A DNA stretch of 63,912 nucleotides, the filler included, from Rhabdomonas costata (Eukaryota), in assembly GCA_019059605.1 (NCBI GenBank). It is 13 parts of 13 records of this genome, joined end to end, with 100 filler letters (N's around TTAATTAATTAA, not from the genome) between each part and the next. Parts side by side here need not be neighbours in the genome. Positions count along the whole stretch, not along the records: positions 34,486 to 39,287 come from JAHMHO010000149.1; 12 more parts are not named here. One strand, given 5' to 3'. This document shows positions 1-63,912 of this stretch, piece after piece. Each line of letters starts with the position of its first letter. Positions within the stretch are counted from its first letter, which is position 1. Both the position numbers and the translations under genes were made by a program. Below the pieces are notes generated by a model. It was not told the DNA's origin, did no database searches, and saw nothing but the letters and a program-made list of their open reading frames with translations.

Positions 1-314
1 TTTGTGTTGTCACATGCCCAGAAGCGGGGCAGAGCAGGCACGCACATATGAACGCGAAACTGACAGCACACGTTGGCACAGAAAGATTTGCTTCCTTTCG
101 TGGAGTTGACCACGGGAATGTTTTTATCTGATGGTCCAGCGTGTTCTACCGTCGCAGCTGAGGGCATGCGTGGCCCTGCGCGCATTTCACCCCGTGCACA
201 AGGCGCGATAGCCCTTAAGGCCTAGAACATTGTTCTGAAGCCCGCCCAGAGGTAGGGCAGGGCAGGGCAGGGCAGGCACACGCACAACACACACATGCGC
301 ACATCCGAACATAC

Positions 315-1833
315 TTTTCGGGGTTCTTCAGGATCTCGTAGTAGAACACGCTGAAGTTCAGGGCCAGGCCAAGGCGGATGGGGTGGGTGGGGGCCAGCGT
401 GGTGGTGGCAATCTCCGAGGCGCTGGTGTAGGCCTCCAGGGCCTTGGTCTTCTGGGCCTCACCAGGGTCAATCTCGGCGTAGTACCTGGACGAGAGTGTG
501 GTCGGACCCTTGATGTTCGCTCCTTTCATCCCTCGTTCACAAGAATTCGTTCGTTCCAAAAGTAAACTGCAAGCACACCGCAGAAAACCAGCGATCATAG
601 GAGAGGGCTCCAAGCGAAAATAATCAGGCAAGCCAAAAAAAGAAACACCCGGAAGGTGTGGGAGGTGCGAGGATTGGAAGAGAGGGGGGAGGGCTCTCGG
701 CGAATACCTGTGGTAGTCTCCCTTCATCTTGAGGAAGAACACCTTGGACTCCCCAGTCTGGGTGTTGGGGTTCAGGGAGGTGTCCAGGAGCTGCAGGATG
801 TCCTCGCAGATCCCGCTGAGCTCCTTCTGCACGGTCTTCTTGTACTCCCGGATCACCTTAATGTGGTTCTCGTTGCCCTGAGGGAAACATAGAAATGTAT
901 GAAGGGAGAGGTGGGGGCGCGGGGGACAAAAAGGGCAACGGCCAGTGTAAAAAGTAAAAGACAAAGGCAGGAGCAGTTGAACGGAGGGCATAAGTGTGTG
1001 AAATGTGCAAAAAAGATGAGAATAAGTACTCAGCAGCGGCAGCACGGCTCCGTAAAAAAATCTACTCAGAGGCATCATCGTCACGAGAGTGCCAATATTG
1101 AAGCTCATGGTGAGTGCCAGGAAGAGACAAATAAAAACAAAAACAGACAAAGACGCGTGGACGAGCCCAATAAAAAGGCGGGGAGGGAAGGGGGCGTGCC
1201 TTCTGGTCCTCCTTCTGCTCAATGGAGGTGATGATCCTCCAAGAGGCGCGGCGAGAGCCAATCACGTTCTTGTACGCCACGCTGAGCAGGTTCCTCTCCT
1301 CCACAGTGAGCTCGGGATTGGACTTCACCACCTTCTTCATGCACGTCACCATCTCTGTGCAAGGGACAGAAAGACAGAGCTCAATCCTCCCACACACGTC
1401 CGCGCAGCACTCACACAGGTCCGCACATTCCCCGCGCAGTACTCTGGAATTCAGAAATTCTTTACCAAAGGTCAGGAAGAGTTGATAAGGTAAGGAAGAG
1501 TGCAATGTTATCAATAGTTCACGAATGATGATGCGCGCACTAAAAATTAAATGACAAAAAAAGGTTCACCTAATCCTTTTCTGTGTGACCAACATCGACC
1601 GTGGGGAATGCAGAACGTGTTCCTAACCCCTCCGATCTCCCGGGGCAACAAAATGTCATTCCACCTCAGAAACAGCGGCTTTGCAACGGGAACGAGCAAA
1701 AAGCGATTCGCACAAAAAGGAATGCAAGGGGAGGGGGTGGGGGAATGGCTGGTGCACCATCATAGCGCTCGGCCTGCTCGGCGAGCTTCGCCATGAAGAC
1801 GAGGTCATCGTGCTGCTCAGGAATGGAGGCCAT
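315..1833 (-). CDS. 14-3-3: 14-3-3 protein, 3'-partial, 4 exons (1758-1833, 1200-1354, 708-877, 315-485)
   Basis: Spliced translation [33 protein letters not shown]...[27 protein letters not shown]...[15 protein letters not shown]...[25 protein letters not shown] carries the 14-3-3 signature motifs. Intron phases are consistent, intron 2 is GC-AG, and no further exon was found in 1-314. Confidence 0.97.
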
Positions 1834-1891
1834 CTCTCTATTGACAGTGACACCCTCTACCTTTGTCTCTTTCGAAGAAAAGAGCAGGTGG

Positions 1892-1986
1892 TTGAAATAT
1901 CCTTCTCGCCTTCCAAATACAGAGAAACAAAGTCTATTGAAGGCTGAAAACGAGACAAAACAACGATAAAAAACTACTGCATTCCT
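1892..1986. repeat. ~95-bp dispersed direct repeat, copy 1 (copy 2 at 4634-4731)
   Basis: TTGAAATATCCTTC..GCCTTCCAAATA.AG.GAAACAAA.TCTATTGAAGGCT.AA.ACGAGAC.AAACAA...CTGCATTCCT occurs at both positions. Confidence 0.9.
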
Positions 1987-3276
1987 AGGGTTAAGGCAGC
2001 AGTTTGATTTAGGTTTGCGTTGTGAATGCCCGAAGAGTTCGTAAAGCCTGGCGAAAAAGGATTCGGGTTCGGGATCCCTGATAGCACAACCGCATGCCGT
2101 TGACGCAAGATATAACACTATGCCCGAAAGTATGTTGCTTTCTCCGAAATGGTGTCCGACTTCGGGGCCGGTTGCGCAACCGCATGAGATCTCCGGAGAG
2201 CCCACTCTGCATACCGACGGAATTAACCCGGGATCAGGCATTGATACAGACCCGACAAGAGAACAAAAAAAAAAACTTCGACAAAAAGCAAGTCTTGTGC
2301 TTTCTGGTCAGTGTCATATTTTTCGAAGGAACAAGTCTTACGCGCTCGGACAAAGCCACGTCGAGCGTGGGGGCTCTGATAAAATAAAGTTGGGCACCGT
2401 TGTTTTTTGGACCACTTTTTTTTTGCTCTGTAAGTCACCAAAGTTTATTTGTGCCCCTCACCCCCGAAGCGGATTCCCAAGAATGTGGCACTGCTTGTGC
2501 CAGACGCCGAGACACATTGGAGCCTTGCTTCCCTTTGCAGGCTGTAGGAATTCTCTATTTTCTTCTTCACTCCTAGTGGGAAAAAAGGAAACAGCAAAGA
2601 AACCAGCATCCGCGGCAAAAGTCCTCAATGAACCAAAAACGAGTCATAAAAAATGACGATCATTGCAGCATCACAGTGGCCATACTGTAATCATGGTTAG
2701 GGCTGAAGAGGACGCCTTGGGGGCTGGGGGGAACGTAGAGAAGCACGAGCCCCTGCCTTGTGACAAAGTTCAATAACTAAAATCGCACAGATTTTTACTT
2801 CTCAGATATTTTTGAAACCCTACCCAGCTACCCAGCAGACAAGCGAAGTCACACTCCACACGGCCGCCAACCACCGCTTATACGACTCGGAACGCCCAGA
2901 ATTCGGTACAGTGCAGTTGCCATTTCAAAATTTACGGTGAAACCGCTTCTCTTAAGAATACCCGTGGCTACTTTCTGTTTCTGGGTGGAACTTTTGAGAG
3001 GCGCCGGGGTGTGCGGTTTCCGATGGGAAGAAGCGAAACGTTGAAAGTTCGAAAGTAAAGTGAGCCCGCGAGAGAGTAGTCTCCCTTGCTTTGAACTGAA
3101 ATCTTGGTGAGTTGCAACAGTCTCTTGACATTGACATTATCAAGAGGCCTTTCGCCTTGCACCTTTCTCCCACAGTCTTGTCATCCTTTTCAATTTGGGG
3201 GGAAACGGGGAAAAATGACACGGCAGCTAAAGGTGGAAAAAAAAAAGGTGGGGAGGAATGCCCGCAAACGGCCCTG

Positions 3277-3329
3277 CGAGACAAAATCACTCAAGGTGGT
3301 GTCAAAAATCGAGACAAAATCACTCAAGG
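3277..3329. repeat. 20-bp direct repeat pair
   Basis: CGAGACAAAATCACTCAAGG at 3277-3296 and 3310-3329. Confidence 0.9.
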
Positions 3330-4633
3330 GCTCTGGAGGAATCTCTCACATGAATCTGATTACACCTGCGTTCGCAGTCATTCCAGTTGCTCTCTCCAAG
3401 TTCTGGCAAACAATGTTTGCAATGCAATGGTGGTACAACAGTTCAAATCAAAGCACACAAGGGAAAATGAACGAGGGCAAAACGTCCCAACGCACGGAAA
3501 GGTCTGGATGAGGTTGGTAGTCATGGTCCGACAAATATAGCATGCACTGAGCATGACGAAATTCCCGGTAAGATTATGCTGCTCCGTCGCGCGTTCTGAC
3601 AAAAGATCCCATAGGATAGGGATAGGAGTAGGGTTATGGGATACAGTAGGGATATTTTAATTTGAAAAAAAGCAGAGATGTTTCGTCTTGAACAATGATA
3701 AAAGACTAGTCCGGATTAGTCCCTCCTGCGTAGATGGACGTTCGTCAAGCTGTCCCATCGGCGCAGGAGTGAAGGGGGGGGGGCTAAAGCGGCAAAATCC
3801 ATTGCGTTCTGATGTACTCTTGGGCCTTACTGAAATCAAGAAGTTGCTAGCCTTAAACCAAGGAGCGCGTAGTGGTATGAGTGGCCACACGAACAATGAA
3901 CATACTAGCTACCGATTCCCAGCGGTAGTGGGGACGCCCAAGGTTTTCCTAGGCTCAGCAATGCCTGTCAGCCACTTCAGAGAGGGTAGGATTAGTTGGG
4001 TTATGCATGGGATAAAAGTAGAAAAATCCATGTTTGCCATTATTCCGGAATTTCATCGTGGTAGGGAGTAGGGTCAGGCATTAACCAACCATCAGCGAGG
4101 TATATGCGGATATCCACTGGCCGTCATCCATACCTGTCTTGTGGTAGTCCAGCTGAGGTCACGATTTCCGCTGAAACCACCAGGTGGAACCCTAATAGTT
4201 GACGCCGCAGTGTTCGACCTGCTAACCTGTACTTGGGTTGAACGTTTGCTGTAGGGCAGGGTACAAATGTAATAAACGAACTGAACGAATCGTGGCAGCG
4301 GTGACCCACGAGTTTCGAGAACGCTCTACAACCGCCGGATGGCCACGGTGTCTTGGTCCACAAATCGGCGGCGGCTGCAGTGTGCTGCAGTGTCTGCTGC
4401 AACTTTCCCTGTTTGGGACGAAATTAAAATTTAATTATTTTCCTGCGCAAGAAATTATATTCGTATATCCATGCCCCTGCACTTCAAAGGAACGCATTTA
4501 TTTAAAAAATTATCCTTCACTGACTGCAACATTTTTGTGACGCTGGCAAGGCAGAAGTATATGTCCGGTAACATTCAGGGATTTAAAATCTGGATCGGAC
4601 TACTTTTGTACGCTGGAAATGCGGTAGCATAAC

Positions 4634-4731
4634 TTGAAATATCCTTCCTGCCTTCCAAATATAGCGAAACAAACTCTATTGAAGGCTAAAGACGAGACGA
4701 AACAAGGAAAAACAAATACTCCTGCATTCCT
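4634..4731. repeat. ~95-bp dispersed direct repeat, copy 2
   Basis: Diverged copy of 1892-1986 in the same orientation. Confidence 0.9.
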
Positions 4732-4813
4732 GCATTACTACTGCAACACCCCAAGGCCAGCTTCGGCTTTGCTCTCTTCCAAATAAACTGGTTCGACCTT
4801 TCGCAACAAAACC

Positions 4814-4913
4814 NNNNNNNNNNNNNNNNNNNNNNNNNNNNNNNNNNNNNNNNNNNNTTAATTAATTAANNNNNNNNNNNNNNNNNNNNNNNNNNNNNNN
4901 NNNNNNNNNNNNN
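4814..4913. other. Artificial contig-joining spacer. Same spacer at 9725-9824, 14791-14890, 19709-19808, 24629-24728, 29507-29606, 34386-34485, 39288-39387, 44202-44301, 49289-49388, 54164-54263, 59042-59141
   Basis: Identical 100-nt N-TTAATTAATTAA-N block (stops in all six frames) recurring about every 4.9 kb. Confidence 0.99.
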
Positions 4914-6982
4914 GTGGGTGGGGGGCGAGAGCGGTGCTTTGGGACACTTCATGGTGCTGCTGCAGTTTGTGGAGTTGGCAGGTTAGTTTTCGTCTTGTAA
5001 AAAGAAAAGCAATTATAGATTCGAACGCCTCTCAGCTTCGACCCATCAGGCCCTGAGGGGCGAGGTGGTGGTACCTCGCGGATTTGATCTTGTTTTTTTT
5101 TGGGGGGGGGGGTGTATGTTGCACTCTGTCTTTGTCTTTTTTGGCTTCGATTGTACCTGTCTTTCGAATGACATTTGGGCGTGATGCTGTCTCTCGTTCC
5201 GTGGCCTTCCTGGAGGACAAGACTCCATCTCCGTCCAGAGAGTTTTTACCAGCTGCAAATCTTGCGGGCCGAGGCTGCAATCACCTACGACAACCAATGT
5301 CGGCACCCCACCCTCTGTCCCGTTATGGGTTTGCTGCTGCGAGAGAATGGGAGATGTCCTGTTGCCCCGCTGTGCGCATTGCACGCACACTTTGTTTGGC
5401 ATTGTAACCCATGGGTTTTGGTCACCTTTGCCGCTCGCTCGTCATCTGTCTCCCTGGCCCTTATCTTGCCCACGCGCGTGCCGACTTTCAGCGCGCGCGT
5501 TTTTTGTGTTGTGCAAATCGGACCGTGAATGGGCGAGAAAGTGGAAAGCAGCACGCTCTGTGGCTGTGACGGCGCCACGGTATGCCACTGAGCAGAACGC
5601 CTTCGCTCTCGAGACGATGTATTGGTAGCCTGTCTCTTGCCCTCTCCCCGTGGAGGACTCTATGGTAGCCGTATTCGTGCCCATATTATTGACCCCATTT
5701 TTCGTGACAGCCCTTCGGCGTGCGACGTGAGTGTTCTGTCTGTGTCTGCCCTTCCTGGACCCTGTTATCGTTCGTGTTGGGAACGTTTGTGTATACATGT
5801 CCGGAGGTCACCACAGTGCCACTTCCGTTCATACACTCCCACCTCCATCTTTGTCCCCGCCCATCCTGCTCTGTTTTTGGCTGCGTGGTAAATAGAGTGT
5901 TCAGCGGTAGTTATTGGCTTTGTTCCTTTCCTTTCTTCCGCCTTCTTTCCGATCAGTCCGCAACATTGTAAGTGAGAGGCGCGAGCTTTGCAAGGAAATG
6001 GACATCCCTTGCTTCCGAAGTCTTGGCCTAAGAAATACTTGACTGCTTTGCTCTGGCGTCTTCGTGCAGCTTGATGGCGTTGGGGTTTGAACAGTTTATT
6101 TTCCATTTGAACTGTGTATGCACTCAGGCGTCTTCTACCGAGCCGGAAGGTGCGTCTCGTGCAGGTGCAGCGGACTGCGCCCAAGGGCCAGCAGAAAGCC
6201 TTTCGAAACCTCAGGACTTCGGACGAGGGTGAAGCTAAAGTCGGAATTTCAGTTTCCACAGAAGGCCTCCCAAAACTTTGCAAGGCCGATCCTCCTTTCA
6301 TCCGTTCGTGTTTTCCACCACTGGAACGTGAAACGATTATGATTATTTGGCACAGGTTCGGCAGGTTATCTTCATTCGGATATAGCATATTGCCCGCTTC
6401 ACTTCACTATGAGGACTCAAAAATAATTCCTTTTCGGGCTTGAAACAACACAAAATAACGCACTTGGCTATTGGTCTCTATGCCAGTGACTTTTTTCCTT
6501 TGTCATGGCTTGCCTTTTATTTTGGTGTCAGAAATCTCTCTTTTAACCTGAAGCACACCATATGTGTTAGGGACTTTGCGGGAACCTACGGGGTAGAGTC
6601 CGTTTTTTCTTCAAAAGGCCATGTTTACAAGTGAATTTTCGGGCTATTATCTTCATAACACATTATAAAGATCAAGAATAAACCTCCTATGAAATAATTG
6701 ATACACTGTCGAACCTGCGCCGAATAGTTTTCCAAAAGAAGTTGAATGCCTTTCGACTTCCGACGGAGCTCCCGGTTGGGTGAAAAGACATGCACCACCA
6801 GCCGCACCCGCCGTCTCCCCGCGTATGCATCAAGAAACGGTTCTGATTTCTCAACCTCCTTCACTAACCGTTTGGAGAACTCACCGCTGCGATGGGGGTC
6901 AAATAGTGTGTACTGGCGCTTGCTTCAGTGCAGACTCTCTCGTGCCCTTTTTAATTTTAATTCTTTTCTTTTGAACGATGCA

Positions 6983-9724
6983 ATGGACTCCTTGACGGCC
7001 TGCTTTTTTGCTGTCCTAATATGCTTACCATGTCGTGGCAATGCGCAACTTTCATTCGTGCAATTGCGGGAGTCCAGTTACTTTCTCCCCTTCAACGAGG
7101 GCCTCTTCAGGGGAATTCAGACCGCCTTCGCTGAAGCCAATGCTGAGGGTGGGGTGCATGGATACTCCCTGCAGCTCAAGCGGGCGAACACGTCCGAGAT
7201 TTTCTCGATGAACGTCTCCTCTCCCTCTTCCTTCTTGGGTCTGCTGGGAGATGTCGTTTCGGCGTCCTCCTTGCCGGGGCTCCGGCATCTTCCGGCCGAC
7301 TTGCCGGTTCTGGGAAGGATTGTTCCCGATGGGGTGGACGCCGACGCCGATGCGATTGGTCACATAGCGATTCGAGCCGCGCTGCGGGACGAGGTTCTGG
7401 CATTGGTCGACTTTGCGGCTCAATGGCTGAAGCTCCACAGTTTTGGGGTTCTGTATGAGAACTCGAGTTTGGGCCTGTTGGGTATGGCTGCGGCTGTGGA
7501 TGCTCTGGAGGAGATTCACTTGGGTGTAGTCCTCACTGTACTGTACGACGCGAAGAGCATGAGCGCTGCCCTTGGGGCATTGCAGCATCCCTCCGCTTGT
7601 ACCATTCAGGTTATTTTGCTTTCTCCGTCGTCCTCGCTTTCAATCACGGACAGCGGTGATTGAAAGTTTATAGTACAAATCCTTTGAATCAAGAAATCGC
7701 ACTTGCTTTTTCCCCTCTGCTTATTGCTCTCTTTTTTGTCGCAGGCATTACTTGTGCTCGGCAGACCTGGAGTGTTGCTGGAGATGGCCAACTTGGCAAG
7801 GAGTGGGCCTTGCTCTCCCAATGCCACTCTGACCTGGTCTCTGGCAGCACTTGAGGGAAGCGAGCTGTTTTCTCCACAGAATGACTTGTACATCTCTCAG
7901 GTGGTTCCCAGCACCCAGGTTCTGACATCGGACCTTTTCGGCAGCTCGCTGCCTTGGTCACTTTCCCCTGCAGAAGTCGAGGGGTATCTTATCGGCCAGC
8001 TTGCCATTGGCGTACTACGACGCGAGATCGCCACTCAAGTTCTCAACCGAAGCCACTTCTTGGAGGTGCTCCAGTCGAGCGGCTGTTTTCCCGTTGGTGG
8101 AGTAACCTTAGGTCCCTTCACCGCGGACTGCCCCCAGGGCCTGCGGCAGGTGTGGATTAGCCATCTCAATGCCAGCAATGGGGTGGAGTGGCTTAGAGAG
8201 TACAGCTTCAACTTTCCCAATGGCAGCTGCCATGGCAATGCCTCTGCACTGCAGAAGTACCTGCTTTTTGGGCAATCCGTGGCGTTGAGCGGGTCTGCAG
8301 GCTCGGATGGGCAGGAGCTACGAGCAGGACTTCTTTCGGCCTTCGAGGAGCAGAACCGCCTGGGGGGCATCTTTGGGGCGCAACTTCGGCTGGTAACCCT
8401 GGACGATGGGTACAACCCCGCCGTTGCGGTGAGCAATGTGCAGCAGCTGCTTCAGCGAGGAGTGTATGGCATTGCTGGGATGTATGGGACGGCGACGTCG
8501 CTGGCTGCAGTGCCGTTGCTGAGCGCTGTTGGGGTTCCCTTGCTTGGGCCTTTGAGTGGAAGCATGGATCTTCGGCAACCCTTCAACCCCTATGTGGTGA
8601 GCGTCCGGGCGTCGTACAACGATGAGGCAGCAGCGATGGTGGATTTTCTGACGAGCGTGAAGTTCATTACTCGGTTTTCGGTGTTCTTTCAGAACGATAG
8701 CTATGGGCTGAGTGGGGTTGCTGGGCTTGAGCGCGCCCTGGCATCGATTGGGCTGAGCCTCCTAAGCCGAGGGATGTACTCCCGGAACACGGTGGAGGTC
8801 ACCCAAGCGGTGCGGGATATTGTCGGTCAGGCCCTTCCTCAGGTTCCGCAAGTGATTGTGATGTTCAGCTTGCCCGATGCGATGCTGAGCTTTGTCCGTC
8901 TGGCAGTGCAAATGCTTCCCTCGGAGACGGTATCGGGTGAAATGCTCACATATTTGCGTGTTTTTCTTTTTTGCACGCTCTCTTTGGTTGGCGCTGTTCT
9001 TAGGTAGGCTTCACCGCAAATTGTGCTCCCAGCTTTCATTAGATTTTCTGGAGCCAAGTTTGTTTTGAATTGGGATTTTATGGCGGCACGCAGGTATTCA
9101 TGCTGGCTTCTCCGGCGGATGGTGAGAAGTCAGCCCTCCTTCTGGTGAAAAGCGCACGCCGTGGCGATTTTTTTCACAGCGTTTTGTTTCGCTGTTCTTG
9201 AGGATTCGGCTGCACATGGCCGCACCACCTGTTGCTCTTCGGCATCTTCGAAGTGCAGCGCCTGTGTGTGGTTGCGCAGGTGAGGGGACGGTAGACACGG
9301 CTAAGAGTTTCAGCCGGCTCAACGATGGCCTCGAAGAATCCCATTTGTGTAAGCCATGCACAGCATGTACCCCACCCTTCTGCACATGAACACCTCAACC
9401 CGTCATTGCTTTATTTCTTTATTCCTTAGACATTCCATTCCTGTTTCCAAAATCGCAAATTGTGTTCCCGGCGACGTCCCACCCATTTTTCTCTTGTTCT
9501 CCAGGTGTTTATGCTGGCTTCTCCTGCCATTCGCGGGCGTCAGATTTCGCATCTCGGCAACCTTTCCGCCAACTTGTACGCTCCGCTTATGCCTCCTGTC
9601 CGAGACGGCCGATACGCTCTCGTTAACACTTTTGTGACCGCAATGGACGCGCTTGGGTTCGGTATACTTGCCGACTGGGTCTCTTTGGAGGCCTACACCG
9701 TTGGACGAGTAATCACCAAACCCC
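6983..9724 (+). CDS. Secreted/receptor protein with tandem type-1 periplasmic-binding-protein (Leu/Ile/Val-binding-like) domains, probable receptor adenylate-cyclase-type ectodomain; 3'-partial (exons 6983-7609, 7745-8929, 9505->9724)
   Basis: Signal peptide MDSLTACFFAVLICLPCRGNA. Domain 1: GIQTAFAEANAEGGVHGYSLQL. Domain 2: LFGQSVALSG...GLLSAFEEQNRLGGIFGAQLRLVTLDDGYNP, RASYNDEA, FFQNDSYGLSG, and SLEAYTVGR. Phase-0 GT-AG introns join TIQ/ALLVLG and PSET/VFML. No cyclase domain is present in the contig. Confidence 0.8.
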
Positions 9725-9824
9725 NNNNNNNNNNNNNNNNNNNNNNNNNNNNNNNNNNNNNNNNNNNNTTAATTAATTAANNNNNNNNNNNNNNNNNNNN
9801 NNNNNNNNNNNNNNNNNNNNNNNN

Positions 9825-9948
9825 GCGTGGGACCCCATCTTCGCGCTCTACCGCGACTGCCCCGAGCCCGGCTGGGAGCCCTTTGCCGCGCGGTTCGGGC
9901 GTTACATCGTGAAGATGCCGATGGAGCTCAACGACCTCACGGGGGAGA
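9825..9948 (+). mobile_element. Non-LTR retrotransposon (LINE-type) fragment, region just upstream of the RT domain
   Basis: AWDPIFALYRDCPEPGWEPFAARFGRYIVKMPMELNDLTGE resembles the W.PIF..Y...P.W..F..RF..YI...LTGE stretch recalled from protist LINE ORF2 proteins. It abuts and appears to truncate the LRR gene. Confidence 0.55.
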
Positions 9949-10657
9949 AAGAGGATGTTGTTATGGCTTGCATCGCTGCGTCCTCGATCCAGTTGTCACT
10001 GACATTCAAGGAGGTGAGGTTGGGAAACACAGAGGATCCTGCAAACGCCTACCCTCCCTCACACCCGATGCGATTCCAGCTCACATTCAAGTGGGTGACG
10101 CTGGGAAACAAAGATGAGGCGGCTAGTGCTCGCATTCCTGCGGGGCCAATTTGATTAGAGGTGATATTAAAAGACGCAAATTTGGGGAAGAAAGAGGATG
10201 CTGCCATCATTTGCATCCCTGCATCTTCGATCCAGTTGCCGCCCACGTTCAAAGAAGTGAGGCTGCGGAAGATACAGCACGCTGCGACCGCTTGCATTCC
10301 TCCAGCCAAAAGCTTGTTGTTGCTGACATCCAAGAAAATGAGGTTAGGGAAGAGAGCAGCGGTTGCTGTGACGGCCATTTCAGCCCCAACTGAAAGCAAG
10401 TGGTGCACGAGCTCCTTGCTTTTCACTGAAATGGCCGCAGCAGAACACCCCAGCCACATGCTCCCGCGCAGGCGTTGCTCCGACACGGGGTCCAGAAGGG
10501 GTTTCGGTGGGGGTCGGAGCACAACTCTCCACTTCGGAGCGAGGGAATTGTCCACCAGACTTTGAAACTGACGGCACACCAGCCGAAGCGCGAGCTGCGG
10601 CTTGAGCCTCAAGAATTCGAAGCTGTACACCAAAGTGTCATCAGGAAGTCCAGGCAT
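9946..10657 (-). pseudogene. F-box + leucine-rich-repeat (28-aa, RNI-like) protein with an in-frame TAG
   Basis: MPGLPDDTLVYSFEFLRLKPQLALRLVCRQFQSLV is F-box-like, followed by repeats such as FPNLIFLDVSNNKLLAGGMQAVA and LTSLNVGGNWIEDAGMQMMA. TAG at 10049-10051 is followed in frame by another complete repeat, AFAGSSVFPNLTSLNVSDNWIEDAAMQAI. Confidence 0.75.
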
Positions 10658-12109
10658 TTCAAGTGAGGAGGGCTTCCAATGAGAGAAACAAAGAAAGGAG
10701 GCAAGACAGAAGACAGGGGCAAAATAGGAGTTCAAACCGTGGGGGTTGTTGAATGGTTGCTGGGGGTTATTGAATGATTTACCATTGTTAAACGGATGCC
10801 CACGAATACTCAGACAACCTCCCCGCCTCAGCCGCCCACTCCGGACGCCACGGCACTGGCCTTCGCCGGTCAAATAAATGTCCCATCAACCGAAGTCCGC
10901 TCGAAGTTGGTCCTTCAACACACCAGAACTCTCGCATCTCACGGTTCAACAACTTCGTCCCCCAGTGCATCACACTGGAAACAGGGGCTATTTCCCAGCA
11001 AGTGTGGTGTCCGGTCCACTGCCCGTGCGACAAAAACGCAACGTGATACGTGTAAGATCTGAAGCACCATTACCACATATTGGGCGACACCAGTGCAGGA
11101 CAGAAGTCCCGAATCGAGCATCTTTGAAACCTGGAACTGTGCAACGCCCCTCAAGGCGGTTTAAAAACTTCTAATTGATTCTTGGGCGAAACGCAGGGGA
11201 AATATCAACGGCAATGTCACTAATACTCTTCGAAATATGACATTTAACGTGTCCTGCAAGAAATTGCCCAAGTGACTTTATTTGGAGCTGGCTGGGGTGC
11301 AATACCAAGGCCAACCAATTCAAGTTAACGCTATTCCACAACTTGGGCAGATGAAATAAGAGACTGAAACAGAAGCGAAAGCCGTTGACAGTGGTTCCTC
11401 TTGAGGGGAAGTCTTCAAATTTCGAGACTCGGCTATAGCACCTCGTTTCGGCGTGGTAACGGTCATTTTGAATGCCAGAGGGGAAAGCAAGACGGCGAAA
11501 AACAAAGGCACAGCATCATGATAACAGCGGTGTTGGGTGAAAAAAGTTGCACACGAAACCAAATTCTGAACAACAAAATGCAATCCACCAGAAACGCGAA
11601 ACAGTGCAACGCGAGGCAAGAGGGAGAATGCGTGGGAGTTGGAAGGGCGGATCGCACTTCTCTCCAACCCAACCTATGGTGCTGCACACCACCGCCAAGG
11701 CGCGCCCAGCAAAACCATTCTGAGATGACACAGCACCAACAGGCCCAACTCACGCAACGCAAAATGGGATCGTCATTCTGCACGCTTTAAATCTCCAAAG
11801 TTCCATGACAAAATACCTCCTTTCCAGAGGCGAACACAAAAACGCCCAGGAAGTGGCTGGGCTGCGGGAGCTCCTCTTTCCACCACTCGCACAGTTGAAA
11901 ATACACTGCCACACAGCAACAGATCTGATCGGATGCCTCCAACGCCTCGACTCGTCAGTGCACAACAGGACAACTTTCACCCGCTCGCTAACAAAGTTGA
12001 CCAACACCTTCCATCTCGAATCGTACCGACTCTCCCCCAACCGCGCCGGGAGACCAGGCTCCATCGCCGACCCCCAGCACACACATTTCTCTCATGGGAG
12101 CGCACTCAC

Positions 12110-12430
12110 GCACTGATTTTGAAGAGGAACGTAGTTCTCCAGGCAGAACCGGTACACCTTCTCCAGGTGTCCGGCCTTGCCCCGGACTAGGGCCTGCAAC
12201 CCGGCCTCTGCCTTCTCCCGGCACCCCCCTGCCCCCACCGCCGCCAGGCACGCCAGCGCGGGGGCCATGTCTCGTCCCCCATCCTCTGTGGACCGGTACA
12301 GTTCCATCGGCCGCTGACGCGCCACGTCCCACAAAATGGTGGTGAGATTGTAGGCCCAGGCCTCGTCGTAGGCCTCCGTGGCAGCGCAGAGGTCATCGTG
12401 GCGGGAGGTTTCTGCGGGTTCCGCGGCCAT
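12110..12430 (-). CDS. Hypothetical protein exon
   Basis: GC-rich, protein-like open frame MAAEPAETSRHDDLCAATEAYDEAWAYNL...YRFCLENYVPLQNQC ending at a GTGAGT donor. No family recognised. Confidence 0.4.
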
Positions 12431-12748
12431 GCCGGGCACGAAGGCTTTCCACCCCAGTGAGACAACCCGGTAGCGCTCCCCTGTGTGATACCCGTTCCCT
12501 CTGTTCCCACAGTAAATGTGTCGGCATCTGGATTCGCAACGAGGTTTGTGTGCGGGTGTCTTGACGGGGCGGTTAGTGATTCTAGCGTGTAGCGTGGGTT
12601 CTTTGTGGCCATCCTCTTGTCTTCCTGGCCGTACTGGTCGCGAACACCACATCGGAATAATATATAAGCCCAGAGCCCCGTGAACCATCCGCTGCTTTCA
12701 TAGCCTGGCACTTCCACAGAACCGTACAACTTCTCATGGCCTTTGATA

Positions 12749-13169
12749 NNNNNNNNNNNNNNNNNNNNNNNNNNNNNNNNNNNNNNNNNNNNNNNNNNNN
12801 NNNNNNNNNNNNNNNNNNNNNNNNNNNNNNNNNNNNNNNNNNNNNNNNNNNNNNNNNNNNNNNNNNNNNNNNNNNNNNNNNNNNNNNNNNNNNNNNNNNN
12901 NNNNNNNNNNNNNNNNNNNNNNNNNNNNNNNNNNNNNNNNNNNNNNNNNNNNNNNNNNNNNNNNNNNNNNNNNNNNNNNNNNNNNNNNNNNNNNNNNNNN
13001 NNNNNNNNNNNNNNNNNNNNNNNNNNNNNNNNNNNNNNNNNNNNNNNNNNNNNNNNNNNNNNNNNNNNNNNNNNNNNNNNNNNNNNNNNNNNNNNNNNNN
13101 NNNNNNNNNNNNNNNNNNNNNNNNNNNNNNNNNNNNNNNNNNNNNNNNNNNNNNNNNNNNNNNNNNNNN
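12749..13169. other. Scaffolding gap (Ns) inside one contig
   Basis: N run without the TTAATTAATTAA spacer. Confidence 0.98.
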
Positions 13170-13589
13170 ACATATGACAACGCTTTCACCGCCGATATAG
13201 TGATCCCAACTTAACATACGAGTTTTCATCAAGACGTCGTTAAAAGGAAAAGGCAGGGCCAATTGTGTCACCCATGACTGGTACATTCATCACTCCCCGC
13301 ACCACTTGTAGATCCAGTCCAAACGGGAAAAGCCACACCCTTTACCCTTCCGACTGCGGAGGACTCGTGGATGCGGTTGGATGGATGGGCACGTTCGGCG
13401 AACTTCGAGAAAGTTCCAGAAACTGGACGACGGACAACCTGCCGCTGCCTGTCTGCAGCCTAGCACCGGTACAGAGTTTCATTTCTACAGTCATATGGTG
13501 CGCTTAATCTCAAAATGAGAGTTTTGAGATGCTAACCGCAAACGATATAAAACCCTGAAAAAAAACCTGACCTCAAAAATAAAAAAGAC

Positions 13590-14743
13590 CTTCCGGGGTT
13601 ACAGCGGGATGGTGGTCCGCAGGCAGCCCCGACTTCTGCCACAACCGGAGCATCTCCAGGCAGCGGAAAGGGTGGTGGTCCTTGGTCATCATCGGGGACA
13701 GCACGAGCCGGTGGAACATATTCTGCAGGGAGGGCCCAATGAAAGGTGGGGGTGGGGGTGGTATGGTTGAAACTGGCTCAAAACTTTTGTGGTCAGGTAA
13801 AACATGGCAGCACTCTCAAAATGCCTTTCCTTTGTGTGCGGTTTTCTGTTACCACTGGTAACGATTACTGGTAACGGTTACCCCCCCCCCCCCCCCGAGA
13901 ACCTCAAGGGGTGGGTAAAAATGGAAGGTTGTTGTTGGAGCTCGCCGTTCGAGAAGCCGGACCAGAAGCTGGGGTGGAAAAGGCCCACCATATGGTAAGC
14001 CGCTTGAGCCGAAGCAGTTTTAAAACGTATGCTTATGACGTGTTTCTCATATCATTGAGGCTAAAATCATGTGTCCTGAGTTTACGTAACGTGCGTCAGC
14101 TGGATAAAACGGCAACGTTCTCAATGCTCCAGCAGGTGCTGGATTAAGTGTGTCCCATTAATAACATACTTTGACATGAAGAGGGAATGAGGTAAGTGCA
14201 ACTTTTCGAGGGAAACCAAAAATTCCGAAGGAAGCAGCGTGCTTGCACCACCTTTTATCAAGGTCATCGGTATCCGAAACCCACGGAAACAGAAAGCAAA
14301 ACACAGCAAATAAACCAAAACAGCGTCTCCAGCGGAGGAACTCTAACGGGCCTTCATCGGGCGAGCGGAGATCTCGAGGCAAAAAAAAAGCTGCGTTGTT
14401 CACGTCGCAACACGACCCCATCTCAACGCATAAAAGAATAGCCCAAAGCTCCCCCATCGGCATGAAAAACGTGTTCCCAGCTCACCGCCCAAGAGGAAAA
14501 CAAAGCCACACACAAAGCTGGAGGCCAACGTGAGAGGCCTCCTGAAGGATCGGCCACACCACGGACCACGAGCCCACGAAATTCACCCCGGGGTAGTATC
14601 GCAGGTGCAGCACCCGTCCCGGGACCTGCAGGGTGAGCTCTGGGTCGGGAGTGGGGTGGCTGGCCAGGATGTACTCCGTGGAGTAGCTGTCCACAGCGGC
14701 GTTGAGATCGCTAGCGAGCTGGTTCAGCGTCGTGTGAGAGCAC
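13590..14743 (-). CDS. Class-3 lipase / diacylglycerol-lipase-like C-terminal exons (14530-14743 and ~13590-13722), partial
   Basis: Phase-0 splice gives LTLQVPGRVLHLRYYP...LQEASH/NMFHRLVLSPMMTKDHHPFRCL, matching the PG.I.H ... F..I.lS..M..DH.P catalytic-His region of DAGL-like lipases. Confidence 0.65.
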
Positions 14744-14890
14744 CTGTGTGGCACACCCAGAATAACCTACAGATGGGCTGAGATCTCCCTNNNNNNNNNN
14801 NNNNNNNNNNNNNNNNNNNNNNNNNNNNNNNNNNTTAATTAATTAANNNNNNNNNNNNNNNNNNNNNNNNNNNNNNNNNNNNNNNNNNNN

Positions 14891-17800
14891 GGTGTGGGTT
14901 GTAATAGTTCCAAACTGGTAATTGTCGTCCTCTGCAGATGTAGAGCTGAAAAATGAGTTCAGCTGATTTCCACGGCGCTGCTGGGACGTAAGGGCGTATT
15001 TACTACTGCACAAAGGGTAGTATGTTGGCGAACTTAAAATTGCAGCTGAGTCCAGCGGCTGGACACAGTGATAATGGCAGGCTTCTGATACTGAATGTTC
15101 TGCAGGGTTCCACTGGATGTACATGTACATCCGGTGGTACATCTAGTAAAGGTAGAGCTTTTGATTGTCCACACAGGTTCGCACTGAGAAGAGTGCGTTT
15201 TACCATGTTGATAGCGTGTGTAAAAGACATCATTTTGCTGGACGCTCTCACTCGAGGGTGATGTGTGGTAGATATGTGATGTGTGGGAGGAGTGTGTGGC
15301 GGCTTGCAGAGGATTTATGCATTTGTATTAAAACAATCACAATACAAGAATGTACGCTACATTGTAAATTTAGAACAACATAATTCTTTTTTACCAGTGA
15401 AGTATAATGACCACAATTCACACGATAATACGGCTTGATGTGGAAGCATTTAATATCGGTGCACAAGTACGTCACATTAGTTCTTTATTATCTAATATGT
15501 GACAATATTTACAACAAACGAAGCCTGTAGCTTGTTTTTGGAAAGGATTGCGCTCAGTAATCAATTTCTAATCTGGTTTACACAAACGTGTGGGGATCAG
15601 ATACATATATGCATGTTTCTTTTGTTTCTATTGTAGTTCTGCGAGGTGAAATCAGTTTTTTGAGTTATATTGAGTTTGGTGGTTAGAAGGCGATGCTCGA
15701 GTTTGATGTGATTCTGTTAGAGGATTCGTAGTGTTTTAGATGGAAACGCTAGTGACTCCATTGTCTTCAGCGTGTGTCTTATTTCTAAAAAAAGCCTATA
15801 TATTAGTCTTGGTGACGATGTCTCTTCTCTGTTAGATTTCGTGGATTTCTTCGGGATAGTGTAGGTTATAGTTGATTGTGAATGATGAGGTTCTTTGGAG
15901 GTTGCTGATTATCAAGGGCATATGCGCTTTATATGTGCAGAAATTTTCTCAAGCGCATTTCATTCCGATCTGGAAGTGTGCTGTAGTTTTTCCAGTTTAC
16001 TCTTGCACCCTGACTTCTGCTTATTTGTTTACGTTACAGACCTCTTTTCCGATGTGTTCCTCTCGTTGATCTTGAAGAGCATTGCGACAATGTTTTACTA
16101 TTTCCTCAGGCTGTGCTGTAAGTCGTTCTGCGATGCATATAAAAACACTCTTAGCGGAGTTGTTTCAGTAGTTGGGAAGCAAGCGCAAATGGATACATTG
16201 ACATGCGACTTCTGTGAAAATTGATTTCCGTGGCTCATTTGATAGGCGCAAGAAGCTTGAAGTACTAAGGTGTTCTCACGCTACTGGATCACGTTGTCCT
16301 TGTAGCACTGAGTCTTGTGCGATAGCAACGTTTCGTATACATTTTACACTGTCCTGTTAAACGACTGAGATGTATCTGGTCGCAATGTTGGCTTACTATT
16401 TCGTGTGTACTGTGTGCACTGTGTACGACAATGGACTTGTGCCGTAAACACTCAAACGTTCTACCGCAATAATCACAAGCAACTTGCACCAACTGGTACG
16501 GTATTGTTACCAGTTGCCCAACGCTAGCGCAACACATTTTTCACTCACCAGTGTACTTACTTGGGATCAACGTGAACCGCAAGTCAAACATCAATAACGA
16601 CATCTAACCGCGTAAACAAGCAACCATATTTAAATGTCACGCAGTTACTAGTATCAACATAAAAATATCTATTACTCTGACTGAATGAATTTAATTCAGC
16701 GCATTTTATAAAACGTTATTCACTGTTTACCACAAAAAATACACTACGTATCCATGTCACAGATTGTAAGTATATACGTGCTCAACAAGCAGTGTGTAAT
16801 AATGGTAGTAATATGACAAGATAAATACCAGCTGGAACTATCACCAGTTATCATTACAAATACCGAATGTACCCATAACGTATAAATGCTGATTCATGCT
16901 ACCGTAATGCCAAGTGATACTGTAGTGACAAGCGTGAATGCTGAGATTAGTACTGAGTGTACAATCCAGATGACATGGTGTGCAATAATTCCGTCTAATA
17001 TGCTAAAAAGACACTGGAGATACGATGTGGTTGTAAATATAAAGCCACAAAAGATACCAATACTACAGTTATTATCACGTGTATTTACGATGGACATACG
17101 TCTCCCAACTTTTATTCCCGCGTTTTTGCTATTAATATCTTTTGATAAAAACTGTTTTACGCGTCACATCAAAAAGTCACAAATTACAAACGTGTGCACT
17201 AAATTAGGCGTTCTCGGGATTAGAAGATAAAACGGATGGTGAAAGCACATGACTTCAGTGCACATCGGTTGTGGTTATTCTTTTAATCGGATTGTAACAT
17301 CATAAGGTTACCTCTTAATTTTGATGTGACTCCGTCCGTATAAAACCAAATAAATAGAAACACTCAAATTGAACATCACACAAGTCAAGGATATAAAAAG
17401 TTGATCTCTTTTTAGAGTGGTGGTTTTTATCGATGTTCCACTCAAACAATCGCGCAAGAAAAAACAAGAGAGCAAATTTGTACGTCTTCAGTCACCAGAT
17501 TCCTGCACAGACTGTGTCATAAACAGCTGGTTTCTGTCCACATACAAGAACTTTAGAAAATAATTTCACCTCTTTTTCGACAGTTTTGTATCATGCTCAC
17601 ATCCGCCACCTCAAGGTGGAGGCTCTGTGCACTCACTGTTTCGCATTTGGCAGTGGGTGGGGTGTAGCACCGCTCGCATCTCCTTCCGAATGCAGCCCAT
17701 TGGCGCGCATTGCGTCCATGAATGCGTTCCATACGCAACAGCAAGCAGCTCCATCTGCTTAAAAATCGGTGCAATCGAGTCCATCCAAGAGTCAAGAGTC

Positions 17801-19100
17801 AGCAGCGCCTGTTTCAACACAGCCGCCCAAGCCTTCGGAGCTCACTTCTCGTAAACGCCAGCACGCGGCAAAAACCGCAACGGCATCTCAAGGAATTGTC
17901 TTGCAATCCTCTGCAGACTTTGCATCAAAGAAGATCCAGCCACTTCTCTCATCTGTTTGCAGCACTCCTGTTACTGCTAGATTTGACATACTGCGTGACA
18001 TTGGGACAGTGGAACCAATGCCTGCAACGCCTCACATGACACGCCTCACGTGACACAAGATCCCAATAAGTGGATGCTTGTAAAGAACTATCTCAGGGAA
18101 GTGTGTCGTTTCAAGGTAACGGGGAACTGTGGGGCCATACGAACAAGTATCAGGCCCGCTTTAACTTCCAAGAGCAGTTGGTTCAGCACATTTGCGGGCA
18201 CTGATCAATGGAGACAAGCCGCGGAGCAGCACACAGCTTGCTCAGCCGTGTATGTAGCAGCCTAGCTTGCCTCAATCTAGTGCACGGTGTGCATTTCGGA
18301 CCGACAGCACCCACGTATACATTTGCAAAGAAATGGTATAGCATAGAGTACAAAGTGCCATTCTCTTCCAAGCTCATATTATATTAACCAAGGGAAGCTG
18401 GAGGACTCTTTGCACAGCTTTACAATAGGAGTGTTTAAGCAGTGGTACCATCTAGCGCACACGCTGCTTCACATCCGCCTCAGGTTTTTAGCAGAATGAT
18501 GGAGGCAGCTGTAAAACCGTTACATCTTCACAGCCTTCTAAGCCCATTTTGAATCCATTGCAAGATGACAGAAGGCTGCGTCAGTGCGATTCGGAAGCAG
18601 TGCCTCTGCCACTATTTTGTTCCTCCGCTGCAGAAACGTCAGAGGGCAAAGCCACTCCAGCAGTAGCCACCGCCACGTGCGGTGCTGCAGTCTGGCACGC
18701 AATGCTGTCAAGTGCATCGGATATGCACTAGCAGCTGACTCTGAATCCAGCACTGAGACCACAACATGACCCAGCTCCACTCCAAGTTTCATATGCAACA
18801 TACACAGCTGTAGTCCCATAATACATAAACAACTCACCAGCACAGTCCTCTGCGCAACGGGAGCGACAGCACAACCTGTGTCGCACAGCACTACAAGAGA
18901 ATTCGGAAGCGCAATCCCAGTGCATTGGACCTTAATCCAGCACAGCACACCACCACCGAATCCGCCCAGCCTAAGGTACAACAACGTCAGCAGTGCATGT
19001 GTGTTCTACAACTCATAACCGCACGTGCAATGCTGGCAGTTTGCTTTCAGCAGCTCGACGCACAGCAGTATCCACTTATCTGTGCTAATAGCACAACTGG
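14891..19100 (-). pseudogene. Decayed intron-less coding-like island: AT-rich ~15300-17500, TG/CA-rich ~17500-19100; origin unassigned
   Basis: Protein-like minus-strand stretches broken by many stops, including a RING-like remnant CTDIKCFHIKPYYRVNCGH...LQCSVHSC. Composition differs visibly from the host exons. Confidence 0.3.
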
Positions 19101-19890
19101 AAAAGAGAAAATTAATTAATTTCCTCAGTTTTTGTACAATTAATGAATCTATTATGGTCTGTGTTATCTTGAGATTTTTGATTAATTTTGTTTGAAAATT
19201 AAAGCCTAACAATGCAAATTTTGTTGAGTACAAACTGGGATAAACCAATGTCGTTTTTAAGACACTTTTTTGTGGTTTCCTGTGAATTGAAAACGGCAAA
19301 TGCATTGAATAAGGACTTAATAATTACTCAAAACACAACATTTCATTAAATATAACAAACTAGTGTCCGCCAATACGAGTGAAAAAGAAAAAGGGCGAAA
19401 CGTGTAATCTGTGGGCAGTTAGCAGTAAGCAGATAGGGCTGCCATTGGCTGTTAATAACGGGTTTGATATTAAGCAACCACGTTGCACTGATAGCTACGG
19501 GTGAACTCACAGAGTAATTATTTTAGGGCAATAACTCAGTGAAAGCATAGTTGCATTCAGCCCACCAAACTCCCGTGGGCACAGCAGACACAAATCAGAA
19601 TTCTCAACCCTGCCTCAGTAAAACCGTAATGCTAATGCATCAATGCTGCAATGCATCCTCTCTGGGTTTGAACGAATTGTAGGCGGCGTGCACCAAATCG
19701 GACTCACANNNNNNNNNNNNNNNNNNNNNNNNNNNNNNNNNNNNNNNNNNNNTTAATTAATTAANNNNNNNNNNNNNNNNNNNNNNNNNNNNNNNNNNNN
19801 NNNNNNNNAAAAAAAGGAAAAATTAGCACTTTCCTATTTAGTATGTCTTGCATTTAAGCGTTGTTTGTTTGTGGTTGTCCGCCTTCCCAG

Positions 19891-20190
19891 GCTGCTTGTC
19901 ACCAATACTTCCTGGCCACCCACTCTGGAGCCTCCGAAGAATCCCTCTTTGTCAATCCGGTGCAGTACTACTCTGCCTCCAGGCGCTACGTAGAGGTGAG
20001 TGCTTACCTGTGCCTACTTGCGATTGTGTATCTGGAGTATCTGGTCTTCAGGGGGCTTGATGTGCCTTCGTTTGGGTGGGGTATCCTTTCACAGACCCTG
20101 AACGCGGAGTCCTCACGTTCACCAACCACAGCATTGGCAGCGTCTCCGAAACCGGAAACGACAATGGGCACTTCGGTGGCCCGTGAGTGA
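19891..20190 (+). CDS. PRIM2: DNA primase large subunit (PriL/PRIM2), last two exons (19891-19995, 20095-20190), 5'-partial
   Basis: AACHQYFLATHSGASEESLFVNPVQYYSASRRY resembles the PriL Fe-S domain C-terminus AC..YF..TH......P..Y...S. The first exon has a CAG acceptor and GTGAGT donor, both phase 0. Confidence 0.65.
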   Translation, partial: AACHQYFLATHSGASEESLFVNPVQYYSASRRYVEVSAYLCLLAIVYLEYLVFRGLDVPSFGWGILSQTLNAESSRSPTTALAASPKPETTMGTSVARE

Positions 20191-20199
20191 CGGAGGAGG

Positions 20200-23100
20200 A
20201 ACTCCTCTTTTGTTCCTTTTTTGCTAGCCTGAGCTCTTCAGCTCTGTCAGGCTTGCTGCAGTCTTTCCAGTCTTGCATTGCGGACCCTTGTACTCGTATG
20301 ATGGTGTTCAAAAGCTAGGTCCTGATCATGTCCTTCCTCTTTTTCGGTTTGAATGGGGTTTAAACAGGCTGCTTCGCAGTGCATCGCGGATGTCGAATTC
20401 TGCTTTGTTGCCCCATTTGCTGCGTGTTTCGAAGATCCCAGTGCTGTGGCCTACCTGATGGGCAGGACTGTTCCATCTTACGCAAACTTTGGGAGGCGGG
20501 TATCGCATACATATCCCTCCTCCCGCGGCTTCCGATGACCTACTTTCTGTTGGACGTGGATCAAGGGTTTCTGCAATAGTCGAGCCAAAGCGCAAAATGC
20601 GTCCCATCGTGCAGGTTGAATTCCGGCCAAAATGTCAACCCGCTTGCTCACCTGAACTCCCATAAGAGGCGCCAGTACCGCTACTACTAACACTAGTAGT
20701 GAATTGCAAGTTTTCCCCAAAGGCCTCAACCGGTGGAACCCTATTTTTGGGTTGGATTCTACGTTGGCCTATCTGGGACCCGAAATCCCCCTTTATACAT
20801 TCGCACAGAACTCGGTTATCAGAAGCATTAGTTGGAGGCATGGCGGTGCATTCAATCCCTCTCGCCCAGTAAATTTTGAAGGCAAAAGCCCTTATAGGAA
20901 ACAAATCGGCATGCGGCCAAATACACAATACTAGTCCGCTAGCAGGCCGGTTTTGGGTCTCGGCCAACTGTTCCGGTTGAAAAGCGTCCGATGCACAACG
21001 ATCTCTTCGAAATGGAGGGTAAGAGAGGTGTTGGTGCACGCGCCGAACGCAGCCCGCAGCATGCCGATGACATGTTGGAAGCGGCCATTTTCAGGAAGTT
21101 GGCGTAACGGGTGGACCTAGGCATGGTTCCGTCAACGAAAAAATCCGAGCCCTCTTCCCCAAGAGACCCGGGCCCATTGAGCCACCGACGCGCGTCGGCG
21201 TCGAAGTTGCCGGGTACAACGCGCGCAAGCTGACACCGACTCTTCCCAAGTAACGTCCGTACTCGGGGCGCAACACCACCACCATAGAACCCATGACAAC
21301 ATCCAGGACGAGCTCGTGCGCTACGTTTATCGCAAAGGCCGCTGGCTTTCTGAGACTTGCGCAATGGTTTGGAGCCGTTCGTCTGGCTCCACGGCGGAGG
21401 GGGAGCGAGATAATACGACCCACTGTTGTACTCGAGACGCTGCGCCTTCCAGTGTCACACTTTGTGCTTCATCAAGCTTAGGGGCAATTGCGAACTTTCT
21501 CCATGAGAATCGTGGCTGGTGGTAGAGCGCCTGGCTGTCACCAGTGCCACTGGGCGTATGGATGCGCACCGGCTCCCGAAACATGCGCCGCGGCAACGGG
21601 GAGTGTAGTGGACGACGCCAGTCTGCAACGGATTGGTATGTGAGCTGGGGCGGTTGGTATTTTGACGTGTGGTCTCGGGTGTACAGAGTGGTCCATTTCC
21701 ATCGGCGGCTGTTGGGTCAGGCGTGTGAGGAGAGATGCCCAAGGCATACGGCTCGTCGTCTTTGGTGGTATCCTCGGAACCGCATCATGCCGCTTCGTGC
21801 CATGTGAGTTGCCGCCATCAGCCACTCAGCCGCTGACAGCGCATTCCCACCTTGGCGTACATGTCAGAGGCCGTCTCGTTCGCACAGGCGCAGCTAGTCT
21901 TCAGCTGCATGATAAGCTTTTTTGTGAACGAAATGGTCTGCTCCACCAGGAGTCTCTCCTGGCGCATCCTGCGCCATGGCATCCATGCAGGTACAGATTA
22001 TCATTGTGCTGCTGTGTATTGTCCAAATGATCTGTGTCCCAGCCAGTCCGCGACCATACCGTGAACTCCAAAGCGTGTGGGCCTTTGGGAAGCAGGAGCA
22101 GGAAAAGTATGTCGGCGGGTATTAAGGAGCTTTTGGAGGCGCTGTGCATTCAGTTCCAAGATGTTCCAGTCTATGAAGATGGCATAATGTGCCATAGTGT
22201 GTCGCCGTTGCTTATAAGCATCGCCAGACGTGACGTGGACACAGTTCCTATGTGTCATGTGGTGCCCATTCCACCGTGTTTTCTGCATAGGCTGGCCTGC
22301 AAGCATGCTGCCGTGGTGAGCGAAATACAGATAATGGTCTGGAGAGTGTCCATGTTATCGTTGGGTCAGTCCACTCGTCACTTGGCGCTGAATCCGACAG
22401 AAAGCAAGGCAGGCGTTGATAATTTCCAGTTCCTGGCGAGTTATTGCACGACCATGCGTCCGACCGCTTGCAAAACACTGTGTCAGCGTTTTGGTGCCGC
22501 TTTGGATGCGCGGTTGGACCAGATGACAGCGGTACCACCAGGTAGGTGCGCACGTAGTTTGTTTGGGTTGATGGCACCTAACTGAGACCATTCGGAAAAT
22601 GGTATGGACCGTCGTAGTACATCTCGCACTTGCGCTCCTTGATGTCAAGCCAGATGGTGTGAAGCTTCTCTTTAATGTAGAGCGCGCGCCACTCCTCGGG
22701 GTTAGGCGTTGAGCACACCGTCGTCCATTCCAGGCCGAGTCCGCGGAGAATTGGCTCTATGGAAATACAGAAGACTGGGGCGACAGTGTGTACACTTGAA
22801 GCAATCCACTGGTGGCGCTAAATGCTAAGCCTTCACTGACCATAGGCATGGCATCCTAGAGAGACCAGCGGACCAGGCATCCAACAGTGGGTAGATGCCA
22901 GCAAGGCGTTGGTCCGGGGGTCAAAGGCCCATTCGCGGACCGTGCATATCTGGGCTCCGTTCCACCCCGTTGTGAATCCCAGCCACCAACAGCGGGGCTT
23001 TCACATCCTGACGGGTGCCATGTTTGACACCAAGTTCCAGCGCCAGTCTTCGGGGCCAGCCCGACCACCAAATCGATCCAATATAATGGCGCACCCGCTC

Positions 23101-24060
23101 ACAGCATCCCACAATGTAGCAGAAACAAAGCGTATGATGCAATCACACCGCAGCAATGCTAGTCTAAATGGCAAGACACAGCACCCCACTCCACCGCCAC
23201 CCCGACCCACACCACACATGCCAGCATTCACCCTTCCACTCTGCCGGCCGGCAGACTTTTCCGGCACAAGCCCACAGGCATATTACGCATTGTTTCTGTT
23301 TTACCTCAGGCCTACGTGCGCACTGTTTTCTGCTTGGCGCCACGCTTGCAAAATCTTGGGCTGGTCCTCAGCACCATCTCAGCGGAGCATGATAGAGTCG
23401 AATGACAATGCCATGAAGCAGCCTGAGTGAAAGGATGGAGGCATAAATTCTAAAGTCAAGCTGTGTACCAAAGCATCGTGGAGTGTAGCAGCTATTGTTG
23501 CGAGCAATGAATAGAATTAGTAGGCTTGCTGAAGGCCGAATGAGTTGAATGGGTTGCCATGGCAGAAGCTGACCCTCATGGTGAACCAACCCACTGGAGT
23601 GGAGCGACGGGAGGGTGGAGAAGGAAAAGGCCTACATGGAGAGCAGAGTGAGAACAGAGGATTGGATGGGAAGCCTCAAGGCAGTGAAGCCGCATTGCGG
23701 GGAATGATTAAGCAGCAGAATCGCGGCAATGGAGCAGAGTGATGGGAGGATTTGTGATGGTGGCGGTTTTGATATATAAGTCATGGCATTGTGTGCCATT
23801 TCCCACAATTTGCTGCGCATCAAAGGTATTTGTAGCCGCTCGGTCGTCATTATCATTCTTCACCAGCAAATGGTCCACGGTGCAAGGTCGGTACCGCGGT
23901 CGAGAAAAAGCGACCAGTGACACGGCGCCACCCAATAGACAAACGCTAAACGGCAAGAAGTAGGAACGAAGATGAATGAAGAGAATTAAGCACAACAGGC
24001 CAGAAAAGACCAAAAACAACAACACCAGCACACCCAACAGCCAACAACACCAGCACACCC
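20200..24060 (-). pseudogene. Long frameshifted, stop-riddled coding remnant, probably mobile-element derived, unassigned
   Basis: Protein-like segments hop between minus frames over ~3.8 kb with no intron signals, e.g. ELVLDVVMGSMVVVLRPEYGRYLGRV and EEWRALYIKEKLHTIWLDIKERKCEMYYDGPYHFPNG. Confidence 0.3.
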
Positions 24061-24249
24061 AACAGCGCGCACAGCAGGAACCCCAACAAAAGAGATGTGC
24101 TCCAAAGGCCCTTGAGCAGAGTTGTTAAAGATTGTCATTCTAAGATTTTCATCACAACTATTTTACTGAATTAATTTAACACAGCAGGGATTAAGCAACA
24201 GAAGAGCATCAGGTAATCGAAGGCACCAATAGGCACCAATAGGCACCAA
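24021..24249. repeat. Short tandem duplications
   Basis: AACACCAGCACACCCAACAGC twice (24021-24066). AGGCACCAAT about three times (24221-24249). Confidence 0.85.
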
Positions 24250-25899
24250 AACGCTGTGCGTAAATAAGGCCGTTTGTTTGGCCGCGTTCCGGGCGCACTG
24301 CAGTCCGACGGGCGCGCCGAACAGACAATGGTGCTGACACGGTGTTTTCATCGTGCTTCTTAGTTGTCTTGAGGGCTGTCGTCATCCAGTTTGGCAGGCA
24401 GGGGGGGACGGCAGTTCGCCGAAACACAGCGGTTAATCCAGTAGATCTTTCAAGCCAAACCCGATGCGATAGAACAATCAATGTTCAAGATAAAACAGCA
24501 ACAACGCTTCAAGTGGGAAGCAATTCTGTCAGACCCCTAATCATGGATGACATCGATGACGCTGGGACACCTTGTGGCAATTGGAGATGTCCATCAGAAA
24601 CAGTTATTAGCCTCAAAAACGTACTATGNNNNNNNNNNNNNNNNNNNNNNNNNNNNNNNNNNNNNNNNNNNNTTAATTAATTAANNNNNNNNNNNNNNNN
24701 NNNNNNNNNNNNNNNNNNNNNNNNNNNNGTTGGGTGGTGTCGCACCCTTTGGGGGAGGACCTGTGGTGCTGCCACTGCCCCTCCCCAGGGCCTTGTCCCC
24801 TCCCTCGCCCGCCGTGCTGCGGGCGCAGCGGTACCTCGTCGGGGCCAGCCCGCACAGCAGCATTGGTGGTGGTAGTTCAGGGGGGCCTTCTCGGGGGGCG
24901 GCCCAGCAGCAGAGCAGCCTGTGGCGTGAGTTGCTGTGTCCAGACTGCTGTGTGCTCAGCTGAGAAGGCCGGCGTTTGTTTCTCTTTCCGTGTTTTTTCT
25001 CGGGCAGTAACCAGCCCCGATTTGTCTATTCCGGTGCGGTAACCACGGCCACTTCAGCCGTTGGCAGTAAAGGCCCAAACTCTCGCCGGGGGTTTGTGTG
25101 TTCTGCTACCACGATGGCCCGTGCGCGGGACGGCACCCGTACCGCCTGCGCCGATGTTAGGTTGAGGGCGGCCGTCGAGGTTTTGTCCGGCCTATTGGCC
25201 CCCCCCCCATCCCTTTTTTCTGCCCTTGCGCAAGTGTTTGGTTGCCTCGTGTGCTGTTGTGCTCTTGGGATGGTGTCACGAAGATGTCAAAGGGCCTGCC
25301 CAAATGGACGGGCGGGAGGGGGAGGGGTCGCCTGCTTTTGCTGTTGGCACTTCCAGTGGCGCGAAGCGGAATCTTCCGTTGCCCACTTGTACTCTGAATA
25401 GTTGGCGAGGTGAAGTTTTCTTACAATTAGCTCTGATTCTCTCTTGCCCGGAATCACGTCCGCTCCTTTTCACACATGCTTGTATCCGCCAGGATTTCAA
25501 AAACGCACGGAATCACTTCCCCTGAGGGCAGCATGCTCCCGTCCAACGTTTCATCCCCCCCCCCCCCAGGATTGGTTACCGCACGTCGTGCACGCCAAGA
25601 ATTTCCAAAGTGAGCCATGCTCGGCAGGTTTGGTTGCTGGGTTAAATTTCTGGTTGAGTTCTTTTTGGGTCATGCACAGTTGCGGGGGGGTTAGACGTTT
25701 AACACAGTTGGACGTGTAACACACGCTCCGAACCCCAGGCACGCTCCACCCCACCCCCCGTACGTGCGTCGCGTCCCTCTGGAAAGCCTCAGAACCAGAA
25801 GCATAAACCTGCCTTACACCGCCGCAAAAATACCAGCAAAATAATCACGGTCAACCACCGTCAGTATACACGGAAAGTGGTGACCGTCAAGGGCACAAT

Positions 25900-28300
25900 G
25901 CGGGAGAACTTTTTGCACAAACGGGGCTTGGCCAACAAGGACAGAAAAATTTGGAGAGGGTGTTTTCCAGTGCCACTTGGCATTGAAGCAAAGGAGAGCA
26001 AAGTGCAACACTCTGCGCATTCTTGGAAAAGAAGAGGAAATTCTTGCAAAGACATTTTTGGCAATGACCTCCAGCCTGCTCCAGCGGGACTCGATTCCAT
26101 TTATGGCCGTGCTTTCGGTTGCTTTGAATTGTTTCTTGCTTTGACCGGGATATGAGCGCGCGGTAGATGTTGAGAGAGTCGGGCCACACAAAAGCATTTC
26201 TTTTCAAAAAGGAAACCTTTGAGAGGAAGGACAAGAGAACGGGCGGAAGCATTTGAAAAGCCCACAACGGATTTTACTTTCAACCGACCTACTTTGAGAA
26301 GCGACCACCAATAGCGCCGTTTGGAGAAAGAACTTTCACGCCACCAGAAATTTACGCCCTTCGGGATGTATTTCTGCCCCGGTTTCACCTTTTTTTTTTG
26401 CCCCAACGACAGTTTTCCACAGCAAACTTCTTCAGCATAGCCCGTGCAATAATATTATGTCCCTGCACATCATATTTTTGCAGATCGGGCTGCGGACATT
26501 GAGGTTGAAGTTATTTAAAGGCATTTTTTCGGACGATTCTTTGATTCCAATCTTGCGGTAGAAAAACTTCGAATGGAAAATCGCCCCGCTTGTTGTTTAT
26601 GTCATGCTAGCCGCGGTTGACGCTTTCCTTTTCACGTCGTGCCGCCGCCGCTTACAAAAGCAATCATCTCCACACCCGATAGGACGCGACGCACCACCAG
26701 AATCTACTTGGACACGTTTCCGCCTTCCCGTAACACTGCCTCCTTCCTAGCGGAAGCCCACGTGGGTCACACAGCGTCCGACGGTCGTCTCAAGGCCGTT
26801 CCTTGACTGTCGCACACCTGCCAAATGGAATCCCCAAAATTTCGGTGGTGAAAACAACTCTGCGTGACACGCGCCCGTCGCTTGATTTTGGACCAACTCG
26901 CCATTGCTCCTTGGCCCCCATTCCGATATAAAAATAATTTTGGATGGAATTGGATTGATTTAGCTAGACAACATTGGCGGCAAGCCCGGAATTTGTCATC
27001 AAAAGGTTCTTCCATCGGCCATAAATTGGATGAAAAACGTCAATTTGCCAAAAGTGGTCAAACAGCTTCCGACACACAAAACTGCGTAGGGCCCATCTTA
27101 CGTCAGGGTGGTTTGGGTGAAGGGCCGCAACGTTGCTGGTTCGATTACGAGACCAATTTTGGGCGGCCTGACATGTTACCGTAGCCCATTTAATTTCCCG
27201 TCCGTTGTTGATGTTCATGCCGATTGGGCCTCAGCCAAACAATTCCCTCAATCAAGTTCGTGGCCTTATCTGCAACAACGCGCCGCCGCAGAAAGTGTTA
27301 ATAAGCTTGCTCTTCAAGGGATTCGGTTTACAGGTCCATCGGTAAACTGTGGATTTATCTTGGAATACCCATTGAAGGAAAACTTTGGCAATCACCGATC
27401 TCTCTTCCATTCAGCCGATTTAGGTTTCCGTGATTTCCATGTCCGTCACGTATCCAACGTTAAATTAAAATTTAGGCCAGCATTACCTGTGGCCATTCAA
27501 CTTCTCCATGTAGTAGTGTGGAACACACCTTATTTGGGCTTCCGGTTGTCAACATTATTACTGTAAAGCATTGCGTTTCAAAGCAACCCGATGGTAACTT
27601 CCAGTTCTTAAAGACATCGGCATAAAAGATTCCATGCCTACTGTTATCGAGAGTGAAATAAACACGCAATGTCTCCGCGCAAGCAATATCGCCGGCTAAG
27701 TGAACATTGATACATTGATCGAGCAATAATTTGGATGAACAACTGCGTCAACTATGTGCAAGTGTGTTCCATTTTACCAGTCATCACAATTGTCCCCACT
27801 GGAGTAGTGAAATAGAATAATCATTCAATTTTAGTGTCTCAACTGTACTCCACCATGAACTCATTTACTTAAAATTAACGTTTATGGTTAAATGCATGGG
27901 CTCAAATTCCAAGTGGAAGCAGCCCACATCATCGGTACGCACAGAATAATGCACTTGACTCTCTTCAATCATTTTATATTGAGGTCGAGTCATGCTCAGT
28001 TCATTATCCTTTTGTAGTAATGACCCGGTTCAAAACGTTTTGTCTTTCTACCTACAGTCACTTGAGAAGCAAAAGACCTCTTAGAACACATAAGCTCACT
28101 GGAGGCATATGGTTTTCCAAAAAAGATTGCTAAATAGTGACTAAACTGTATCCAGGTTCCAAAGATCTGGTTCAACCATGGTAAAAGTCAAAGCAGGATA
28201 ATAGTGTTCCGGAGTCACAACATCAGATGGCACAAGACCACCCAACAATCTAATTCTAATATCATAACTTTGCGGAATCAATTTAATGAAACAAATTAAC
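25900..28300 (-). pseudogene. Decayed intron-less ORF remnant, possibly retroelement or viral
   Basis: Mostly one frame with scattered stops: HPDVRWALRSFVCRKLFDHFWQIDVFHPIYGRWKNLL...EILGIPFGRC...DINNKRGDFPFEVFLP. Confidence 0.3.
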
Positions 28301-30395
28301 CACTTATGGTTGGTTTACCGATTTCCACCAGTATGAGCAAATTTATTGCCTTATTCCAAATAAGGTTGTAGTAGCCGTGTTTGCTTCTCGTGGTCGGTAC
28401 CAGTTCACAAACTACACGTTCCCAGAACAAACGATTTCATTCTGAGATTATCTCCGATTAAGGTAGCAATACGCAGAAATATGTGTTATAGTCGGAGTGA
28501 GATTCGGGAAGGGGAGCCTGAAGGCGAGGGGGCTGAAGGGGCTTCGGCCACTCCCAAGAGGACTCGCCGAGTCAATGTCGGAGGTGTGGCCGGAAATGTG
28601 GATTCTTCATTTAGTGGTGGGTCCACGTTTTTGCGCGGTGAAAAACATTTTGCTCAAACAGTTTTATCTGCTTCATATTGGAACCATGGGTTCTGTGGGA
28701 GCGTTAATCGCAAAGATTGTCTGTCCGTACGAGCAGTTATTAGATAATCTGTGTTTTTTGCGCTTGCGACGCTCTCAGTTGTGCCAGTTGCATTGACATT
28801 ACAGGCAAGGCACTTGGGCAGAAGCGATATCTTGCCTTAATTGATTCCTCGTGATAAATTGCTTGCCCTTGCCCAAAGACTCACTCGTCCCTCTCTTGGA
28901 ACTCTTGGACTTCTGGAACTCGCTAGATCTTGATGGTGGGGCATCCGCCATGCAAAATTGGTGCTTCACCTTCCTAGCGCAGCATGCGTGTCTCGACGTT
29001 CGGTTTTTATCACGGGCGGCTATGTTTTGAAGTGGGTGAAGTGGGTGATATGAATTGGGTGGATTTGACAACAACCATTTGACGCCTATTGCTCTGGGGA
29101 CTGCTTTTCTGGTTCCTCCCTCAAGGTGTTTTTTATCATTGCGAATCATGCCTGCCAGATTCCGTTTCCCGTCTTCGTGATGGCACCTCCTTTTCCCTTC
29201 TCTAAAAAGTGGTGCGAAACAACACCAAAACTTTGGCGTAACCTTGGCCTGCCCACCACCCCACCATTAATTGGACTGTACGACTTCGAAAAGCAGGTCA
29301 GACTGGTCATGAGGAAGCAGTAACCTTTAGCAGGAACCAATTGCTGGCTGCGAGAATGTTGATGCCTTCTCTTCTGCTTGCTCAGACGCTGGGAAGACCT
29401 TCGTTCACGTTGTCGAGTTCACCCCGCAGCCTTCCATGGCATTTGACTGGAGCCAGTGCGGCATCGCCACCGTGCCGGACGCCATCCCCACACCCACCAC
29501 ACACACNNNNNNNNNNNNNNNNNNNNNNNNNNNNNNNNNNNNNNNNNNNNTTAATTAATTAANNNNNNNNNNNNNNNNNNNNNNNNNNNNNNNNNNNNNN
29601 NNNNNNTATAACCGGCCGTCAATTGAGGCGTGGTTCGCGGCTGGCAACCACACCTCTCCGCTGACCAATCTTCCGCTGGGCGATACTCGGCTGCGGCCAA
29701 ACATGAACCTGCGAGCTCAGATGCAGAGCTGGAGCTTGCCCGTCACCAGCTCAGGGCCCAGCCTCAGTGCTCAGCCTTCCCATTCGTCCTCTGTCCTGCC
29801 CGTTTCCGTACGGATGCAAGAGGACACTCCTCCTCTCGATAGCAAGCCGGGCTGCTCTGTGTGCTGAGGATCGAGTGCACCCTTTTCTTGTTCTTGTTTG
29901 GCCTGTCTTCGCTCTTGCGCTGAGGCGCATCGGCGCAGTAAGCAAATGCACGGACACGCGTTTGTATGGCATCCACATGCAAACTCACGCAGACAAGCAC
30001 CTGTGCGCGGAAGTATTTACCCCTTTTTTGTGGGCGTGTGGCTTTGACTCTTTACGCTCTACTTTGCTGACTTCATGTGGTTGAGATGTGTATTTGGATC
30101 TTTTCGTAAGCAGCCGTTCCAACTGCAGTAAGTGCAGTAAGTGCTCATTGTTTTTCACTGAAAAACGTTTTCCACCACAGTTTAATTGTTTCAGCTTTGG
30201 TATGAGTTACGAAATTGCTTCATGAGGGCCGGTCTGACGGCATTCATAAGACACGGTTTACTGGTGTTCAACTCCTTAGAGGAAATGCTTGTTAAAGTTT
30301 GGGCGGTCTCCTTCTCAAATGCGGTTGCCAGCAGTCAACGTGATGAGGCGTGCGGTCTGAGGGCATACCGCTGTTATCCATTTCAGCGTTTGAAA

Positions 30396-32032
30396 ATGGC
30401 CGGGGACGGGAGTGGCGATGATTCCGGGGGTGCTGACCCCGAGCACTACTTCTCCCTGCTCAACGTCTCTCCGGATGCCTCCGCGGCCGAAATTCAACAA
30501 GCCTACCATCGTGCCTGCCACACCTACCACCCAGGTGCGCAACCAAGTTTTTCTGTGGCTTCTCATGTCTCAACAAATGCTTCTTCTGGTACGTCAGTGA
30601 TTTCTGCCTATCTTGGTCGAAATGTAAAGTACAGAATGCGTGACGGCCAGTCCATTTTCCTGTGATCTGATCAGTCATCGCTCCACGCCGTTTCAGTTCT
30701 CGTGCCGCTGGGACGAAGCGTTCTTTCTCTGTTTTGTTCCCACTTTTCTTTTTCACCGCATCATTGTCGCTACACTGGAGACTGTTTGTCTGCCATTCGC
30801 AGATAAGCTTATGGGTCTGCCTGCGGAGCAGTGGAGGGTTGCAACAGAGCAGATGCAGAAGATCAACATGGCCTACTTCACTCTGTCCGACGAGCGCCGA
30901 CGGCTGGCTTATACCCACTTTGGGTGCAGAGGGGCCAAGCTTCTCGCTCTAGTGCCTGCAGAGATTTCCGCGAACAATGTCCTTCAGGCCCTACAGGTCC
31001 ACGACGCAGCCGACAAACGGGTGGAGGAGCTCACAGACAGCCTGACTCACACCTGCAATGGCTCCATCACTGTGAACTTGGATTGCAGTGGCGCAGTGGC
31101 TGGCCTTGCAGGCTTTATCTCGGAGAAGTCGGCCGCTGTAATTCGAGTCTTTGCGGCCAACAAACCCTCGGCCCCTCTACCACCCGAAGAGACTCAGCCC
31201 AATGTTTCTCAAGCCGGTGAAGGCGGCGAGTCGAGTGCAGCCCAAGCTGAAACTTCTGGCAATGCGACCACAAGCCAACCGGCATCACAGACTCAGGCCA
31301 TTTCCGGGCAATCTTCTCGACAGTCGGTTGCAAGCTCTGATGTTCGATCAGAGCAGACGCCAACGATGCAGACGTCCCCAGGCTCCCAGGATGAGTCCTC
31401 GCCTTCTCTTGGTAAATCCAGGACGTCGTCACAGAGCCCCTCTGCTGAGTGCGTTTCTTCAGCGCCCGTGGCTGAGAATACTACCACCACAACCGATGGT
31501 GATCGTTCTTCTCGTGTGGGATCAGTCTCGGAAGGTTCAACTTCTGCTGCCTCTGCTGATTCGCCTTCACCTCGAGCTGGCAATGTCGCATCACAGGCAG
31601 GCAAAGGGGATCCGCCGCAGGAGCAGACAGCTGCACCTGTGGAAACGCCTGACCCCTATCTGCAGACCGTGATGGGTGCCAAGCGTTCCACGATTCAAGT
31701 GACGTCCACTCAGCTGTACTACCCTGCATTTCTGAAGCCTCGGAACACGCTGGTGTTCATGGACCCTGAGGCGTGTGGGGTATACCCGTCCTGGCCGGAG
31801 TCTCTGTGCCCCTCGCTGCTGTTCAATGAACAGGGGTATGTGGTGGCCTTCGAGCCCCCTCCGGAGATGCAAAGGGCATGGGGGGCGGCCTTCAAGCAGC
31901 ATGTTGGAGCTAAGGCTTCCTCCGCGAAGAAGGTCGCTTCACAGCGGGCTCTGCGGCCGAAGCTGTCAGGGGTGACTGTTTCTCAGCACTATTCGCTGTC
32001 GCCGGACCCCAACACGCAGCTCACAATTTATG
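30396..32032 (+). CDS. DNAJC11: DNAJC11-like J-domain protein, 3'-partial (exons 30396-30534, 30803-32032)
   Basis: HYFSLLNVSPDASAAEIQQAYHRACHTYHP/DK: splicing recreates the HPD motif. Then INMAYFTLSDERRRLAYTHFG and GSITVNLDCS (DNAJC11-like), followed by a long Ser/Thr-rich insert. Confidence 0.8.
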
Positions 32033-34485
32033 GTTTTGCTCCTTTTTTTTCTCTAGACACGCCACCGTAACAACATTTCTACCTATTTGCACCGCCAAGC
32101 TTACCAGGCAGTTTTGAACCCGAGATGGTGGTCACGCTAGGATCTCTGTCGAAGGCGCTCCTTTAAGTGAAGAGTCATAATAGCACCTTGATCTCCAACG
32201 CTCTCTCTCTCTCTGACACAGACGCATTTTAGCATAGCGTGCTCATTTGAGTGATCCCCCCTTCGAATTCGGAAAATCGCACAGCGAAAGAAATACGTAT
32301 TGCAATCAAGCGTCTTCTCCCTGCATGTGCCAGGTGCTCTTGATTTTTGCCAGCTCTAAGTTTCTTTTCGGCTGCGAGGACTTATCACTTTACATTGTCC
32401 ATATCTTAGCGACTTAAGCGGCAGTCTGCACAGAAGCAGCAACAAGAGTTGCAGGATGCTGCACAATCGCATCTAAAAAGGGGGCACCTCCAGGGCCATA
32501 TCGTCGCAGTTCAGGCGGTCGGAGATGCCCTGGCCGGCCTGGGTCTGCTCGAAGAACGTGATAAGGTGCCGCAGCCGCTTGAGGTGGGCCTTAATCTTGC
32601 CCCCGCTGCCCGAGGGGCCCGAGTCAGGCTCCTCTCCGGCCGGGGAAGTCGACGTCATTCGGTTGCTGTCGGCGCGTGCGCGGTTGTGCGCGTGCTTGTG
32701 AGCCACACTGCAAGCAGGCTGCTGCACTGGCCCTCGGGCTAATGTTATGGTGACACCATACAAGGCATCCAAGGAAATGGGACTCGAGTTTTGACGTTTT
32801 GAACGTCGGTCAGGCACATTCAGGAAAGGTGGAAGGGTGCTTGCTGTTGCCATAGGGTTCCGCTCGGACCCCCCCCCGTCCTCGTGACTTCGCACTGGGT
32901 AGTTCGATACCCTGACCGGGTGACCATCCGAGGAGTTCACCGTGGAGAACATCCTGCTGACCAGCGAGTTTGTTTCCAACCTTCCGGAATACTTTTCTCA
33001 TTTCTATCCTTTACATTACATCGCTTCCCCCTTCTTCCCTATGAACTGCGAACCTGTCAACCACCGGTAGAATCACCCTGTATTCAAAAAGTGAAAAAGT
33101 GGAGAGGGGCTCTTGCTTGGTTTTTGTGAACAAGTAGGCTTTGAGACCACAGGCCATGTGCGGGACGATACAAACGAAAATTTTTCCAGGGCCACTTCAA
33201 ACGTCAAGAGACATTAGGGGCGGGCGTGGCACAAAAGTGGAGTGATATGCAGAGACTCTGAGAAAGCCCGAGATTGCGGAAACCGCAGTGTCCCGTTAGT
33301 CTCCCCCTCAACCTTAGATGGGCTTAAGTGGAAGTGGAAGTGTCCCAGAAGGGCTTGAGACCGACAAGCGGTTGAGTTGGAATCACTTCTGGGGTTGGTC
33401 TACAGGGTTCGCACACCTGTACCAGAGCTTGTGTAGGGAACCCGGGCAAGCCCTACAGCGTCTGGTTCATCTACTACAGATGAGCCCTGTTTGGAGTCAA
33501 AAAAGGAAGCAACAGTTACAGGTCCAAAACAAAGACAAAGCAAGTCCTCATACGCACCACAGAAGAAGAAATCTGTTGGAGAAGAAAGGGTAAAAAACGA
33601 ATCATCTCTCCATGAAGACCTACGATACGATACTTTAAGCAATCAGAAACTGTCTTCCATCTAATGCCCACAACTTTGATAAGTTGAGCTGGGTCCATTC
33701 TGCTGAGCTTGGGTGCACGTATGTAAAGCGGGGCAAGAGCACTCTGCACACGCGCGGGTCCGAAGAGTAGATTACACAGAATTACCGATGCAGTTGTGAG
33801 TCCAATCGACGAATGAATACCTTTAGAGCTGAAAGAAGGTGCGGTTAATGTTGCAGTTTTACATTAATTGCTGGACGAGGTTGCGGGGTTCTACTCCGTG
33901 ATCCATCGTTCCATCGGGTCAGGTTAGAGGCAAGGGTCTACAATATACCAACGGAAAAATACTGCCTTATCCCACAGGGTCAAAACGTGCTGCAGCACCC
34001 ACAATGTTACCCTGGAGGGAACCATCCTTGAGAGGTAACATCCTCATTGAATCTATTGCTAACAGTACACAGTGCCCTAGTAGCAAGTGCTTGAATCTCA
34101 CCGCAAAAAAAAATCGTAGTTGGACGCAGGTTCTCGGCTACGGTTTCTCGCCACCCGCATCCCCGTATGCAGATCCTAACGCAGAATAAGTCTGAAAATC
34201 CTGTGCCGTTGTGAAGTGAACCGGTTTCCCGCGGCTCAAAAGGTAATGGGGGGCGGGAGCACTCAAGCAACACGGGTTACACGCTAGGAACGTCTTTCCT
34301 TTTCATCCGCCTTTCGGGTCTCTGCTTTCTGACTTCCTTCTTTCAGCCCTCACTCTGTCGCTCAATTCCAACACCCACACCCACCNNNNNNNNNNNNNNN
34401 NNNNNNNNNNNNNNNNNNNNNNNNNNNNNTTAATTAATTAANNNNNNNNNNNNNNNNNNNNNNNNNNNNNNNNNNNNNNNNNNNN

Positions 34486-37400
34486 AGCCTCCAAGATTTG
34501 GAGGCATGAAAACATACAATTGGGAGGGTGTCAATCCTGACGGTTATTTCCTAGACAAATTAGAGCCAATACCATCAGCTTTACCGTCTTTCCAGAAATT
34601 GTTCAAAGTATAGGCAAAAGATTTATAAATAAAATGAAAAATATAAAAAAAAAAAGAAGAAGAATAAGGGAAGAAATTAGAAATATAATTTGAAGTAGAG
34701 AAAATATGAGAAGAGAAATAAAGATGATTATGAGTTGGAGGAGGAAAGAAGGAAAAAGAAGAAAGAAAAGGGAGAGGAAGGGAGGGGAGGGGGGAAGGGG
34801 GAAAAGAAGGAAAAGAAGGGGGAGAGGGAGGAAGAAGGGGGAGAAGAAGAGAGGAAAAAGGAGGGGGAGGGGAAAGAGGGGGGGGGGAAAGAAGAGAAGA
34901 AAAGAGAGAAGGAGAAGAAGGAGGGGGAGAAGAAAGAAGAGAAGGGGGGGAAGAGAAAGGGGAGGGAGGAGGAGGGAGGGAAGGAGGAGAAGGAAGGAAA
35001 GAAAGAGAGGGGGGAGGAGCAGGGGGAAGCGCGGCAAGAGAGGGAGGAGGGGAAAGGGGAAGGGGAGGAAGCGAGGGGGGAGGAGAAAAGAAGGAGGAAA
35101 AAAGAAAAGAAGAGGAAGAAGAAGAAAAAGAAAGAGAAAAAGAAGGAAGAGAAGGAAAGGAAGAAGAAAGAGAAGAAAGAGGAGAAGGGAAGGGAGAAGA
35201 GGAAGAAGGGAAAAAAAGGAAAAAAAAAGAAAGAAAAGGAGAAGAAAAGGAAGAAGGGAAAGAAGGAAAAGGAAAGGAAAGAAGGAAGGGAAAAGAGGGA
35301 GAAAGAGAAAAAGAAAAAAAACGAGGGAAGGAAGAAGAAGGGGGAGGAAAAGGAGAGAAGGGAAGGGAAGAGGGAAGAAAAGAAGAAAAAAGGAAGAAAG
35401 GAGGGGGAGAGGGAGAAAGAAAAGAAAAGGGAAGGAAAAAGGAGGAGGAGGGGGGAAAGAAGAAAAAAAAGGGAGAAAGGGAGAAAAAAGAAAGAGAAGA
35501 AGAAAGAAAGAAAGAAAGAGAAAAAAAAAGAAAGAAAAGAAAGGAAGGGGAGGGAGAAAAAGAAGAGAGGGAAGAAAAGGAGGAAGAGAAAAAAAGAAGA
35601 GGAAGGGAGGAGAGGTAAAGGGAGAAAAAAAAAGGAAAAAAAAAGAAAAAGGAGGGAAAGGAGGAAGGGGAAGGAAGGAAAGAGGAAAAAAGGAAGGGAA
35701 GGGAGAAGAAAAAAAAGCAGGGAGAAAAGAAAAAGGAGAAAAAGAAGAGGAAGGAGGGAGGGGAGGAGGAAAAGAAGAAGAAGAAAAGAGAAAAAAAAAG
35801 GAAAAAAAGGGAGGGGAGGAAGAAAAAGAAAGAGAAGAAAAAAAAGAAAAAAACGGATGAGAGGAGGGGAAAGAGGGAGAAAGAGGAAGGAAAGGAAGAA
35901 AAAAAAAAGGAAAAGAAGGAAAAGGAAAAAGAGAAAAAGAGAAAGGGGAAGAGGGAGAGGGAGGGGGAGGGAAAAAAGGGGAAGAAGAAGAGGGAGGAAA
36001 AGAAGGGAGAAAAAGAGGAGAAGAAAAAAAGGGGGAAGGAGGGAGAGAAAGAAAAGGAGGAAAAAGGAGGAAAAGAAGAAGAAGAAAAAAGAAAGAGAGG
36101 AGAGGGGGAAAAAAAGAAGAGGAAAAAAGGAAAAGGGGGAAAGAGGAGGAGGGAGAAAAGAAAAAGAAAGAGGGGAGAAAGAAGGAAGGAGGGAAGAGAG
36201 AGGGGGAGGAAGAGGGAGAGAAAAGGGAAAAGGAAAGGGAAAAGGAAGAGGAAAAGGAAAAAAAGGAAAGGAAGGGAAAAAAGGGGAAGAAGAAGGGGGG
36301 AGAAGAAGGAAGAGGGAGGGAAAAGAAAAAGAAGGAGGGGAAGGAAGGAAGGGGAAGAAGGAAAGAAGGGGAGAAGAAGGAGAAAAAGAAGAAGGAGAAG
36401 AAAGAGAAAAAGGAAAAGAAGAAAGAGGAAAAGGAGGAGAAGAAGAAAAAGAAAGGAAAAAAGAAGGAAGAGAAAGGGAAAGAGGAGGAAAGGGGAAAGA
36501 AAAAAAAGGGGAGAAAGAAAGAGAGGGAGAAGGAAAAGAAAAGGGAGAGGGAAGGGAAGGAAGAGAGGGAGGAGAAGGAGGAGGAAAAAGAAAAAGAGAA
36601 AGAGGAAAAAGAGGGAAAGGAGAAGGAAAAAAGAAAAGAGGAAAAGAAGGGGGAGAGGGAGGGGGAAAAAGAAAAGAAAAAGGGAAGAAAGAAGGGGGGG
36701 AAGGGAAAGAAAAAGAAGAGAAAGAGGAAAAGAGAGGAGAGAGAAGGAAAAGGAAAGGACGGGGGGAAGAGGAAGAAGAGGGGGGAAAGAAAAAGGAAGA
36801 AAGAAAAGAAGGGGAAAGAGGAAGGAAGGAAGAAAGGGAGGGGGAAGGAGGAAAAGGAGAAGAAGAAGAGGGAAGAAAAAGAAGGGAAAGAGAGGGGGGA
36901 GAAGGAGGCAGGGGGAGAGAAAGAGAAGGAGAAGGAGGAAGCGGAGAAGGAAAAAGGGGGGGGAGAGGGAAGAAAAGGAAAAAAGAAAGAGAAGAAGAGG
37001 GAGGAAGAGAAGGAGGGGGAGAAGAGGGAAGGGAAGGAAGAAAAGGAGAGGGAAAAGAGGGGGGAGAGAGAGGAAAAGAAAAAGGAAAAAAAGGAGGAGG
37101 GAGGGGAGGGGGAGAAGGGGGAAGAGGGAAAAGAAAAGAGGAAGGGGAAAGAGAAAAAGGAGGGGGAAAAGGAGGGAGAGGAGGGGAAGGAAAAAAAGAA
37201 GGAAGGAAAGGAAGAAAAGGGGAAAAAGAAAAGGGAAGAGGAGGGAAAGAAAAAGGAAAAAGGGAGAAAGGAGAGGAAAGAGAAAGGAAAAGAAGAAAGG
37301 GAGAAAGAAGGAGAGAGAAAAAGGAGGAAAGAGAGAAGGAGGAGAAAGAGAGAAAAGGAGGAGGGGAAAGGGGAAGAAGAAGAAAAAGAGGAAAAGAAAG

Positions 37401-39287
37401 GAAGAAAAGAGGGGAAAGGGAAGGAGGAAGAAGAGAGGAGAAAGGGGGAAGAGGAGAAAGAAGGGAGAAGAAAGGAAGGGGAAGACGAAAAGGAAAGGAA
37501 AAGGGGGGAAAAAAGAAAGAAAAAAGAAGAGAGAAGGGAAGAGGGAAGGGAGGAAAGAGAAAAGGAGGAGGAAGAAAAGGGAGAGAGAAAGAAAGGGGGG
37601 GAAAGGGAGAAAGGAAAGAAAGAAGGAGGAAAGGAAGGGGGGAAGAAAGGGGGAGGAGGAGGAAGGAAGAAAGGAAGGGGGGAAGGAGAGGAAAAGAAAG
37701 GGAAAAGAGAAAAAGGAAGAGGAGGGAAAAGGAAGAGAGAAGAAAGGAAGAAGGGGGGAAGGAAAGGAAGAGAAGGAAAGGAGGAGAAAGGAAGGGGGAA
37801 GGGGGAAGGGAGGAAAAGAAGAAGAAAGGAAGGAAGAAAGAAAAGAAAAAGGAGAAGGAAAGAGAGGGGAGAAGAAAAAGGAAAGAGGAAAAGAAAAGAA
37901 AGAAGAAAAGAAGAGAAGAGAAAGAGAGAGGGAAGGAGAAAGAAAAAAGGGGGGAAGAGGAAGAAAAGAGAAAGAAGAGGAGGGGAAAGAAAAAAAGGAA
38001 GAAGAAGGAAGGAGAGGAAGAGAGGAAAAAGAGGGAGGGAAAAGGAAGGAGGGGGAAGGAAAGGGAAGAAGGAGGGAGGAAAGAGGAGGGGGGGAAAAGA
38101 AGAGGAAGAAGAGAGGAAGAAAAGAGAGGGGAAAAGGGAAAAAAGAGAAGAGAGAAAAGGAAAAAAAGGGGAAGAAGAGAGAAAAAAGGAAGGGAAGAAA
38201 GGGAAAAGAAGAGGAAGAAAAGGAGAAGAAGAAAAAGAGGAAGGGGGGGAAAGAAGAGGGAGGGGAGGGCGAAAGGGAGAAAAGGAAGAGAGGAGAGAGA
38301 GGAGAAAGGAGAGGGAGAAGGGGAGAAGGGGAAGAAAGAAGGAAAAGGAGAGGGAAGGAGGAAAAAAGAAGTAGGAAGGAAGGAGGGAGAAAGAGAAGGG
38401 GGAGAAGAAGAAGAAATAGAAGAAAGGGGGAAAGGAGGAGGAAGGGAAGAGAGAAAAAGAGGAAGGGGGGAGAAGAAAAGAAGGGGGAGAGAAGAGAGAA
38501 GAAAGGGGAGAAGAGGGGGAGGAAAAGGGGGAGAAGAAAAAAAGGAGGAGAAAGGAAAGGGGAAAAGAAGAAAGAGAAGAGAGAGGGGGGAGGGAGGAGG
38601 CAAGAGAGGGGGGAAAGGAGGAGAGGAGGAAACCAGAGGGGGAAGGGGGAGGAAGAAAGAAGGGGAAAGAGGGGGAAGGGGGAGAAGGGGAAGAAAGAAG
38701 GGGAGGAGAAGGAGGAGGAGGAAAAGAGGAGGGGGAAGGAGAGAAAGAGGGGGGGGGAGGGAGGGGGGCAAGGAGGGAGAGAAGAGAAAGGGAGAAGAAA
38801 GGGAAAGAGAGGAAGGGGGGGGAAAGGAGGGAGAAAAAGAGAAAAAAAAAGAAAGAGAAAGGGGAGAGGGAAGAGGAGAAAAGGGAGAAGCAAAAGGCAA
38901 AAAAAAAAAAGAAAGGGAAAAAGAGGAAGGCGGGGAGAGAAAGGAGAGGGGAAGAAGATAAAAAGAAAGAAAAGTAGGGGGAAAGAGATGGAAAGGGAGG
39001 AGAGGGAGGAAAAGAAGAAAAAAAGGAGGGGAAAAGAGAAAGGGAGGAAGGGGAAGAAGAAAGGGAAAAGAAGGGAAAGGAAGAAGGAAAGGAGAGGGAA
39101 AAGAAGAAGGAAAAAAAAAAGAAGGAGAGAAGGAGGAGGGGGAAGAAGGAGAAGGGAGAAAAGAGGAAGAAAGAAAAAGAAGAAAAAGAGAAAGAAAAGA
39201 GGAAAGAAAAGAAGGGGGAGGAGAAGAAAAAGAAGAGAAGAGGGAGGAAGAAAAAGGGAGAGGGGAAAAAAAGAGAAAAAAAAAAGA
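34486..39287 (-). other. phiX174 spike-in genome (reverse complement, ~4.8 of 5.4 kb) mis-called as A/G only: sequencing artefact
   Basis: The first ~120 nt match the phiX174 gene H end and adjacent intergenic region as recalled. After that, C is replaced by A and T by G. Converting recalled phiX sequence this way reproduces the tract at both ends, and the residual C/T bases fall where phiX has them. Confidence 0.96.
34544..34620 (-). CDS. H: phiX174 DNA pilot protein H, C-terminal fragment (contaminant)
   Basis: NNFWKDGKADGIGSNLSRK* is the phiX174 H C-terminus. Confidence 0.95.
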
Positions 39288-39400
39288 NNNNNNNNNNNNN
39301 NNNNNNNNNNNNNNNNNNNNNNNNNNNNNNNTTAATTAATTAANNNNNNNNNNNNNNNNNNNNNNNNNNNNNNNNNNNNNNNNNNNNTTTTGGTGGGATT

Positions 39401-39439
39401 GTGTGCGTGTGTGTGCGTGTGTGTGTGTGTGTGTGTGTG
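39401..39439. repeat. (GT)n microsatellite
   Basis: Directly visible, with two GC interruptions. Confidence 0.95.
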
Positions 39440-42400
39440 GCAGTGGTGTTTTTTTTGTTATTGTTGTCATGAACTTTTTAATTGTTTTTTTCTAGTGTAG
39501 TGTGTTTGCGCGCTCATTGCAATCTTTGGCCTCTTGCTGTGGTTTTTTGTTAGTGCATGCGTTGGTTTCTTACCTTAATTTGTGTAAAAGGTGTCAATGT
39601 TGGATCATAAGTTGTTTAGCTGATGCTGGCTAGGTTTATGAATCCAGACTTTTGTTTGGTGGAGACAAAAACCACTACCCAAATGTTGGCATTTTTCCAA
39701 ATGATAAAGGTGATTCCATCACTACTATGCTTTTCTTTGTAAACCATCCTCCATGCTCCTACATCAGTTGCTATCATGTAAAGCCGTAGACCATATATCA
39801 AGCAACACAAAAACATTCAAATTTATATTTACGGTCTCTGAATCATTATGCGCAAATAAGGTAAAGTAACAAACCGGCGGTTGATTAGAACTCCAGCCAT
39901 GCATGTTTGAAGCAGTAAGGGTGCTGCTCGCCGAATGCGGCGCTCAGGGTCACGTATCAAAATGAAGGCAATGGCTTATAGCCCTATTGTTTACACCTAC
40001 TCAGGGGAGTGGCTTAACCACTCCACCAGGTTTTGCAGTCTTTTCGGGGTTATAACAGGGTCAGAGTCCTTGAAAATACCTCGCGATATCCTTTGCATAC
40101 CGTATTTTTTACTCACCCAAGGGCTTGCTCATCCATTTATGAGCCATTTTTGACCCAAAATCCAGTTATTTAATAAAAGAGGCCAACAAATGCCCTCACC
40201 ACAGCTTCAAAAACGGATCAAATCCTCACAAAAACGCTTTTTTTCTGGGGCAAAACACATATTTGTGTCGATTTCCGGAGATTCGATTTTTCACCCCAGA
40301 CACCCCATTTTGACCCTTACAGGGTACCACAGAGATAAGCCAAAATGGCCAAATTTTGGTCAAAACCTTTGCTCGAGCGTCAAAATAGTTGATTCCAACA
40401 GTGTTTGCTGTGTTCCCATAACACAAAAATGTGGTGCACGTTTTTCGACTCAAAGTCTACGTCGTTTTATGTTCCAAAAAGCGATTTTTTCATAGCGTTT
40501 TGGGCTGACCGAGCCAAAAAAGTTTCGCCTCTGCTATCACCTAGCCTTTTAGTAGTCAGTTCTGACCACCTCCATTGATAGCTTCCTGCAATTAACATGT
40601 GGTTATACAAAACTTCAACTACTTCGCGCAAAAAGATTACTTAAACACGGACACACAAGTAATGCCGCTGCGAGGCTAGTTCCGAAACAAAACAAATTCC
40701 ATTCTTCTCAACGTTGTGATGCAGGTGCTGTATTTCTTGCAAGAAAAATCATCAGCAGTTTTAGACTTTTACACTGCTCTGATTTCCAAATTCTTCCATA
40801 AGTGCAGCTCAAAAAGTTTGAAAATGGGCCTTGCAATGGAAAATTACACCAAAACCACCACACAAACTGATCAAAAATGCCTAAAACGCATTTTTCTGAA
40901 CCACAAACATCAGAAACAGATTTGTAGATTTTGGGGAACTTTTTTTTACCCTAAAGACAGCTTTTTTTTTGGTATGTATCTGTGGACATCGGTGGTCGTT
41001 TTTGTAGGGCTCAAAAACTTGTCATTTTGCTTCAAACGTGGTCTCTTTTTGCCTAAAATTTGTACTTTGAGCTTGCAAATTGGTGTTTTGTGTTATAGTA
41101 CAACAAAAATGTGGAATTATGTCACCTCTTTTGGTATACACTCGAAGTCTACTTTGTTTAATAGTCCAAAAACGTAATTGTTTTTAGCGTTTTTTCAGAA
41201 AAAATTCGGCAATGTCCGCGGTTCCAAAAAGTGAAAACTATGAGGTGATGGGTTCGAAAAACTTAAATTGTCGAGTTTTTACCACTTCATTTCTTTCTGA
41301 TAGCCCACACACAAAAAATGTGCTTGAATGCCACACGGAGGCTTTCAACGCCAACTGCGCAACGAGCGCAACAGTGATGTTCTCGTGAGGGCATGATATC
41401 ACAGAGGCAGTGCGGAGCCTGCTTTTCATCCAAAGCATTTCATGTAATTATCAATAATGGATGAATCAATTTAATCCATATTAGCTGGTTGTAATTACGC
41501 ATGGAGGGTAGTATGTCTAGCTTTTTGCATTTTTAAAGCCGCCTTACTTGAGTAAACTGCTACTGCATCACAGTACCACAGTACAAGCGCTATCCACGAA
41601 ATCTTGTGTCCTGTGTGTGGACATATTTTTCATGTGTGAAAAATGGGTCCTTCGAGCAAAGTGCAAAAATGGCTATTGCAGACTTATCGTTTTACAAGCT
41701 GCGAAAATTGGCGGCTGTATCAAATCTATCACGGGCGTTGAACTCAGAGGGCCTTCTCGGGAACGGCGCTTCCGCAATTTGGAAAAACGAAGCGCTATTA
41801 TGAAAAGCAGGGCGGAACAGTTTGCATAAAAACAATGATTCGCATTGATGTTTGGTGGGGCATGGGGCCACTGAGGCGGAGAAGGGAAGGGGGTCGAAAG
41901 CGGAAGGCGGGGCTGGAAAAGTCTGCTTCTGCGAAGGTGGGGTTGAAAGTTTGAACGAAGGACGTAAATGAAAATGGGCACCGGGCGAAAGTGCACCGCA
42001 GGATGATCTCTAGGAGCTCCTTGGAACACAAAAATTGGCGGGAACGAAACGGTGGAACACCCGGGCAAATAAGGCGGCAACCGCTTACCGCGTGGGAAGA
42101 GGGGTATCTAAATCGCAACGGGCCAGCCGCGGTGCGCCGGCATTGGCCACCCCGTTTTTTTTTTGACGGCGGCGGCGGGCTTATGCCGGCTCCAATCGCC
42201 CATGCGAATGCCATCATGCCTTTTTTTAACGGCCACAAAAAGGCCAAAGGGAAACATATCGGGCACTTTGTTTTTTTCATTAGGGATATGCTGTTGAATG
42301 TTCAGGTGGTGCGCTGCAAAAATAGCGATAGCCTGGTTAAAACAGAAAATGGCCGGGAAAGAGTTCAAAGGGACATCTGGCGGCACGGGCTTTGCGCAAT

Positions 42401-43676
42401 GAAAAAACGAAACCGCAATGTGCGAAAAAGGGGGAAATGACCGCAGCATTGGCATAAACGCAAACTGTTTCCCCGGAGGTTTGTGGGGTTTGGTGCGGGG
42501 TCATTGGTAAAAGAATTCGCGGAATATATACGGTATAGTACAAGTTTCGCCAGTTCGGACGACGGCGGGTGAACATCATCGCAGGGGGATGGGACGCCTC
42601 TATGACTGTGTTTAAGTTTTGAAACAGCAGCAAACCTGGAAGAGGCCAAGGGACGGACTTCATGTGAAGATTTTGACACAGATTCCCCATCTCAACAAGC
42701 ACAACAGGGGACCAAGATTCTCGAGCGAAAAGTACTCACGGCTAATTAAGCGTAGCACGGCTCACGCGACCAAGGTAGCCCGCATAGGAAATGCACAACG
42801 ACCAAAGAACTCCTGCATCTCACTTTCAGATTCGGCCACATTCAACCAGCATGGCATAGTCACACCGTCACGTCTGGGGAGGTACCTGCACCCACCCCCA
42901 CCCCAGACTTCAAAAAAAAGGACAGTCAAGCGATACTGCTGCACGTGATTTACTGCGCAGACCGCTTTGTTCTGAATGCTTCCAAAGCCTACGAAGTCAA
43001 TGGCAAAAATCGCCCGCAATGATAGCCACCGAAGTGCCACGGAGTGATGGCTCAGCACTCTTTGTGAAGTCCCTTGTCTGGAGTCCGCGGTCTGCACTAT
43101 CATATGCTGAACTGAATCTGATGTTTAATGTTGCTGATGCAACTCTAACCACCTCTCACACCTGTCAGGCTTGAGGGGGGGGGGAGTGACGTGTCGCCTC
43201 CTCCGTGTGCGTGAGACACACACACAATTCTATGTAGAGACGAAAACACATTAAATTGTACTCAATGTTTGCTCGTGGAAAAAACTGCATACAAAGGGCG
43301 AATAAGTTTACCACACAAACACCGCCTCGCCCGGAACGGAGAAATACCCTCGGTTGCGTGGGAAGAGGTGGCAGCAGGGAAGCCCACGGGAGACCCCCCA
43401 CTGTCGGCCAGCTGCTGGAGCTCAGAGCTGGGGCTGTCGCTGAGCTACCATGGGGTGGAGGCAAGGGCAAGAGCGCACTTCCCGACAAGGCAGTTCTCGG
43501 CATCCCAACCGACAGGGGCACGACCTGAAGAGCACAAAAGGCACAAAGAATGAGGATAACCACAATCACTCACCTCACACGACCCGGTTGGTTGAGAGTG
43601 AAGCAGCCGCTTGCCCAAATGGAGATTTCGGATTCGTCAACGGGTGGTCAACGGCGCGGCGGAACGTGACCAAGGG

Positions 43677-43727
43677 ACTCCCAGATCGACGCTAAGAACT
43701 CCCAGATCGACGCCAATAACGCTAAGA
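43677..43727. repeat. Short tandem duplication
   Basis: ACTCCCAGATCGACGC twice, plus a repeated ACGCTAAGAA. Confidence 0.8.
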
Positions 43728-45238
43728 AGCACAGGCAGCATCTACGTCTGAGGATAAGGTGTAGGACCATCAGTGAGAGAGTGGGAACAATGATTTTTCA
43801 GGTGGAGGGGCGTCAAACATAAAGGTTTATTGCGGGCTCTTGTGGAGACTGGGACTGCTGTCGCTGGGTTTCAGCAGCTGAGTTGGGAGACATCCGTTTG
43901 GGTTGGGGGCAGGCGGCGCTTAGGCCAGAGGGTAGAGGTGAGACTTTACCGGGCGGATGCTACGTTTAGAAAAATTAGAAGCGACCAACCCGCAGACCAA
44001 ACCGAACCCTATATCACATACTTACACGTGCGAAAAGAGTCACCAGTACATCCAGTAATCCACACCGCAGGAGCCAGGGGAGTCCCAACTACACCCAAGT
44101 TGGCCGGTTTTGTGGGGCCAGCCCATGCCCCAAAGGCCGGTGCCCCAGCATAGCTCAGCGGGGAAAGCAGCATCCCCATGGACGCAACAGGCCACACCAA
44201 CNNNNNNNNNNNNNNNNNNNNNNNNNNNNNNNNNNNNNNNNNNNNTTAATTAATTAANNNNNNNNNNNNNNNNNNNNNNNNNNNNNNNNNNNNNNNNNNN
44301 NAACACTGTAAGATTGTATTGTGCTGGGACGTCCATCTTTTTCAATGTAAGGGAGAAAACTCGGCGGCAGCCTCTGCCGCCTTCTCCCTCGCATGCCCGA
44401 TGTCATGGCTTTTCAAGAGTTCTTGCTAGTGGGAGTGTGGCCATTAATGACCCTTTTCGGGTCCAAAATTGGAAGGATGTCATCGACTGGTAAACTTTAC
44501 CCCCACCCCCGTTTCTTCGAGAGCACCGAGATTCGGGATGCATTTTTAGGGCGCTAGTGTCCGCTGGGGGTTTTATTTTGAGGTCTGTGCGTTGTATCAC
44601 TCAGTGCAATCCTGATATAGGATGCAACGCACACCACGCACAGGCATTTTTTTGTCTCTCGGTCGGGCCCATGAACTTTTGCAGTGCTGATGCATGGGTT
44701 TCCCCCTGTGTCATCCTGTCCCATTCTGTCTTTCTTCTTCCTTCCTTCCTTCCTTCCTTCCGGTCCAGCCTGTTTTTTTTGGAGTTCGGGCTCGCTACAG
44801 CCCAGCGTTTTTTTCCTGCTTGCCCCGTCGCATATGCGTGTAAGATATCTTCAACCCATGACAACCGTGTGCAAGAGAACTGCTGCGGCAGCAATAGGTT
44901 TGCTTGCGTATGCCCCCCCCCCTTCCTTCTTTACCATGTGGTTCACTTAGTATGAGCGTGTCGTTCGGGCTAAAGGGCTTGCACTGTGTTGCTACGCCGT
45001 TCCTCTAAGGCGGAACGTTCGTCAGATTCTGCGGAAACCGGTGAGGTCGCCTCACCAGCCTGGTTGATTCTCCATTGTCGGTAGCTTGGATGCACTTCTG
45101 TTTTCCTCACGGTTATGGTTCTCCTGCAAAGCCGAAGCCGATGGCACGCGCCTACTCTTATAGCATCACCGGGGTTTTTTTTGTTCTTCACGTTTCTCGT
45201 CCTACTTCACTTACTTCACTTCGCGGGGTGTGGTCGCG

Positions 45239-48200
45239 ATGCCTCTCACAGGTTTGTTCGTGCTGGCTGTCGCCCTTCTTTGCCTCCTCTCCCGAGGCCA
45301 AGGCCACCAAGGCCAGAGGTCTCCACCAGTGGGTCCCCCAGAGAGTGACCTAGCCATCTTTGGCGCCGCTGTCCCCCTCCCTCCTGCAACAGTGGCCGTT
45401 TCCACGGGAGGCGCCTCGGCGGATCCGCTGAGCCCTCGTAGCCCGCTGAACCCCACGGCTGGAGCAGAGGCCTCGGGGGACGTGTGTGGGGACTCGCAAC
45501 ATAGAACGGCATGCTTTTCTTTTGCTGGTAATGACTCTGTGTCGGTGTGTTCAGCTTTAGGTTGCCACCGATGACCCCCATCGGGGCGCTTGGTCACTGC
45601 GCCCCCCGCCCTCTCGCTCTCCACCCTTAGCATGACAAGGGACTTGAGAAATAGCTTTCGCTTCACTCAGACTGCTTACACCCAAGGAAAGGAAAAATGT
45701 AAAACCGGAACCACAGCATCCCAAACCAAAGGAAGGATGCAGTGGGCTAATTAGTTCTGCATTGCATATTTGTTCAGGCGCGACCACATAGCGGTGCGAA
45801 AAACAGCGGTGAATCCGTGCTGTGAAAAATCCTAGGAATAGTTCTTTTGTGTACCACGGCTGCGGCTTTCGGAGCCATTTGGCTTGAAATTTTGAAAGGT
45901 TTTCGCCAAACCTTTATTACGAGATCGTGCCCATTCTCCGTTTGGACTTCCTGGTGGGCTCCGCTCTCTACCCGCTCGCTCCGCAGCTTTGGGTAGACGG
46001 CAACGAGGTTTTTGCGGTCGATACTGGGAATTCTGGTGAGTCTGCCTCACCAGCCCCGCACGTGGTGCTGCTGCTGCACGGGATGAGGTTCAGCCACAGC
46101 TCATGGTGCAACCCCCCCCGTCTTGGGGCTGCCCCATTTTGTGTGTGAAGGGTTGTAGGCGCTGCGTATCTCGTGTTTGCGCCTGCTTTGTTTTTGCAGC
46201 GTGCGCGCCGCACACCTTTCTTTTATGCGATAGGCTCCCTTCCCGCGAACGTGAACGCGCTTTGATATTTGGCGTTTTCCGTTTGGTTTACCTCCTGTTT
46301 GGAGCTTTTTTTTTCCAATTTCACACACATGCTCACATGCTGTGATTCAGCTCTCTAGTTTCGTTAAACATTCACTTCTTCCTATCGCGTCACATTGCCA
46401 CCCTCTCCGTTTCCGTCCTACCTATACTTTTCCCTTATCTCCCTTTATCTCCCTTCCACCACAAGCAGAATTGGCATGGAGTTTACATTCCTCTCTCCCT
46501 CCTCACTCAGCCCTTCACCACAGCTTCACTCGCCTCTTCCTTAAAGAAGATGAATCGCATTTTCTTGGTTGGGGCGGCTGCGTACTCTGTGTTGTTGCGG
46601 ACAGCCCCCCCAAAACACACCCACCAAGGTGCATGATTGGCACGGTGGGATTCCTGCACGCCAGTGGGTACCGGGTGATCGCTGTGGATATTCCGGGCTA
46701 TGGGCGCTCACCGGCGCCTCAGAGAGGGCTCTCCAAGCAGTTCTTCCTGAAGGTTTGCCTTTGACGCTCTTTGGATTGCCTTCCTTGCTTCCTTGCCTTG
46801 TGAGAACGTCAACGACCAGGCCGGAAAGTAGTCATATTATTTTACTTCTGTAGCAATTCTCGTTTCAGTGCGTTGTGCTGCACGTTGTTACATGTGGGCA
46901 ACGTATGGTGTACAAAACTGTGCCCTCGACCTTTGTGTGATGGGTGGCTTTCCCATGGTGGCGTTACCAGCTGCTGGGTATCATTTTTGCAATTTTCGGG
47001 ACGGGAGTTGAACCACTCGAAAAATTGAACTCCATGTCGTCTCACATGGCTGTGGTGGTGTGATGCATGCGCGCACACTGCGCACCAATCCAGGGCGCTT
47101 TACGCCTGCCTTTTCCCGATGCCCATGACTGCAGGAGTTGCTCGGCGCCCTGCAGCTCAGCCGGGTGGTGGTGGTGAGCCCCTCGTTTTCAGGCTCCTTC
47201 GTGTTTCCTGTGCTGCTTCGCAAGCCGGAGCTGTTCGGCGGTCTGTGCAGCGTGCGTTTTCTTGGGAGACCGTTGTATTTGTTGTTCAGGTGGCGGTTCA
47301 CTGATTTCGTGCATTCACTTTATGTAGGAAATGAGCCGATCCTCTGTGCCCCTTCCACTCATCCAATCTCAACTGTCAGACATGCTTTTTCCCTAAACCC
47401 ATCACCACGGTTTTAGTAATGATTACGCCTGGTGCCTAAAACCACGTTTCCACACCAGCTGAGGCCGCGAAACCACGGAAAAGGAACCTCTTCTATGCAA
47501 CCAAACCTGCACAACAACCGATGTGGCACCAACGTGGGGGCGGTTTTCGTTCCTAGGTCCACAGGCGAAATAGTGTAATCTGCGAACACAATGGCCACCC
47601 CTCTCATACTCTCCCAATCACTCGCGTGCTCCTGTCCTGACAGCTGGAGGGCAGTTCTCAGTGCCAGTCCTTTTGTGAACCACAAGGATCAGCAGGGTGC
47701 TAGTCAAGCAGCGCTTATCTTCTGGTGGCACTTGCGATTGCTCGCCCCTCGCCCAAGGCTTTCCTGTCGCGCACCTGTAGGGTTTGTCCCCATTGCTCCG
47801 ACGATGAGCCTTTCGGAGGCGGAAGTGGGCAGTCTCTCCACGCTGCCTGTGCGAACCTTGGTACTTTGGGGAGAGAAAGACAGCCCTGAGGCCCACCGTG
47901 TTGCGCAGCTGCTCAGCCAAATTCCTGGTATGTGGGTATGGGTATGGGTGTGCGTCATCCTGCCCGCCTGCATTTGAGTATATGTGCGCGTGTTTCCCCT
48001 TTGCCTGCCGGTGTGCCGTGGCCTCAGCCTATCGCCTGACGCAGCGTAAGAGTCCGCTGAGCAGACAGCGAGAGATTTCCATCTTTGTTGCTTTCTCTTC
48101 CTCAGGGTCATCGATTATTCCATCGATGCAGCCACGTCAAGTAGGAAGAATTTCTTTTTTGAGAATTCGTACACCATGCATACTTTTGATTCCTTGGGCT

Positions 48201-48399
48201 GCGATCAGTTTCTGGCTGGTTTGATGTTGTGATAAGGACCAGGACCTTCCTGTTCACGCATTGCTCGCACGGATACTCTGGGTTTGGCGCAGGAAGCACC
48301 CGCCACATGTTTCCCGGTGCGGGTCATGCGTGCTACCTGGATTCCCCGGAGAATTGGCATACGGTGCTCCTTCGATTTTTGAAGCAGCTGCGGGCATAG
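45239..48399 (+). CDS. ABHD14: ABHD14-like alpha/beta hydrolase with N-terminal signal/anchor, complete, 6 exons (45239-45481, 45987-46105, 46629-46752, 47135-47240, 47781-47927, 48293-48399)
   Basis: VVLLLHGMRFSHSSW, GYRVIAVDIPGYGRS, VVVSPSFSG (SxSxS nucleophile motif), GFVPIAP, TLVLWGEKD, FPGAGHACYLDSPENWH. All introns are GT-AG with matching phases, ending at a TAG stop. Confidence 0.92.
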
Positions 48400-48763
48400 T
48401 TTCGTTATAGCTTTCTTTTCGCGCGTTTGTGTGCTCAAGGCTTTGTGATTTAACAGGGTTTTGAGACATGGATTTTCAGGACCTTTTCGGGTTATTATGC
48501 GAGGCTCTGTATCGGGATATGTATGCTGCTGAAGGCTTCGAAAGCTGGATGCTTGGCAAAATTTTTCGCGGGAGTGGCGGCTCTTTCTCTCTCTCTCTCT
48601 TCTGGCCTCTGGCTTAGACAGGGGATCCAAGTCACCATTTCAATGCTGGGCCCCAATAGAAATAAGCAAACAATTTTCTCTTTGTGCTTTGGGTGCACTG
48701 TGTTCTGGAGTTTTTTTGTGGTGGTGGTGCTTGTTTGTGGTTGCAGGGAGAGGTTGAATGCAT

Positions 48764-48766
<3 letters not shown>

Positions 48767-48807
<41 letters not shown>
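48767..48807. repeat. (CA)n microsatellite
   Basis: Directly visible. Confidence 0.95.
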
Positions 48808-49592
48808 CGAGTACACGCGGCACTGCAGAAAAATAAGAAGCGCAATGTCTGAGCCCGCAGCCAAAAGCCAGGAGGAAGGGTGGGACGAGGAGAGGGGCGG
48901 AAAGGGGGAGGAGGGAGGAAGAGGAGGGAGAGCGACACATACACAGCCAAAAAGAAGTCCCGCTAGCGCGCTGACCCCATTCAAGGTTTAGGGATAGGGC
49001 AACCTGGTAGGGGGGCCGGGTCCTGTGGGAAAAACAAAATGAAAAAAAATAGAAAAGAAAGAAAAAGGCAAAAAGAAAAGAATGAAGAAACAAAGGAAGG
49101 AAGAGAGAACCTTGCGGGACGCCTCCATCACCGCGAGCGAGCCAAGGTGGCGTCGAGGCGGCGCAGCCGCGGCAACACGGCCCGCCCCAGTAAAGACAAA
49201 AAACCCGCGACTTCACTGAACACTTGCCCCACCAATTCTCGGGGCTGAGGGATGTGGCAGCAGCGAGGAAGGTGGAGGGGTATTCACCNNNNNNNNNNNN
49301 NNNNNNNNNNNNNNNNNNNNNNNNNNNNNNNNTTAATTAATTAANNNNNNNNNNNNNNNNNNNNNNNNNNNNNNNNNNNNNNNNNNNNTCCAATTTCACC
49401 TTTAATTCCCGATGGTTGGGATGTGGCCTTTACTTTGGCGCCGAAGCCACGCGCTCATTTTTGCTTTCAAGGATTCGGGTGCTTCCGCCTCAAGGTTGCC
49501 TTTGTCCGAAGCCCCTTCCCCTTCCACCTGAGAAGCAGGCATTCATGAAAAAGAAAAGCGCGCAGCATCCCCCCGGTGTGCGTGCAAGGGGG

Positions 49593-49623
49593 CCATAACG
49601 AGGAACGCCGTGACGAGTCATGG
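49593..49623 (+). other. Tandem-G.A hairpin with the same architecture as the 58067-58551 cluster
   Basis: CCATAAC-GA-G-GA-AC-GCC-GT-GA-C-GA-GTCATGG. Confidence 0.6.
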
Positions 49624-49899
49624 GATTGAAACCTTACGAGAAGAATGGCTGAATGAAGTGTGAAACGGGCCCCTTCTAACATCATTATTTCTTCACTCCT
49701 CCTTCTAATCTTCCCGTTGCCCCATTATACGGCTACGATCATTCAACCCACTAAGTTAGGAGGCTGGGACGGGCACATCGACGTTATAAGTTCCGGTTTC
49801 TTTCGCTTCTGCGTCGCTCCTCCATCTGTTTATGGTTTGCTTCAACACTTGGGTGCTCCGGCTCGCTCGACGCCATGGTGAACTTCGCCACGATCGGGT

Positions 49900-51800
49900 G
49901 GTTTCGCTCACACGTTATCTTGGTTGTTATGAATCCGTTTTACTCACAACCCTAATGTGCCTACGTCCGTCCTTGGCGCCGCCAAGCGCAGAATACCACC
50001 TTGGATGTAGTAATTGCCCATATATAGACCCATTGCCGTAAGGATGCCACCATTGATATACTGTCACTTCCACTGCCGGAGGCAGCATCGTCATCATCAC
50101 CATCATTCAAAACCACGGGTGGAGTGATGGATGTCGAGTAGGACTGACGAGGCATCCCGAACCCAGCATGTCGGGCTTGGCGCCCTCCACTTCGCACCGG
50201 TTAACACTTTGAAGTATTTCAGCCAATGCCAACTCAACCTCAGCTACCCAACTTACACCTTGCCCTCTGCCTCACCTCTCACGTTGGCATCGTCGGTGGT
50301 TGGGTTAGGGTCACACGTCCTTCCTCCAACATCTAAAGGTAACCCTCTGTGTGGCTATCCTGGATTGGTAATGTTGGTAGTTCCCAGCCTGCATGCTACA
50401 AGCCAACAGGGACAGTATCGCTTATCCTACGTTGGGTTGAGTGACATCATGGCCAACGCTGATCCCCACTCCCACTACAGGGTAGGTCTCAACATGCACC
50501 ATAATACAACCGCTCACCACCAGGGTATGCTGGTACTGCAGCTGCTGGTATACTCTATACTAGGATGTTACTCCAATAGAGGTAGCAGCAGCACCACTGG
50601 AGGCTTAGCAGTCATACCCAACGTAAGTACATATAACAAGCTCACCTCCATCGCACACCAAGGCTTGGCGTCATGAGCTGATTTACTTACACCACTGCAT
50701 ATGTTTACCTCTAGCTGCGTGTTGGTGTTTGCATTCACCGTGTGTTTTCAGCGTATATCCTACATCTTACCCTACTGTGGGGTGTGGCCTCATACGTGGT
50801 TTACCAGCGTCTGTTGCCGGGCGTACTTAATTGACCCGTTCAGTCCAGCGCGGTCACCTCAACTTTGTATGCTGAATGTTCTACGCATTGTACTGGGGCC
50901 TGAGCTGTTGTGTGTGATATATGCACTCGGATGGTGAACTGTAGAGAGCAGCGTCTAGCTGTTCTGTTATCTTGCGGAGGTACGTGTGATGATAGAACCA
51001 GTGCATGATGGAAGACAACGACACGGAACCACGCATAGCATCAGAGATTAAGAAGAATACACAGAAGCAAGCACGCATGACACGAAAACCAACCCACAAG
51101 GAACCCAACCCGCGGATACACCTACCAAACCAACGCACACCAACCCAACGCATACACACCCAACCATAAAAAACCCAACCCAACCCAACCACTCACACGC
51201 TTCTCCGAAACACCAACATCAACGGAACCCCTTACCAACACAAACAAAACCATACCAATCCAGCTACATGTGTAATATGACTACTCAATCCGTTTATCAA
51301 TTAGTCTCTGGAATAGGCGTTCCACCCCTATAACACATATGTCTGATTTCGTGCAAATACGTTGTTGCAAGTGCCCACAGCTCGTGACCATGTTTACCTA
51401 GCCATAACATGAATCGCCCGCAGAAGCCATCGAGTGGACACTTTGAGATACCGGAGACAGAAGACATGATAGATGATACAAAGAGAGCCTGTGTTACAAT
51501 GCCGAATGCCGAACCAGAATGCGAAAGCCAAAACCCCACCCAAGAATTCCAAACGCAAATACCCACCCCAAAGAACCCAACTATCAACCCCACCACCAAT
51601 CACCCAATCACTACCACTTAAGTCGATTCATATGCCACCCCTACCCACCAGACACGACCCAATCCCAATATCTAGCCTGATGCCTACCTACCTTTTGGCC
51701 CCGACCCATCTAACACCACAAGATTATGAACCCCAAAAGGCGCAAATACACACGAGGAAATTCACACCCCAAGTGGTCGCAAGAAAGCGATGAGTGGTAC
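49900..51800. mobile_element. Degenerate, apparently CpG-eroded element remnant with an ACCCA-rich low-complexity tract (~51080-51260)
   Basis: TG/CA-rich sequence, broken frames, no intron structure. Family not recognised. Confidence 0.3.
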
Positions 51801-54378
51801 AGATCAACTCTACCCTCCTACCACCAATTCTGATCCCTACCTCAGCTGCCATGGATCATGGAGTCTAGTGGTAGCCAGTGGTGGGTGCCTCATTCCTCTA
51901 CATGCGGTGCCTTCAATTGTCGTGAGTGCCTACTCCTGCCGTCATTAAATGCCATCTTACGATGATGGATGATATTAGAAGCCCAGATCAGTGCGATTGC
52001 ACCTCATATTCAAATCTGCCTTTCCTTGGCCCGCATTTAAACCAATAATTCTGTTACTGCTAGTCGTATTTGTTCCCTTTTCAATCGACCCGTTTAGCAC
52101 ACCTGATTGGAAGTGGCCGCTTTTACGAGACCTTTGGACGGCGTAGTTTTCCGTTGTAGAAGCAACGAGAAATTTAAAGAAACGCACCAATATAGCCCGA
52201 TCTTTGTCCCTCCATTTGCGGAGGTCTCAGCGCGGTCCAATACGGTTGCACCATGATTGCCATTGGCACGTGAATATGTGGCTAACATACTGTCCCCAGC
52301 CGCAATAATAACAATCAATAATAACAATCTCAGAAAACGCCCTTTTGTACTAAGTAGCGTAAAAAAAAGTTTAAAACATATAGCGCGCATAGAATGGCGG
52401 CATTTTAAATTGTTTACAGGACTTTGAAACCATTAACACACTAAATTCTGTGTTTTAATCTGTAACTTATTTTGTAATTAGCCTCGCATTATGGCACGCT
52501 TGTCGAGGTTCAGTTGACTTTGCACGTGGTTGATACCACCAAGCACTACGTTCTTGCCATTTAGGAAGCGGTTTAGAACCTTCCTTCTATGTGACCTCAT
52601 TACAGTTTTGCTTTGCTCAAAACTGCTATATATTATCCACACATTTGCCTACGTTTTATACAGCACACGTTTATTTGAAAGTTCAGAATATCAACGATCA
52701 AGTTGAAGACAGTAGTTACTTACCAAACCATGGTTCATCAGAACAATGTGGAGCATCCAGAGTTCCGTAATGTACCTTCGTATACCAGGTAAATGTCATG
52801 CCATTTGGTATCTGTAAGACCAAAGACCAAATGAGTTTGTTGGATCCGACTTTTACTATATCTCGATATTACTACGACAGAGAGCTTTTCGGGGTCCAGG
52901 AGAAGTGCACCTTGTTTCAGCCTAAATTCGCATATTTTTCCTATTCGTGGGCCTGTTTGGGAAAGGGTTATCCCTCAAAAACGCAAGGCTCATATCACTT
53001 TTCAAAGCGCCGACGGAAACGGAACACCGAAGTTGGCAGCCTTTTGCCTAAGCCAGCTTTTATTGGGTCACATAAGGGCCGCGTGTAAACAACATTGGGG
53101 GCCACGATGTCCAATGAGCCTTCGGCGTTATTTTTTTTGTTCAAATTAAAGAGAAATGGCATTGGGGGGGTTGCCTCGCAGCATGTTTTTCCAAAAAAAA
53201 AAAAACGGGGGCACACAAAGTTCACCGCCGCCGGGCACACCATTCCAGAGGGAACCAGATCTCCCCCACACTTCTTGAACTTGGGCTGCCGCCCTTGATT
53301 CTGCTTCTAAGTGCCCACCCTCCAAAAAAGAGTGGCGGACCGCGGGGGCGCAGCATAGGGATGGGGTTTTCATCCATTTCCACCATTGTCGTCGAAGCCG
53401 CCCCAGGTCGGAGATAGGCCCCGCGGCTGTCGGGCATAGGGTCGCGGCCCGAATATTCCGCGGTGCAGCCGGATCCCGTCGTTCGACGTCGGCGGCGGCG
53501 GTGTTTTTGCTTGTTTAGGGCGCCGGGTGTGTCCTATCCGGCTACCCAAGGGCCCAAGGAGCATTTCTCCTGATGAGGCCGGGGCAGGGGGTCGGCAGAG
53601 TCCGGCAGACGGCTCCACTGCACAAGATGGACTCATCCACTCCGTGGCCCCCATTCCCACTCCTCATTATCGTTATTTCCTTCCCACGTTGGGGCAAATG
53701 GGGCATAAGCTGGCATCACAAGCAAAGTAGTCTCCCTCTGCCTGGAATTCCAAAATTATTGTCTTCTTAAACTCGTACTAAATCGAAAACATCTGTAGCA
53801 AAGAAAACGGCACGTATACGCGCACTCAGTGAGACAAATGATCGCACAAAAAAGAAAAATCGCACAATCCCGTGAGGACCGAGGGCGCAATTACAAAAAA
53901 AGGATCCTCAAGGCCAACAGTCCGCAATGACGCACAAAAACGAATTCTTGGGAGGAGAAGACATCGCCCACCCCCACTTCCGGCCGCCCACTGCAAAATC
54001 CCGCACAAATAATGCCACTACAGGGCAAACCGTAGGGGAGAAAATACGCGGTAGCAGGAAGAAAAACAAACACCATGGGAAACAAATCCGCCCCACCACG
54101 CTATACTGACTTAAAAATCCGGCCACCATTGACACACGCACATTCGGCAAACGCAAACCAAAANNNNNNNNNNNNNNNNNNNNNNNNNNNNNNNNNNNNN
54201 NNNNNNNTTAATTAATTAANNNNNNNNNNNNNNNNNNNNNNNNNNNNNNNNNNNNNNNNNNNNGTTGGGGTTTAAAAAGGATTTTGATGAGTTTGGGTGC
54301 GAAGGCCAGCGCCGTGTAGGCCATTGCGCGGCGCGGCCGGAGCGGGTGGATGGGGAGGGACGATGAGGTAGATGCTCC

Positions 54379-54598
54379 GTTTAGCAGTGCTAAACCTTTA
54401 GCGGTGCTAAACGTCCGATTTAGACACGTTTTGGGGGGATGTTATTTTCAGGACACGGGGGTAAAGTTTCTCAACCACCTCGAAATACATAAATATTAGC
54501 AAAATGGGGTTAGGTATACTGTTTTTCTGACCCCTAGATAGACATAGTTTGATTTGGAGCGGGGGTTTGGAAATTTGTGACCGTTTAGCGGTGCTAAC
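54379..54598. repeat. Three copies of a 17-bp interrupted palindrome GTTTAGC-NGT-GCTAAAC
   Basis: At 54379-54395, 54396-54412 and 54583-54598. Confidence 0.85.
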
Positions 54599-54644
54599 GT
54601 TTTACGTCCCCTCCTCCCCCGAAAAAAAATGCAAAAGGCCTTAG

Positions 54645-56291
54645 CGAGGGGATTCTCACTACCCATGCGAACCCTGCATGCGAAGAGAGAGCGGCAAGAC
54701 ACAGTCAGGGCCATGGGTCAGATGATGGAGGATCCCGAGATTTCCCAGCACGACTACCTCAGAAGAAAATTCTCCTTGCCAAGTTCACGAAGTTGGTGTG
54801 TGTGCATGTGTTTGTGCTATTTTGTAGAGGAGAGAGTTCTGGGAGACCCAGCCCAGCTTTGGGGGCAGTGTGGAGGCCTGGCAGGCCCTGCGCGTCGCCG
54901 TGGAGAGCCCTGACATGCGCGAGGCTGTGCTGGAGGTATCTTGCCATCCTTTTCTTTTACTGCAGAGACTGCTCTCCACAGCTTCCATCGCGGTGGACTA
55001 CGGATACACCCACAGTGGGGGGTTAAGCGTTGGGAGAGATGGGAAGTTCCGCCGTCGGTAAAATGGGCTGCGGTGATAAGAACGTGGTGGTGGTGGTCAT
55101 GGGGTCATTCTGATGCAGTGCTTTCCGTTCCGTTTCGAGCGTTGGGAAGAGGCTGTTGTGGAGCTTATCTTTGAAACTGAAATTTTTCACCGGGGAGTTT
55201 CTTCGTTCAGTCTGCGGGGCTGACTCTTCCGCGGCGGACGTGGGACGAGATCTACGACCAAAGGGGCTTCCGATACGAGATACCTGTATGCCACCCGCCC
55301 CCACGGACTCCCTGACGCAAACGCAAATCAGCTGTTGGCACACTTGGGACGCTGCTAGTATGCCAAATTAGAATTTCTTCTATGCCGACCTCAGAAGCCT
55401 TAGAAGGCCCCCCAAAAAAAAGGCGTGTGCAACTACATACCGCAGCATTGCGGCAACTCCGGTTCCAGCATGAATTACTTTTAGGCGTTACCCGTAGTCA
55501 TGCTTTGGAGGCCCTGCCTAAAGCTCAGGTTCAGTATGCAGCCACAGTTCCAAAAGTGCAAAGGTGCATCCCAGGCCCACTCAGGAGTACTACCATCCGC
55601 TCCAGCCTGAACCGGCCGTCACGTTCAATATATGGTACCCGTGGTAGGTCCTCCGGTGCTGTCGGGCTTCGACTCCGGTTCCAGGGACCCCAATGGGAAG
55701 GGCGCCCAGGGAATAGGTGAAGTTTGCGCCGAAATGTGTGGGTCACCCTCGAAGCATGTGGTCCTTCCACCCGAAATGGGGATACCCCTGACTATGTATG
55801 CACATATCCCGAGCTTCCCAGAGGAGAATAAATGGGTGCTGCTGAATGATCCCCCCCCCATGAACGACAAAAAGCAAGTGCCCAGACTCACACTCACACT
55901 TATAAGATGCGTCCTCTTTTTTCTGTCCCTTGGTGTCGAAAAAGCATGGAACCACGTTTGTAAAAGAAGTTCGGCTCGAGACTATCCGAAAAACTCTTCA
56001 GGTCTCCCACCGTCCGCCCTTCACTGAAGGGGCAAGAAGCTTTACCAGAACTGCAGACAGTCAAGAAGGGTGCTGTTTTTTGTGTGTTCTTCTGCGTATT
56101 ATGGTACTCTATTGAGTCATATCATATTGGAAGAGACCCAGTGTGAGACTCTGGGTGGTTAGCGCGTTCTGCTTGTTCCCTCCGTTTTCTCCATAGCCAC
56201 ATACCTGTATGCCCACATGGGTACACACAGACACACGCGCAATCATCTGCAGGCCTTCCTTCTGTGCGAGCCGACCAACATGGTCCCCTGA
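54645..56291 (+). CDS. UBTD: UBTD1/2 (DC-UbP)-like ubiquitin-binding-domain protein, 5' end unresolved (exons ~54645-54795, 54828-54935, 55211-55285, 56253-56291)
   Basis: Spliced KFTKL/RREFWETQPSFGGSVEAWQALRVAVESPDMREAVLE/SAGLTLPRRTWDEIYDQRGFRYEIP/AFLLCEPTNMVP* follows the UBD pattern R.EFW.T.P...G..E.W.AL...TLP.....YD..G..Y..P.....P.N. All junctions are phase-0 GT-AG. Confidence 0.85.
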
Positions 56292-57191
56292 GATGATCGG
56301 CTGAGGGAGGCGCAACTTTCACTTTCCCCACCCCTTCACCCATGGAGGGAGTGCGGTGTGCACAAAGTCGGCTTCCTCCTGTTGAGGAGGACTGGGAGGT
56401 ACCAAGGCCTTGCCGCGGTAGTGGAACCGCAGTTTTTTTGTCCTGGGGAGGAATTTAGTTTCCAAAGCTGAGCGCTGAGCGCCCTGAATTCTCCCGCGGT
56501 TTTGTGGTATAGCTGCTGCATGATTGTGCAGGGGGTCACGGTGGCAAGCAGGCATATTGTCAATGATAGGGTGATGTATACCTTTGGATTGTAAGTACTG
56601 ATGTGTGGTCTTCGCGGTTCCTCAGGAGCTTTTAGGGGCAGACCCTTGGTCTGAAAGATGAATGCTGCAATTGACTCATACCGAGCCTGAAAGCTTTTGC
56701 ATTAAAAGAAAAGAAGTGGGATGAATTGCCAAGCTGCCTCAAATGCGGACAAAGCCGATGCGAAACTCTTTATATCTTTCCGCCGCGCGTGATGCTGCAC
56801 AACCAAACTTACCCGAAAAGCAGCAAAGTTGGCCAAAGCACCAAGCGGAAGAAATGCACACACTTGAATAAATGTCTCCCTGATTATAAATTACACCACC
56901 AAGTGCCAGTTGTTTGAAAAAAAAAAGGCGCGCGCGCAAACCCAAACAGAGGATCCTGGGCTCATGCAAAGCACCAAAAGACCATTTTAAAGACCAAAAG
57001 CGCCTTTTAACCGGGAGTACCCAATTTGTATCAATGCGCCCTCCGCCGCGCAACCTATCACCACTTCCGCGACCTGGAACGCGGCCTTCAGTGTTATTAA
57101 GTATAATCTCCTTGTTTTGATCTTTTGGTCCAGATCTTTGGTATCAGATCGGATCCAATTGCCCCTTGTGTGTGTGGTGCCCGGTGGGACC

Positions 57192-58076
57192 ATGGCATCC
57201 ACCATGCCTGCCGGCAAAATCCGCCTGACACCGGAAACCAGGACCCCGGGCCCAACTGATCTTCCTCTTGCCCTCAGCAGCAGCCAGGCACCATGCCTGA
57301 AATCAGGAACCGGGCGCCCCACGCGGAGCATGGCAGTTGCCCGTACCGTGGCCCACAGCGTTTCTGTCTCCCCGTCCCTCTCTCCTTCCTCCCTTGGGTA
57401 CACTTCTGATGCGGACCACCCCATACCGGAAGCCTCTGCCAAGCCCCGGCCATAAGACATCGCTGTCTCTTCTGACGCTGTACCGCCCGCACCATATTTT
57501 GAAGGGCGCTGAAATTTGGATTGGGCCACCGCGCTGGAGAATGTGGGCTCCCGTGCCTTATTAAAGTTGCTTTGCCCTGCTGCATCCTCCAATCTCCCCT
57601 TGGCAAAGCCTCCTCCCACACAGCTCTTCGAGGTCTCGGGGGTACCCCTGGGGGTGGGCCCCAGCCGCATGGAGAGCGTGTTGGCGGCGATGGGTTGGGC
57701 CGGGAAGGCGCTGCGTACCTTCGTGCGTCGGGGGGCCCGTTTTCGGGTGGTGGGGGCTGCCTTGGCCCCTACTGCCACCATCGGGACTGTCGACCCAGCC
57801 CTTGTCACAGTCCAGCCCGCCCGGCCCCGGCGGACCATTCCCACCGCGTGGACCCGCACACCTACTAAGCCGATGCCCGCGCCAATGGGTCCACGGGCGC
57901 CTAGGCCCTCCCGGGAAGAGTTCCCTGCCATTCCCACTTCAGCAGGGCACCCAGCAGAGGACTGCCCCCTCGAAACCCGAGTCCTTCCTCGACGCCTCCC
58001 GTTAGGGCCTCCGTCGTGGGCCCCATGGCATCGACCGCAGGGAGATGACATGGGGATAGAAGGCATTGGTGACTGA
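57192..58076 (+). mobile_element. Degenerate N-terminal/ORF1-like region of a non-LTR retrotransposon
   Basis: One frame with two internal stops. FEVSGVPLGVGPSRMESVLAAMGWAGKALRTFVRRGARFRVVGAALAP resembles a motif recalled from protist LINE N-terminal ORFs. The frame ends inside the first hairpin of the adjacent cluster. Confidence 0.55.
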
Positions 58077-58551
58077 GCGTAAGCGCGTAGCGGTGGAGCG
58101 AAGGAACCATCATGCATAGGGTGTGAGAGACCGGAACGTAGTGGAGGGATCTCACGACCGGCAAAGAACACAAAATGCCCCTACGTTACTCCTTAGCATC
58201 TCTCTGTACGTGCCCCCAAGTCGAGGAGCACCAGCGACGAGGCGTGGGGTTAGGAGGCATGAACGCAGTGAATGCCGACATGTAGAAGGAGTGATGCGAG
58301 GCACCGAGCATCACGACAAGAATACACCCTTTGAGTTCAACATTACGAGCGTAGCGAGGGACACGCAGTGGACCGAGCGTAGCGAGAACCGGGCCGGAGG
58401 CCCTCTTCTTCTTTCTTCTGTATCTGTGAAGGAGCGTACCGCATTGCGGGGAGCGACTGAACCACTGCATTTAGGAGGGATGACGAGCGCAGCAAGGCAT
58501 CCCGACATCAAGGCATTACCCTGGTCGTCTTGACTCTCGGTTCCTCGAGTC
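58067..58551 (+). other. Cluster of ~12 hairpins, mostly with GNA triloops and/or tandem sheared G.A pairs (putative ssDNA structural module)
   Basis: Examples: GTGAGA-GA-CC-GGA-AC-GTA-GT-GGA-GG-GA-TCTCAC (58123-58155), GGCAT-GA-AC-GCA-GT-GA-ATGCC (58256-58276), GTGATGC-GA-GGCACC-GA-GCATCAC (58291-58314), C-GA-GC-GTA-GC-GA-G twice, GGGCC-GGA-GGCCC. Confidence 0.8.
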
Positions 58552-59769
58552 ACTCCTCCACTCTTACCCCCTCACTCCACCACCATAAGGTGCCTCCGTT
58601 CGTTCCGACCTTGGCGAATCCACGCAGAACTCCTCCATTGGGTTCAGGTTGAGGTTGGGTGGTAGCCTTGGCATCTTCCCTCACTCCTTGCATCTACCCT
58701 ACACTTAGCATGTGGGTTCTTGCAGCGGTGGGTTCATGCCTCGTGGTGTATTGGCTCACATGGCATCGTCACGTCACCCTCCACTCCATCAACGCTTGGT
58801 CTTACACACATTAACCTTGTGGTGCCAAGTGTTGACTGTGGCTGGGACACACCCGATGCCCTGTAGCCTCTCACCAGGAACTACACACAACCATTACCAA
58901 AGGATGCGTACCAGAACCCCTGTGCTGTACATTGCTGGGGAATGGCACATCAGCCTTGGTGGGTTGACGTGTAGCCCTTGACACACCTTGTGATGGCATG
59001 GTGTACTGTGTGGGATTGGCAGGGTCACACATCCACGCTCANNNNNNNNNNNNNNNNNNNNNNNNNNNNNNNNNNNNNNNNNNNNTTAATTAATTAANNN
59101 NNNNNNNNNNNNNNNNNNNNNNNNNNNNNNNNNNNNNNNNNACGTTTTCGAGCAGAATGCTGGAAGGCGGGAAAAGGAGAAAAAAAAGGTGCGGGAGGCC
59201 GGTGCTCAGGAGACCCGGTCCGGAGGACGCCGTTGAGAAGAGCAAGACCGCTGAGAAAAGCACAGTGCGAGTTGGCAGCTTAATTTTGTGGTTGTTGAGC
59301 CGTGGAAACCACAGGCGGTGGTGGCACAGTGCAGCAGACCGAGTTGAGATCGCAGCAGCCGGCCAGCAGCGGCAGCCTTGACAATGTGCGGTAGGACCCC
59401 GCGGTGCGAAAGGGTATGCAGTGATGAACAAAAAGCGGAACAAACGAGAACGAGGCAATGAGTGGACATCCAAAAAAGAAATAAGCTGAGTTTTCGGAGA
59501 ATTTCGAATTCGGATAGTCGAAAGCAATCGGTCACTTTGAAGATTTGAAGATTCTCTCCCCAAGCTTGACCCTGATGCCCTGACACCCGGTTTGTTTGTG
59601 CATGCCCTTGCCTCTGCTGACGCAGCTGATGCTGCTGATCGGAGAACCACAGATGTCCGTAGCAGCAGGAGCCTACTCTGACTCCACAGCGAGCATAGCA
59701 GCGGGGCGGCCCTGGGAGATCCTGGAAAACAGCCGTAATCGCTCGTACTCGTACTCGCATACCAGCGCT

Positions 59770-60260
59770 TGCCTCAACCGGTGTGACAAGCATAACACCC
59801 GCATGAGGCGCAGGACAGGGCATGATCGCCAATGGGGTCCATCCCCGCATTGCACCCCCCGCAGAGCGCTCCGGGAACAATCGGGACCCCGCACCGAAAG
59901 CGAAGGAGCAATTCCAGCCATTCCGAGGGGGAGAATGCCGACATTGCATGCCGCTCCAAGGGCAGGGATGTAAGCCAAGCCCCGGAGTGTGCTCCTGACT
60001 GCAGCCGCTTCCGGTGAGGCGGCACGAGACGTTCGCGTCCAGCCAGCTGGAGGCTACGTCGTCCAGTCTTTCTGACTGGCCCAGGCCTCAATCATCGCAC
60101 AAGACACAGCATCACTAAGCGAAACTTGACTCCAGGTCCCCTTCAGTGGGGCAACCAGGTCTGGCAGCTCATGCTCGATCTGGGACAAGAACTCGCCTGG
60201 GCATTGAAGCGGTGATAACAAGTAGCTAGCCCCCGTACTCCCTTGAGGCAGCGTTAACAC
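59770..60260 (-). mobile_element. CRE/SLACS-like (REL-endonuclease clade) non-LTR retrotransposon C-terminal fragment, degenerate
   Basis: SGAHSGAWLTSLP...EWLELLLRFRCGVP...CGGCNAGMDPIGDHALSCASCGCYACH is the CCHC knuckle region that precedes the REL domain in early-branching non-LTR elements. Frameshifted and truncated. Confidence 0.75.
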
Positions 60261-60755
60261 GGGGGTCCGTTCATTGCTCATTTGCCTAGGTGGGTGGGTT
60301 TTTTGTTTCCTTGTTTGGAACAGGTGAAATAAAAATTGGGTGCTTGTGCATAATTTAAGGTCTTACCACTCTTTAGTCAGTAGTGCCCTTGCGTTTGGGC
60401 AAGGGACGACCAAGCGGAACTCTGCAGTGGCAAAACATTGCTTGCGGCAGACTGGGAGTCAAAACAACAAGATGATGGCAATCCAGTCAAGCTTCAAAGA
60501 AATGGATGTCACAGAAAATTACAACACGGCACGGCGTCAATACTTTACACGGCAGGCACACCAACATCGACACACCACACACGAAACGCTGCAAGCTGGC
60601 GAAAAGCAATGTTCGGAGATAGCCTTCCCTGGCAGGAACGTTCTTGCAGGACGTTCGGGCTGCTTTGACCAAAGCCGCCTCGAGATCTAAAGTTTCACGA
60701 TGGGGTCCAACACAGGAAGCCATTCCCAAGCCCAGTGCCACAGCCCCCGATTCTG

Positions 60756-63700
60756 TCATGGCCTGCGAATCCAGAGATCAGCAAGCTCCTGTCCACCCTC
60801 CAGCACCAGTCCGTGCTCGTTCGCGAGGTGAAGCAGGCTGATGAAGTAGAACGACACCGTAACCTCTTCCGGGGCACCCCTGAAATGGGACCATGCGCGC
60901 AGGCAGCAATCGTCAGGGCTCCGTCTAACATTGCGGTTATGAATGCTTCCAATCCTGAAAAATTTATCATCCGTGTTCGGTCGGTGTTCAGGTGGGCGCG
61001 CCGCTCGGGTTCTGCATCCCTCGCAAGCGCCAGTCCCAAGTCGACAAATCAACCAGGAAAGCTCAGAAGGGCACCCTGTGCGTGTGTGTCTGAAGGAGAG
61101 ATGCGAGGCATACGCATCGGCAACGTCAGCTGCCATGGAGCTGATCAGCTCCGTAAAGCGGAGAGCCGATTGAGGTTGCGCCCTCTGCGAAGTGGGCGGC
61201 CTGAACCAGGTGTGAGACGCACTCACATTCCATATCATTTACTCGTCACAAGGTACACAATCGGTCGCGAACGAAATCCTGCCTTTACAAACAAGTCGCA
61301 GAATCACACTCCGGTATGCAGAAGGGGTCGACATACAGTTCGGGTGTTCCAGCGCATTCTACATACCGATGTAAAAAATCAGCCAAAGCATGCCCATAGA
61401 GGATTGGCGGGTGGGGTGGGTGGTGATTTCCGATTCGATTCGCGCAAAATTTCCAGATGCTGTGCTGTCATTAAGATAGATGCAAAACAAACAGTTTGCA
61501 ACATATGATTGGGGCACGGCTGCCCCTGAACCCTCCTATGTATCAGGCTCTTCTCCTTCACGATTCAGGCAGCAGACACACACACACACACCTGGGCTTC
61601 TCCTTCTCCAGGTGCTCTTCAATTCGAGACCACATGCTGTCCTTCAGCCGCCTGATGTCCACCATCTTCGCAGTCTGCGCAGACCGAACGAGGCGGGAAC
61701 TCTTCAAACTAGGCACACAGTCCAATGCACTCACTGATGGCCGCGCCAATCGAGAGAATAGACGCAAGCAAGCAAAGGAGAAAAGCAAAAAAGATACGGA
61801 CTTCTAAGAAACGTCACCAAGAATGCAGGAACGTGTGCTATGGCTTCCTCGGGGTCCCTGGAAACTGGGATCCTGTGAGATCCTGTGACGGAGACGAGTC
61901 AGAGAACGTAGCCGATCAGTGCATCAACGAAGACGCATGGCTGAGCTATCCTTTGGTGCTTAAAGCAGTCAGGACTCGAGCCTAAGTCCGTCGTTTCTTC
62001 CAGGGTGTGATTTATTAGTTATCACCTTACTCCAATGTCTGAGAGAGGTTGTACCCCGGCGTTTACGACCCAAGCCCCCCCCCCCACGGCCGCCGAAGCG
62101 GAATGCGCAAGAAAGGCGTTGAGCTGAGAAAATGGAAAGGAGAGACGAGCAATGATGTTACCTTTTCGTAGTGCACCTTGGTCTGTGCCGGACGTGCAGG
62201 AGAGGGCACTAGTCCAGCAAAGGCCTGCAAGAACAGGCAGTGAATACGCAAAACTCTCTCCCTCTCTATCTTTCTCGGCTGCTCGAAAGTCCGAAAGCTG
62301 CGCTGTCCTTCTCGAACGTCATGGGCACAGAGCAACCTGCCAAAATTGAGTTAAGAGTACTGAAGGGGGTGGGGGAATTGCCATATGACGTCTTCAGGAT
62401 TTCCCAGGAACTTGACCCAATCTTGATTCCAGAAGCACTCCCACAAGAACAACCGCCGCTACATAACGAGGGTGTGGCATCGTGCATATACCCCAAGACG
62501 GAAAATAGTCCCCATTTCACACCAGTCAAGTAGTATGTCAGGCTTGCGAGAATGACTGGCTGCCCCAGACCAAATCGCTTCCACAATAAGTGGGTGCTTA
62601 ACCACCAAAAGACCTGTGTCGAGACGCTTCTCTGTGTTGGTGCAAGTATTTGTTGAGAGTGAGAATAGACGATTGAGGAGGTGGGGGTGGAGGGTGGAAG
62701 ATCACCGGGGAATTGGACCCAGGACCCAGGCTCAGGCGAGAAGCCGGCCCGCCGGCCGTCATCTCTGCCTCCGCGGCGGTGAAGTCCAGCTGTGGCGGAG
62801 CCTCATCCGCAGCTCCCATCACCGTCGCCGCCACCGCAGGGTCGGGTAGGTCCTCAACCACCACAGGAGCAATAATCTCCACCTCAAACCCACTCGCTAT
62901 TCGCACACCAAAAAGAACAATCTTGCTTTTCTGGGGGCTTTTCAGAGGTTCCCCAACAAGGGTATTCTGAGGTAATCTGAAGATGGTCGCCTCAGAGAAT
63001 CTGTCTCCCAACCGGTAAACGCCCTCACTCACATATTCTTACAAAGACATCCCACACTTCAAGACGCATAGAAGAATGCTCCTTCCTCCGATGGGGATGA
63101 CCTATCTAAACCCAATCCAAACAACACCACACACAAACCGTCATCCATGTCCCCGTTGTCATCGACGTCAACGGCGGTCCCTGGGACGATCCTTTCAGAG
63201 GAGGACGGCAGAGTCCCGGTGTCCCTCGGCTCACGTCGGTACAGTAGCTGCAAAACAGGAGCATACGCGAATGAATGACGGCGAGTTTCGGATGCATAAG
63301 CACCTAAAACCTAAATTTGCCAAATTTTCGAGGGAGCTGAACTGAAGAGTTCAACAGTTCATTGGTCACTTTCCTTCATGATCAGGCAGTTGTCGTCATG
63401 GGAGCACACTTGAACCATGATTCTGTTCAGAGGTGCGTGCTTCAGCTGCCCCGCCCAAAATCAGAAAATCACAGCAGCGGCAGTCTGTGCCGCAAAAAGC
63501 AACAATGCAAGCTGAAAGCTGAAAAGAAAGCCAACGACAAAGAATGCCCCCACCATTCCTCTGGAAATGTGTAAAACAAGACAAGTAACGGGCAGAAGTG
63601 CTGCTCATACGGAAATGATTTCCACACACACACATATTCACATGTCCAGCGTCAAAGGTCCTGCACATGGAACCGCCGCTCATACGTTCCAGTCTGGCGC

Positions 63701-63801
63701 AGCGTGTCCGAAGGGCTGGAACAGCGAGGCCAGCGTGAACGGCCGCGCCTCGGGCAGAACCAAACCGTTCCTCATCGCGCGGAGGAGCTGAGCCTTGGGG
63801 T
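60756..63801 (-). CDS. NCAPH: Condensin I kleisin subunit CAP-H/Cnd2/Barren, C-terminal 7 exons (63686-63801, 63139-63247, 62706-62896, 62162-62224, 61592-61674, 61114-61200, 60756-60879), 5'-partial
   Basis: GLVPSPARPAQTKVHYEK/TAKMVDIRRLKDSMW, LRFTELISSM and VTVSFYFISLLHLANEHGLVLEGGQELADLWI* match the CAP-H C-terminal winged-helix motifs. All six junction phases are consistent. Confidence 0.92.
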
Positions 63802-63912
63802 CTAATACCACAAACGATAAGTGAGTCAGTCCGGGGGAAAACAGCAGCCCAATGGAAACAAACAATTTCTACCCCTTCAGGAGCTTTCAGGAGCTTCTGA
63901 AAACAAACAAAC

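Follow-up and report, generated by a model that had tools for sequence, protein, structure and literature searches.

A purine-only contig in a Rhabdomonas costata assembly is phiX174 with C written as A and T written as G

The window analyzed here, a stretch of 63,912 nt from the Rhabdomonas costata assembly GCA_019059605.1, consists of 13 scaffolds whose joints are N44-TTAATTAATTAA-N44 spacers. One of these scaffolds (JAHMHO010000149.1) is composed almost entirely of A and G (A 53.6%, G 44.0%, C 1.0%, T 1.4%), which raises the question of whether it is a polypurine tract of the organism or has some other origin. By composition, the remaining 12 of 12 scaffolds in the window are ordinary four-letter sequence. 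Simple repeats occur in neighboring scaffolds, for example (TG)n at ~39400–39440. In the two-letter contig, Tandem Repeats Finder returned only weak, overlapping rows (58–83% matches) and no real periodicity; such rows are the noise that a two-letter composition yields, and the tract is aperiodic, as the preliminary description had it. An Rfam search of the window gave no match. Host flank is absent from the contig, and its sole four-letter portion is phiX174. It thus has neither the repeat unit nor the host flank of a natural polypurine tract or simple repeat.

We found that the contig is the genome of phage phiX174 with C written as A and T written as G; it neither belongs to the organism's DNA nor reflects any biology. 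The first 155 nt match 159 phage records by megablast, the best matches being to phiX174 3821–3975 on the minus strand. An ungapped placement of the whole contig on the NC_001422 minus strand, with C merged into A and T merged into G on both sides, leaves 8 mismatches in 4802 positions (99.83% identity). The same comparison with EF380009 gives 11 mismatches (99.77%), and identity as written is 55.2%. As a control, all 5386 rotations on both strands were scored (10,772 placements; mean 0.50, SD 0.012), and the runner-up reached 55.2%. In the merged alphabet the contig is colinear with phiX174 from its first base to its last, without an indel in the 4802 nt and with the wrap across the circular origin included. 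For comparison, the longest purine-only run in true phiX174 is 10–11 nt.

As written, the contig differs from the minus strand of NC_001422 at 2148 positions, and 2139 of these differences stay within the A/C or the G/T pair (1066 C to A, 1073 T to G; 9 others). Beyond contig offset 300, 19 of the 20 leftover C and all 7 leftover T stand on true C and true T. This comparison, with the reverse complement of phiX174 and the contig converted in the same way, is the one that the preliminary description had proposed, and it bears out the reading of the tract as phiX174 in a two-letter code, the next placement lying at 55%. Further details of that description also proved accurate: the phiX174 text underlying 35012–35041 and the contig end, past the circular origin, is as it was given there, and the residual Cs, all but one of those beyond offset 300, are in their true places. 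A double-stranded contig looks the same whether minus-strand C and T were written as A and G or plus-strand A and G were written as C and T, a caveat that the preliminary description lacked.

The conversion sets in stepwise and divides the contig into three zones (Table 1). Zone 1 is perfect phiX174, with C kept at 26 of 26 positions, T kept at 33 of 33 and no mismatch. The peptide NNFWKDGKADGIGSNLSRK*, noticed earlier at the contig start, lies on the reverse strand and corresponds to the protein H C-terminus. In zone 2, 31 of 32 C positions have become A, leaving C at 1 of 32, and T is retained at 28 of 29. In zone 3, both conversions are nearly complete (1035 of 1054 C have become A, 98.2%; 1072 of 1079 T have become G, 99.4%), with 9 other differences and with scattered correct bases persisting (19 C and 7 T). 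The losses of C and of T, previously placed at ~34620 and ~34740, begin at the starts of zones 2 and 3.

Table 1. Coordinates of the contig, its zones, the control-lot markers and the spurious open frames (window positions)
Feature	Window position	Strand	Size	phiX174 position	Remarks
Stand-alone contig	34486–39287		4802 nt	begins 3975, runs down through the origin (wrap at window 38460/38461), ends 4560	one of 13 scaffolds
Zone 1, unaltered four-letter sequence	34486–34604	+	119 nt	3975 to 3857	phiX174 minus strand; H-A intergenic region and gene H 3' end, gene H on the window's reverse strand
Zone 2, three-letter code	34605–34736	+	132 nt		C to A, T still T
Zone 3, two-letter code	34737–39287	+	4551 nt	3724 down to 1, wrap at window 38460/38461, end 4560	C to A, T to G; phiX174 minus strand
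Control-lot marker span	35328–37874	+			five positions differing from NC_001422 in the merged alphabet
Control-lot markers	35328, 35650, 35730, 37628, 37874			3133, 2811, 2731, 833, 587	same order in both columns
Fake open frame	34735–38961	+	1408 aa		ORF listing; Lys/Arg/Glu/Gly codons only
Fake open frame	34544–38893	reverse	1449 aa		ORF listing
Fake open frame	34728–38900	reverse	1390 aa		ORF listing

The residual mismatches identify the template. Five of the eight that remain against NC_001422 in the merged alphabet are exactly the published variants of the Illumina PhiX control lot, which were seen in all PhiX runs as 587A, 833A, 2731G, 2811T and 3133T (PMC6302405, Table 1). The same table reports a variant at phiX 2793 as unobserved, and in line with it the contig has the reference class at that position. 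The template of the contig is therefore the Illumina PhiX control-lot genotype.

We also found a second case. In a genome collection of 185,579 species, an exact 71-nt match to converted phiX occurs in a single assembly, on contig_88 of Acetobacterium bakii DSM 8239. This assembly, which is in RefSeq, holds three two-letter phiX contigs with 9.5 kb in total: C82 is the converted plus strand (99.89%), and C86 (99.82%) and C89 (99.96%) both represent the minus strand after conversion. The identical five control-lot markers are present in these contigs, in both strand versions, and all three contigs are deposited in the C/T orientation. No ordinary four-letter phiX contig was found in the A. bakii assembly. 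The head of C86 has ~100 nt of four-letter sequence with patchy C to A changes ahead of the full switch. The last 25 nt at the 3' tip of C86 carry a change of the opposite kind, which the model given below leaves unexplained. According to the paper on DSM 8239, the genome was assembled with CLC from 2x150 MiSeq reads. Since the two phiX strands are converted separately in A. bakii, the change is a read-level error and not real DNA: separate conversion requires that a strand has already been chosen, which places the event at base calling or in the handling of reads rather than in any DNA molecule. Exact 51- or 71-nt scans for the converted minus strand gave 0 matches in two scans of metagenome contigs and 0 in two scans of viral contigs. 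The artefact is rare, and its recurrence rests on two assemblies.

How could such reads arise? The contig was probably assembled from faulty reads of the Illumina PhiX174 spike-in, in which four-color base calling no longer resolved A from C or G from T, and we infer indirectly that this optical dye-pair collapse is the likeliest cause. The available text of PMC3163567 and PMC4381044 describes A and C as sharing a red source and G and T a green one, with strongly correlated intensities that reflect similar emission spectra and limited filter separation; the latter also describes the MiSeq as imaging the four nucleotides via a red source (A/C), a green source (G/T) and four filters. In the proposed mechanism, the base caller would, for a minority of clusters, cease to tell apart the dyes that share an excitation source, and all red-pair signal would be called A and all green-pair signal G. 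The two pairs could fail at separate points; in this contig C is lost ~130 nt before T. The switch would arise inside reads: normal and converted phiX have no common word longer than 11 nt, so that they could be joined only through reads that carry the switch. If phiX is thousands of times deeper than the host, as typical spike-in fractions in practice suggest, phiX alone would supply enough bad reads to assemble. The earlier attribution to lost A/C and G/T discrimination in four-color imaging thus gains from the published dye pairing and from a second case on a MiSeq, while the optical step itself is still inferred.

Other origins have to be weighed against this one. That the contig is a real polypurine/polypyrimidine tract of the organism, or phiX DNA chemically converted before sequencing, has next to no chance of being right. 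Eukaryotes do have long purine-rich tracts, and repeats of the (TG)n type lie in nearby scaffolds, but a 99.8% match to converted phiX over 4802 nt, with zero indels, control-lot variants and no periodicity, speaks against a real tract, and the non-complementary contigs into which the two strands were converted in A. bakii are impossible for duplex DNA. No chemistry known to us would take C to A as well as T to G near completion. Real DNA is rejected on the separately converted strands of A. bakii together with the merged-alphabet match to phiX. Corruption could also have been digital. BCL files and many assemblers use a two-bit code for bases (A=00, C=01, G=10, T=11), and clearing the low bit in a file or program would write C as A and T as G without any optical fault. 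The mapping predicted in this way is exactly that observed, and the near-complete conversion of zone 3 (98.2% of C, 99.4% of T) would follow. However, a cleared bit should alter C and T together, whereas in zone 2 nearly every C has become A (31 of 32) and nearly every T has stayed (28 of 29); scattered correct C (19) and T (7) survive as well, and at the head of A. bakii C86, C gives way to A in patches before the full switch. We consider a digital cause very improbable, and a single cleared bit is rejected on zone 2, which loses C while retaining T. An assembler k-mer mix-up as the origin was likewise rejected, there being no common word of more than 11 nt between normal and converted phiX.

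The two remaining alternatives keep the fault in base calling. In two-color chemistry, A is read as both colors, C as red, T as green and G as none; were green to fade to red bleed-through, A and C would all be called A, and T and G would all be called G. One progressive fault of this kind could yield loss of C first (red bleed) and loss of T later (green dead), and the expected two-letter code is the same. Nevertheless, we regard a two-color collapse as unlikely: A. bakii, the one case whose platform is documented, was run on a MiSeq, with four-filter imaging according to the available text of PMC4381044, and the scenario is our own reasoning, no report of such behavior having been found in a literature search. 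It is similarly doubtful that the direction was reversed, with plus-strand phiX reads called A to C and G to T and the A/G contig being the reverse complement of a C/T assembly. Such a reversal would involve the same dye pairs and leave an identical double-stranded contig, and the C/T deposition of all three A. bakii contigs would suit it. The long four-letter end, however, is 5' in the A/G orientation (251 nt here, ~100 nt in A. bakii C86), which suits reads that are sound at first and deteriorate over the cycles, whereas a reversed direction would need a corrupt start followed by recovery.

The dye-pair collapse that we favor resembles several known systems in part. Like the PhiX contamination described in the available text of PMC4511556, the contig has the unindexed PhiX174 spike-in as its source and sits by itself as a small contig within a deposited assembly; that contamination is four-letter sequence of at least 90% identity, whereas the present contig, at 55% as written, would escape flagging. 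The confusion of A with C and of G with T is that of four-color cross-talk errors as treated in the available text of PMC3163567, PMC4381044 and PMC4053729. There, cross-talk amounts to a few per thousand to per cent and runs in both directions, but in the contig the confusion is near total (98–99%), one-way and lasting enough to assemble kilobases. Two-color poly-G tails, which are generally known, are similar in that a loss of signal is called as confident, false low-complexity sequence. A poly-G tail carries no information, however, whereas the two-letter contig keeps one bit per base of its template, and the contig is therefore traceable to phiX. Bisulfite sequence, also general knowledge, shares the smaller alphabet, the non-complementary strands and the need for merged-alphabet alignment; in contrast to the contig, it reflects a real chemical change of C to T that leaves three letters, while the change here (C to A plus T to G) most likely stems from instrument or software.

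Having no long word in common with phiX, the converted sequence would pass contamination screens. BLAST of phiX against the window gives one match, to the first 251 nt of the contig (87.3% identity, 5% of the contig), and zone 3 shares 0 words of 15, 21 or 31 nt with phiX. The contig thus lies outside the usual contamination criterion of BLASTn identity of at least 90% over at least 80% of a contig, which is that of the phiX screen of Mukherjee et al. 2015 (PMC4511556, available text). Evasion of phiX filters, which the preliminary description had predicted, is borne out by these figures and by the three such contigs that A. bakii retains. Its warning about the quality of the whole assembly is overstated at present, as the 12 other scaffolds of the window are normal and the purine-only 80-mers of A. 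bakii all lie within its three phiX-derived contigs (9155 of 9155). Ordinary BLAST and k-mer phiX filters are blind to two-letter contamination of this kind. A cheap remedy would be to match contigs to each of the two phiX strands in an alphabet that treats A and C as one letter and G and T as another, and the same merged-alphabet comparison could trace other two-letter contigs to their source.

A literature search, with subscription journals and vendor notes outside its scope, found no prior description of such a two-letter artefact. We tentatively suggest, at somewhat less than even confidence, that a recurrent and so far undescribed Illumina base-calling failure, in which each dye pair becomes one letter and one bit per base is kept, may be seeding public assemblies, including that of a RefSeq bacterium, with kilobase pseudo-contigs and stop-free fake proteins unseen by identity and k-mer screens; host-derived versions may exist where coverage is high (rRNA, organelles, plasmids).

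The fake frames of ~1400 aa foreseen earlier do exist as mechanical ORFs (Table 1); no stop codon can be written with A and G alone or with C and T alone, and this is the only reason that they stay open. A protein search with the 1408-aa frame (one of six) against 8000 candidates gave none at E ≤1e-10, a result that is uninformative as the query is of low complexity. Through two-letter contigs, protein databases can acquire such low-complexity pseudo-proteins, made of Lys/Arg/Glu/Gly or Phe/Leu/Ser/Pro. The artefact is of little biological interest but is useful for quality control; as far as the organism is concerned, the contig and its ~1400-aa frames merit deletion.

The window comprises 13 scaffolds of ~4.8 kb each and is not one molecule; the spacers have the form N44-TTAATTAATTAA-N44. 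The two-letter tract spans exactly one scaffold (window 34486–39287, 4802 nt; here the contig), with a base composition of A 53.6%, G 44.0%, C 1.0%, and T 1.4%. Both the GC and the AT skew approach +1 over 35–39 kb only, and the other 12 scaffolds have a normal composition. The 13 scaffolds are unrelated and of similar length, so neighbours supply no genomic context. A 421-N gap lies at window 12749–13169, inside the scaffold at 9825–14790.

The first 155 nt of the contig match 159 phage records, the best being phiX174 3821–3975 on the minus strand. Placed ungapped on this strand from position 3975, the contig as written is only 55.2% identical to phiX174, whereas merging C with A and T with G in both sequences raises identity to 99.83% against NC_001422 (8 mismatches in 4802) and to 99.77% against EF380009. 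In a control that scored every one of the 5386 rotations of either strand, the runner-up placement reached 55.2% (mean 0.50, SD 0.012). Along the contig, phiX positions descend from 3975 to 1, continue past the origin (window 38460/38461), and stop at 4560. The preliminary description, which had read the tract as rewritten phiX174 and not as biology, is thus confirmed in its observation and supported in its interpretation, and the peptide and two phiX strings it gave are right when compared with phiX174. The tract arose as a sequencing artefact and represents no feature of the genome.

The contig passes from four letters through three (C lost, T kept) to two, and the onsets of C loss and of T loss are both stepwise, with no gradient. 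Changes inside the A/C and G/T pairs make up 2139 of 2148, a one-way collapse. Past offset 300, residual C falls on true C at 19 of 20 positions and residual T on true T at 7 of 7. Three residual T cluster with two private G to A differences (at phiX 4879 and 4889) in a small patch, window 38958–38989, where the consensus seems to have been taken from reads that were less fully converted.

Zones of the contig and the two-letter contigs of Acetobacterium bakii DSM 8239 (percentages as reported for the match to phiX)
Feature	Position or length	Content	Letters kept or match
Zone 1	window 34486–34604	119 nt error-free four-letter phiX	C kept 26/26, T kept 33/33
Zone 2	window 34605–34736	C to A at 31/32 positions	T kept 28/29
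Zone 3	window 34737–39287	C to A 1035/1054, T to G 1072/1079	9 other differences
A. bakii C82 (L039)	4449 nt	converted plus strand from phiX 4446	99.89%
A. bakii C86 (L043)	2756 nt	converted minus strand, phiX 3816 to 1061	99.82%
A. bakii C89 (L046)	2306 nt	converted minus strand, phiX 614 through origin to 3695	99.96%

Of the eight differences from NC_001422 that remain in the merged alphabet, five (587 G>A, 833 G>A, 2731 A>G, 2811 C>T, and 3133 C>T) are exactly the variants that Table 1 of a published study gives for all PhiX control runs it examined; position 2793, altered in Illumina's iGenomes file, is described there as not observed changed (PMC6302405). The contig is likewise in the unchanged state at 2793, and its differences at phiX 3474, 4879, and 4889 are private. 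Because all five control variants are present and 2793 is unchanged, the template is the commercial PhiX control library and neither wild phage nor the GenBank reference.

A second, independent case came from an exact search with a 71-nt piece of the two-letter body, which had one match in a genome collection of 185,579 species, A. bakii DSM 8239 contig_88, and none in viral and metagenome collections, each scanned twice. The A. bakii assembly contains three two-letter contigs, pyrimidine-only in the deposited draft and 9.5 kb together, which share the five control-lot variants. All 9155 purine-only 80-mers of this 4.1-Mb assembly lie in these three contigs, a tally that reveals no host-derived two-letter contig. 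BLAST with phiX found no normal phiX contig in this genome, the only matches being the four-letter tips of C86. According to the genome announcement, sequencing was on MiSeq v2 with 2×150 cycles, and the reads were assembled with CLC, contigs having a minimum length of 1051. The record titled contig_88 has an accession number ending in 87, which hints at one contig dropped before deposit.

Both phiX strands occur as separate, non-complementary converted contigs, which means that individual reads were rewritten once the strand had been chosen. A duplex molecule cannot yield such a conversion of both strands, so real DNA is rejected, as is chemical conversion of any kind known to us. The longest purine-only run of true phiX is 10–11 nt, and the two-letter body has no 15-, 21-, or 31-mers in common with phiX; shared words thus gave the assembler no path from normal to converted sequence, and the switch must lie inside some reads. 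Clearing one bit of a two-bit base code would produce the same mapping, but this rival is rejected: C is lost before T, and it cannot give zone 2.

In four-colour Illumina imaging a red source excites A and C and a green source G and T, and intensities within each pair are described as strongly correlated, with similar emission spectra and partial filter separation (PMC3163567; PMC4381044; PMC4053729). Total one-way collapse inside each dye pair would give exactly the observed code. As the code is a within-pair collapse, and as A. bakii, the only two-letter case with a known platform, was sequenced on a MiSeq, the dye pairs probably collapsed during base calling in a small share of the clusters; the sequence does not tell which part failed (filter, focus, light source, or cross-talk matrix). 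A two-colour instrument whose green image held red bleed-through only would write an identical code, and one progressive fault there could account for C being lost before T. Errors in the reverse direction, A to C and G to T on plus-strand reads, would also give an identical contig. The long four-letter ends of the contig and of A. bakii C86 are both 5' in A/G orientation, which favours, in two cases only, reads whose early calls are good and whose later calls decay to A/G. In that orientation the final 25 nt of C86 (the first 25 nt as deposited) show the opposite errors, with A written as C and G as T, beside 13 correct bases; this short four-letter tip may be chimeric, formed in assembly. 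The two four-letter heads lie in the same part of phiX (3975–3725 in the contig, ~3816–3715 in C86), which may be chance (probability roughly 6%); we found no cause.

Depth would explain why only phiX yields two-letter contigs. At typical PhiX spike-in fractions, on which this argument rests, a 5.4-kb spike-in genome would have a read depth thousands of times that of the host, and a fault in well under 1% of clusters would leave phiX at assembling depth and the host at far less than 1x. This agrees with the 80-mer tally in A. bakii and with the 12 normal scaffolds in the window; the same observations, within the material examined, do not bear out the earlier warning about the entire assembly.

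Contamination of assemblies by phiX is well known (PMC4511556; PMC6404606), and our literature search, with vendor notes and subscription journals outside its scope, found no account of a two-letter form. One published screen requires at least 90% identity across at least 80% of a contig (PMC4511556). The BLAST match of phiX to the contig is 251 nt at 87%, and the contig would get through that screen and any k-mer filter with k > 11. Its open frames of 1408, 1449, and 1390 aa are mechanical, because stop codons cannot be spelled in two-letter text; a protein search with one of them returned nothing at E ≤ 1e-10, a result of little weight for a low-complexity query. The biological interest is low. 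The practical interest is modest yet real, since the two-letter form hides a common contaminant, which merged-alphabet comparison can detect.

Two repeats elsewhere in the window, a perfect 25-nt tandem duplicate at 24017–24066, within 100 nt that lack T, and a (TG)n/(TGCG) microsatellite at 39400–39440, at the start of the scaffold after the contig, are ordinary host simple repeats with no relation to the artefact.
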